DNA from: Takakia lepidozioides
Taxonomy: Eukaryota; Plantae; Bryophyta
Direction of reading: 5' to 3'
Assembly: GCA_030704615.1 (NCBI GenBank)
Contig: CM060733.1
Location: forward strand, 32,240,001-32,304,000
DNA length: 64,000 nt
Each line of letters starts with the position of its first letter. Within the stretch, counting starts at the first letter, position 1. The notes under the pieces are model-generated. The model was not told the origin of the DNA and made no database searches. It saw only the letters and a list, made by a program, of their open reading frames with translations. The position numbers and the translations under genes were made by a program. Below, piece after piece: positions 1 through 64,000 of this stretch.

Positions 1-3000
1 AGGCTCAACTTAACTTGCGCTTTCAGCTTATAATCCCTAGCGCGCTTATGTCACCAATTAAAACCCGCATCTTTGCCTCCACCCGAGGACTTCACATTGA
101 GGGAAGATGGTCTCTTTCCACCGAAAGGAAGAGTCCAATACACGGGTTGCCGATGACGCCATTCTTGCCCAAGGCAAGATCAATATACCAAAACATACAA
201 TGTGATCCTCTTTTTTGAAACAGTACATTTGTTTGCATTGTGAAGATTCTTCCATGGTATCCAATTTTTGTGCAATTGTATATTGTCCTCCCCAAACTTT
301 GAAAACAAAGTTCTCATCTCATTCTCGTCTATTAGAAGACTTTGCCGTGTGGTGGAGAAATATCTGTGTGCTAGCTTGCAGCTAAAACTAGGCATTGTGT
401 TCATGGAGGAAGAAAGGAAGGATTTGCAAGGAGAGGTCATCGAGAGTCTTGTAGTGCTCTCCGCGAGTAGAGAGGTTTGGAACAATTCCCCTCCAAGACT
501 GTCACGCTCGTCCAAGTCCGAACGCGTCGTTGTTTTGGACATTTCTGATCTGCAATGAGGTCCAATATCATCCTCAAGGTCATTCAAGTCCGGCATGGAC
601 ATCTCTGCAAATGGAAGTCATGTACCATCACAGATCAATGCAATCCGCTCCATAGTGTAACTCCTTCGCGAACTCCACACAGATGGATCTTGCTCTGAGC
701 TTGCTGCACCTGACTACGATGAGTTCCCAATGACACCAGTCATATATTTGTCCTCCACTTATCGATGAAAATGTAATTTTGTTCCCTCCTCTAATATTGT
801 TGACATGCAAGGCCTTGAGCACGTTGACAAATATGGATCGAAAGCATGACGGTCATCCCTAGTGCATCACCGGAACCAATAGCATGAAGGTTGCACTCGG
901 TGTTCAACAGTACAAAATCAGGACCACTTGTTACAGAAACTGTGAAACACTGATACAACTCATGGTATAGCCCACAAATAGAAGGGTCTGCGATGACCAT
1001 GAAGCCAAGAGAGCTCAGGCGTCTATATGACTAGAATACCTGCAAGGAGTAGCAATTGAAGGCGTACGGTTCTAATCGTCAAGTTCGGACATCCAGGGGT
1101 CTGTTATACGACTGCAGGCAACAGCTTACATATTTCCCGCCTCAACGTCTGATCATTATCAAATCGAAGGCAAGACAAGAGAGCTTAGCCTCAAAAACAA
1201 AACGGCGGATGGGCTGTATTTTAAACGACACGGTTGACAATAGTCTTGTATTTTCCAGATATAATCCTGCACGTAGCTTAAATGCAGTTTCAAGGAGAAC
1301 GTATGAAACGTGGAGCATACATACTTTTGGTTGTGATCTTCTCTTATGCTCAGACACGCTATGAACAGGGATCAAGCATAGGCTCCTCTGTGTTTTTGTT
1401 TGCTAAAACAAACGACGTTGCCTTATGGGTTAGTTGCAACTGCCCGTAGTCGATCGTTTTTCCCAAACGGGTATTTAAATTTATTTGTGTGAATTCAATG
1501 CAAGGAGTTGTCAATTTGTCTTAGGCTCACTTTAAAGTTCAAAAGAGGTTTTATCCAGCGATAGCCGTCGATTGAAATTTTGTTGTGTTAAGGACCTCAA
1601 ATTGATAAGACGAAGATGTTATCAAGCGCTGTTGGTAAGGGACTTTTTTTGCGACGTCTAATGATGGGGCAAGACGGTGCGGGTGAAGTTTCATACCCAA
1701 GCGTCGATCTTTCCACACCCCAAAAATTAGCTCTTCAATGGAAGCAACGTTTCCACCAGCTCAGTGTTTTTTCATGGTTGGACGTTGAACCCAATGGACC
1801 TGCAGATTGGTGGGGATTTCAAGGGTATCCCAAAGGAATTTTTTGAGGTTTTTTTGTCATTGTTTGCAATGGCACCCATTTTTGGGGCTTTTTGGGCATT
1901 GGTGGCCACCCAAAATCAATTGGAAAGATTTTAAGGGGCTAAAATATCTAGGAGCGCCGGAGGACATCTGGTGGATAAAAATTGCTACTTATCAACTGAA
2001 AATTAGACAAGATCTTTCCTCATCCATTGAGAATTGGATATCCCATCCAACGTTGTTTATTATTTTTCTAGTATATAGAAGTAGCTAGATGGGCTAGCTC
2101 ACCACTTCTTGCATTTTTCTTAGTTGTTTTGTAACGCTTAGTTTATGTTTTAGTTAGTTGCCTAGAAGCTCAAGCTTAGAATCCTAAGAAATCGTAGTGT
2201 AACTGGCTAGGCTTTGAATTAGGAGGCAACAATAAATAAGAGGTCCTAGTTGCTTGTGGTTTAGAGTTTGCTAGTAGTTTTAGCAAGTTTGGAAGAGGCA
2301 ACTAGTAGTACTTGAGAATACTAGAGTGAGGGAGAGGCCTATGCTCGAGAGCTGAAGTTGTTGTTTTGGCCAAGAGCCATGTTATGAAATGGAAAATGGA
2401 AGACTTCCCCCAAAAGAGCGTATGTCTTACAAACTTGGAGTGAGGTGAGCCCTTAGGAGAGAATGGAGGTAGTAAGCAACAAACCCCATAGGAAAGATGA
2501 GCTATTAACCCCATCCACTAGGTTTTGGTATTCCATTTAGCAAGTTGGGAGTATTGCAAGAGAGGAGAGAAGCTTGTCCTTTGTTCATTGTCATTTGCTT
2601 GTATGTGTGTGTTCTAACCCTTTTGACAAGTCCTACTAACCCAAAAGAGGAGTGAAGAGAGTTTGGGAGGGAGAATACATATAATCCCATAGTGGCCAAG
2701 AGGCCCATGGGTTTGTTTGTTGTTTTCTTGTTATGAAGAGAAATAATCTAACCAGGAGGGAGCTCTAACATATGGGGTTGTCTCTAACAGGGCTTGAGGG
2801 ATCGACTTATCTTGGCCACTAGGTCTTATGTTTTGTTGGGGCTAACTTGAAAGTATTGGGGAAGCTAACCAAGCTAAGCTTTGCTAGATGTTTACGAGTT
2901 CCACTATTATTTCTTTCTTTTTTATGAAGTGAGTTAGAGTGAGTGAGTAGTAGCACTAGCTATATCGACTATGTTTGCCACGAGGCCCCTACTACTAAGT

Positions 3001-4791
3001 ACCGAGCCACCCTAGGAAAGGGGGAGGGAGTGGAAACGAGAGGGAGAGCCATTGTATTTTCCAAGCAAGAACTACTTGTTGGTTTATTTTTATGGTACTA
3101 AGGTTTAATTTTCAGGCCCAAAAATCCATTGCATTAGAATCTCATAGCTCTAGGAATCCATGGGGGACCTAGACTAACCATGGCTATGGTGGTAAGCTAA
3201 TCCCATTGGGGTTAGCATAGCATGCCAGTTTTTCTAAAGGTTTTTGGTGGTGTGGATTAATTCTTAAGTTGGGCAGCTTTTATTAGAGACGTCACAAGGG
3301 CAAGAGACAAGCAATAACCCAATGGCTAATGGAAGCAAGGCAAGCTCCTGCCCATGTGGGAGGCGTTGACCTCACCAAGACCAAGGAGTACAGCCACATA
3401 GGCTTGAGTTCGCGTCATTTCCTGCATTGAATTTTGCTGGCGGAGCGGTCCGTCACAAGGACCGCCGCCTGCATTCTACAGCCAATGTCTTGGCTGCATA
3501 GAGGTCTGGGACATTTGGTCCAAGGATTTTGCCTCTACCCAAGGGTATAAGTTTAAGGGGGGTCTCATACATAGGCCCCGAGGCCGATCTTTTTGTCTAT
3601 ATGAGTCATTTAGGTAGTGAATAGGCACTTCGGTACGAACATAGACACCTTGCTCATCAAAAGAGGGACAAAAGACCAATGGTTTGAGGAGAGTGGGGGA
3701 AGGGTTTGAGACGGGAAAGATGACCATTCTCACCGACAACTGGCTGTTAGCGTCTCTATAAGAGTACCCACATTTAGGATTTAATATACTTTAGCCAAAC
3801 AAGTTATGGGGATGGAGGGAGTTGACAATGGATCCCCTATTTAGCATGTGATTTGATTTGGATGGATGACTATCTGCTGGGGGGACTGAAAATTATCATC
3901 GCTAGATGAATCGCAGAGCAGCCCAGTGGGGGTTTGAACTCGAGATCTTTGGGTCTGGGATTAAGTATTGACGACCTTAACCCTAAGATGCCCAGTGAGT
4001 GGGTGTCGTTGACTTTTTTGAAAAAATCAGTCCCTTACAATGAAAAATTGAGATAGCTCGCTGGAAAATGGTGAAGGAAGCGTAAATTATGGCGTCTCTT
4101 GACCCCGAAGGGCCACTACTTTCCAGCAAGAGGTTAGACACCTTTACGACACCGATTACTAGCAAACATTAACTAACATCAATTGCTAGCATCAACAGCA
4201 AATATGTACAATCTTTGCTCAAACAACTCTCTCCCAAACTTCCCGCAATGTTCTTCAAATTCCTCAACATCACAACATGCTTAAATGTTTTATAATCCTA
4301 CGGGCCTTGCGATAGTTGGGGTTGATATCCTATCAGCACACCCGCGTGAGCATATGCTCACGTAAATACAAATCCACGGTAATTATATTTAACGACATTA
4401 TGTACTCACGCGTAAATATAATTACTCTTATATACTCGTTCTGTTTTTTTTACTGATGTCATAATTTAAAAGAATGCATGTATAGTACCAATATACTTGA
4501 ATCTTAAGACCTACATCTAAAATGTTTTTTTTAAACAATTCTTGAAAGAAGAAAAAACAATCATCGACCCGAAATCATCTCTGGGTTTCGTCACAGAAAC
4601 TCGAAACTCTAGGGTATCGCCACACTTTTAAAATACATTCAATTCCCATATAGGTTTCGCCGGTGAAATAGTCTTGAGTATTGCCAAAACAATAAATAAA
4701 TCATGAAAGAAATGTTGGGGTATTTGCTAAATTTTACGAATATATGCAATTCCTAAATAGGTCTCATAAACAAAAAAAAATGTACATGGAT

Positions 4792-6165
4792 TTTTTATTT
4801 ATTTTTTATTTTTTATTTTGAAGGAAAGGGGACAGAGGCCCTTTTAATCAAATTAATAGAAAAGTCAGAAGGTGGAAAAAATAACCACCACCAAGGCCGT
4901 GAGGCTTATTGAGGGGAAACTTCCCTATGACCCTAGCAAACAAGCTAAACAGCAAGAGGTAACCAAGAGCTAGAGAGATATGTGTGTGAGAGAGATGTAT
5001 AGATTATAGGAAGGATTTTAGGGTGATCAAAATAGTGGTTGTTGTAAAGAGGAGTTATGCAGAAAGCGAAGGAAGCGTTTGCAATCACATGTTCGCGATT
5101 TGAAGGTTTTGAGCTGCCAAGGCTGCTAAGTGAGGAGATTGAGGAGTAGTAAGAATGAGGGAGCAAGAAATCAACAGTACAGCCGACTGCCAGTGTTGGT
5201 ACTCGAGTCCGAGCTGATCCAAAACCCCAGTATCAGAACCTGAGATGTGCTCTCGATTTAGTGTCCCTAGCTCTTTTATGTCTCCAATTGAATTCTGCCT
5301 CATCTCCCTCACCAGGAGATTTCCCATTGCGTGGGGATGGCGTCTTTCCAGGTAAAGCGCATGTCGGGAAGGCTGGAGCCAAGCAGGTCGCCTTTGCCCC
5401 AGGAATGTATGAAATCTTAGCAGCTTGCGTCCTCGTTGCTCTGAAGTTCTGGGAACAGCTGCACACACAAAGTCCCACGCTTTCCTCCCCTCAGTTAACA
5501 AATCATGATATGTATGAAACAAGATCGATCTGCCTCTGGGGAGTTTGCCCTCATAAACCCAGGCACACCTTGCTTTCCACAGATTCCATAAGGTGTGAGC
5601 TCTCAGAGAAGCCCAGACCGGGCAGCTAACCTGGGATTGAGCAATCTGAACATTGAGTAGCAACAGTGAAGGAGGGGGTGGATTGGAGAAAGAGGCCCAG
5701 TGAGAATAGAAGCCAAGTATTACTCCCCAAATCCTACTTGAGATATTGCAAGAAAGCAAACAATGTTCAATAGACTCTGGTTCAAGCAAGCAGAGGGGGC
5801 AGGCAAGCTGATTCTCATGGGTAACAAGCCTGATGGGGAGTATTCTGTGTACTAGTTTCCATAGGAAGCCGGATACTTTTGCAGAACGGTCCTTTCTCCA
5901 AATGTCTCTCCAGACCTTGTCCTAGCTACCTTGAGGTAAATTGTGGCTGCCCCATTTGGCTGTCCATTTTCTTTGAAAAGAGCGAGGTGGGTTGATGAGA
6001 GAGTAACCCACCTTCACAGAATAACCAAAGAAAGGGGTTTTTTTCCCGTCCATCCACCGCCACTTTCCTAGATCGAATTGCAAGTCAGCCAAAGGGCAGG
6101 ATAGGAACCAGGTAAATGATTCGTGAAAGGCCCATTGATGGATATTATTCCAAACCCCAAGCCGG
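4792..6165 (-). mobile_element. 5'-truncated L1-clade LINE remnant (zf-RVT/CCHC C-terminus, 3' UTR, A-rich tail)
   Basis: The minus strand reads KVSGFLWKLVHRILP...CPLCLLEPESIEHCLLSC...LWNLWKARCAWVYEG (ORF 5085..5789 plus upstream frame), typical of the plant L1 ORF2 end. A T-rich tract at 4792-4820 is the A-tail on the minus strand. Boundaries are approximate. Confidence 0.8.
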
Positions 6166-6808
6166 TGATTGATATTATGTTAATAGAGTTATGAGTAGTG
6201 CTCAAGTTAGTACTAATCCGCGGTAATAGGGGTTATATTGTTAGATCTGGAGTAGTTTTGCAATAATTTTGGCATGAGCACATTTTTATTTTTCCGCAAT
6301 ATTTTTATATATGTTCCCAAAATTATATACGATATTTCTTTCTACAGAAGCGAGCATGCTCACTTCAACAAATTAATTGTTATCTATTTTTTCTCAGTTA
6401 GTCCAATATTTTCATGTTGATCACTATGCCTTCCGCATAGCCCGTAGTTTGAGATAAAAATTTATGTCCAAACGCAACGTCGTAGCTTTGATTGCATGGA
6501 GTTAAAGCAAAAAGTCAAGTTCCATCTATCTGGGAACTAACGAGGGCTGACCGGATGATAGACTCAATGAAGGAAAACACGATTTAATATTGACTTGAAT
6601 ATTTATATAAACAATGATCCAATTGCACACTTGTGGACCATCTAGACCGTACATACATTGGAATCCTCACCTTCTTGTTTGTCTCATGTTTCTAACTATG
6701 TAGGTGTAGAAGATCATGAGTTTCTTTGTTTTACGTTCGGAGATCGACATCAATTCATTCATGTATTAAAAATTTTGGGTGGAGTAAATGAATCCCATAT
6801 CACTGGGA

Positions 6809-6892
6809 GAGAGAGAGAGAGAGAACGCCGGCCGGGCCGGCGTAACTAAGAGCCACTTCGCCTCACGGCTACTGCCTCCTTTCGGGGGTGGG
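6809..6892 (-). mobile_element. 84-bp retrotransposed 3' end of a Dualen/RandI element with (TC)n tail and 15-bp TSD
   Basis: Flanked by the exact direct repeat cccatatcactggga (6794-6808 and 6893-6907). The insert closely matches the 3' terminus of the 12538-20025 element. Confidence 0.9.
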
Positions 6893-6995
6893 CCCATATC
6901 ACTGGGATATTATAGTTGGTTTTTGCAAATTTGAAACGCAGTATGCAAAATCTTATTTTTAGGAGCATCAAATTTCCGAAAAATCTTGCAATATC

Positions 6996-7720
6996 TTTTT
7001 ATTTATTTATTTAAAAACACAACATGGGACAATGGCCCTGGAAGCTTTATTAATAGGTAAGGAAAAAATAACCTTACAAGGAGCCATAAAGCAGATGATT
7101 AAGGTTCCACTCCAAGCCTAAGAAACAACAAAGAAAGAGGGCACATATGCCATGAAAGGCACGAAGGCCATAGGAGAGAAAAGAAGACTCAAGACAAAGG
7201 CTGTTTGCAGCTACAGCATATAATATGAAGAACTACAGCTGCCAAAAGAAGACCATCCTTAAGAAATTGTCAAGAATGAGGGAGAAAGCAAGGCAATCTA
7301 TGAGCTACTCCTCTTTCTTTTAGAAGCTGAGCTTTCAATTTTCCCTTCCTAAGGGACCGCTTCTGATTCCTCCTGTTGACCTCTGACCAATCAGATCCCA
7401 AGGGAGAACTACGAGCGCTAACCGCGCTGCCAGCAGGGAGGGGGAGGCAGTTTGCCCATTCGATTCTGGAATCCGAAATTCTCCTACAGAACAATCCCCC
7501 TTTGCCCTATCGAAGGCCGAGATGAGTTGGCCTCTCCTCCTATTTCCACACTTTGGCAAAGCTGTAACAAAAGTCAACCAACATTTCCGAGCCTCAGACA
7601 TAAGGTTTGCATACATGGCATAGAATTTTGAAAAACAACATAACATCTCATTTTCCAAATCTGCCACAGTATTGTACCCCTCAGAGTTTCCCACACAAGG
7701 CAAGAGCAGAACAATATCTT
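6996..7720 (-). mobile_element. Short L1 LINE 3' remnant
   Basis: The minus strand at ~7620-7680 translates GTILWQIWKMRCYVVFQNS (L1 LWxIWxxRN-type motif). An (ATTT)n tract at ~6996-7012 is the tail. Confidence 0.65.
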
Positions 7721-7966
7721 CATCTAGTAAATTAATTAGTCATGGGTATTCAAGTTGTCTTTCAAGGTTACACGTGTCTTTTAAACAATTATTGTATATC
7801 ATGTTCTACTAGTTTGGATGCCTCTCCAAGCCTTAAAAGCTTTCTTAGCTCATCTGCTACCAGGAGCTTAAACTCAATATATTTATATGAGGATTACGTC
7901 CAAAATATCTTGATTAAGAACATCTAACAAATGGCCCAGTGGTTAGTATCAGTTGTAGGTTCAAAT

Positions 7967-8525
7967 CAGTGTTGGACCAGTATATATGGTCAGACCTGAG
8001 TCTTCAGTAAAGATATGAGTAATGGTATGAAGAACCATACCTTACTGGTATGAAAGAACATTATACCCATGTCCATAACCTACTGGGGTGGATATTGAGT
8101 TAAGGATTTGCCCTTCGATACCAGACTAGCTTGGTTGTCGCTGTTGTTATACTGGTTGATATACCATTATTGAGGGTTACAAGCGACGATGGAGCTCAGT
8201 ACAAATAGGGAGAGGCCGTTAGGGTTGAGCGCCCATGCTGCACAACAAACTCTCTTCAATGAAATGATTCGCGACTACGCCGAATTACGAGAATCTCCTT
8301 GGGCAGCCAGATTGCCCTCAACTTTTAATGTGGTCCATTAGGACTTTTCTTGTTTATTGTGATCGCCTTTGCAGCCTCTGGTTGGTGCTTCAGAAGGTTC
8401 AGAGAAATTGTACCATATCAATGTTCATATATACCCCCAGTATGAATATCAAAAAATTCAATACCAAGATCCTTCATACCAGGACCGGTCTGGTACTTAA
8501 TAATACATATACCGGTCTAACACTG
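7967..8525. mobile_element. hAT-family MITE
   Basis: TIRs cagtgttggaccagtatat / atataccggtctaacactg; near-perfect 8-bp TSD gttcaaat (7959-7966) / gttcaaag (8526-8533); internal ATACC/GGTAT subterminal motifs. Confidence 0.8.
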
Positions 8526-9142
8526 GTTCAAAGCCACATATAGGTATATTGGATAACATCCATTATAGCCAACCCAACTATTAAGTAGGGGTCAATGGTC
8601 AATTGGACACATGATACCGGACACATAATGTGTGGGTACCCCGGTTTGAGTCCCTGGCGTGAGGGTTGGATAGTTGCATAAAAAGGTGTCCACCATCCAA
8701 ATGGAAAGCAAAAGTACTTTGGAGTGACGTACCACCATAAGTTCTGTTTGCTTCGGCAACAGTCAACTTTTACTAATTATGAAGTGAAGACATTAATTTC
8801 ATGTAGCAGAAGGTGTTGAGTCAATTACTCCAAAGTACACTACATTTCGGTGTTTGACCCCAAACGTTCAACGAGACCCACTATCCATAGGGTTATAACA
8901 TATTGTCAGTTGCATGAACGTCCATTTGGATGCATATGTTGAAGTACTATATGCATTCGCATCAAATACTATTTTTAGATGTAGCTACCACCAACCCACC
9001 TCACACTATAAAACACTTCAAAAACAAGAAAACAAAAAAGTCTACAAGGGCAGGAAAAAAAAAAAAAAAAAAAAAAAAAACACAAAACACAAAACAATCC
9101 ATTTTTCAAAAGAATTGTTGACTTATAATGTTGAGACTACTT

Positions 9143-9193
9143 GGGGAAGAGGCTCTTATTTACATTAGCTTTGGCTGGCGTTATATATATATA
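9143..9193 (+). mobile_element. ~50-bp remnant of a Dualen/RandI 3' terminus with (TA)n tail
   Basis: ggggaagaggctcttatttacattagctttggctggcgtt(at)n matches the sense 3' end of the 23546-26052 element (ggggaagaggctcttatttacgctgactttggttggcgtc(at)n). Confidence 0.75.
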
Positions 9194-9867
9194 CCGTACC
9201 TGCCTACACTGTCCAATGATAATTAGAGGCAAAAACAGACTGTCGGAATAATTTAAACTGATGCCCTTCCAACCTCTTCTCCTTTTGCTAGTATGACATG
9301 TTGCTGTAAGGATGACATTGATAACAAATGTGAAGTGGTAGCCTAGGGGTACACATGGATCACTAAGTTGTTGGTTGGTTGATTGGCTGTGATGGCTCCA
9401 GGTGATGCATCTTCACCTTCTTAATTTGTTGCATGAAATACTACTACGAGCAAGAGATTAAGGGGGGGAGGCTTTGAGCTCTCTCAAACCTCAAATATGT
9501 TTGTAAGTGTTGATTATGTATACATATTACTGCTGTTTTTGTTGTGTTTGATTTGATGGATCTACCTACATGGAAAGGAGTTATGTTTAAGGATACATTT
9601 CTGCTCTTCATGTTACTAATGTTGCTTCTTATAATATGAAAGTGAGGAGGCAAATCTATTCCTTAGAAGGGCCCACACTCCTAGTGTGGATCTGATTGCA
9701 CTTTGTACATCTAAATTTGGTTTTCCAACAAGGATATGTAAAGGGAGGTTCGGAGGTAAATTAGGGTAGAGACAATTTGATGGTGCTTAGATGAGGCTGT
9801 CTGATGTAGTTAAAAAGAGACAAACACAACACATTGTGCTTAGTGTTTCCTTGTCTAGGCTTGACAT

Positions 9868-9904
<37 letters not shown>
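9868..9904. repeat. (CT)n microsatellite
   Basis: Seen directly in the sequence. Confidence 0.95.
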
Positions 9905-9905
<1 letters not shown>

Positions 9906-11449
9906 AATCCTTGGGTGTTCAAAGTCTCTTCATTTCTTTTGTCACAAGGAAGTAGAGGAAAACTTGAATTTCTGGTATTTCTTTATAGTAAATTATGAAG
10001 TAAAGAGAATTTTGGATTGAGGACACCTGTCTTCTTGAATCCCTACACGCTAGACAGATGTAAATTAGGGTTTCAAGTAGGCAAGACACCTGGCCTTTCA
10101 GATTTACATCTTCTACTTTACGGTTTCAGATTTAAAAGGGAGCCTTAATGTGCCACCACTCTTCCCTCTATCAACGTTCTTCCTTAGTGAGCAAGCCTAG
10201 CAGCACGCTACAACCTTTCCACTCTAAAACGTAGGATGGAGGCTGGCGTATAAAACGACTAACACTTCCCTCAGATTCCCACTTGGAGAGGGAAAGAGGT
10301 CTGTCTTGTGAGCTGCTATTTGAAGACTTTTGTGAGCTGGTTTTTGCTGAACATGTCACAACCTGCTCCTCTTCCTTAGGTGATGGTTGCAGGTGGTACA
10401 CACACTCTCCCTTGTCAATTGCTTGCAACCTTCATACTCAATTGATTTTTTTCCTATTTTGGAACCCTACTTATCATTTCATTTTGGATAGCTATAGCAT
10501 GCAAGAGTGCCTGCCATTCATCTCGCACATCCTCACTAGCCCAAGTATCATATGCGTGTGGTACTTTTTGGGACGGGTGCAGGTGAGGGCATCTCTTCTA
10601 TGAACTGGACTTTGGTGGAATGTGAAATGATCTATGTTTCAGTCAACATAGATACAGAGCTCAATAGCACATATTTCTGCCCATGCTCAAGAGGGAAGGG
10701 GGGTGGTCTCATATCAACAAGCACCCATTCCCAAGAGGAAGGTGTCACTAGAGCCAAGTACACAAGCAAGGGGCCATTGCATAGAGACCTTTGGTTTATA
10801 AAAATAGTCATACTATCAAAGTAGAGCTAGTCAAGTCCATGTAGATAAGCATGACAACAAGCACCTATTCCCAAAAGGAAGATCAAGTACTCAAGCATGC
10901 CTTAAGGGCATACAGAAGCCCTTGCTTTTGCACAAGTATTCCTAGATTCAGAGTAGAGCTTAGTCAAGTCCATATAAGTTCCTCATAGGTCAAACTCTCT
11001 TTGTGTTGCCATACTAAGCAGCCCATTGCAAAGTTGAATGAGTCTAAATGGGTACCTTGTCCTTCAACTCTTAATGCATGCTTCACTTTCAAATGAGAAG
11101 AGTGGCAAACATAACTAACCATATAGGGCAACAACTTTAGGTTAAGACCTATAAGGTGAACCCTAATGAGTTACCCTAGTGAGTCATCTCGTTATCCAAT
11201 TCCCCATTCCGTTCTAGATCACAAAACAATCTGAATAAAATAAGGGAACTAGACAATTCTTGAATGTCGTCTATAAAGATCTTCGCAACATTCAAGGAAA
11301 GAGAGAAAACAAAATTCTCAAGCCTCTCATTTTCAAGTTTTCTAATGCTGATAGAAGGCAGTGGTTACAGTAGACTAGCCAAGACTAGATTAGCCTAGAG
11401 CAATGTACATTCACCTGATCATATAGAAGGTATAACATACATATACTCT

Positions 11450-12500
11450 ATAATGTTGTTGCTGCAGGGGCCTATCACAAGATATCATGTATCAATTCGC
11501 CTTCATTAAAAGTCTTGTATATTCAAGAATGGAAGTTGTCCCTTTCTCCCTTTTTATCTCTGATTGTAGCAGATTGCTTAGATTACCTACTAGACTCTCA
11601 ATCGGCCTTGATGGGGTTGTAGGTGATCCCAGTCTCGACATCCTCCCCTATTAATCTAAAAGATTCTATGTAGGCTAATGACTCAGTGCTAACAATAAAA
11701 TGTGATAATGGTTTGCAATTTCTTCATTGATTCTGTTTTTGGCTTCAGGTTTTAAAGTCAATTGGCTGGAATATAAATCGGTTGGGATCTTTTCCATCGT
11801 TAAGGACACCTTCCTCCCTGGGGGTGTGAGTTCGGGTTATGTTGGTTGGATGAGGGGAAGTCTCTAAATTGCTAGGTCATCTCATTGGCCATAACATGAG
11901 TCCGCTCGGCAGCGCTTCCCCCCATAGTCAACACTCTGAAGAAACATCTTAGTTTATGGTGTTCCTCGCAACTCTCACTTGTAGGTCGTGCCTTGGTAGA
12001 GAATCAGGTTTTATCCGCGGCTTTGTGGTTCATTGCTTCAGTCTGGGATCTTGGATCCTCTCTCCTCAGACAGATTAAAGCGTTGATTCACAATTTCCTG
12101 TGGGGCACTAAAGGTGCGTGTATGGCTAATCGGGCCTTGGTCTCTTGGGATCAACTCTGCCGCAAGAAGAAAGAGGGGGGTCTTGGCCTTCTGGACCTTT
12201 GACCATGAAATCAAAGTTCTTTGGGGCAAATGGGTTCCTCATTATTTTCTTCCCTCTACGGGCCCTTGGAAGTTTTTGATATGAAGACATATTGCTCTTC
12301 ATTCTTCTAGTTTGCAGTGGGCTCCAAGCATGCGATGGCTCATCTAAGATTTGGGAGGCTTGGACATTTCTAAGGAAGTTTCTATACCAAACACCCCCTA
12401 AATTATGGGATGAAGCCATTAGGCATTTCCATCCTCGCTATGCTATTTCTTCAATTCTCGGACGTTTGAGTCCACAATCTATAAAGCTTTGAGGCATTTG
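11450..12500 (+). mobile_element. Degenerate L1 LINE reverse transcriptase fragment
   Basis: ORF 11993..12202 reads IKALIHNFLWG...LVSWDQLCRKKKEGGLGLLDL, the L1 RT thumb motif. Degraded SPFLxLIV and FKVNW motifs lie upstream. Confidence 0.8.
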
Positions 12501-12506
12501 TCCTCT

Positions 12507-12537
<31 letters not shown>

Positions 12538-15500
12538 GAGAGAGAGAGAGAGAGAGAGAGAAGACTCTGGCCGAAGCCGGCGTAACTAAGAGCCATTTCG
12601 CCTTGCGGCTACTGCCCCCTTTCGGGGATGGGCCCTATAAAAAAAAAAAAATGTCCTGGGGGACACCAGGTGACCATTGAGAGTAGAGGGGGCGGTGATA
12701 TCCCTGGGTACCCTGTGGAGCCTAGCATGCGTTTGAGGTGCCGAATTCCAATTGGCATTTGTTGGTAATAATAGCTGTGAGTGAACGGAGTGCCGTGAGA
12801 TGGATTGCTTTGAAGCATTTGTGGATGGGAAGAATGGGGATTTTGAAGTTATCGTGTATAGCATTGATACTGTCGTTATGAATGCCACCCCGGGTGCCTG
12901 CGGTAATGATGGTTAACGGGCCGGTGCTCCAGCCCCGCCTTCGGATTGCAAGGATAAGCGGGGCATATTTTTGATGTTTTTCTAAGATCGAGTTGTTTGG
13001 GTAACGGTCATGGCAAAATGTGAATTCAATGAAATTGATGACGAGTTGTGGGCATGGGGAGTTGGGGGGTACACTGTTAGTGACAGGCCGTGTACAAGAA
13101 GTATGTTCGGGCAAAGCCTAGCGGGGCATGAGTATGGTGATTGGGTACATATGCATGGTAGTAGCCATGTTGGTACAGTGTGGTCTGGTGGCCGCCCTTG
13201 ATAGGTGCCCGCGTTCATGAGAAAGAACCAGCGGGTTTCAGCGCGTTTTAGAAAGAGCTTATGGAGGTGCCAGACTGCCTGGTTATGCCGTGTAATATAA
13301 AGACCATGTATGATTGGGTACATACATTGACTGAGAAGATGTGGCCAAGTGTCACGAGTTTGGTGGGTGGTTGAACATAATGGGCAGTATGGTGATGGGA
13401 ACAAATGTGGCCAGAAGATGTGTTTGCGCTGATGGCCCATGTATTGGGCATACCGGAACTTTGTCGTATTTGTGCGTCGGTAGTAGCTTTGGTTAGCCAG
13501 AAATGATTTGAGAGTTTATGGTGTAGTACATTGGATTGAGTCCATTTTTGGATGTGTACTTTGGTATGGCTGATGGAGGCTGCGGCTTGCTTGTGTGCTT
13601 CTCTGGTCAGCATGGTCAAAAGGTTACGGACTGGTCTAGGTGCAGGGGGATCCAGAACGGGGTGGATGAACCAGAAGGGGTGGGTGTGGGCGATGTGGAT
13701 AGGGTCGTTCGTGGGTATAATAGGGGGTTGGGAGGTTCCAAGTTGAGCGAAAAGGTCTGCTTCTTCATTCCCATGAATGTCAGTGTGTGAGCGGACTTTG
13801 AATGGATGGACTGGGTGTTGAAGGGAGATGGCCTTTTGAACAATGGCGGCAATGAGGTTGCGGTCGGGGTGATGATGCTGGGAAGAGAGGCGGGAGATGT
13901 GGTTTCGGATGAGATATAAGGAGGTGAGGCTGTCAGTGAAGATGCAGGGCCAGGGAGCCGAAGGGCAATACCCTGGCCACTGCCGGCGTGATAAATTCCG
14001 TACCCTGTACTAGGTTTGATGACGGATCCATCAGTATAGTGTGAGTTTGCCGGGGGATACTTAAGGGTAGTGTACTGCTGATATATAGAGGGAATGGGGG
14101 GAGGGGGTGTTGTTGGCATGTCCGGGAAGGGGCGCGGTTGCGTCGTGCCCCAGGTTTTGTTTGTCTTAATCTGAGGAGATGTGATGGCAGTGTGGACCGT
14201 GTGGGGGGGGGTGTAGCTGGGTGATGGATGGTGGCCTTTATTTTATGAGTGTTGGTTAGCAACTGTTCGAGCTGGTGGAAAAAGGGTGTCAGGATGTCTG
14301 TATGGAGGGGGTGTTGTATGTGTAAAATCAAGGTAAGGGTAGGTTCATTCCGTTTGAGGTACTCGGGAAGAGGGGGGGTATGGACATATTTAAGTTGATT
14401 TGGGTCAATTGTGGCGAGCAGATTAACCCCTATTGGGAGGCATAGGAGAGGATGAGAGGTGCTAGGTGTGTTTTGTTGTGTAAGAATGAGAATTGTGGAG
14501 GCATAAGGAGAAGAGTGAGCTGCAAATCTTGCCCATTGGAGAGCTTCGTGAGTGAGGGGCCAGAGGGGGGGGGTGAGTGAGGCCCCTACCTTCCCAGATG
14601 TGTTGGGTATCACTACCCGTAGCTCCAAAGATACAGTCTCTGTGATGTGGGCTTGAGAATGTGTGTAAGTCCATAGGGCATGCCAGTGGACTGGAGTAAT
14701 ACGAGTGGGTAAGCTGAAATGTGTTGATGAGTAAGGCAAGAATATCCTGTGGTATGTGCGCATGCCGTTTCGAGTCTGGCGATGGATCGTGGTTTCTTGG
14801 GGGCGGTGTCTTTGAGGTATCGGTCAACAAGCCAATATAATTCGGTAGCAAAGTCTTGTTTCGGGGGTTGTAGGAAGTGTGAGTGTGCGTTTGTAGTAGA
14901 ATACTTTTCCCAGAGCCATGTCAGTTGATTGTTGGGGATGATCCCAATGAAGCGGCCGTGTTGGGCATAGATATTGGAGCTTTGATGCGTTGTGGCTGTG
15001 ATAGCGCACTTGTGTAGACTGAGCTCCATACCTGACCATAGATTGAATCTGGATAATTTGGTGACTTGGCGGTTTAAGTGTTGTGGTTTATGTGCGAGGA
15101 TAGCGAGATCATCTGCATATGCGGCGGCTGAGATGTCGTTGGAGGAGGTTTTGTATTGATACCTGAGATTACCACGGGCAAGCCATCGGAGCAGAGGTTC
15201 TAGGAAGATAATGAATAGATAGGGGCTTAAGGTGTCCCCTTGGATAGTGCCTCGGAGAAGGGGAATAGGTGGGGTGGAGCCATAGTATGCGCCAAAGTAT
15301 TCAGTGGTGCTGTTTGTGTATATGTTGCCTATAAGTTGAACGACATCAGTGGGGTATCCAAGGTCGAGCATGATGGAGAGTAATCTAGCATGATTGAGGG
15401 AGCCGAAGGCATTTTTAAAGTCAATGTATAATAAATATATATCTTGTTTTATAAGTTTGGCGTCTTCGAGGGCGGATATGACATATTGGATTTGTCGAGT

Positions 15501-18500
15501 TGTACTGCGTGTGGCGCGAAATCCTTCTTGAGGGTCGCTGAGAATTTGGTGTTGTTCCCCGTAGCTGGACATCATTGTGGTAAGCATGCTAGTAAATAAT
15601 TTGTAGATGGTGTTGGCCAATGCAATGGGTCTGTAGTTGCTGAGATCCGTAGGGTCACCTTTTTTAAAGAGTAAAATGGTATGGCTATGTTTCCAGGAGT
15701 GTGGTATACGTTGTAGTTTGTAACAGAGTTGGAAGAATTTGTAGAGGAGGTGGTGTAGTTGAGGGTCCAATGCTTGAAGTATGGAATTTGGTATAAGGTT
15801 AGGTCCCGGGGCTTTAGATTTAGATAATTTCTTAAGACCTGATTCGTAGAGATCAATTGTGAATAGGTCGAGGATTCGATCTGTTGGAGAGCCTCTATTT
15901 TTGAGTGAGAAGCCAACTATATCATGCCATGGGTAGTGTTTAACTTTGCACATACATTTGGTAGTATGGAGATTGGGATGTAGACAGTTTGAAACTGTGG
16001 GTGTGTAGGTTGCGGATGCTTGTGACCATATTTCCTGGTTGATGTCCACAGGGTTGGTTAGCACGTGGCCGTGCCGGTGTTTGAGACAGTCGATGGGAGG
16101 GTTGAGGGTGGGGTTGAAGATGGCTTTGTGAGCTTTTTTGGGATGGTCGTGTAGCAATTGATTAAAAGAGGAGACAAATTTCTTGTGGTTGTCGGTAGCT
16201 TTTTGTTTGGTGATACTGTCAGCGGTTTTCTTAGCCTCCCTTCCAGCTTTGGAGAGAGCAGCAATCCAATTAGGAATGTCTTCGGGGTTGGTAGGTGGGG
16301 GCATGAGTGCGTGGCATGCTGTTAGGGTATTTAGGCAGGTGATACGTGGATCTGTTGCCCAGTTATTCCTTGGGTGTATGGAGGTAGTGGTAGGAATAAT
16401 AGTAAGGCGCGTCTTATCGTGTGGTATGTGTTAAGATGTGATGTCCATGTACGTTTCTGTGTGCGAGTAAGGTAGCCGCCATTATGTTTAGAGCGCATAG
16501 TTTGCGGGATTTCGGGAGGGGCAGAGCAGGTGGCAATGACACTTTTGGTCATTTCTTGTATTGAAGCTGTGAGTATGAGTTCGGCTTCGGTCCAGGCCTT
16601 GTCGGGGAATTGTGCAAAGTTTGCCTCGGAGAGTATGGCTGAGGGTTTTACCACAAGGTGTGAAGATGTTGGTTGGAAGTGTTTGAGAAAGGTGGCTATG
16701 CTACGTTGGGGAAGCGGGGACAATATTTCTAGAGTGGGGTGATGGGGCAGGTATGGGTGGATTAGGCCTGAAGGGAATGAGGGATGGTGGGAAGGTGACA
16801 GATACAGGGTAGTGATCTGAGTTGCATAAGCTATTGATGTGTACGTGACTATGAAGGTATGTTGGGATCTCAGTTGGTGGTTTTAGGTAGAAGCCGTCGA
16901 GAAGGCTTAAGGAGGAGTAGTTAAGTCCACCTTGTCTAGAGTAGTGGTGGTCGGCGGGGAGGTATCGGAGGTGGTGTGAGTGAGTAAATTTTGCCCATTC
17001 ATGGTCTACTAAGGATGGGGGCTTATGTGTATCATTGTATGTATGGCCCGTGAGGGCAATGTCTCTGTTGAAGTCGCCTGCTAAAATGTAGTGCTGGGAG
17101 TGGGTCGAGGGTTGGGTGAGTGTGTTGGAAATGGTGAGCAGTATATCAGGGTTCAAGGGGAGGTCATCAGTGTGTGAGGGCATATACAGTGTATGAGGGT
17201 AATGGGGGAGAGCGCGGGAAGGTGTAATTTGATTATTTGGAGGTGTGATTGGGGGGGGGGGGGGGGGGGGGGGACAGTGTTTTGACCGTGTACAAGGAGA
17301 GTGATGTGTGCGTAGGATACCGAAAGCCACCCCTCCTCGGGTGAGATGGTACGGCGCGGAACGCCTGGTAAGGCATTGTGCAGCTGTAAACGAGTGGTAC
17401 GAAGGGAGGAGTTTGTTGATATATGAGCTAGTGGGGTTGTGTGTGTTGAGTTTAGTTTCTTGTAGTATTATGATATGTGGGGATGTAGAGTCTGTGAGGT
17501 GGATTAGGCTTTGAATACTGGTGGCAAGTGATCCTACATTCCAAATGGTGATGCTGAGTGAATGTGCTTGTTGGGAGGGGGAGGTTGTGGGGACCTAGGG
17601 GATCTAGGGGGTGGGGTTCTAGGGGCGGGCAATCTGATGGGGTTGTGTGCATTGGGTGGGGGGGTAGGTGAAAATGGCGTGGTCTGGGGTTGGTATCCAA
17701 GGATGACTGTATTGGCTTGCAGGGTGGCAGCGAGAATGTCTCAGGAGAGAAATGGGAATTTGTTGGTAATATTATCTAGTGTTTGTGTGGTACCAGTTGG
17801 GTGGGCCAGGTATTCACCTAGTAGTTTGTGGGCTTCTCCAGGCTTGGATTGTAGCAGGTTAGAGATTCGTGGAGGTCGTGGAGGTAGTGTGGGGGTGCTA
17901 GGTAGATATGGGGTAGTGTGGGTAGATTATGCAGTTGATATAGTAGTGAGCTTACGTGACTGTCTGATTGAGTCCTGAGGTAGTCGTTGCATATGGAGGG
18001 TATTGGGGAGATGATAATGATTAATGAGAATAGGAGGTGTTGTATAGGGTATGCGATGAGTGCCTGGGTGGCATTGACTAGGAAGGAGTTTTGGTAGGCT
18101 GGGAATCCAAAGGTGGCAATTGGGTGTGTAGATTTACGGTTATTGGCAAAAGAGTGGGGGAGAAAGGGGGCGAAGTGGTCACTTAGGTGCTGATATGCAG
18201 GGACAAGTGATACTGTGTCTCTTTGGAAATATAACTCATATCTTTCGTGATGGTCCTTGGGAAGATTGTTAATGATGCTAGTGATGGTAGAGGGGCCCTA
18301 GTTTGGGTGAATGTCGCCACAAGGTAGGAGTATAAGTGTTTCACAAGCAAGTTTATAGGACGCAAAGTGGGACGGTGGGTGGTGAGAGGAGTGATTGGAG
18401 GCCAGAGGTTTTTGGTGGTATCTCCCATGGGGGTAGTGGGTTATGAGGTGGTTCTTAAGGGGCCAGGGAGTAGGGGTGTAGGGGAGATAGTTGGTAAGAA

Positions 18501-20025
18501 AATGTATGTTGGGAGGGGATTTGGTGTCGCCGTAGTGGGTATGAGTGGAGCTAGTTGTGGGTGTGTGTGCGGGTGGTTGTATTGTGGTTAGATTTGGGCG
18601 GGGTTCCATCATGTGTCCGCGGAAGTGGCTCCGTAGGGTTTTGTGTTTAGCGGTGGGTGTGGGTATTAGATGGGAGAAAGAAAGAGAGGTGGGTGGGTCA
18701 CGGAGATGGATTGAGTTGGGCAAAGGTGCGAATGTGGGTACTTTCAAATGGGCTAAGTAACGGTTATGGGTGGGTGGGGGTGAGTTTGGGGGCTTAGGCT
18801 AGAGGGGGCTAGGCAGCATATGATAGATTGGGGCATTTGGCGAGTGGGCGGGTGGGGAGTACGTGGGATAGTATTTGGTTTAGGGGAGAAGATGCTTCTG
18901 TATATGAGATGTTGAGATAGACGGGGTTTGGATGTGGGGGTCCATTTGCTAGGTCCACTGGCGCAGCAGTACGGGAGAGGGTAGATAGCATGGTAGTACA
19001 TAATTGGAGGTGGATAAATATGTGACGGGGGATTTTGAAGGAGGGGGGGTATGAAATATTCTGATTGGGGAGTAAAAGAGGATGTTAAGTACCGGACGGA
19101 TGGCATCTAGATGGAGCTCGGTTGAGAAGGGGCGTGATAGGAGGAAACGGCGGAGGCAGTTAATGTATTGTGATATAGTTGGATGCAGCCACCGTGCTGG
19201 GAGGAATTGGGGGTTGGGTAGGATGGGTGAATCCGTAGGGGTATATTGGGAAGGGTGGGGATGGATGAGAATGGTGGCGTGGGGATGGATGAGGGGGTCG
19301 GCGGGGAGTTGTGTTGAGTGCGGGAGATGTACGTGTTATTGTTGTTTATGGTAGGTATGTAGGGAGTGGGAATGCGGGTGACAAGGTATAGGCATGTTTG
19401 GGGAGTCCGTAGACCGGAGCATAGGCAGGGGGGGCGGGGTGTATAGGTTGATTTTTGTACTTAACCGGGGGATGGTGGGGAGGGGGGGGGGAAGGTAGTT
19501 TTGTGGGGGTGAAATATATAGGGGTAACCAAGCCTGGGTTGGGTGACGACTAGCTATATGATAAGAGAGAGTATGTGGTTTTTTTTAGGACTGGCGTGGG
19601 GGGTAGATATGGTACGAGGGATAAGTATGGTAGATATGGTACGGGGTGTATACGGCAGGTAGGGCAGTTAAGTGGGTAGAACGCGCTTTTGGGGCGGCCT
19701 GGATGATTCGGGGATGTTGTCATTAAGGTGATAGCAACCCGTGGGAGCTGCGGCGGGCTGGTAGGATTTGAATTTGTGGCATTGGTTGGGGGGGGGGGGT
19801 ATACGTGGCGCCGTAAGGTGTGGCAAAGATGTAATGGCGGAGTTGGTGCGATTGTGACACATGTGGCAGGGAGGGGAAAACGTGCAATAGTGTTGTCTAC
19901 GATCGACAATCCAAGAGGGATCGGGCTTGTGATGGTGTGAGACGGGGCGATCCTGAGAGTGCAGAGGGTGTAGTGTGGGGGTACAGAATAAGTGACAAGA
20001 GGAGTTGAACTTAGTGAGTGCAGAG
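12538..20025 (-). mobile_element. Dualen/RandI-type non-LTR retrotransposon, copy A (~7.5 kb, decayed): APE - RT - PCIF1-like MTase - RNase H - CCHC - RLE
   Basis: APE: SITIWNVGSL..PHIIILQETK..GGVA..LAGDFN..SDHYPV (~16790-17565). RT: KAPGPN..NYRPIAL..QEGFR..YIDFKNAF..RGTIQGDTLSPYLF..AYADDL (~14990-15830). RNase H: YTDGS..IFTDSL..KVRSH..GNEEAD (~13740-14050). CCHC: CPLC..HLLSQC..TRHN. RLE: RLCPNILL..FIEFTFCHD..KHQKYAPL (~12750-13130). (TC)n tail at 12538-12560. Candidate TSD cttata(ta)n-t[a/g]gta at 12505-12537 and 20026-20042. Several frameshifts and internal deletions. Confidence 0.85.
14613..16304 (-). pseudogene. Longest surviving reading frame of Dualen copy A (RT domain, then a deletion junction into the PCIF1-like region)
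   Basis: 563-aa ORF with non-LTR RT motifs up to KC. The usual YLG/thumb segment is absent, consistent with an internal deletion. Confidence 0.8.
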
Positions 20026-20186
20026 CTTATATATATATGGTACTGGGGGTTTACCCTCATAGATCTAGGAGCATCTAGATTTTCATATGTATAGGAAGAT
20101 TACTTTAGTTAGAGTAAAAATAGAAAGACTTTGAGCCAAATCCTACGAGCTCTAAGACATTGGAGTAGGCAGTGTTCTAGAGTTTC

Positions 20187-22823
20187 TGTTGAAACGCTCA
20201 GCTGTTCATATTCAACTATATGGTGGTGTTAATTCCAATACCTTAAGTGATCTAAATAGCTCCATAGTAATAGTGTCTGTCCAATATCCACTAGATCTAC
20301 GATCATGAGCCTAGGTGTGGACTGCCTCAACACCCTCTCTCCAACATACTTCTCCTTTGTGATTATCTTGAGCATCTTGCAAGTTATGGCACATGTACGA
20401 AAGACCGCTCGCTCTGGTCCACAAATATTGAGAGGAAAGACTGTGCCCTTGAGTGAAAGACCAAAAGTTGACCCCCTTTGCAAGGTTGCCGAAGACTTGT
20501 CTATAGTGGTATGAATCTGGGATTGAGAGTTCTATGGACAATCCTACAGGAGCATACTGTTCTACTGAGTATTTGTATATTAAATGCTCTACTGGTTATT
20601 CTACTGGTCATTCTGCTGATACTTCATTCTATCTACCCTATCCTATTTCTGATTGAGGGAAGAAGATCTATTAATTGATTGGGAAGATTTTAGCATTCAC
20701 GAGTAGAGCACTTTTTGTTGGTTGATTACTTGTTGTAGGCTGACTAATCCTAGAGCATCTCTGAAATGGACAAACTTTTGTTTCCCTAAGGGTTTTGTGA
20801 ACATATCAGCAAGTTGACTCTCAGATGCAACATGGTCTAAGTCTACTTCTCCCTTTAGTATTTTCTCTCTGATGAAGTGGTAATGCACCTCTATACTTAG
20901 TACGCACGTGAAACATTGGATTGTTCGCCAATTTGATAGCACTGGAATTATCACACCAAAGTTGGGCTGCCTTACCAATGAGGAAGCCTTCCTGAGTGAG
21001 AGTTTGCAACCACATTGACTATTTGGTACCTTCAGTTATAGCTCGATAATCCGCTCGGTTGACAACAATGATATTGATGGTTGTCTCTTGCTCGACCATG
21101 CTACAGGCGACCCCCCAAGGCGGAACACAAATCCAAACGTAGATCGTCTCATTTCTTGATCACCTGCCAATTTGCGTCTACAAACCCGTCCAAACCTGTT
21201 CGTCCTTCCGCATAAAACATTAATCCATAATCCATGGTTCCCTTTAGGTAACAAAATATCCTTTTGACTGCCTCCGTGTGAGACTTTTGAGGTGCTGACA
21301 TAAATCTACTTACCTCCCCTACAACGTAGCAAATGTCTGGCCGTGGATTTGCCAAATAGATCAACTTTCCTACCATCTTTTGATACAAAAGCTCATCTGC
21401 TCGCTCCTCGATGTCAGCAATTACTTTCAAGTTCTCAACCATGGGAGTTGGGCTTGTGTTGCATTCACTAAGACCTAGCTCCTTGAGCATGGCTTGTCTT
21501 TGGGATCCACGTGTCGGAGTAAATGGCCCCTTTCCAGGGCACTGACGCCAATAATGCCCTGACTTTCCATACTTGTGGCAAACACCTCGAAATTGTGGTT
21601 GCATGGAGAGCCGTGGTTAGATGATCCAGTCCTCCGATTGTTTAGCAATGTGCGAAATCGAACCAACAACGCTTCCTCGTCGTTAAAACGACGATTCTTG
21701 TGAATGGCAAGTCGAGTCTGCTGATGACTTGAACAAATGGAGTGTAGCTCTCTGCGAGAGCATTGATTACTTGCTCGATCAACAATGATTTCATCAGCAG
21801 GAGTTGCATCAATCTCTGCCATCTGATTCAAGATCAGGCTCTTTACGTCCACCACGAACTTTTCCACCGAAGCTCTTTCCTCCATCTTCAGCTGGCTAAA
21901 TTTGTTGTGAATCATGAGACGTTGTTCATTGTTTTTGGTGCCATAGAGACCCTGCAGAAGTTCCCAGAACTCTCAGTGACCTGCACAATGTAAGGAATGA
22001 TGTGGTCCCTGACGGATAACTTCAGTATGGCCAAAGCCTTGCGCTTGAGTTTCTTCATCATATTTTCGTTGAGATCAGCCTTGTCCTCGGTAGCTGCTGC
22101 GTCGGTAGTAAGCTCAAGGAGGTCCCAGAGGTCCTCTTTCTCCAACACGGTCTGCTCGACTTAAATTTCCATAGGGGACAGTTGCTTGCACCATCCAGCT
22201 TGTTAGATTCGGAAATGGAGTATTCAAGAGTAGTAGCCATGATGATTCAATCACTACAGTCACTTCTCTAGGATGGAGGAATAAGCAGGTAGGATCAGAA
22301 TGAAAAAGAATTTAATGCCAAAACAAGATGATAGTAACAAGGTAAAAAAACAAGATAATGAGGATCAGATTTTTGTCACACAAATATGTATAATGTGCAG
22401 GAAAACCAAAGTCGATGCTATATAATCTCGAAACGAAAGATCTATAGATCTTGAGTCTGGTCTTAGGACACTCTTCCACTCTCTTTCATAGAAGGAGCAA
22501 CGTTCACAACGAAAGATCTATCTTGAGTCTGGTCATAGGTCGACACTCTTCCAAGTGCTATCTTTCACAGAAGGAGCAGCAGTCACTTAGTCACTAATCT
22601 CTCTTGTGGAGCAACGCTCACATAATCACCAAGGAACTAACCTGGGTGTTACCCCCTAACAAGGCTCTGATACCATGTTGAAACACTCAGTTGTTCATAT
22701 TCAACTACATGGGTGTGTTAATTCCAATACCTAAATGATCTAAATGGCTGCATAATAATAGTGTCTATCCTCCAATATCCACTAGATCTACGATCATGAG
22801 CCTAGGTGTGGACTGCCTCAACA
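20187..22823 (-). mobile_element. Internally deleted Ty1/Copia LTR retrotransposon (2637 bp)
   Basis: LTRs at 20187-20332 and 22676-22823 (tgttg...caaca); 5-bp TSD gtttc; Met-i PBS tggtatcagagcc (22663-22675, minus strand); PPT next to the 3' LTR. Gag (KLDGASNCPLWKFK, CHKYGKSGHYWRQC), RT C-terminus (RPDICYVVGEVSRFMSAP) and RNase H (WSSKRQ, CDNSSAIKLANNPMFH, QLADMFTKPL) are present. Confidence 0.95.
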
Positions 22824-23545
22824 GTTTCATGGTCACTATTACACAGAGTGCAACCATGATTATTCTCGTTAATGACAGATTTAACAAGGACAATTCTATG
22901 GCAATCTTCCATAAGAAGGTTGAGACCTTTACAGAACGATCTAAACTTTTCAATAGGCTTTTGTAACACCAGACATGCATTGTTGATTTTGGGCATTTGT
23001 CGAAATGTGATCCAAAAGTGAACCTCAGATTGTAGTAGCCTCGGAAAATTGAAGTTTCATATGATAATTATTCATGAATTGTTTTAGTTGATCAGTTGAA
23101 GGATTGCTCTAACATATTCACATTGAAATCCCCTATGATTATTGTAGGACAACAATGTGGGATATTATTAAGAATATTCCCAAGATGGAATAAAAATATA
23201 ATCAGTGAAAGAGGTGGCAGTATATATACTCTGACCATCCTAGCTCATGGCCCAGGCCCCCCATTTTGCTGCCATTTATGAGAGAAGGAGAGAGGAGGGC
23301 ATAAGAGAGAAAAACCCAATTTTACAGAGTAAGCAAAGAAGGGGCGTGGCCCATCCATGCCCACTCCCTTGGATCGAATGGCAAACCTACCAAGGGGAGA
23401 AATAGAAACAAATGAAGTGAGAGTGCAAGGCTAGGCGAATTCCTTTAATTTGGGGGGGGCAGCCTATTTTGAAACCAAAACAAATGACTATCTTGGGTAC
23501 ATAACCCTGACTTGATAAGTCGTAGAATACAATGTTGTGAAGTTA

Positions 23546-26052
23546 TATATATATATATATATATATGACGCCAACCAAAGTCAGCGTAAATAAGAGCCTC
23601 TTCCCCTTGCAGGTATGCCCCCTTTTGGGGGTGGGCTCTATATGTAGCTCGGCTTACTGCGTGCCCAATTGGCCGCTTTCGATCTTACGTTTGTTTAAGA
23701 GATCGGATGGTTGTATAGTGGAGGGTACGTAGTAGGGTAGTTGTAGCTGTATGAGGTAGGTTCAGGTGTTGGTTTAGGGCATCAATGTTGTGGCTATGGG
23801 CTCCTCCTCTTACACCCGCAGTAATAATTGTAAGTGGGGTGGTGTGCCAGCCGTGTTGGCGGAGGGCCAAAATGAGTGGTTTGTATTTTTCGTGTTTGCG
23901 GTGGATTGCTTGATCTGGGTAATGGTCATGACAGAACATGAACTCAATTAAGTGGATAGTAATGGAGGGGCGTGGGCCTGTCGGTGGTGCGGATGAGATA
24001 GGGAGCCCTTGTGCAAGTAGTATGTCGGGACGTAGTCTAGATGGGCAGTGGCATGGGTAGGCATTGCATGAGCAGGTAGGAGCCAATGGGGACTGTAATG
24101 TTGTCTGGTGGTCTTCCCTGGTATGTGCCTGCATTAATTAGGTTGAACCATCTAGAGTTAGGGTGTGATAGGAGTAGTTTTTGGAGGTGCCATATTTCTT
24201 GGTTGTGTCGAGTCCATGCAATATAGATTGTTTGTAATGACGTAGAAGATGTGGCCACGTGTCGACCCGAGGTGGTTGGCTGTAGCACATAGTGCAATGT
24301 TTATTAGGGTAAAGAACTGGCCAGAACAAGTTGCGTCTTTGATTGCCCATATATATTATATTGTCCATAGCGGAATCGGAGTGTTTGCCTGATTTGGGCG
24401 TCAGTAATTTTAACAGATGTCCAAAATTGATTGGATATGCTATGCAAGAGTGTGGGGAGGCGACCCATTTGGAGATATACGAGTTTGTGTAGGTGCGGGA
24501 TGCTTGAATTTGTTCTTTGGTTTCACCCGCGATGAATGTATGTAGGTCTCTGATGGGTGCATTGTCTAGTTGTGTGCTTTTAGTGGAGGATAGCCAAAAA
24601 GGATAGGTATTCGCTATGTGGATCGGGTTGTTTGAGGTTTGGGAAGTAGGTTGGGTAACGCCGAGTTGTGCTAGTTGGTCTGCCACTTCATTTCTTTTGA
24701 TATTTGTGTGGGAGTGGACCTTGTGTAGGTGTATGTGTAATTTGGATGAAGATATGATATCAATGATTGCTTTGATGAGCTGGAGTAAGGCGTCATGTAT
24801 AGCCATGAGTTCTGCACGTAAGATGTTTTGTCTTCCAGGAAGGCGTTTGTATATTTGGGTATTATTGGCAACATTGTACATTCCGTATCCCGCATGTCCG
24901 TCCTTGAGGGAGCCATCTGTGTATATGCATTGCAGTGGGTTAAATTTTAAAAGCGAAGTCCCGAGTGTTATATTCTGGGGGCGGTGGTACATGTAAAAGG
25001 TTTGATGTTGTCCAAGGTTGTTGCGGGGGTGTCGCTTGCCATCACTTGTTTGGGTTGATCCTAGGATATCGGGGGAGGGAGAGTAAGGGTGTGTGTACTG
25101 TGGCAGTTGGGCCGAATAAGCGTTTTAGTATGATGCTCAGGTTCGAGAGGAAGATATTGGATATTTGTGGGTCTTGTTATGGTGGACACATACTAGCTTA
25201 GTTAAGGAGGGTTCTGGGTAGGACATGTACTTTGGCATGGGTGGGGGGTTATCATAGATCAATGTTTGCGGGTCGAATATGGCCATTGTGAATATTCCTG
25301 CAGGGTTTGTCAAGATGGGGTGGTCGCTATTGGTCAGATTGTTGTGTGGGATTAATAAAACAGTAAATGCATTTGTGGATGCATGTGCAGCTATGCGGGC
25401 CCAGTGTAACGCTTCGCCAACTGTGGAGATGTCAGGGGGGTGAGCGAATCCACGTCCTTGCCATTGGTAGGATCTTGCCTGCCCTAGCGAGCCAAAACAT
25501 TGATCAGCTTCATATGGGCTAAAGTAGGTAGTGGCTCGTAGTGGGCATGTGAGGGGGTTGGAGTAGTATGAGTGGGTGAGTTGTAGCTTTGTAGCAAGAA
25601 AATCAAGGAGGGTAGTGGGGAGTGTTGAGTGGGAGTGTGCAGTGTTAAGTTTGCTTGTTGTTGGGGGGCATTTGGGAGGGAGATCTTTCATGTAGTGTTG
25701 CAGCATTCTAGATGTTTCAAGGGCAATGGTCGTGGCTAGGTTTTGGGCATTGAGTCCCTTATGTTTAGGGTTTTGTCGGAATTTGGTCTAGAGCCATGTC
25801 AGTCTGTTGAGTGATATGCTTCCAACATAGAATCCTAATGGTCCGTAAATATGGGCCGTCAGAGTGTGTTTGAATATGGGGGTCGGTTTTTGCAATGTCT
25901 TTGTCTGGGTTGCATTCCACGGTTGAGATATGGATGTTCGTCAAAGTTTCTTGGGGGGCGTATGTAGCAATTGTCCTTGGGTTGTGGTTCTGTAGCATGT
26001 TGTTGGTGGGTATGTGTTAGATATGTGGTATTGGTACGTCTGTGGTAGTCGA
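23546..26052 (-). mobile_element. Dualen/RandI-type non-LTR retrotransposon, copy B (5'-truncated, divergent family): PCIF1-like MTase - RNase H - CCHC - RLE
   Basis: 10-bp TSD tgtgaagtta (23536-23545 and 26053-26062); (TA)n tail at 23546-23566. RNase H: YTDGS..RAELMAI..KVHSH..NEVADQLA. CCHC: HCTMC..DTWPHLL..TRHN. RLE: RLRPDILL..LIEFMFCHD..RKHEKYKPL (ORF 23685..24134). Colinear with copy A. Confidence 0.9.
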
Positions 26053-26130
26053 TGTGAAGTTACACACTACAATCATCTTTCAAGATGCAAAGGTTCAAAG
26101 ACAAACTTTATCACCAATTAGTAATGCTTT

Positions 26131-26739
26131 AGGGTTGGTATCTTGGTGAGTATGCTCACGTGACCACAACCCACGGTCATGGGGGTTGTATGTTTTTAAA
26201 CCGCGGTCATAGGAGTTACATGTTTGAGGCACGGTGCATTTATAGGGTACAGTTACACCAAAAGGATAAACTATTTGATCTATCTTTCAATTTCGCATTG
26301 AGTAATTAAAATTAAGTAGTAGTTTCGGGAATGAGAGTTTCAATTTCGCATTGAGAAATTAAAATTAAGTAGTAGTTTCGGGAATGAGAGATTCGTCTCG
26401 ATAAATTATCCATGGGACGTGACAACCTTTAAGGTCTCTTGGAGTCTCTACGCCCTTTTCTCGAGTCTATCATGGAAAGGGCCTAGTACCGGGTGAGCAT
26501 ATCGCAAGGAAATCCCACGCCTATAGGGTAACATGTATATCATGTATAGGGATTACTTGTTTCTTAAGTGTTGGTGCGAGAGCCTATGTGAGCAGTTAAA
26601 CATAGTTTCACAAATGTTTTTATTTCTCAATTTTGGTTTCGCTGTCGAGAGCATCTTAGGAACATTTGGAATATGCGCCTGAGCTCGGGTGAGCATGCGC
26701 CTGTGCTAGCGTGAGCATGCTCACCCGCTACCCAACCTC
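26131..26739. mobile_element. MITE with imperfect ~30-bp TIRs and an internal ~53-bp tandem duplication
   Basis: Left end agggttggtatcttggtgagtatgctcacg; right end gcgtgagcatgctcacccgctacccaacctc. Related ends occur at ~4318 and ~38010-38043. Duplicated unit at 26286-26390. TSD unclear. Confidence 0.55.
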
Positions 26740-28391
26740 GTTTTCAATCAGTACTTAAAATGACCAACTATAATATCGAACCCTAGATAGACATAAATAC
26801 ACGATGAAATATTCAAGTTCTGTAAATAACTCCATGCATTCTATTTATTAAACCAAACATAAACTATAATGCATCATGCTATAATTTGATATTTAGCCTT
26901 ACATATCTGTTATGATGTTAAATATGTATGCACTACATTTCTCTACTCTCGAGGTGTAGCACATACAGTTACATGCAAGCCCTATCCTGCTCACCACAAC
27001 CTGTCATGCATGCATAAAGTTATCCATCCAGGGATTTCATTCATTTACATATATAATGAAGTACTCCCGCTACGCCTGTCTTGAACTAATTCGAAACTGC
27101 AACGCGGGCATCGGTGCTAAATATCAAAACCATTTGCGTAGTCCGGCCTTAGGAAGGCACGGCCAATAATCCAAGAAAATGGTCCACCAGCTCATCAGAC
27201 AGAAATCCTGTGAACAACTTTTTTGGGGTGGCAATGTTCTGCCCGACTTCTGGTCTGCACGTCTGGACAGACCTCAAAGATGTTTGTCTCTGTGTAGCCT
27301 GTGCGTGTGGAGACTCAGTGGACCAACTCCTCAAAGGAAACTTCTAGACATTACAGGTGGAGGTTTAGTCTTGGTTGCTCCAAAGAGTAAGCCAAAAAAC
27401 AGACAGACAAGGGTACCCAGATATCGCAGGAAGAAACCAGGCTAAAGTCCAGGTTTTTGATCCTCAGAAGGTCCCGGGAAAATCTCTTGTGCCTTGTGGA
27501 GGGGCGACAAAAGTTGTGAAGGAAGCCTCCAAGAGTCCCCTCAAATTGCCTGCCTACCAAAAGTGTGTATGCAAACAACTTCTCGTTGAGAAAAAGTTCC
27601 ACGCTCCTGCCAAGCACCAGGCATTCAGAACAAATTAGAGCCGAAGCACAAAAAACTGTTACTAAAGACAAATGTTTGCTGTGCCAGACAGGACATATGA
27701 AGTTGAAGTGTGTTTAGCGTCCAGCAAAGTCACAGAGCCTACTGCTGTCGAGGGGCCAATGCACAGTTGAAGGCACGTGTTGAAGGATTGAGCCAGGATC
27801 ACCCTGGTTATGCACAGGCAAGGCACACCCAAACCACTCAAGCAGAGGCCAATAGTGGTAGTGATTGACACTATACTTTTGATGACATGGTCCCATGCCC
27901 AAAAACAACTATTGCTGAAGGGATTGTTTAGGATTGAACGCCTCATGCAGATATGTTGCTAAGCATTTCTGATCCTTGTAGTAGAACAAATAGAACGAAA
28001 TGAAAATGTTACTTCAGAAAGAAAGAAAGAAGGGAAGGAAGGAAGGAGAATCATACGGTCAAGGTGAAGCTAAACACCCACCGGAAAGTAAGAAAAAGGA
28101 AAGTTGTATGATGTTGCATCGGCCATGCTTGCCTTGCCTTTGTGAGCATATAGACTGAACTGAAGGGAGGAAGGAAAGTGGATGGGAAGATGGAATACAG
28201 CATTGAGATCAGAAATGGACAAACAATACTGATCACAATACCTCAGATTTGCCTCAATTGTCCACACAGACTTCCATTTGAGATACAGACATTGATATGT
28301 TCCAATTTGACACCTGCTCAATGTTGGGTTAGTGATCTGATGACAGTGGGTTTTGATGGAAGAGAGAGTCAAACATATCCAGATCTTCACC

Positions 28392-31300
28392 TCAGCCACA
28401 CCTCCTGCTTTGATAAGACTCAAGTAAATGAGCTCTCTCCTCCTTAAGCTTCAGCTCAAATAAGAGTGCTGCTGCATGCTGCTGCCGTTTGAATGCCATG
28501 CGCCGCTCATGGTGCTGTTGTTGGAGCTTGACACGCTGGGCTTCATAAGCTTCAGCGTCCCGGAGGCTCCCTTCCACCATCTCTGTCTGCCTTGCTATCT
28601 CTTCCTTCCTACATGTCAAGTGATTTGATTTCACTCATAGTGTTCACATGAAAGTTTGTTGATTAGAAGTAAACTTTGGTGGATTGTAATAAGCACATTG
28701 AAGCTCTGGTGACTTCACTAAACCTTGAAGTTCCTCGAGTTCCTAAGGAGCTTCAAATGTCCATGGGAAGCTTCTCCTCTTAGTGAAAAACTTCAGCAAG
28801 GAATTGGCGTCCCCAAATAGACGATGATATATACCATGGATCTCGTAGTAGAGAGCACAGTGAAATAAAAAATGTTCTTAGGTCTCTCTCCCGTCTGCTC
28901 TAGTGCGAGAAGGGCACAAGTGGTCATCACGCTCCAGGTTATCCCATCTACCAGTCTCAGTCCCCTAACGGCCGTGGAGATAGAGCTGCAGACTGTTGGA
29001 AAACCACTGGCGTGTGGTCGGGCTAGGGATTGAACCTAGGACCTCCCCCATTCCGGTGGGGTGCTCTACCACTGAGCTACCCGTCCCTTTCTGTTCTCAG
29101 AGTGACGTGCAAGGGCTATAGCCTTGACACCTCCAACACTCCCCCTCAAGGCATAGCCCTTATAGCTGATGCCCACCCATTCTGACCACCGCCCCAACCT
29201 TGGCTCTGATACCATGTTGAAAAACCACTGGCGTGTGGTCGGGCTAGGGATTGAACCTAGGACCTCCCCCATTCCGGTGGGGTGCTCTACCACTGAGCTA
29301 CCCGTCCCTTTCTGTTCTCAGAGTGACGTGCAAGGGCTATAGCCTTGACACCTCCAACACAGACAACTAATTGGGCTGTAGGGACCTAGGACCAGGAAGG
29401 CTGTTGTGGCAGAACTACAGTTTTGGAGTAAGATTCTGTACTTTCAAGGTCAAGCTGAACACGAAGTTTCATCAGCTCCTGTCCAATAAACTTGCAATGG
29501 TCAAGTTTGGAAGAACTTTTCAACTGTTGTAGCAGTAGGGATGCGAAGGATAAGCCATGTTGCTTAAAGAACATGGAGACCCGAGCATACCAACAGGTCT
29601 TTCAACCAAGACTGAAGGATGTGAGGGCACGACCTGGCGACCACTTTGGGGAAGAGATCGCACGAAAGAAAGAAAGAAATTTATTACGTATGTGCAGCCC
29701 AAAGTGTCCGAGATCATGCGTAGAATGAGAGTAGAACCAGCAGAAAGCACAAGTACTTCTCAAATTCACAAATGGCAACAAGCTACAAAGAAATATACTT
29801 AAGAGAGTTTTGTTTCTACAATATTAGTGGGGAAGCACAGACATCAATGAGCAACTCAGACTGCTGTACAAGTGTATAGGAAGGAAAAACAAGAAAGAAG
29901 AGAGAGAGTACAAGGCCTGTTGTTCTTGCTGTTCATCCATGGAAAGGCCAGTGTTCTTGGGAATGTCCCTGTGCTTCACTTCCAGCTGCTGGCATTGTTG
30001 CAAATGTGTTGCTTCAAATTTCTCTCTCAAATTCTGCAGCTGTATCTCCTTCTGACTGACCTCATCCATCATCTGATCCCTCTCAACTCTGAAGAACTCT
30101 TCCAGGTCGACTTGCTGCATGCAACCCACACAATCATAGGTTGCATCAAATGTACATTTTCTTTGTATGCAGAACCTTATTAATTTGGATCTCTATATGG
30201 GAAAAATACAAAACTAGGCATTCATTAGAATCACTCAAGCTTACCTCCTGTTTGTTTCTGGAATGTTGCTCCTCAGCACGGCCCCGGAGGATCTGGAGCT
30301 CTTGCTCACGTAACTGCAAATTGCGGGAAACCACACTCACAGTTCTCTTCAGAGTTTTACAGACTTCCTTCTCTTGGTCCACCTTAGTCTGCAGGCGCAG
30401 CACTTGCTGCTTGTCTGTGTGCATGTGCTGCAGTGGCTTCACCACCATCTCTTGCAATTTCTTCAGCTCATACTTCAACACTGTTTTCCCTGCCATAGCA
30501 CCACATCTGGGTCATCACAGTCCTGTTACAATAAGTTTGTCACCAAGAGTACTAAACAATCCCTCTTTCATCAAGAAAAAGAGTTGATTGAAGCGCAGCA
30601 TTAACTGGATATCATGACGTCAGCTACTGCTACCATAGCCCTCTATCCTATATGCAAATGGTAATATGTGGCTGTGCTACACCCTCAGTCACACTGTAGA
30701 GGAACAAGGCCCTCTGGATAGCAGAAGTTTGGCATGTCACTGTGAGGCTACACTCTTCCCTCATACTCCTGACTGGCAGGAGTATGAAATATTGTTACAC
30801 AACATGTCTGGAAATTTTGCTTGAAATTACTGACTGATGTAAGAACAAAAGGAACATGCACCTTTGCAATGTCTGTTGAAGATCTCAATGTCTTCTTTGT
30901 CAGCCATGTAGCCATAAAGAATGCGGCTACCACCACTCCCTGGGTGAAAGAGGAGTTTGCCTGGAGAGTCCCAATTTTCTCTTCCACGCCTCACATCTTT
31001 GAAGTGCTTGTCGAGACGTTGGGCATCATGGTACCCAGTGGGAGACTCTCCAAACACCAGCAGGCTCATGCCACGGTGACCTTGGGGCCCATAAGCATGC
31101 CGAGGCTTCTTGGGATTGTATTCCTTGAAGTAGTCTAGCAGCTCTTTGTTACCCATGCCTAGCCACTGCATTTAAAAATCCACTGTCAACCTTTTCAGAT
31201 AATGCTATGTGCAGTCTTGGGTCTCAAAGCTATACCCAATCGACAAGTTTAAGAGAGGTGGAAGACTCATAAGCCTCATTTGTCTCACGAAAGTACAAAA

Positions 31301-34300
31301 TGTACCCTAGAGAGCTCAAAATACTGATATACAGAAACATTCATCTGCAATCGAAGGACTGAGAAGAGGTTCCGGCGGTAGTAACCTGACAATGAACTAT
31401 GCATCATCCCACATTACACATTTTGGGTCTGCCTTTGTTTGTTTGTTTGCATACCTTTTCTTCATCATCAAGCTCCAACTTTGTGTTTTGAATGACAACC
31501 ATGGGTGGCCATACAATCAAGGCATCTTGTGCTTCACTGTCATTATGAAGCCCTGTCCATTTGCCAAACATGCTCCCTCCAATACTTAGGCTTGCTCCTT
31601 GCAGCCGCAATTCTTCCTCCAAAACTTCTGCGAACTTGCAATGCAGCTTCACTCGCCTTGATCTTGTAGTCTGTGCATGGGCAAGAAGAGGCCCCAAACC
31701 CTTGAACCAATCAATGGCACCCACACCACCCTTGCAGACAGGGCAGTGCCACTGCCGGCCTAGATCATTCACCTGCTTCGCATCCAAGCAATCCATTTCC
31801 TGAAAGAAGTCGCGGAACCATTTGACCTTCTTTTGGGTGTCGTGACTCTTCTCTGTTGAATCTGAGTCCCAATCCTCGTCACTCACAAAGGCATAATCAC
31901 TATCGTCTTCTAGATCATCCAGGTCCGAGCACTGGCTGTCTGAGTGGACATTGACTGGGTAGTGATCATACAGAGGTGTCCCATCCTCAGCTTGCAGAAA
32001 AGGAATCCCACCAGTGGGGCCATCTGACACAGTTGGATGACAAAGTTGAGTGAGTTGGCATAAATGGTATGGAATTGAAGCATGCACCCCTGAACTCTTG
32101 CCATTTGTACGATGTGGTGACTGTAACAGTATTTATTGAAGCAATGATCTTCTAATTGGGTTGGAAGAGAATTGATGCAGCTACACTGGTATGAACCATG
32201 CTCTACATATTAGACATCCACGACAATGTCATATGCTTAATGTCAAGAGTACCTGCACGCTGTTCGATAGAAATTTGAACCTCCTCTGCCGGTAAAAGCT
32301 TCTGGAATATGGCTGCAGTATCTACCTTGGACCCTGGCTTCAAGGTGCTGCTGTTTGGTTTAGAGCTGGCAACATCTGATTGATTGTGAACACCTACATT
32401 CTGCAAACCATTTTCAAGATGAGTTGCCAGACCCCGCCCTTTGACATTTTCCCATCCATTGTCTCGTGTCGGTCCCCCTGTGGATGAACCTTGCTGTCTT
32501 CTAGTCCGAACCTGTCCTTTTGGTGTCACAGGGGCACTTGCCCCACCCAATCTTCTACCATTGACCTCAAGGTCAACCCTTCCCAAGGCCTCCATCTTTG
32601 CATTTTGATTCTTCTCTTGCATTCTATTGTTCTGGAATTTCCCTCTCCCTGCTTGTGTTTGTGGTGGATCTCGTGGTGGATCTGAGCTCTTTCCTCTACC
32701 TTTAGTCACTGTTTTCCACCCTGCATCACTTGCCATGTGTTCAAGTGAGGCTTTCCCATTCTGTGGATGGCCCTTCCCCCCAGGCAGGTATAATCCATTT
32801 CCGGCAATCCCTAGACCTCCATCATTTGCCTTGCCACGTGTATCTGTACCACCAAGAATTTTCCCTGAATTCCTCGCTGGCACAGGGGACCATTCATTGC
32901 TGTCCACATGCAAGGGTTTGGAGTCCCATCCCTTGACCAGTCCATCCCATCCATCTGTAAAGGAGGGACCTGCAGTAAGTGCGCGTCTGTCAAACTCATG
33001 AAGAACGCAGCCACACACAGCTTCCCATGCAATTGTGGCTTCTGCATGTTATCTTGTTATTTTGGGCTGCCGCAGGTTATCTCAAACTCAAGAAAAACCC
33101 AGCAACACAGCTTCCCAAGTGATTGTGGCTTCTGCAGAGTCTCATTATGACTGCCACAGGATAGAGGGTGACAGAGCCATGTGATTGGTACAACTGAAGT
33201 GCAGCCCCGAACTTATGCAGGTGGACTATACTGCTTTATCTGGATGAGTTTTGCACTGGCAATAAGTACATCGAGACATTAATTAGTGCACAGAAAGTGC
33301 AAACATGCACTATCCGAGAAGGTTGATTGCTGCTACAGCATTGTAAAGCTCCCAAGAAATTTGGGTTGACTGCTTAGAAGCTAGTGTCAAAGTAAAAGCA
33401 CAATTTCCTACTCATAACCATTTCAGAAGGAAAGACATCACACACATCAACTTGCAAATTAGTGGGCCTCATGATGAAGACAACAGTTTCTACCTGCATC
33501 TGTGTGCCAACCAGAAGGCACTGGGGATGATGACACAGTGACTGTACTCAGCTTCTGAGCATACTGCATGCCCTTTCGGCCGTGGGCAGAATCTCCAGCC
33601 TCCCAATCTGAGACTCTCATACTGCTTTCACCTTGAGCTGGGCTGCTAGATAGGTCTTGCAAATGCAGGATACCATTTGCATCCGACACTCCATGACTAT
33701 GTCCTGACCATGTCACCAAGTGAAGATTAGAAGTCTCGCTCTTTAAAAATTTCAGGGGAGGGAAAATTATACCATGCCTTTTGCTTTGTGCCTCCCAAGC
33801 AATGCCTCACTATTCTGGTCAGTCCAGGACTTGCACTCTTTGACATGGGGCGCCATATCTCTTGACTCATCACCTCGCCTGGAAAGGTATCTCCAGAATA
33901 TTGGGTTGTCGATTGATAACCAGAGGGACCAATTCACGAAATGCGTGTGGTTCAAGAAAGTGCGACTAAGAAGTGATATGTTCAAACAACCAGCCTGAGA
34001 GAATCCTTTTACAATGTCTTACCAGTTGATCCTCCTCCACTAGCTTGTTGACCGTTCTCTCCTTTGCTTAGTGCCTTATTGAATGAGGAGTCGCTGTCAC
34101 GTGCCCCTTTCTTCCCCTTCTTCTTTTTCTTGTGCTTTGTTTTCTTTATCTCTCTCTCTGGAGAGTCAGCCTTAGGTCGGCCTGTCCAGCCATTCATTTC
34201 ATGCTCTTCTTCAACCTGGCTGGCCCATGACAACTTGGCACCTAACTGCGATGTTGAGGGGCAGCCCGAATCAATGCCCTTACTTTCTTCCAATACCACC

Positions 34301-34611
34301 TTTTTGCCTTCACCTGTTGCTGCAGTCTCACCATCTGCTTTTCCATACTCCAATTTAGCATCAGAGGGAATTATAGTAGTCGCACAGAGGCCTACTGCAG
34401 TCTCATTCGTCATGGTCCTATTCTCAGTTGGGGATTTAGCGCCTACTGCCAAATCATTTGATGGATTCGACAACACACTCAGAGTGTCTGTGAGTGTCAT
34501 TTGCATTGTAACATTCTCTGCCAGGCCATCCACCGACGCAGCTTGTTTTCCAGTGGTCGGGATTGTTGACCATTGAGCTTCGATCCCGGACAGGTAAAAA
34601 GAAGGTCCCAA
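28392..34611 (-). CDS. SGS3: SUPPRESSOR OF GENE SILENCING 3-like protein (long disordered N-terminus, zf-XS, XS, coiled coil). Inferred exons: ~34023-34611(?), 33494-33703(?), 32253-32969, 31455-32023, 30862-31165, 30245-30489, 29912-30114, 28392-28608
   Basis: zf-XS WHCPVCKGGVGAIDWFKGLGPLLAHA; XS IVWPPMVVIQNT..WLGMGNKELLDYF..HAYGPQGHRGMSLLVF..LYGYMA. GT-AG junctions are phase-consistent for the six downstream exons. The start codon and first exons are uncertain. Confidence 0.9.
29015..29086 (-). ncRNA. tRNA-like sequence (Pol III A/B boxes) within the TRIM 3' LTR; not a canonical tRNA gene
   Basis: GGACGGG-TA-GCTC AGTGGTA GAGC-A-CCCCA CCGGAA TGGGG-GAGGTC-CTAGG TTCAATC CCTAG-CCCGACCA folds into a cloverleaf, with a 6-nt anticodon loop and one acceptor-stem mismatch. 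Confidence 0.8.
29236..29307 (-). ncRNA. Second, identical tRNA-like sequence within the TRIM 5' LTR
   Basis: Identical to 29015-29086. Confidence 0.8.
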
Positions 34612-36589
34612 AACTGCTAGAGCATAAGATGGTAACTATAGGAGGTACCGGCTTGTGCTGTTGCGGTATAAACTTTTGGACCCGAGCACTGCTATTGCGT
34701 GAAGTGGAGACAAGTCTCCCTGCCAAATCAAATCAGGTTTGCGCATTGTTGTCAAGAGAAGCCATGGCTACCGTTATAGAATGGAAGCACCTGCATGTCA
34801 ATATCCGTTAGCACACCACATTACTGCAATTAGCACTTGATTACAGGTAACAGAGCTCCGGCCCAACATTGGAAGCTGCTGCTTTTCTTCTCTTTGCGCA
34901 ATTTAAATAATATGCAAGCACCCGCCGCCAGAAGAGCTGAAAGCATAGTTCATGCTGTTCACAGCTCCAGCAGACGTCACCTGGTCAATTTCAGATGCTG
35001 GAGTCCTGCGCCTTTGTGCACATGAGCCGGACTAACTTGAATAAAATATGAAATAGTAAAAGGAGAACTTAGTAGCCGCCAGTTGTACTAATCTATAGAT
35101 ATCAGAGTAGAATTACCATTCGGATACCAATGTGAAAGGCCTCTTCCTATCCAAGTGCGTGGATGCAACGAGGACGCACTAATTTTTGCTAGGTGCTCAT
35201 TTTACAGTCAGTAAGTCAGAAAAACACAGGACATAGAAGCAAGAAGACCAAGATCCACACTTATCCGAAAGGAAGAAAAAAGGTTGTAAGAAGAGGGTGT
35301 AAACCTGACTTGTCCACGACGAGCACGGGAAGATCCAGTTAGATCATACCGTCAATTGATCAGAAGGACCGTATACTCCCGCAATGAGCATCAGGGGAAG
35401 CTCGGAGCCCGAAAGAGCGGAAATCATGGCCAATATGGAGCTTCTTTTGCTGGTCGACGGAGGGATCATCGAAAGAGGGGAAGGGAGAGGCACATTGTTG
35501 CCCTACTGATGTGGCACAGGGGCAAGAGATAGTAATGACTACAATCATCTGAAGCTATAAAGACAAGGTCCAGGAAAGAAAGCGGGAAGGCAGAGAGAAA
35601 GGTTAAGATGATGTACAATCTACGGGGTGCATTCTCTGCGATACTTCGGATTGCGAAACCAGAACGTCCCGGATACAGAGCAGAGGAAGCCAAAATAGCC
35701 AGGCCAAAATATTACAATGATCGAAGGTGGTTCCTTCCCAGAGAAAGATTGACGCGAAAGGGACAATGCAGAGCAGATTATCGAGTCCCGTAGAGAGAGA
35801 GAGAAAAGAGAGAGAACACAATCCGCAGAGTATCAGCGGAAGAGAAATAGACGGGCAGAGTGAACAGCTACAAATTAGCTTCACTACAGTAATCCTGAAG
35901 CAGAATTATCAGAGATTTGTAGGAATGCAAAAGCAAAGATCTTGGCAATAGACGAGCAGAGCAAAAGAACAGCTGCAAACCAACAGCTACAGTATCGCAG
36001 AGGTATTTAGAGATGTGACAGAAATCTGGCAACAATGCAAACGAGATCAAAGTAACAAAGAAAATCTGAGCAGGCGTGCGGTGTCGCATCGCGATGAGCT
36101 GCAGAAACATGAGCACTCTATTTAACAGGTGTCACGCCATCAGTGGATGTTGCGAGGGAATTCTGTGTCCGCCAGTAGAATTGCAGTATTCAAACCATCG
36201 CTCTCACATATTGTCAGTACCGCCGCTAACAAACTTTAACTTTACCTTTATGACCATCTTCGATGATTAGATGGACGAAAACTTTCGTTCACTTGTCCGA
36301 TATTCATCCATCCAGCCATCCATCGCTTTTGTAATTGCTTAGGTGGATACCGCGGACCAATAAGCGATGAGGCGGGCCAACTGCCACACAGCGTTGCCGC
36401 AAATAAAAATTTGCTTAACGATAAATGCTGATTGGATTTCGAACCCCAGATAGGAAAATCTGTCATGTCTCTCCAGTAGCCCGACGCCACGTCGGCAGCG
36501 CCGTGGGACGCGAGCCTTCCGCGACTTCGGTTGGTGTCATATAAAAGTTTCAAGAAAAAAGTGACGCCTCCTGAAGGAAGCGTAAATTC

Positions 36590-37424
36590 CAGTGTTGGGC
36601 GGTTCTTGCATTTGTGAAGGAACCTTCGGATCGTTCCACAATTATTTCAAGAGACAGTTCCGGATCCGGTTCCGTTTTTTTTTTTTATTGAGCCCGTTCT
36701 GGTCCGGTTCCGGTCCCAACTTTAAACATGGGGGCAGTTCCGGTTACCGGTTAGGCTCCGGTTCTATTTTAAAAATGTGTATTTTTTGAATTTAATTAGA
36801 TTTAAAATATTCTATCAGTCCTGGGGATTAAATAGCAGTGTACATACTTGAACTAAAACCCAACGACTTTATTAGTTCTCACTAACACAAAAAAAAAAAA
36901 AAAAAAAAACTCTAAATAAACTGGAAGAAGAAAATGGGTAAAATTTTATGGGTTCAAATTACTATTCAGTTATTTGGCAAGTATTGGCATCTTCTAACAT
37001 TTTGATTAATGAACTTAGCCAGGATATCATGGAGCTGAAGATTGAACCCAAGATCTCATGGCGTTGAAGCATTAAACATAGAAATTTCATGGCCTTCAAG
37101 CATTGAACCCAGCATCTCATGGAGCTTGAGAGCATTAAAGAGGTTTTGCCATGGGGCCACCAGCTCTCTAGGTTATGCCAAGGGCCCACCAAGAAGAACC
37201 AGAATCTGTTTTTATCCCCATGCGCCCCGGTTGTGTCTGGTTCTCACACCCAGGAACCGCCGTCCCCATGCGCCCCGGTTGGTTGTCTGGTTCTCACACC
37301 CAGGAACCGCCGATCCCCATTGGCAGGTTCCGGGTCAAGTTATGCAGGAATGGGCCCGGTTCCGGTTAACCAGAATCTGAACCTGCGGTTAACCTGGGTC
37401 CCGGCGGGTAACCGCCCAATAGTG
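36590..37424. mobile_element. hAT-family MITE upstream of SGS3
   Basis: TIRs cagtgttgggcggtt / aaccgcccaatagtg; perfect 8-bp TSD gtaaattc (36582-36589, 37425-37432); CCGGTT/AACC subterminal motifs; ~49-bp tandem duplication at ~37216-37320. Confidence 0.85.
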
Positions 37425-38249
37425 GTAAATTCTCTCTTTTTGCCTTTCCAGGAAGGTGGACACCTTTGCAAGAGGTTGGGTAGTGCATGAGCCCTGGAGC
37501 ACAAGGGCATATTCCCCGAATTTCTGCAAAATTTCCCCAGCGAAACGAACTTGGCGAAACTAAACATTATGGGAAACTAACACATAAAGAACAAGTAACC
37601 CATATACCTATACCTGATGATCATCTTACCCTATAGGCGTGGCTTTTTCTCCATAACAGGCACGAGAGTGCGGTGAGACTTCACCTCAAACTGCAGGTCC
37701 TCGCCCATATCTAATTTCTCACAAGAAAACTCTATACCAAATAGCCTGAGAAGAAATCACACTGAAGGATAATTTCGCATGGCAAAACTCTGTACCAACT
37801 AGCCTGGATTGGATTGTTGGTGATGGGATTTTGTATAGTTTCGTTTAGGATTCTGGCTACACTAGTGAAGTTTTCGCCTCGCTGAATTGGTGTAGACGTA
37901 CCGTATATATGCACCGGTACTCTGTACCACTAAGGGTTTTTTTTTTCTGTTTTGGAAACATATAACTCCTATGACCGAGGTTAAGAAAACATAAAACTCC
38001 CCTGACCATGGGTTGTGCTCACGCTCACGCAATACCAACCCCCATTTGCAACACCAATCAGTGGGTTGAACCCCAAACTACTCCAATGTGGTTTGTGCCC
38101 ATTACCACTTTGCTACAACTTGGCTGTCATATATATGTAGGCGGAGCCTTCTTTTTATAAGAATTCAGCCAAGTTTGATTTGGGGATTGTCCCTAAAAAA
38201 CAAAGGCGAAAACCTGACCAGTATTTACATAATTCGAGCCGAAAGTGTA

Positions 38250-40810
38250 AGGTAGGTAGAAGCACTTATTGTGAAGTAGCCCAATCTATGCTCTAATAAA
38301 TGAATCATTTTGGCCAAAAATAGTGGTAACGATGCTCATCTACTGCACCAATCATGGCTCACACTGGTTTCTATTGATTTGGGATGTGGTTGGTAGGAGA
38401 AAGCGCCCCAACTTTAACTCATGACTGCACCAAAATTGAAACAAGAGGGCTCAATATGAAAGAGGCAGTGGGCCCATAGCGATTGTAGTGGGCCATGTCT
38501 AGAACTACATAAACCAAAGTAAACCAAAGGATCCTGCCAAAATTCAAATGTGATCAATCTAGCTTGAACTTGTGTGCCTTTGCAGCTTAATTTCACATGG
38601 ATTAAGCAGCTTTGGCGAGAGCCATTAGATCACACACAAGATGCACCATTGATTTACGTGTTTCACATGGATCTAGCAAAAAATTCAGGCAGTACATATG
38701 TTGCTGCTGTGAACAAATGAGCTGTATTTTCATACTTGCAATGACCTCATTAGAAGGAGAACGTGGTTTCCCTATGTGCTCTTATGAAATATGCTATAGT
38801 GATAAGTATAGACTTATCAAATACTTGCCTACTACACATTGTCATTGTCGTCTTATTTTGAAAAATCAATTGTCAATTATAGGTGCTATTAGATGCATTA
38901 AGCCTAGATTGTTTCCTGCTTATTGTTGTATTTATAGAGAGTCTAACATTATAGAGACCAATGTGAACGAGTTTACTGATAGTGAAAAAGATACCACTAA
39001 TTGTGAGTCATCAGAGTCTGATATAGAAAGTGGATAGACACGAGTCATCACAGACTGATATAGCTAGAAAGTGGACACGATGGTATGTGGTACTCGAAGG
39101 GGACCATGACTCATAGTAGACGAAGTGTTGAGACTGTCTACCCCTAAATTCATAATGTCCTGCCATCCCCGAGATAGTGAAATGGAAGCGAAGCAATGTA
39201 CCTCAAAAACCTGCTCGTAAACCACAAGCTCCTGCTCTAATTCTACCGCTTATTGGCAAGGAAAAAAGGTACCAGAAAGTAGCATGGTCAGAAGCGCAGA
39301 TGGCAGAAGCAGTGGCCGCAGTAGAGGATGGGAATTTGCCTTATATTCGAGTTGCAGCACAAAATTTTCATATTCCAATCTCCAGCAGTAGAAGATGTTT
39401 GGACAACATCACCACGTCAAAGAAATCTGGGCCACCAACAATATTGACAACGAAAGAAGAAAAAGACCTCATCTCTTGGATCATACGAGCCCAACATGTC
39501 GGCATGTGTGTTACACTACCAATGCTAAAATCTAGAGTCGATACTTTGGTTTCTGACAGACCATATACTTTCACCAACGGAAATCCTAATCGAACATGAT
39601 GGAAGAGGTTTCAACTTTGACATCCAGAAGTGATGATGAGAATAGCCGAAGGATTGGAAAGAAGTCGTGCATTGAATGTATGTAGGGATGTGATCAGTCC
39701 ATTCTACACAAATTTGGCCGACGTTTACAGATAGCATCACTATGAAGCTGGTCAAATTTTGGAATACTGATGAAATGGGCATACAAGCAGGCCGCACGTT
39801 AGGCATGAGAGTCTTGGCGAGGAGAGGTTTTAGAGACGTGTACGGGGTTTTGCCAAAATCTCGAGAGTGGGTGACGATTTTGTCTTGCGTTAGTGTATCT
39901 GGACATGCATTACCCAATTTCTATGTATTCAAAGGCAAGTCTCGCATACCAAGAAGAAACTTACAACACATTCGAGAAAAAGCACAACAAAAAGAGGCTT
40001 TACTCAGGGAAAGAGAGCGCAAAAAAATGGAAGAGGATAGACTATCGGCAGCTAGAAAAATTCTTGCTGCTCGCCAGAAGCTCAAAAGAGAAAAAAAAGC
40101 TCGCTTAGAGGCAGAGGAGGTTGCGTTCAACAAGTGGTATGTTTCACAGGATGCCATCTTCACTAATTTTTTTAGAGGTGAAGTAATCCCTGTCGACAAT
40201 CCCTATTTACCGTAGCTTCGTCCTAGTACAATTGAGGAGACTGCAGCAAGAGTTGCAAGGTTGTAGAAACAAAGAATTCAACGCCAAAATGTGTGAGTAG
40301 TTTACTAATCAATGAGTTAATGTAGATCAACAAATTCTGATTTGTGCTTGTGTGCAACAATGTAAGTCTTCACTATTGAAAATCTTTGATCAATCTGCAA
40401 CGATTTCCATGAATTACAGGGTGTTCATAAAATTTATATAATGCAATTGATTTGTTTTAGGATAGTCTCTTCTTTCGCCATGAAAGGCTCCTGCAAATCT
40501 CTTATGGGCCAAACATGAATCATAATGAGCTATAACGGGTGCAACTTGCAGCACATGTAGAATATTATGGACCATGACAACTGTACCATATCTGGAACAC
40601 GGTGGGCCACATGCGACCGATGGGGTCCCTCCAATCCTCCCTCAATTAAATACATAAAATGGCAAAATTAGCATTGGCCACCAACTACAAAAAACAAGCC
40701 TCACTCAAGAGCTTTCCAATAACACTATGATGGACCCCACCAAGTATAATATTCAGATTTTTTCCTCTCTATAGCAATTTACTAAGCCATGATAGGTGCT
40801 TCTACTCTTG
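38250..40810 (+). mobile_element. pogo/Tigger-like (Tc1/mariner superfamily) DNA transposon, decayed and internally deleted
   Basis: ORF 39177..39599 has an HTH_psq + CENP-B-type HTH (WSEAQMAEAVAAV..GPPTILTTKEEKDL). ORF 39742..40215 has the DDE N-terminus (WNTDEMG..REWVTILSCVSVSGHALPNFYVFKGK). Imperfect inverted ends gtagaagcacttat / ataggtgcttctac. Confidence 0.75.
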
Positions 40811-41249
40811 CCAGGCCCCTTCTTGAATTGTTGCGATTGCCTTGATCGGACGGCTCACAAGAGCACGAACCTTAAACGACGTAAAGTGTCATCCTCACTT
40901 GGCCGGAAAATCCTGCGCCGTAAGTTGTCATTTTCTCTAACTAAGAAATCCTAGCCGGGTCCTTACCAATGTTGGTCGGTTATCACTTTTTTCAAAGCTT
41001 GTGAGGTTGAGGTTATAAAACTTGACTCACACAGTAATAACCTCTGGTTGCCAGTAAAACATGCATGAAGGTTACTTGCAGACTACGGTTATGATATTGG
41101 GAATAATATGTGTGGTCAGGTTATTTGCCGGTTCATAAACAAACCATAGCTTGTGGTGATATTTTAAGTTTGGTCTTTATTATAACCAAAATGTAGCTTA
41201 TGTACCACCGGACATATTTGAAGTACCGTAAGCCGAACCTATCACAGTT

Positions 41250-42950
41250 GATCTGGGAGCACATATTCTTCTCGCTCGATCTCTTCATTATTCAAATTCT
41301 TCTTTAATCTCCTGACATTATTCTAAAGTGGATCTTTCACGTCCTTCTCTCGGATCATCTGGCTAGTTTTTGGAAACAAATATGTTGTCCAGGTTATTGG
41401 TTTGAAGTTTACATTGTCATAGTGAAGTAAGTAAACCTGCAAGAGAAAATATCCTTTCAGTTTCAATTTGGCTGACAGCTGCGATGCCTAGAATTTGTCG
41501 AGGTAAATAAGCCACAGTAAGAAATGTGATTTTATTTGTCATGACACCAAAGACAAACTCTGTATAGCTTTATAAAAAGACCCAAGTGGGGTGACTGTAC
41601 AAAATGAGTAAAACTATCCCGAAGGGGAGAAACAAAATCTCATAGAACTAGATATAATGATAAACATGAGTCAAACTGTTGTAGTATTACCTACTGCCTG
41701 AAGAAGGTCAGACAACAGGAATGAGGGTGGGTCAAAAAGTGCCGGGAGGCGAGAGACACCAATCACTTCTTTGTGCATGTTGATTCTGAAGTCTTCGAGC
41801 TCCCTGTTAAACTCGTTTGGCTGTAACATACCCAAGCTGTCCTCCATGAATTTTGCATCAATATCACTCTGACATTTAACAACCAAGGCTACGGCTGATT
41901 GCAAAGCATCTGATTATAATAACCAGTGTCCTCTACTTTGGCTTAGGACACAATTTTGTGACCCCTTGTAACAAAGTCTTGACAACTGCATCAACCACAA
42001 CCCATGTCCTCGCACTAGGGAATCGAGATTAATATAGATAATAACTGTTTGCATGGTTATAGCAATGATTGATGACTACTCAAAACCAAAGAGCATCTTG
42101 AAATAATAAAATGCAGCTTGCAAATCTAAACATCCAACAAGAAAGTTAACATAAAGTAGAAACTAATGCACTCAAATGCACATTTCCATATGTCACATGG
42201 CTGCAATACAAAGCCACATTTAAATTGTTTAATTTCATCAACGTGCCAAATGATGTAATCTAGAAATTCTATGAAACAACTAATAATCTGGTTTTCACAT
42301 GAGTATTCAGCTTTCTTGGACGGAGTCCGGCCTTGGTGGTACAAGCTGCATCCCATGCTTGTCGGCCTTTTTGATTTATTAGACCAGGTAATACAATTTT
42401 GTAGGCTTTGATGGACACGTAAGAGAACCATCGACAATCTTTCTCATCACTGGCTGACCTTGGACGTGACATGTGCAAAGCAATTCCCTGAAAAAAGCTC
42501 TGGCAAGCTCCTAATGGTTCACAATTCACAATGGATCTTAACGCAGCAGCTAGGATAGACAAATTAGACCATTCGTGATGATTCGTCTTTGACATAACAG
42601 ATGATTATATTTGTCAAAGAGAACTTCTATAACAGATCTTGTAGCTGAACCGCCATAGCCTGTCCAGTAGTGTGATTTACTTCAAATAAACCTATTATCA
42701 CATGTCTGGGCCCCCATTCGAAGGATTAAAAATTAGCAATAATAGCGAAAATATCATGGGCACCTCTTGACATCCATAAGTCGAAGGTGGCTATTGCTTA
42801 GATATAGAACCTCAAAATTGGAATGACATATTTCTCTCTAGTTTTGTCCACCAGATCAGAACACCTTATTCAATATTGATACCCTCAGACGGCGCACCAA
42901 CATCTCAATGTCTCTCAAGTTTAGTCCCAAAAACAACTTGCTCACTTTAA
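41250..42950 (-). pseudogene. Degenerate hAT transposase
   Basis: Minus-strand frames give ATFDLWMSRGAHDIFA..RHVIIGLFEV..YVKDE..CFAH..KGRQAW..GLRPRKLNTHVKTR..PSARTW..CVLSQSRGHWLL.SDAL, which are hAT catalytic-core motifs. Many frameshifts. Confidence 0.75.
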
Positions 42951-43499
42951 AAGCTAGCTGATCTTCAAGTTTAGGTCAAGTTGTGCAGGAACAAGAAAAT
43001 TATTTGAGGTGTTGACAATGTGGAAGAAGGAGAGCAAATATACCATGAGGAAGAAAGTTGATCTGCATCAATGCATAGCCTTAGCAAATCTCCACATATG
43101 CATGCAAGTAGCCACCACAGCACAAGCACAGCTGCCACCCACCTTTTAGGTTCAATGTGCCATTTCAACTTCAATGTACAGTACTATAGACACTTGGACC
43201 TTACTTGGACACCGAAATAAAACTGCTGTTTGCAACAAAACCATAGCTACAGTAACTGCTTCCTTCAGCTTCCAATAAGTCCGGATCGGTTCTACATCTG
43301 TTATTCACTCGAAGGCTTAAGGTATTTCACTGGGTATTTGAGCTATACGGTATCGGCGGTGTTCACTGTCCACTTTTCTCTAGTATAGACTATAGGTACT
43401 CTTACCCAAATAACCTGTAAATAAGTAAGGGGATATGTGATTATCTTATTTCAATATAACATTTTAAGGAAATTTTCTACTTGGAGTTTTAGGGTGGAG

Positions 43500-45850
43500 C
43501 CATTACGTGACTAGCCGCTTGTTAACTAAACGAGCACAGTCCGGGGCTACTTCTACTAAGGCGCCAGAGTCTAGAATGACCAAGCAGCCTTATCCAAAGC
43601 ACAAGGCGGGTGAGAATTTTGATACCCTCCTCCGCTTCTTTGAGATGAGTATCAAGATGAATGTTATGGCAAAAGGAGTTTGTCACCAATGCTTTCCGGT
43701 TTTGTTTAAAAGGTGAGACACAAACGTTGTTCGAGGCTAGTATTCAGGATCTCGGTGACATAACCTGGACCTTGGCCAAAGAGTTGGCTAATCAACTGTT
43801 TCGTGAAGAGAAACCTACGGATTATGCTCTGCCTGAAAAGGAACTCTCAGGTGGGTGAAAGTATCTCGAAATACTATACTAAAATTCGCACAGCCGTCTG
43901 CAAAGCTGCCCTGTGATTTGGGAGAGACCATTGGCCATCAAGATGTGGTTCGTAAAAGGCTTGCCACCGCAGGGTAGTAGAAGGGCAATTTTTCAAGATA
44001 TCTTTGAAATCTGAAGGGCCAGGGTACCCTTCAGATTTAGGCTCGTATGAGAGATGTACAGAACTTGAGGATGGGTGATAAGTTGCAATCAGTTTCTGAG
44101 TTGTAGTACTTGCAAAGCAGTAATGCGTTGCAATGAGATACAGAATTATTATGTAGCCGCTGCACGTTTCTCCATTTCTGAGAGGTAAGTCACTGTCTAT
44201 AAAACTTGAAAAGTATGTGCAGAGCCTTCTTGGTGAGCTACTACTGGGCTCTCTGTCTAGTCCCTAACAATTCCATGGTGAAGCTCGTGGTGAAGTCGAA
44301 TGGATGGGGGCACCTGATGAGTCAAGAGTTGTCAACTCAGCTGATCCGAAAGGCAGATAGGAAGACTTGAAAGTTTCCAGAGAGACTCATACTTTGAACT
44401 TCCAGCCATTGACATAGCATACTGTTTTAGCCAGAGCCCGCATGGCCGATGTATTACTGGAGCAAGTGGAGTCGGCGACATCTTGAAGACCTTCTATATT
44501 ATCTTTCTTGTTCCCGCTGTACGATCGAAGGTCCAGACTCTCGTCGGAATGTGGGAAAATGCGGACGATCGAAACGACAACCGTAAGAGCCCATTTCCCC
44601 ACGTGATGCTGTTGGTGGGGCCAGTCAAGCAAGCAAGCTTGGGAGGATGTTGGTGAGGGCACCCTTCATAATCCAGCCCTCACGTGGAATCCCAGTGCAT
44701 GTTTTCCAACAACAGATGGCTTACTACTGTACTGGGCCCCACCGATATGACTTGGTCAAATCAGTTTGGGGATATTTACAGAGTATCAGGGCTACCTGGT
44801 CCAGCCGTGGCCCACCTGCCTGCTGTAACGATCAAGTCATGGTCGCACTACCCTTTGCATGTCCTCTTGGGATAGATAATATGGCTTGTCAAACTGTGTG
44901 AATGATGGGGGGCTTCTACAGGTATGCGGTATGGCTCTAATAACAAGGGAGCAGGGGTAGTGCTAGAGCTTTACCTACCCCAGGGTTGTAGAAAGTGCCC
45001 ACGAAGTAGGTGAGGGTACTGTCTCTCCTCACTTGAGATTAGGTCGGTTACTGGGGGTAGACATGTCATATGCATGTTTTCCACACTGAGGCTGGTACGT
45101 ATTGCATAAAGCTTCGGATAACATGTGCATGCGGAGCTGGGCTCGCACCAGACGACGTTGGACAAATAAAGGTTATAGCATGACTGTCGGTAAGACCTAC
45201 AGTCTGGGATCTCATTTGAGGGGCCTCACAAGAATTCGTGTGGGATCCAGAAAGCAAAGCGGCGTCTTTGCAATCTCAAGGAAATGGGCGATGCTGGTAT
45301 GGTGATCCACAGAAAGATGTTGCGCGTCTCCAGAGTCCTGTCAGTGACTGTCACAAACATGGGTCATAGTACATACGACAACGGATGGCCCTCAAATGTT
45401 CTCAAGTGGGCCCACAGATCTGAGGCCCTAACAAATGCAATCAGTGAGACTTGTCAAAGGACTCATCCTTTTTTATGCGTGCATGAATTCCAAGGTTAAG
45501 TATGACATGCAACTGGTCGTCAACTGTTGAAAGTGCAACGGCATCCAGCTTGTTGATAGTTCATGGTGGGTAGAATTTACAGGAGCGCTCCAGAAAAGTG
45601 GAATCCAAAACAGCGAGCTATGCTGACTGTAACTTATATTTGATCTGGAAAGGTTGAATCTACAGTGCGCAATTGTAGAGTATTCCTCATGTGTTTGGAT
45701 GAAGCGAATGTCAGCACCCAGTGATGCAACACTATCACCTGGGCCAGGACACGATAGATCTATACATCTATCTCTACTTCTAGATTCGATAGGAATTTGG
45801 CGTCTCACTAATCGTACAGAACTTGGGGCCGTGGGAGGTTTCCCAGGGAG
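43500..45850 (+). mobile_element. Highly degraded Ty3/Gypsy-like gag-pol remnant
   Basis: Fragmentary gag-like frames (43507-43900) and weak traces of RT motifs (CVxxxGL; SLEIRSV resembling SLDLRSG) at ~44890-45060. No LTR pair identified. Confidence 0.35.
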
Positions 45851-45968
45851 CCGATTCATGGGCCTTATTTCTTTGAATCGTGCACGATAATCATGCTATC
45901 GTGCATCGTGATTGCCTAGACAAATCATGTATTTGCAAAACAGGACCGTGTGTATTCGGTCGCTTAGA

Positions 45969-48347
45969 TCAGAAGTCTACTAATGGTGCTTCTGATATTG
46001 GGACTGTTGGAACTGCCTTGGAGGGATCATCTAAGCCTGTACTCGCCTGTTCTAAGAATGTCACCACCTTCTCCATAGCCGCGTCGGGGTCGAGCTTATG
46101 TTGGACAAGAATCTCACTCACTTCAGCCGGAGTTATCTTGCGCATGTCCTCTTCTAGCAAATTCTGGACTCGATCGAACGAAGCGTGCCAATCTATCATA
46201 AGATAGTTGCGGACCAGCACTTCGAATGCTGCGAAGGTACAATGCGACATGTGAATGTGCATGTCCATGCGTCCCGGCCGCAGCAATGCTGCATCAAGCT
46301 TCTCTATGTGGTTGGTGGTGAAGATCAGTATGCGCTCATCTCCGCAACACGACCACAGCCCGTCAGTGAAGTTGAGTAGCCCTGAGAGAGTGATGCGGCT
46401 GCCTTCATCGTCAGATCTTTTGTCTGTTTCCTCAGGTTCAGAAGGGCTCTGCCGTGACCTCTTTCTCGAGCGTGGGGTCGTTGGGCGCTGGCCGGAGAGA
46501 TTGATGGAGCAGTCAATGTCTTCGATCACTATGATTGACTTGTTCGTAGTTTGAATCAGCAGCTGTCGGAGTTCACTGTTGCTTTGTACCTATATGATCA
46601 AAAGTGTCTTGTCAGTATGAACCCCTTCACCTCTCTCTGGATCTCATCGCTGTACTTAAAGATCCTTGAGATCTTAAATCTTGAAAGGCCAACCCTATTC
46701 TGAATGCGCAAACTCTGAATGTATCTTGAAATGGCCTTTGAGGCTCAGTGCTTCCACACAAGCAGGAACTTGCATTTATGCTTGCCTCCAGCACACACCT
46801 GAGTGAGCTCCAAGTCGTAGACGTCGTACTTGAGATAGTTGGCCATGGCGGCAATCATGCTGGACTTGCCAGTGCCCGGAGGACCATATAGCAAGTATCC
46901 GCGCTTCCATGAGCGCCCCACCCTCTTGAAGAAATCCTTTCCCTCCGTGAAGGCTTGGAGGTCACTCTTGATACGATCCATTTGGGTGGGCTCCATAGCT
47001 AGAGTCTCAAAGGTGGAGGGGTGCTTGAAGGGTACAGATTGCCACAGGTGTCTGCCAAAGGGCCCATACGAAGAGGAGCTGCCAAGTTTATTGTTGGTGA
47101 AGAGTTGCATCTCTCTGCATTGCCATAGGTACAAGCTGCAGTCAGACCATAAACTCTAGATTCATGTGTACACATACAATTCATGTGAGGATCCGACCTG
47201 AACTCTTGAAGATTCCTGGATGAGGATTCCCAACTATTCAAATTTAAAACTAACTGTACTTGCCAGGCCATATGAAGAACTTTACAGTTTAGACCCTGTT
47301 TAGAGGATATTCTACCTGTTTCGTTGTCGGTATTCTCCAGCGCTGGTAGTAATATGGTGGAGGTAGGCAGGCATTACTAGATCTCGGTCTTTTTTATGCA
47401 CCTTAAGCGTAAAGAATCGACGGCTTTCTTGCAATCCGCGCCCCCCACTGCCCTTGTCACCCTGGGGCTGTTCTATGGTATGGGTCCACCACAGTTTGGA
47501 TCCTTCATAGGTTTCCATGATGGTCTCGCCCCCTGCGCCAGAGCATAATTAGATATGATCTGGTACCAGTGCGCTACCATGGCATCTAGATATATGTACA
47601 GTCTAAAAGCCTCCTGAAGGCAAGTGCTGAGCTCCGGATTCTTCTACTTAGCCTGACATCTTTATAATTCTCACCAAATGTACATGGCCATAGATTGTTG
47701 CTTCTAGAAGCCTTCGCACGGGTCCAGGTCGTACGTAATGCGAGGAGTCGGACTGTTTATACGGTTTGATGCTTCTCGATTCGTGAGCTTGTGCACTACA
47801 ATCTCAAAGGTGCTCACAAAATTGTTCGTAACTCTGCTTACCATCCCTCGTACTCAGTCATCAGTCTCGCAAGCTAGTGCACACATCCTCAATTTAGCAC
47901 TGAGCCTTTGAAATCTCATGACTCAGTTCCAATCTTGCAGTACTTAGTTCATTCATTTGGTCACCTAAATGATCGTTGTTCAAATGGCCCAACCCGATAC
48001 TGAACAAGACCGTACAGAACACAGTCACCGAAGCATATGGCCTGAGGGAGCATACCTGCGGGAGTGGAGGTGGTGTGATGCGAATTTCGAGCACGGCTCA
48101 GGATGATCTTTTGAGCGGTCTTGCAAGCATCCTCAGCAGCCAGATGTTGCTGAACATTCTTGTAGAGCTCGTTGAAGCTACTCATGCTTTCAAACTCGGG
48201 GATCTCATATTGTATATACGGTACAAAATAAGCGTGAAGACGACGTATCCACTTGTTCAGGATATGGCTTACCTGAGGTGGTATTATCCCCTTCAGAACT
48301 GCCAATACACCCAACAGTGACCACAGATAGGCAAAGTCCGCATTCAT
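45969..48347 (-). CDS. Plant BCS1-like/ASD-type AAA-ATPase. Exons 48056-48347, 47316-47532, 46799-47114, 45969-46589
   Basis: N-terminal AAA_assoc-like region; FKHPSTFETLAM; Walker A GYLLYGPPGTGKSS; Walker B IIVIEDID; TLSGLLNFTDGLWSCCGDERILIFTTNH..LLRPGRMD. All GT-AG junctions are phase-consistent. Confidence 0.95.
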
Positions 48348-50931
48348 TTTGGATCGAATCCAACTAGTATCTTGCCGTGGAAGCGCCAACGGGAGATCCT
48401 GCACGGACCCATGGGTAAATTAGCCTCGCTGGTTTGGAGAGGAAATCACCATGTAACGATGGTACTACTGGCGCCCATGCTGTGAAATTAAAGCATCAGA
48501 CAAGTTGGACAGTAGCTGAATGCGTTCAAGCTGATACTGTAAGTATGCTGATGCATGCATAGTCTGTGAGATCAAATTGCACTCAAGCTGAATTCGTAAG
48601 TTCACATGACCTGAGCTGGCGCACAAATGAGAATGCACAACACTACAATTTTGGTACTTAGCACTAACAGATCCCTATGGTTCACAGGCCTGCAGCCTGG
48701 CTTAAGCGTTCGGGACGTCCGTCAGCTCAAGGCAATTCTGAGAGAGAGGACCGGGGGAGGCGGGGGTAGATACCAGTTGACAAGAATCCCAGGGTCTATC
48801 TATCGCCTCCAAAACTACCCAATGAACTGCCACACTGCAGAAGAAACACAGATCTAGCGCTCTTTTCAGCTAGGTCTACCTTCAAAGAGATCTTCTACAT
48901 GATGCAATTCCAATGAGCCGGAGAATGTTCAGATCCCAATGACTTTAACTGGACGGGCTAACGAAATAGCCTGCAGCTGAAAACAGGATACTATGTACTG
49001 CGAAGGCTCCTTTCTGGACAACTATTCTGCAAACTCACTGGACCCCTGGGACGGGCCTGGGACGAGCACATCCACAGACCCAGACCCGCAGGGTAAATGA
49101 CTTAACAGCATGCGGGAAATAGTAAGACAAAATTAGTAGCATAATGGAGGGCGCGTAGGGACGCATAGCATGAGAGCTCATCTCTAGAGATATACCCGGT
49201 TAGTTACTACTGATAAAGGTCTTCCCTTTGAACAGAGATCCCGACTCTCCCACGACACTGACTTCTACCTTGTCACACGAAAACTTTAAAATGTTTCTAC
49301 AGATTCAAGGACATCTGTCAAGACTTGAACTTCTGTATGTACTCACGCACAGAGAGACAAGAGAGCAGCTTTCCATTTTACCTGGGAGAGGCAAATGATA
49401 CTGAAACGACAGACCGATCTTTAGCAAATGACATGTATGGAATAGACGTTGGCGGGTAGAAATCCTGAGAGAGAGAGAGAAAGAAAACCAAGTCCCACGG
49501 GGCCCATGGGACACAGTCGTACCACAGAATAGACTCAGTCTCACGAGCGAGAGACAGAGTCTAGACTATCTACTGCTACCCCAGAGATCGGCTGTATAAC
49601 CGAGAGATCCGAGGCATCTACATATAGAGAAACGAAGCCCAGGCAAGACGACGATGCAGGGCAGGTGGGCCCTGCGCTCTGTTCTCTATACCGACCCCCG
49701 ACCTTTTGACAGCCGACCTCTTTCCCCACTTCTCTACCGCCATTTGTTCATCCACCGCAGCCTAACTGTCGGTACTGTAGATGAACGTCTACCCCAGTTC
49801 CTCATCCCTCGTAGCTTGACGGTGCTGCTGTGGATGAACGTTTACCACCCACCGACCCTAAAATCTGCTGGGGCCAGAAGAATAGATATACTTGGCCCCC
49901 TTCGATGGGCATCTGAAATATATATATGGGGGACCCACCTTCCAATTATCCCAGACAGCACCCCCACTAACGGTGGGTGCAAAATTCCAAACTTCACCTT
50001 CATGGATGAGAGGGTATCCAGGATGGAATTCATGGATGAGAAAATGCTGAGTTTTAGACGAATACTGGAGGCTTCTGATGCAAAACTCGTAAGTACTCCC
50101 GGTTATGAAAAGTGAATGGATATGCTCCTCAGAGATGAACAAATGAGATCATCCATCCATGACGAAGCCTGGGGCATGCTACACGTCGTGGGCTCCCAGC
50201 AAATACTCCCATGGTCAGCAAATGGCAGAGCGACATGTCATCAAAAGCAAAGTTCCTGCGATTGGTTGTAGCTCGTCTGTTCTGAATGAATGAGAGTGTG
50301 CCACATCAGCAGAAACTCTGCATCTTACTGTTGTTAGCGTCACTCGTCATGCGGAAAAAAATTTGATACCAGCCTGTTCCAAGAATTTCAACAAGAAAGT
50401 AAATTAGATGTGCTAGACGGCTGTAAATATCAGCTGAAATATCAATACCTAGGCAAAATCATATGTTTTCCACATATGATATCGGATCCGGCAATTTTGT
50501 GATATCCTTCACAAAGACAAACATACAATGTATTCCCTAAGTCTATTACTAATGGATATACTTTGCAAACAATATACATGATAGCTACTTGATGTGCTTG
50601 AATTTGAGTCTATGTAACAAAAAGTGGGGACAACTTCCCATGTCTGCCGCTAACAACTATTAATTCATTTTTGGCTCATGGCTGCATAAATTCAAACAAA
50701 GAGTTACAGAAAATCCATATTGGAATCATCCATCCACATGGACGAATAATTGGAAAATCATCCAAATTGCACCCTAATTCCATGCGTTTATGTGCGAAGG
50801 CAACCCAGAACAGTTGTAGGATTTTCCTGATGGAGCAATTTAGAAAGGGACGGTTTTAGGGTATGCTACTTTATGAATGGGGCTCGGACCGTCAACAAAA
50901 TCGGCAGGTATCTATGTATCTATGTATCTAC

Positions 50932-51465
50932 CAGTGTTGGACTGGTACACCGATAAGAAACTAGTATCAATACTGTTATGTATACTGGTATGAAGTAGTC
51001 TGGTATCAACTCAGGCCACTACCTAGCATATACCCGTATTGGCCTGGTATCTGCTTCCTAATACTGTGGACGATACCCTACCAGTCGGTAGGTGGTTGAA
51101 AATTTGGTACCTGATACCAGTACCATATCCATATTTGTGAGAAAAACCTAGGTATCAATACTTTGAGGAACTTGAGGAATACTTTGAGGAATAAAATCAA
51201 TGAGAAGCATGCTTGTACACATTTATATGAGAAGTGGGCCTTTCAATATTTAACATATCATGAGTTTTTTACCATCGATTTCTAAAAACTCTTACTATTG
51301 ATACCCGTAAAACACCACACCAATCAGGTATTATTGATACCACCATGGTATCCAAATCTCAGATTTTTGCCCAATACCAGTACCTCCCTGGTATCACAAT
51401 TGGCCGGAGGCCTATATACCAGTACTAGCCTGGTGTGTTCGAAATACGATACCAATCCAACATTG
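50932..51465. mobile_element. hAT-family MITE (related to 7967-8525)
   Basis: TIRs cagtgttggactggta / taccaatccaacattg; perfect 8-bp TSD gtatctac (50924-50931, 51466-51473); GGTAT/ATACC motifs. Confidence 0.85.
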
Positions 51466-51743
51466 GTATCTACCACTTTATATCTATCATGCTTCACATC
51501 CATTTTTGTGCAATTCCAACCCTGTTAAGATCTGGGTGGGCCTTTTTTGCACCAAACGCAGAGGTTTCTCAGGCCGAAGATCAGGCTGTGGCCTCGCCAC
51601 TCCATCACCATTATGCATGCAGAATAGCTCCCGGATCACAAACTCGCCATTTTGTACTATGGAACGGCCAAGGCCGGGCCATTCTGCCCCCTGAGCTGCC
51701 TGGCCGTGAATTTTGGCGAGGCCGGGAACTGCCCGAAACAGCC

Positions 51744-51845
51744 AACTACTCGTGCATTCTGCGACCTACTCGGGCATTCTATGACCTACTCGGGCCATTC
51801 TGCTACCCACTCGAGAATTCTGCTACCTACTCGAATATTCTGCCA
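51744..51845. repeat. ~20-bp imperfect tandem repeat, ~5 units (acctactcgggcattctgc-like)
   Basis: Seen directly in the sequence. Confidence 0.75.
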
Positions 51846-53008
51846 TTTAACGGAGGGGCAAAAATGGCAGAAAAACCACCTCCTAACCATAACGTATGCA
51901 GAATGGCTTCCAGAAAAGAGAACCGCAGAAAATGCCACCCCAAACCCCTAAACGCCTACAGTTTTTTTTGCTAAATCTGAACCTCAGGCCACCTTTTTTT
52001 TTATAACTAAGTATTTGCTCAGACCTAAATAAGTTCACCGTACAACCATGATGTAAGCTACATCCCCTGCCTTTCCCCAGTGTCTAATGACATTTGGCCG
52101 CAGGAATTGGAATCTTATATGTTTTTTGTGAGCATGAAAAGTTGATGTAACCTCTGCAGAGTACAAAAAAATTATACAAATATTATTGAAATTCCTAAAT
52201 GGCTCGTCCAATTGAGTTGAAATTTTATGTGGACATGTCTCATGATGTTGGCCACCTTCTCCTAAAATCTCAGAGTTTTTGGACAAGATCTGGTTATACC
52301 TGCTTTGTAGTGATCCGGAGGGGGGTCCACAAAGTGTATTTTTTGTATGTTGCACCTTTTTTTATTTTGGGGAAAACATGGGTATGTTTTTTGGAAAACG
52401 GAACGGTCCCAAGTCCCAACGTCCTCCTAAATCAAGTTGGGAAGGTACTCCTGAATGTTTTATTGGAAAATCCTCTCAGATTTGGATTTCCTTTGCCAAG
52501 ACTCCACCACGAAGCAATATTACAGCCAGATGTGCATGTGGGAATAGCTTGAAGTGTATTCTGATTGCCAAGTAATTATTTATGTGGATCAGCTGGTCTG
52601 CAATAAGATGCTTCAATTATAAGAAGCCACTCCAGGTTCATATTTGTGGTTGCAAACTAGCTTTCAAGTCAGTGATTTAGCATACTCATCAACCATGGCA
52701 ACAATAAGACAACAATTGGCTATTTATTTCACAGTGAATGAATATTCTGCACAACTAGCCACATCCATTGTGTTGAGGGTGATAACAGATAAAGATCTAC
52801 ATGTGGAATGTAGCATCCCTAACATGCTAGATTCTAACATGTGATCTACAAAAAATGAAGATCGTATGACATGTAAATTGGTGTAAGAAAATAAGACATT
52901 CTTCGATCAGTTTTTTCTAATTCTTCCTCGCCTTATAGTGTGAAACTAAGACTTGCAAAACTGAAGCACATACCATTATAACTACTTACTCATCTCATCA
53001 TCTACTTA

Positions 53009-54403
53009 AGGTCAGTTCACACCTGTGGTTAGTCGTGTTGATAACCCGACTATTATCTACCTCCGTTCACACATACAGGCATTTATCTGTAGTTTGGTGA
53101 TGTGGATCGAGCTATCACCACGCCTATCACCATGTGATAGCAGAGGCGGGAGAAGTTAAACAGGTCATTAAAAATCTATGCAAATCGTAGATTCCCGTAA
53201 ATTTGAGCCCTTAGCAACGGTGGTAAAGTATCAACTTGCAAACTAGTGTGGTAAACTAGTGGTGTGAGCAGTATCCTGTCGCTAGCCTTGAGCAGTCTCC
53301 TCTCGCAAGCAGTGCTCTTTCGCAATAGAATTTTGTACTTTCAAAGCATTTCAGTTACTATGGCTTCAAATTCTGAGAGTTCATAGGCAACATAAAGCTT
53401 TGAAGTCCGGGGTTGTGATCAGAGTGGAGGTCGAGGGGTTGGGGGAAGAGGCCGGGGTGGCAGTAGAGGAGGGCGCAATGGAGAAGAACCTGCAATTCCA
53501 TGGCAGAGACACCAACTGGGAGAATAGTGAAATCCTAGCTCTCATTGCATGCAAGCATGCAGAACATGTAGCATAGAGAGAGGTCATTGATCCAAGAGCG
53601 CATATGATCCCTGCTGCGCAGTGATGGGAGAAAATTGCTGAAGAATTGCAAAAGAAGACCAAAATGAGATTCCCCAGAAATGGTAAGATGGCCAAGAACA
53701 AATGGAACGCACTCAACTCCGATTATAAAAAGATTGTTGACTATCACAAAAGGTTGGGTAATCATACAGCAGCTTCTGGGATCTATCGTCTGAAGAAAAG
53801 GAGAGGTTCTACTTGCCTCGTCAATACAATAGAGAGTATTATGGTTTGATTGAAGCATTTCAAGGGGAGAAGATTATTAATGCTCCCTTGCATATCAAAG
53901 ATATAAATGCTGACGGAGATGGGTTACAAAGGTCCTACGCAAGAAACACATGACGAGAATAAGGATCTACGATCTGAGAACAATCGAGTTAGGACTTGAA
54001 AGCAAACTCTGTATTCTGATGTGCAAAGACTGCGCCTAGATTACAAGCTAAAAAAATTGTGCAAGGAGGATGATTTTCAATGGCCGCATGATGCTACCGT
54101 GTTGTAAAACGAGCGACGTATATGTAGAACAAAGGTAGAAATGATCAGGCGAACGATCACCTACTGTAGAACTCGCGTAGAAACATCTCTTATCACACAA
54201 ATTGCAAAGGTGATTTCATAAACAAATGTAGCTGAGTGATAACTGTTGTCAATAAATCAGGTTAACTTAACCCCATGTGTGAACAGAGATAAGGTGTCGA
54301 TAAAGTCGGGTTACCAATCATTGGTAAAGGGTCCAAAATATGGCTCTATCAACGTGGTAGGGCATATTGACGGGATAACATAACTCTAGGTGTGAACTGA
54401 CCT
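53009..54403 (+). mobile_element. Non-autonomous PIF/Harbinger element with only a decayed Myb/SANT (trihelix-like) ORF
   Basis: TIRs aggtcagttcacacct / aggtgtgaactgacct; TTA TSD (53006-53008, 54404-54406). The plus-strand frame reads NWENSEILALI..WEKIAEEL..RNGKMAKNKWNALNSDYKKI, with stops. Confidence 0.85.
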
Positions 54404-55429
54404 TTACTATCACTACTAACACTCCACAATAACTTCATGCAACAACAAAGAAATTACATACATAATTGATAATTCAAAGCTTCACATGTATTGATGCAAA
54501 CAAAGTTATGTCCAATCTGTAGTGATACTGCAGAACTCATAGCCTAAACCGACTATGGATTCATAATTCTGAGCCATAGTCATATCTGGTCATAAAATCC
54601 ACAAAGAAACTTAGCAAAGAAGCCTCATGGCTTGCAATACAGTTTTAGGTTCCAGCCAAAATATGTGCTACGCATGAGACTTATGTGCCTTCAGAAAACA
54701 CTTGCCCATATGCATGTAACTTTGCCACAAGCCCCACAAAAAGTGTGACATCTTTTCTTACAAATATAGCACACCCTTCGCGTTGGGCCCCTCTAACATT
54801 GATGGACAGGTATGAAAATGGATCATGACTTCATAGATCTGGCTCTCGAAGGACGAGTCAAGCACTCAGCCATCTGCAAATTGAATTGCAAGTGAGTTAG
54901 TGGTTTCTTTCCATTTTTGAAACATCAAGCTTTGTACAAAATCCACATGTTCACCAAGCCAGTATCAAGGAAGAACATGAGCAGCAATGCCAATATTTGT
55001 GGCTCTTCGTATGAATGGAATAAGCACCCCTGAGTTGGTCATGCACGTTCGTGAAATCCTGATATTGTTTGTGAACCGGAGAGGTCGGAACTTGAACTCT
55101 TTGCCTCCCATTCCACCGGTGCACAATGACAGGAGAGGAATCAGTGGCAATGGGATTAGCAGCAGTGGATAGAAGGAGGACACCCTGGTTATCCCTCCAA
55201 AGTACATCAGTCATATGGTTAGAACGGTGCATTTTCCAAACCAAGTCACCCCGAACTCCTTTCTTATGGCCCAATAGAGAACTTGGCAAACCCGCCCTAT
55301 TGGGCCTGACAGCACCAGTTCCATAAGTTCCATTCTTGAACAAATCATGGAAAATGGTAGGGCTGGTGAAGAAATTATCCATGACAATGACATGGCCCCG
55401 AAAGTGAAATGCAGAAGACAGGTTCATGA

Positions 55430-55922
55430 CGAGGAATGCTAATTTGTAAGTTTGCTCATGAGCTCACGTGAGCCTGTGAGCCTGGGAAGGGGGCCCATAA
55501 TCGCGGATATTTCACCTATTTCCGGGCATTTCCGTGCCAATATTTATCCCACAATTGAATGAACGCATCGGGCACAGCAGCTTGTCAAGCGAAAAAAAAA
55601 ATGTAATCAGAAAAATGAATTTCACTGACGAAACCCAAGTTTGTGCTAATGTGAGTTCAATTTTGGACAAGAGATTGGAAAAACAAAAAAAAACAAAAAA
55701 CAAATTTTGCTGACGAAACCCAAGTTTGTGGTTACGTGAGTTCAACTTTGGACACTCCATTGCCTCTTATGTGGGTGTTGACGCCCACATAATTCAAGGA
55801 CCTCTGTAAGTCTTCTAAAGACACAATAAAGCAAAAAAAATTTAAGAGACAATGTGAGGACTTATGGGGTGTTGACGCCCTCATAATTCATGGACATCCC
55901 GCAAGTCCTCCAATGACCCAGG

Positions 55923-55967
<45 letters not shown>

Positions 55968-56334
55968 CCAATTTTTCAAAAAAATAATTTTATATAAAAT
56001 GTGAGGACTTATATGGGTGTTGACACCCACGTAATTCGTGGACCTCCCGCAAGTCCTCCAATGACACAATAAAAAACAAAAATTTCAGATTATTTCGGAA
56101 AAAAAAACAAAAACATACTGCAAAAACATATTCCAACATACTGCTTTGTGAGATCTGGGAATTATGTGGTCATCAACGCCCACATAAGTCCTCACACCTG
56201 ATTATAGGCAGATAATGAATGCAGGCCCCCTTTCTAATACCGCACTACTCTGTGCTAACGACCACTAAGCGTGACGCCCAAGCTCACGCTTAGTGGGTCA
56301 AACGTGAGCCTAGGCTCATGGTGTAGCTTCCCTG
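55430..56334. mobile_element. hAT-like non-autonomous insertion inside the piggyBac ORF
   Basis: 8-bp TSD gttcatga (55422-55429, 56335-56342); imperfect TIRs cgaggaatgcta / tagcttccctg. Removing it restores GYEVVMNLSSAFHFRGHVIVMDNFFTS. Contains internal direct repeats and a poly-A run. Confidence 0.8.
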
Positions 56335-57211
56335 GTTCATGACCACTTCATAGCCCTGTCATGGACCAGAATTGTTTTTCTTAGCATCAGGACCCACTGC
56401 ACCAAAAGAACCCAAGTATACATCAAAATTATAAACATATTTAGTGCTGCTAGCAGCCATGCTCCATGTTTTTATCCCCCACTAATTCACCATTTGTTCT
56501 TCATATACTATCGAAATGAGCAATACTGACCAGAGTACTGGATCATCATTTCATCAACCATCAAAAATTTGGAGAGGTTGTACAAACTCTGAGATCTCTC
56601 CACAAAGTCTTGCACAGCCCATCTATACTTGCCAAGCTTGCGTAGGTGGGGTCAGACTTGTCGGTGACCAATGTGGCATTATCAACCAAGTGAATGCAAG
56701 AGAGAATATTTAGAAACCTATCCCTGTGTATAATTGACTTAATGACATCACATCCCAGTAATGCATAACATGACAAATTCTAAACCCAGGGAAACACGGG
56801 AAACCCTAACCACAAACACTGATCCCACAACCCAAACTCCAATGCTTGCTCCAATAATTAAGCAGGTTAGGCATTTTTTTAATTCCCATAGAAATGAGAA
56901 TACCAAAGAATGTCTTCACCTCAAAAGTAGTCAATGGCACCCACCTTGGAGCACCACGAGTCCTGCATGTGGCCTTATCCACACAAATCTTGCATACTAG
57001 TTTGTTTGCAAACAAACCCTAATCAGATTTTGTTGGGGAAGAATAGATCAAACCATGTGTCCATTGTACTTGTAAATCCAGATGGCTGAATGAACCCAAG
57101 CGTAGGGCCATCAAATTATTTCCTATCACTTGTCAGATGACATTGGGTTGATTGCCAATTACTGTCTTTGTACAAATCCCTGAACGCCTCATCTCCCATG
57201 AGTTGAGACTC

Positions 57212-57457
57212 TTTCAACATGTCAACACTCTGACTATCGCCATACAATCCCAACTCACCTATGGGATCGTCATCTGAGAAACCATCCAACTCCCAATCCC
57301 CTTCACTAACAGAGTCGTCAACATATGAACGCCTCATCCTTTCAACATGTCAACAATCAGACTATCGCCATACAATCCCAACTCCCCCATGGGATCATCA
57401 TCTGAGAAACCATCCAACTCCCAATCCCCTTCACTAGCAGAGTCGTCAACATATGAA
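57212..57457 (-). repeat. ~128-bp tandem duplication in the acidic N-terminus of the piggyBac ORF
   Basis: SYVDDS(V/A)SEGDWELDGFSDDDP(I/M)GELGLYGDS..VDMLK is encoded twice (ORFs 57116..57337 and 57334..57774). Confidence 0.9.
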
Positions 57458-58849
57458 TGCTCGTCCTCCCCATCCCAATCACTATCATTATCTAAATCTG
57501 GAAGGAGGGCGCTTTCACCCAACAACTCAGTGACAAGATCACCCCGTGCATTCTTCGTTAATGTTTTTTGAAAGATGTCATTTGGTGTGTTGGAAATGCT
57601 GTCACTAGCACCCAAAACATCATAGTGACCAAGACCGACGTGGTGAACATCTTCTCCAAAATCACAGACAATCATATTTTCCTCTGTCTCCACGCGTATG
57701 TAATTTTCAGATGTGATGCCATAAATCCGATCATCTTGTGCAAAGTCTTCATTTTGCAAAGTCTGAGAAAACAATGACTTTGCAACCCTAAGAGGGCTGT
57801 CATGGTTTTAGTCATGGTTAACTAGAATTACCTACTTCTAGTTAATTAGGACATTTTGGATATTTATATTTGTATTTTGTGTGTTGGGACTTCATTTGGT
57901 CTCATATGTCAAGTGAGGTGTGTAGATGCATATATTGGTACACTTTTCTTTTCAGATCGTTTTTTATTATAAGACAAGCGGTTTCGGCATTGTACTGCCA
58001 AAACATGTTAGTTTGTTAGTTGTCTGGAAATCGTTGGTAAAGCACATAGGAAATTAGACAGTGTCTTGCGACGACCATGGAGTGGAACTCTAGCATCAAG
58101 ATGACCGTAGGAAGCTGCATCGACAGCAGATTAGGCTGCCAATTCGGTACCAAAAACAACAAATTAATCATGTTCGACAATACAGGACGACTGTTCCAGT
58201 CCCAGATTGCGATCTCTCTTTTCTCCTGCCTTTCAAGTCCAGTAGGAACACACGGAGGAGCTTGGCAATTGGTGGAAGCGACATGTACAGCGATGAAATA
58301 TCGCAACAAAGCAATTGGCCGCATCGGAATGACAGCAGGTCAGAACGACTTCAAACGGCGAAGCGTGGACTTGTTAGCGGTGCGGGACAATTGGAGGGGA
58401 CTCCGGAACCTATGACTCAGTGGCAGGGTCAAAGACCCCAGAGCCATCACCAGGAATTTGATTTCCAAAAATACCACAAAATATGTGTGTAGCGAAAATA
58501 CGACGAATGGCGAGAAGCGCAACATTTTACCACCGATGGAGCTGAGAATTTATAGGCTGATACAAGGTATATAATTGTAGTTTGTCACCAAGTTTAGTGA
58601 TTTATGGAGCTGATTAGCAGTGGGGCCAAATTATTGAGTCGACGGCACTCATATGGCCTATTATTTGCATTTCTACTTCTTGGATGGATGAAAAATCCTG
58701 GAATTCGCCTTGAGGAGCTGGATGGATGAAATGACCACTCGCGCCAATTGGTCATCCAATTGGATGGATGAAAAACCAGCTTTCATTTGCCTCTAAGACT
58801 TTTCATCCGTGTTGAATATTATATTATAGATCCTCCAAGGAAACAATAG

Positions 58850-61540
58850 TTTAATGAATATTTTCTATTAGTTTATTAGGCTCAAAAACAGTATAGAAGA
58901 AGGGCAACGCTTCTCTTGTTCTTCATCTAGTTCTTTCTCTTGCTAGGTTTCCTCTTGTTGTTGTTGTGTTTGTTAGTTTGAGGCTTGAGGAGGCTAGATC
59001 CTAGGGCGTGGAGCTTGAAGCTCCCTAGTTAGGTAGAATTCTTGTAAGCTAAGGCAAATGGCCTAGCTTGTGGGCCTTTGAGCCATTTCATTTGTGAAGG
59101 AGGAGGGCAATTTCATGTAGAGGGAAGTGACTTGAGGACGAGTAGGAGGGGCTGGTGTGGACTTATGGACGAGAACCCAAGTAGAGGCCGCATAAAGTAC
59201 CACTATTTGAGTCGATAGAGCATCCCAAGCACTCTCGCATAGAAAGGTTGATCCCATCTTACTATTTCACCATTTATGTATGTGATTCATTTTGCAAACA
59301 AAGCTTGAAGTTGAAAATCTGATTTAGGCTCTTCAAAAGAGGAGAGTGCATTGTGGAATCTCACTATTTCATGTCTAGAATTGACAAGGGGAAGAACCCC
59401 ATAGCCTATTGGAAGAGTACCAATAGAGGCTTGTATTTGAATTGTTTGAAGAATGAATTTTTGTGTTTGGTTACTACTTTGAAATATAGCTAGCTCTGAC
59501 AAAGGCAGGCCAGTAGGTTGGATCTATGATATAAGGCCACTATAAGGCCACTATGTGCTAATTTCACCCCCCACTAGCAAGCCATGGAGGCCTAGGGGAG
59601 GGTGGGTTGTATTTTTTTTGTCTTGGGGTTTGGACGGGCTAATTTTGTTTGACAGCAGCTACCCCAAGGTAGGAGCCCGGGTGCTGCGCCTAGAGAGTAG
59701 GCACTCGATTACTAAAAGTGTGGAGGCAGCCGTGGCCCAGCCACGACATACGGGGAGCGGGGCCCAGCGTTGACCTTACATCGGCCGCGTGGCTTGGCGT
59801 GGCCTTGAAGCGTGCGAGCAGAGGGCGGGTCTTTACCCGCAGGATAACCAAAAGCTGAGACGAACCGGCAGACGCCGGCGTTAACCGCAGCGGTCCACGG
59901 CTTGGACCGCTACGCGCGGATCTACGCCTCGCCCCGTGGCGGGGGCGTTTTACCCAGCGGACAATGCGTCTGCAAATTCCCTTAAAGGGAGGTATTCTTA
60001 CCTTTAGCTATTAGATTCAATTTATACCCTCTAAGGGTTATGAGCCCATTATCTAAGGCGCCAGTGGTAGATAAATCTAGGATTTGGGAGGACGTAGCCT
60101 TGGAGGGGAGCGTTTTTGTGACTCCAAGAGAGAGCCAAGCGGGCCTGTGAGCAGTGAGCTAGAGGCGAAGACCTCGAGAGACAAGGGAGGAGAGAAAGTA
60201 CTCTGTCCTAAAAACTCGGCTACAATGCGCCTTTTCAGAGCCCAAGGTAGAAAATGATTTTTTCGACGGAGGGAACGCGCACTAGCGCCTTAAAATAATG
60301 TAAAGGGGTGAAATCTGGCTTGGACCCACTAATGGTTATTCTATTATTTACGCATGCATGTTTTGGACTAACGAATGTAGTGGCAGGGATGAGCTCTCAG
60401 CGAGATTCATTCATCTGATATACCGCGGCAGTTCCCCGCGACAGGGAACGGTTTCCGGGTGTTCCTCGGTTCTCATTGGGTTCCCAAGGGCATCTTTAGG
60501 CGCCAAGGGTATCTTTGGATTCCCCACATGATTTCCCATAAGAGAGGTATTTTTTTTCTGATTTTCTTATTTTTTTTAATTTTCCAGTATTTCTGATTTG
60601 CGAAATTGCTTAAATAGGATAGATGCACGTGGTGTACGTTATAGCTTGAAGGGCGTTGATTAAACTGATTGAACTTATTGAGTTGAGGGGCTTAGAACCA
60701 CCTTATTGAACTTGGTGAACCTATTGGATTATGATATGTATTTTGGTCACTCCTTTGCTAAGACAATTTTAGGCATTGGGGTCAAAGCGTTGGCCCTTCC
60801 ATCATAGATGCACTCGGTGAATTGGGAGAGGAAGATTTTCCCTCTTCTTCCTAGGCTCGGCAAGTGCCTTGTGAATGGATTAAAACATGTCCTGGCTATA
60901 GGTGGGGCCTAGGCGGTAGGAATTAGACAATAAAACACAAAGACTTGGAAGGCAGTTACTGGATAGATTGTAGGATACCATAAGACTTAGAAACGCAAAC
61001 TCACCCTGTGAAGAGGAGTACGTGATTTCTCTTTGCCGGTAGGACTTAGATAGTGATCATAGCCACCATGTACAACCACGGACCCCCTACACTAACCGCA
61101 GTCGGGTAGGCGGTTCAGTGAGCCCAACCTACACCGCAACTTACCACGACCCCCCCTAGATTAATATGTCGTCACCCTAACCGCACACGCTTAGGGCTCG
61201 TCAAGGTGTCAAGCCTCACTTGGGACATGGGGAAGCGGTTTCTCCTTGTGAGTGTTGTGGAGGGCTCATCTTCTTGTAATGATAAGAGATGAGAAATGAG
61301 AAAAATGGAAGACAATGAAAATTCTCAAAGCATGAAACGATCACACTAAGAACAAGCTCTAGTCCTTCCAAGTGAAATCCACTCTATCACATAAACTAAG
61401 TCAAGCCAAGGGCACCTTTGCTAAATGAATCCACCCTACAAAGCCCTCAACACACTCCCTCTCAATACCTAGAGCGATGGAGGTGAGAGAAATTGAGGCA
61501 TAGCTTTTTAGGATTGTGTGCTTATAATGTGTGGTGGACA
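58850..61540. mobile_element. Probable non-coding LTR-retrotransposon (LTR/UTR) remnant
   Basis: CTAG-rich composition resembling ~2050-3460, with no coding motifs. No LTR pair, PBS or TSD confirmed. Confidence 0.3.
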
Positions 61541-61549
61541 GCGATGTAT

Positions 61550-64000
61550 CACTACAAGAGATGAGCGTTTTTAGGACTACGGCTTTGGCGGAGTCATAAA
61601 AACTGCACTAGGTACATGACTACAGAGCGCTGAAATGCATTACAGTTTTAATTTTATGACTTTGTAGTAATGGATATCACTACATGACTCCGGAAAGTTA
61701 GGGAGCATTGGTCAAACATTGTTGACCATGATGACAGGGATGGTTTATATGACTAGTGTGATATGTTTGACTACACATGGACGACGTTTCATGGAATCTT
61801 ATGACTCCATGACTGAAGATGGTTTCAGAGCTCTATTTATACGACTACATCACTACACGTGTCATTTTTGAGGCAATATAATGCAATAAAGGTTGCCCAT
61901 TAGGTTTAAAAAAGTTAAAAAAATTGCTATAAGGTTGCTCATTAGTGTAATCGTGAACAGAAAGGAGGCTGGACTTGGCGTTTTTTTTGTCTCCTGCACC
62001 ACACCACATAGCTGAGGGATGGAACGCGATGATAGCAGGATATGCAGGGCGTGGGATGGAGGCGTTGATGCATTTCAGATTGTGATAAGTAGGGTTGGGG
62101 TGTTTTGGGGAAGAACTCCACACCAGTATGGTTGGGGTGTTTGCTGGTAGAATTTTAGGCTGTCAGAGGCATGGATAGCTGAAGGAGCAGGGATAGAGTG
62201 TGTGGTCCAGATTCATCCAAGAGGGCTGGATTTCAAGCTCCACATAGCTATGATTCCATGTGAAGGATAGGTACAAGAAACCTCATGGGTAATGGTCAAC
62301 TGGAAGCGGCATGTTGTACTATATGTCATTACTGTACTATATGTCATTCCGAGACTGTCATTGTTGGTCCATGTGTTTACAACAATGCTATCAATATAAG
62401 ACTCCTGGTTCGCATTGGAAGCTCAATCCCTGCAAGTTCATTGTGTGTGAAGCTCAAACTTGTGATTTGAAGGATCTTGTAGCCAAGTTCATTCAACCGG
62501 AAAGGAGAAATTCTGAAAGCTCCCAAATTTGATGTGGGCAAGCTTATGGAGGTAAGACTTAGCTTCGCTCCTCTAAGTAAGTGTTGGATAAGTTTCATTT
62601 AGTGTCGACCTTCACTGCATATATTGGTTTCTTTTCTTGGCTGGTTTCATATTTTCTTGGCTTGTATGCTGTTGGTTGGCTTCTTTCATTTCACTGTGTA
62701 GTGGAAGGGGAAGAATACTTTCTTAAGTTCTGCTGCAACAATGTCTTTTTCCAGCCTAGATGTTTTTTGATGGATACAAATTGAAGTGTTTTGAATGTTG
62801 CGCAATACTATAAAGTGAGGGTGCTGAATGCAGTTGGCCTTGCTTCGTGCAGGCATAATCCAGGGAAATGTGGACATAGCTGAAACCCCATGATAGCATT
62901 TCCAGAGGACCGTGTGGATGGCCTCACAATCCAGCATGCAAAATCCATGACAATGTAGAGCTGGCTGAATGGGCAAACAAGTTAAGTGGCGAACAAGCCA
63001 CGTCACTGGTACATAGTTGCATGCTTACATAGTACATGAAAGCGATCTATCATTCCGGAAATTGACCATGTTGGTCCATGTATTTTACAACAATGCTATC
63101 AATAAAAGACCAATGGTTCGCATTGGAAACTCTATCCCCGTAAGTGGCTTGTGCGTGATGCTCAAACTTGTGATTCGAAGGATCTTATACCCCAGTTCAT
63201 TGCAGAGGTGATTGGAAAAGACATTGAAAGGCAACAGTCGTTATCTATAATCTACAGATCCCCTTCAATTTGATGTGGGAAAGCCGGCTGGCTGGAGGTC
63301 TAGTCTCACTTTCACTCATCTAATGTCAGTGTTGTATCCATTGCAATGTGGAGATGTTTGAAACAACATTGGAGCATTTCCAGAGGATGGTCTGGATGGC
63401 CTTTCGTGCGTGTGCCGAATCCATGGCAAGAAAACATTGCAGGCAGAACCCTGGCAATGGTCCAAGCACGGGTTGGTCCAAAGCCAATTGCAACAACAAA
63501 TGAATAAAGGGTGCTGAAAGGAAAGCACTCCATAATTGATCATAAAATCCAGTGTCCAAGCATGATATCTTAATGGGAATGCGAAGGGAGTGTTACCACC
63601 TTAAACTATCATGCATGGTCTATAACTGGAGTGCACAAATCACGCATATCTAATCTTCATCATCCTCATCTATGTCTGGGTCACTACATGTATCACTGTC
63701 TTCATCACAGACTTCATCTTGTCCAAGGGTTGGCTGAACATCATCACCACGTATACGGGGTGCTCGGAGGTACAAGGAGGCCACCTGCTCTGGAGTAACC
63801 GGTACCGCTCAGCTGCATGTTGGGCCATCAGTAACCACAGTCTCCTCTAGTCTTTGTGGGACTAACAATCCTTCCACTTCCGCCACATCATCATTATCAA
63901 TTGATATGTCGCAGACCACTCTACGTGCTCGGGGGCTCTTCTCCAGGACGACTTTCCACCCCGGCTCCTTCACACAATCAGAAAAAAAACACTTGATCAA
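61550..64000 (-). mobile_element. CACTA/EnSpm element end, running off the window
   Basis: TIR cactacaaga at 61550 followed by (at)gactac/gactcc subterminal repeats. ORF 63809..64000 KCFFSDCVKEPGWKVVLEKSPRARRVV resembles the CACTA transposase C-terminus (DUF4216 region). Confidence 0.75.

Follow-up and report, generated by a model that had tools for sequence, protein, structure and literature searches.

Does a reading frame in the 64,000-nucleotide stretch of Takakia lepidozioides DNA analysed here (the window) encode a relative of the PCIF1/CAPAM methyltransferase within a retrotransposon and, if so, what might such a domain do for a LINE? An earlier note had placed a PCIF1-like domain at 25170-25870, upstream of RNase H in the element termed copy B. 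The minus-strand translation quoted there is present, including the in-frame stop after ...TWL (TAG, 25788-25790). The domain is there, but the domain proper spans 25140-25787, and the upper limit given before extends into the end of the RT region. Copy B and its parts are as follows.

23575..25898, minus strand: copy B, a Dualen/RandI-type LINE, 5'-truncated and decayed (tblastn, stop listing, 3' tail similarity)
25140..25787, minus strand: PCIF1-like class-I MTase-fold domain, 216 aa (Pfam PF12237, AlphaFold2, Foldseek, VIA-align)
25692..25712, minus strand: N-terminal helix with the family R-Y pair, H-Y in copy B (HMM alignment to 6irx/6irv, family alignment)
25548..25577, minus strand: motif-I-like THSYYSNPLT, counterpart of PCIF1 ...FASPLN (alignments)
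25491..25505, minus strand: D-x-x-F-G block (D95, F98, G99), shared with PCIF1 (family alignment and the PCIF1 D-G-Y-F-G stretch)
25431..25442, minus strand: motif IV position, HPPD replacing NPPF (coordinates, profile alignment)
24141..24992, minus strand: RNase H domain, linker and CCHC zinc knuckle (Pfam RNase_H E 4e-11, alignment A5)
23688..24134, minus strand: RLE domain (49% identity to the C-terminus of relative P0007, motifs in A5)

Copy B begins downstream of the APE region, and intact relatives cover 23754-25898 in tblastn. A single frame runs through the RT tail, PCIF1-like domain, RNase H, CCHC and RLE to its end at TAA 23685-23687, with in-frame stops at 25788-25790, 25137-25139, 25125-25127 and 24138-24140. 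The CCHC (24234-24296) has Tyr in place of its last Cys, and the RLE motifs fall at 24015-24038 (RPD), 23925-23948 (I-E-F..C.D) and 23874-23897 (K..KY..L) in alignment A5. The coding strand is C-rich and very G-poor, which skews its amino-acid content. The second element, copy A, is about 40% identical to copy B.

12544..20000 (upper bound approximate), minus strand: copy A, longer than copy B, frameshifted and from another family (Pfam, tblastn)
16701-17330, minus strand: APE (Pfam Exo_endo_phos_2 E 1.8e-4, weak)
14613-16304, minus strand: RT (Pfam RVT_1 E 1e-30)
14179..14851, minus strand: PCIF1-like domain (Pfam PF12237 E 8e-4, first half)
13616-14119, minus strand: RNase H (Pfam, tblastn)
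12722-13440, minus strand: CCHC and RLE (Pfam, tblastn)

In copy A, a tract of nine C on the coding strand (a G run at about 14565-14573 on the plus strand) contains a frameshift that interrupts the PCIF1-like domain directly behind H-P-P (14567-14578). Copies A and B are both dead elements, and hence the domain has no present function in the window. Among sequencing runs, the sequence turned up in DNA data only, with no RNA run containing it.

Homology of the domain to PCIF1/CAPAM

PF12237 matches the copy B domain with an E value of 2.6e-7 and 30.8 bits, 0.3 bit short of the curated cut-off of 31.1; intact relatives score 34-66 bits, well over it. When the PDB (177,635 sequences) was searched with a 53-member family profile, only PCIF1 was found (E 1e-7). 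Searching the PDB with a single sequence or with a three-row profile gave nothing relevant, and PCIF1 was reached there only with the 53-member profile.

An AlphaFold2 model of the domain (pLDDT 86.2, pTM 0.81) has a folded core of approximately residues 14-202. The top six Foldseek matches of this model are PCIF1 entries, all six, with E values of 5e-7 to 1e-4. Aligned to human PCIF1 449-662 with VIA-align, the model gives Z 14.0 and an rmsd of 3.4 Å over 190 residues, compared to Z 10.8 for the best non-PCIF1 entry. Comparisons with a protein atlas, by features and by shape, likewise support homology: the model is structurally closer to cellular PCIF1 (TM 0.73-0.75) than to the animal RT/RNase H clusters among its neighbours (TM 0.60), which we take, as a guess, to be DIRS-type. 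The comparison by features also brought up short PCIF1-like proteins from giant viruses and haptophytes.

These data confirm that the copy B domain is homologous to the PCIF1/CAPAM MTase domain, with an N6-adenine-MTase-type Rossmann fold. The earlier note had proposed this fold from the letters, and PF12237, the PDB profile, Foldseek and VIA-align all agree with it; the Pfam and AlphaFold/Foldseek checks that it suggested gave PF12237 at E 2.6e-7 and PCIF1 first at E 5e-7. The PCIF1 blocks recur in the order and spacing it described, with the motif-I-like and D-x-x-F-G blocks kept and HPPD in place of NPPF at exactly 25431-25442. In the HMM alignment to 6irx/6irv, the N-terminal helix of copy B, a feature of group-2 MTases, falls on the ...RRY helix in PCIF1. 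That note also spoke of a cap/adenine methyltransferase, of which the MTase core is present and the WW and helical cap-binding domains are lacking. Pfam detected no WW domain in the window, and RT sequence lies directly upstream of the copy B domain. Since the MTase core alone is present, cap specificity cannot be inferred for the LINE domain.

The host LINE family

An exhaustive search of public genomes and metagenomes identified 307 cluster representatives with the domain (E ≤ 1e-3), and in every match having downstream sequence PCIF1_WW lies upstream of RNase_H. The relatives are all of metagenomic origin. Intact ORFs occur among them, for example P0119, with 2146 aa on a contig of 8.5 kb. 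The domain is an old, family-wide component of these LINEs. Given the 307 representatives and the constant position upstream of RNase H, it was not captured by copy B or by the Takakia genome, contrary to the earlier proposal that "this LINE" had acquired it.

Poor conservation across the family, which would have spoken against the domain, was not what we found: in an alignment of 53 sequences (A4, 17-41% identity), seven residues (D95, F98, G99, W109, G111, W129 and A130) are conserved at 90% or more. For D-x-x-F-G, the counts in the family alignment are 126/142 for D, 131/140 for F and 118/140 for G. Identity to P0151 is 42% in the MT domain, 31% in RNase H and 42% in the RLE. P0002 and P0151 represent the same locus and differ in the 3' portion by one 34-aa in-frame indel and three substitutions; the remaining cluster pairs are only 1-5 residues apart.

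What kind of element carries the domain? RT and RNase H occur together in P0119, P0129 and P0162, and an APE is seen in P0170 (Exo_endo_phos E 7.6e-11) and, weakly, in P0162 and P0119. Alignment A5, which includes both window copies, contains the CCHC, (R/K)PD, E..C.D and K..Y..L motifs. A model of residues 450-708 of P0007, 49% identical to copy B, has only R2 retrotransposon proteins as top PDB matches (E 4e-6 to 2e-3). A cysteine-protease domain is also found in relatives, as an OTU in P0162 and a weak Josephin match in L001 ORF1. By domain architecture, then, the host element is classed as a LINE of Dualen/RandI build, with APE, RT, MTase-fold domain, RNase H, CCHC and R2-like RLE; the domain is integral to it, as the earlier note had held. 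Dualen/RandI, described by Kojima and Fujiwara in 2005, is reportedly made up of APE, RT, RNase H, RLE, cysteine protease and CCHC. We found no published description of a PCIF1-like domain in Dualen in the literature, the 2005 domain list being that of the abstract.

The catalytic motif and possible functions

The catalytic (N/D)PP(F/Y/W) tetrapeptide is found neither in copy B (HPPD) nor in copy A (HPP, then the frameshift). Of 136 family members, 85 have H at the first position of motif IV and 10 have N; the next residue is P in 101 of 133, and the fourth is variable; intact long ORFs read HPPV, HPTT or HPPT. In the profile alignment a-h-p-p of the family lies over A-N-P-P of PCIF1, and the F of PCIF1 has no counterpart in the profile, where it shows as an insertion. 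The plant-type lineage has kept the RY helix at the N-terminus along with the motifs on the cofactor side, and in it NPPF has become a conserved A-H-P-x, with loss of the aromatic. P0119 is of this His type. Other lineages have NPPL, as in P0169, or NPEY, as in P0162, and some of these have an additional PHD, chromo or C5 DNA methylase domain.

Degenerate forms of motif IV are typical of non-catalytic partners such as METTL14 (EPPL). Going only by its motifs, the His lineage appears to be catalytically inactive, and the NPPL and NPEY lineages may be active. D-x-x-F-G probably lies on the cofactor side, as judged by position and analogy. The conserved His and cofactor-side residues show that the pocket is still constrained, which would be compatible, too, with a functioning enzyme whose chemistry or substrate is unusual.

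Because the catalytic motif is altered, binding rather than methylation is probable. We therefore favor, with reasonable though not high confidence, a reading in which the domain belongs to the Dualen/RandI ORF2 protein and, in the His lineage, serves as a pseudo-methyltransferase without catalysis, binding nucleic acid and perhaps also SAM. It is a class-I Rossmann MTase core of about 190 residues, set in ORF2 of the LINE between RT and RNase H. In the lineage of the window copies, selection has retained the fold as a whole, the R-Y helix at the N-terminus and the blocks [FY]-S-S-P-L and D-x-x-F-G, with N-P-P-F turned into the conserved A-H-P-x and the stacking aromatic gone. During target-primed reverse transcription, such a domain would keep the element RNA or the RNA:cDNA hybrid in place between polymerase and RNase H.

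Alternatively, the domain in intact elements might be an active N6-adenine (or other) methyltransferase with His for Asn in motif IV, its targets being the element RNA (e.g. near the 5' end), nascent cDNA or the insertion site. We regard this as possible but doubtful, since to our knowledge no active N6A MTase has His at the first motif-IV position, the stacking aromatic is missing, the fourth position is free to vary and the helical cap-binding domain of PCIF1 is absent. In addition, the analogous DIRS1 domains have been judged inactive (PMC4738411). Random decay, however, would not be expected to conserve the A-H-P tripeptide or the residues on the cofactor side. The sister lineages with NPPL or NPEY also fit activity, and some of them pair the domain with a chromodomain or with both a C5 DNA methylase segment and a PHD finger, a combination that resembles a module for modifying nucleic acid or chromatin. 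PCIF1 itself methylates DNA adenine too, in vitro (PMC9178792).

A broader form of this idea, which we consider unlikely, is that LINEs of the Dualen family encode a functional module for modifying nucleic acid (a PCIF1-type N6-adenine MTase, to which some lineages have added a C5 DNA methylase and a PHD finger or chromodomain) that marks element RNA, fresh cDNA or the insertion site in retrotransposition. If so, it would be the first epitranscriptomic or epigenetic writer encoded by a LINE, and the His-type domain of land-plant elements would be either a non-canonical enzyme or a derived reader.

It is improbable that the domain is purely a structural spacer, or 'connection' domain, in which MTase ancestry is irrelevant and neither cofactor nor base is bound. 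Its place between RT and RNase H resembles, by analogy, the retroviral connection subdomain, and the catalytic motif is degenerate. Yet the most conserved residues are pocket-side (D-x-x-F-G, S-S-P-L, A-H-P) and not confined to the hydrophobic core, and their retention would be unexpected in a mere spacer.

Finally, despite the G-poor, C-rich coding strand and the 0.3-bit shortfall of copy B, three further readings are refuted: chance or compositional similarity by the concurrence of four independent kinds of test (Pfam, PDB profile, fold comparison, atlas); a host PCIF1 gene fragment picked up by one copy by the 307 relatives with the domain at the same place and its presence in both divergent window copies, which are about 40% identical; and a DIRS1-type element by the order RT, MT, RNase H together with an APE and an R2-like RLE, no tyrosine recombinase having been detected in any Pfam scan of the window copies and relatives.

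Comparison with known systems

The usual LINE inventory comprises an endonuclease, RT and sometimes RNase H, and a conserved PCIF1-type fold across an entire deep-branching group represents an added module, which some lineages combine with chromatin readers and a cytosine methylase. The variants NPPL, NPEY and HPPx offer natural material for probing function, i.e. writing of m6A/6mA on element RNA or DNA versus gripping of nucleic acid only. For annotation, caution is warranted, as a PF12237 match in the genome of a plant or alga is often a piece of a LINE rather than a PCIF1 gene.

With PCIF1/CAPAM (PDB 6IRV-6IS0; PF12237), the only PDB family reached via the sequence profile, the LINE domain shares the MTase core fold, the R-Y helix, [F/Y]-[A/S]-S-P-L, D-x-x-F-G and the A-x-P-P strand-4 motif, in matching order and spacing. 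It differs in covering only human residues ~449-662, without the WW and helical cap-binding domains, in having H-P-P-D rather than N-P-P-F at motif IV, and in being set in ORF2 between RT and RNase H.

The elements resemble Dualen/RandI in their APE, RT, RNase H and C-terminal CCHC and RLE, and in the cysteine protease of relatives, but the PCIF1-like domain is absent from published domain lists; that for cryptophyte Dualen includes a SET methyltransferase (PMC5029228).

DIRS1 retrotransposon polyproteins contain a PCIF1-clade MT domain with substituted catalytic residues, predicted to be inactive and to bind transcripts or mimic PCIF1 (Iyer, Zhang and Aravind 2016, PMC4738411). Since PCIF1-clade domains were already known there, the novelty is narrower than the earlier note held, although its statement regarding Dualen stands. 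In both cases the polyprotein of a retrotransposon includes a PCIF1-clade MTase whose catalytic residues are substituted and which is presumed to be non-catalytic. DIRS1, however, is a tyrosine-recombinase element with the MT domain behind RNase H, whereas here a LINE with APE and RLE has it before RNase H. The LINE family is a second, independent-looking instance of retrotransposons retaining a PCIF1-like domain.

By analogy, the role of the domain may be comparable to those of METTL14, fly Pcif1 and the DIRS1 MT domain. Insect (fly) Pcif1 is catalytically dead and still functional (PMC10158991). Like METTL14 (EPPL) and insect Pcif1, the LINE domain would keep the fold and nucleic-acid or partner binding with a degenerate catalytic tetrapeptide; those two, however, are cellular proteins that work with partners, whereas here the fold is a module of a retrotransposon enzyme.

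The LINE copies and their relatives

The window holds two dead LINE copies of the Dualen/RandI type (copy A and copy B) and two plant features, a putative further transposon remnant and an exon-like ORF:

about 12544-20000, minus strand: copy A LINE, with APE-like segment, RT, RNase H region and C-terminal domain
20697-21604, minus strand: Ty1/copia-like remnant (C-terminal polyprotein part) between the LINE copies, based on a reading of ORFs only
23575-25898, minus strand: copy B LINE, 5'-truncated inside the terminal part of the RT region
31404-32087, minus strand: exon-like ORF, a plant feature, with weak matches to XS (E 9e-5) and zf-XS (E 4e-3)

The RT of copy A is RVT_1 (Pfam, E 1e-30), and frameshifts disrupt every domain of this copy. 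In copy B one frame extends through RNase H (Pfam, E 4e-11) into the C-terminal domain and is interrupted by four stop codons. On re-translation, the peptide strings that the earlier note had read from copy B, the in-frame stop after ...TWL and the position of HPPD (25431-25442) were all correct.

The coding strands of copy A (12560-20000, minus; 12.6% G, 37.1% C) and copy B (23575-25898, minus; 14.4% G, 32.5% C) are very G-poor and C-rich, whereas G and C each account for about 22% of the remainder of the window. Because of this bias, Pro, Thr, His and Ser are abundant in the encoded proteins. A similar trend was seen in an intact relative (L001:1955-8395; 17% G, 32% C). The 3'-terminal 50-90 bases of copies A (12544-12640) and B (23575-23642) show 81% mutual similarity, and two orphan tails, at 6807-6895 and 9143-9193, resemble these 3' ends (81-88%), the second lying opposite in orientation to the other 3' tails. 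XS and zf-XS domains are found in plant SGS3/IDN2-type RNA-silencing proteins; the coiled-coil-like ORFs beside the XS ORF (28392-30496, minus) gave no Pfam match, and the ORFs at 20697-21604 gave none at E <= 0.01.

Related metagenome proteins show the full arrangement. In P0119 (2146 aa), intact on an 8.5-kb contig behind a 281-aa ORF1, the Pfam matches are RVT_1 (584-871), PCIF1_WW (1342-1479, 49 bits) and RNase_H (1642-1781). P0129 has the same order, and P0142 has PCIF1_WW then RNase_H, with no RT detected. The order is fixed in long-ORF relatives, and RNase H follows the PCIF1-like domain in every match with enough downstream sequence. An unambiguous APE was seen in P0170 (Exo_endo_phos, E 7.6e-11). 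In their C-terminal regions, window copies and relatives alike have a CCHC knuckle and, after it, the motifs (R/K)PD, I-E-x-x-x-C-x-D and K-x-x-Y-x-x-L; P0007 450-708 is 49% identical to copy B here, and the top PDB matches of its model are all R2 retrotransposon proteins (E 4e-6 to 2e-3). Judged by domain architecture, the family matches the Dualen/RandI build, which is defined by APE, R2-like RLE, RT and RNase H (PMC4640811, PMC5029228).

Two further observations concern these relatives. The ORF1 ahead of P0119 (L001:579-1424, plus strand) has a weak match, under the cut-off, to Josephin, a cysteine-protease deubiquitinase (E 1.3e-4); together with OTU in P0162 and a C48 peptidase reported in cryptophyte Dualen, this suggests that LINEs of this group repeatedly carry cysteine-protease/DUB folds of differing kinds. 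On JGI metagenome contigs (L002-L008), a 5'-truncated copy (P0151/P0002) has a fully open 749-aa ORF with PCIF1-like domain, RNase H, CCHC and RLE. Twelve contigs, drawn from several samples, carry it unchanged; it adjoins an unrelated APE-RT LINE on the opposite strand and has an allele with a 34-aa in-frame deletion between the methyltransferase domain and RNase H. This copy could simply be a young insertion.

Homology and conservation of the PCIF1-like domain

The earlier note proposed that the LINE of copy B had captured a PCIF1-like domain, upstream of RNase H. The domain lies between RT and RNase H, at 25140-25787 in copy B and 14179-14851 in copy A. Four kinds of test (Pfam, family search, structure and ESM Atlas) show that the resemblance is real. 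PF12237 matched copy B with E 2.6e-7 (30.8 bits; cut-off 31.1) and copy A with E 8e-4, over the first half of the domain only; though named PCIF1_WW, this profile covers the region structurally aligned to the PCIF1 methyltransferase domain. When a profile built from copies A and B was run exhaustively against 1.84 billion cluster representatives, 307 proteins reached E <= 1e-3; of these, 84 scored 1e-10 or better and 10 scored 1e-30 or better. A 53-member family profile drawn from these matches, run against the whole PDB, hit two distinct sequences only, zebrafish (E 1.3e-7) and human PCIF1 (E 1.5e-6). The AlphaFold2 model built on the 53-member alignment is confident (pLDDT 86.2, pTM 0.81). 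In Foldseek, six PCIF1/CAPAM entries lead (E 5e-7 to 1e-4), with KsgA/Dim1-type methyltransferases behind; VIA-align gave these six Z 12.1-14.0, versus 10.8 for the next family, the model superposing on human PCIF1 449-662 with Z 14.0 and rmsd 3.4 A over 190 residues. In the ESM Atlas, PF12237 clusters make up 29 of the 30 nearest by language-model features, and by shape PCIF1_WW proteins of chlorophytes (TM 0.75) and WW + PCIF1_WW proteins of arthropods (TM 0.73) come closest. Unlike PCIF1, whose human domain boundaries are described (PMC13290413, PMC9178792), the window domain has neither the WW nor the helical cap-binding domain.

The family consensus comprises, in this order, an N-terminal helix ending R-Y (PCIF1 ...RRY), H-S-Y-[FY]-S-S-P-[LIV]-T (PCIF1 ...F-A-S-P-L-N), Y-x-S-P, R-D-x-I-F-G-S-x-G (PCIF1 D-G-Y-F-G-S-R-G) and K-W-x-G-x-G-x-A-H-P. 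Residues on the pocket side are conserved. Poor conservation would have told against the capture claim, and the opposite was found: D95, F98, G99, W109, G111, W129 and A130 (copy B domain numbering) are at least 90% conserved across 53 sequences that are 17-41% identical to copy B. The domains of copies A and B are about 40% identical, with the conserved blocks kept in both; identity to P0151 is 42% for the domain, 42% for RLE and 31% for RNase H. Since the blocks persist across divergent copies and identity is on par with RLE and above RNase H, these comparisons point to purifying selection on the domain in active lineages.

Motif IV and the likely role of the domain

Motif IV of N6A methyltransferases has two hallmarks, an Asn/Asp gripping the target amino group and an aromatic residue stacking on the base. 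The replacement of NPPF by HPPD described in the earlier note holds in copy B, and His prevails family-wide: the position of PCIF1 N553 is H in 85/136, Y in 13/136 and N in 10/136. Pro follows in 101/133, the next two positions are variable, and the stacking F556 of PCIF1 falls in an insertion when aligned to the family profile. Copy A reads H-P-P before a frameshift within a run of nine C. Intact long ORFs carry HPPV (P0119), HPTT (P0129) and HPPT (P0142), and other lineages NPPL (P0169/P0115), NPE-Y-E (P0162, P0148, P0150) and SPAE (P0126). Because His replaces Asn and the stacking Phe is absent, both hallmarks are missing in the plant-type lineage, where the A-H-P replacement is itself conserved.

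On balance, we favor a non-methylating module that would bind the element's RNA or an RNA:cDNA hybrid, with SAM/SAH possibly a structural ligand. METTL14, with EPPL in motif IV, is a precedent.

An active but unusual methyltransferase is a less probable reading, which gains some weight from relatives that keep the Asn and carry the domain beside chromatin and DNA-modification domains. P0162 (4799 aa; 90% cluster with P0147, P0160 and P0164) is a giant Dualen-like ORF:

1548-1663: OTU
about 1921-2121: weak APE
2524-2745: RT
3259-3310: PHD
3493-3640: PCIF1-like domain, N-P-E-Y
3871-3932: C5 cytosine DNA-methylase segment, matching profile positions 57-113 only
4193-4327: RNase H
about 4615-4705: RLE-like C-terminus

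Here one LINE combines two different nucleic-acid methylase-type domains with a histone reader. P0126 has PHD, PCIF1-like domain and RNase H. In P0001 (444 aa), the top match to the window profile, an N-terminally cut Chromo (Pfam, E 4e-9, residues 1-26) just precedes the domain; both window copies lack this upstream chromodomain. That so conserved a domain is a mere spacer seems very improbable.

Precedents for the domain

The earlier note knew of no such domain in Dualen. In the literature collection searched, no publication mentions both 'PCIF1' and 'Dualen', and those mentioning 'Dualen' and 'methyltransferase' do not describe a domain of the window type. The abstract of the 2005 Dualen paper by Kojima and Fujiwara is reportedly a further source for the Dualen domain list. 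Such lists contain APE, RT, RNase H, RLE, cysteine protease and CCHC, with a SET methyltransferase in cryptophytes (PMC5029228). Any novelty would thus lie in Dualen and not in retrotransposons at large: a PCIF1-clade domain is already known in DIRS1 (PMC4738411), and intact relatives of the window copies already carry automated Pfam tags, so the domain is not a categorically new kind of thing. A binding role without methylation would also have company. Insect Pcif1 has kept its function with catalysis dead (PMC10158991), and the DIRS1 domain is a precedent for a PCIF1-clade domain without catalysis in a retrotransposon: Iyer, Zhang and Aravind judged it inactive and suggested that it binds template transcripts or mimics PCIF1 (PMC4738411).
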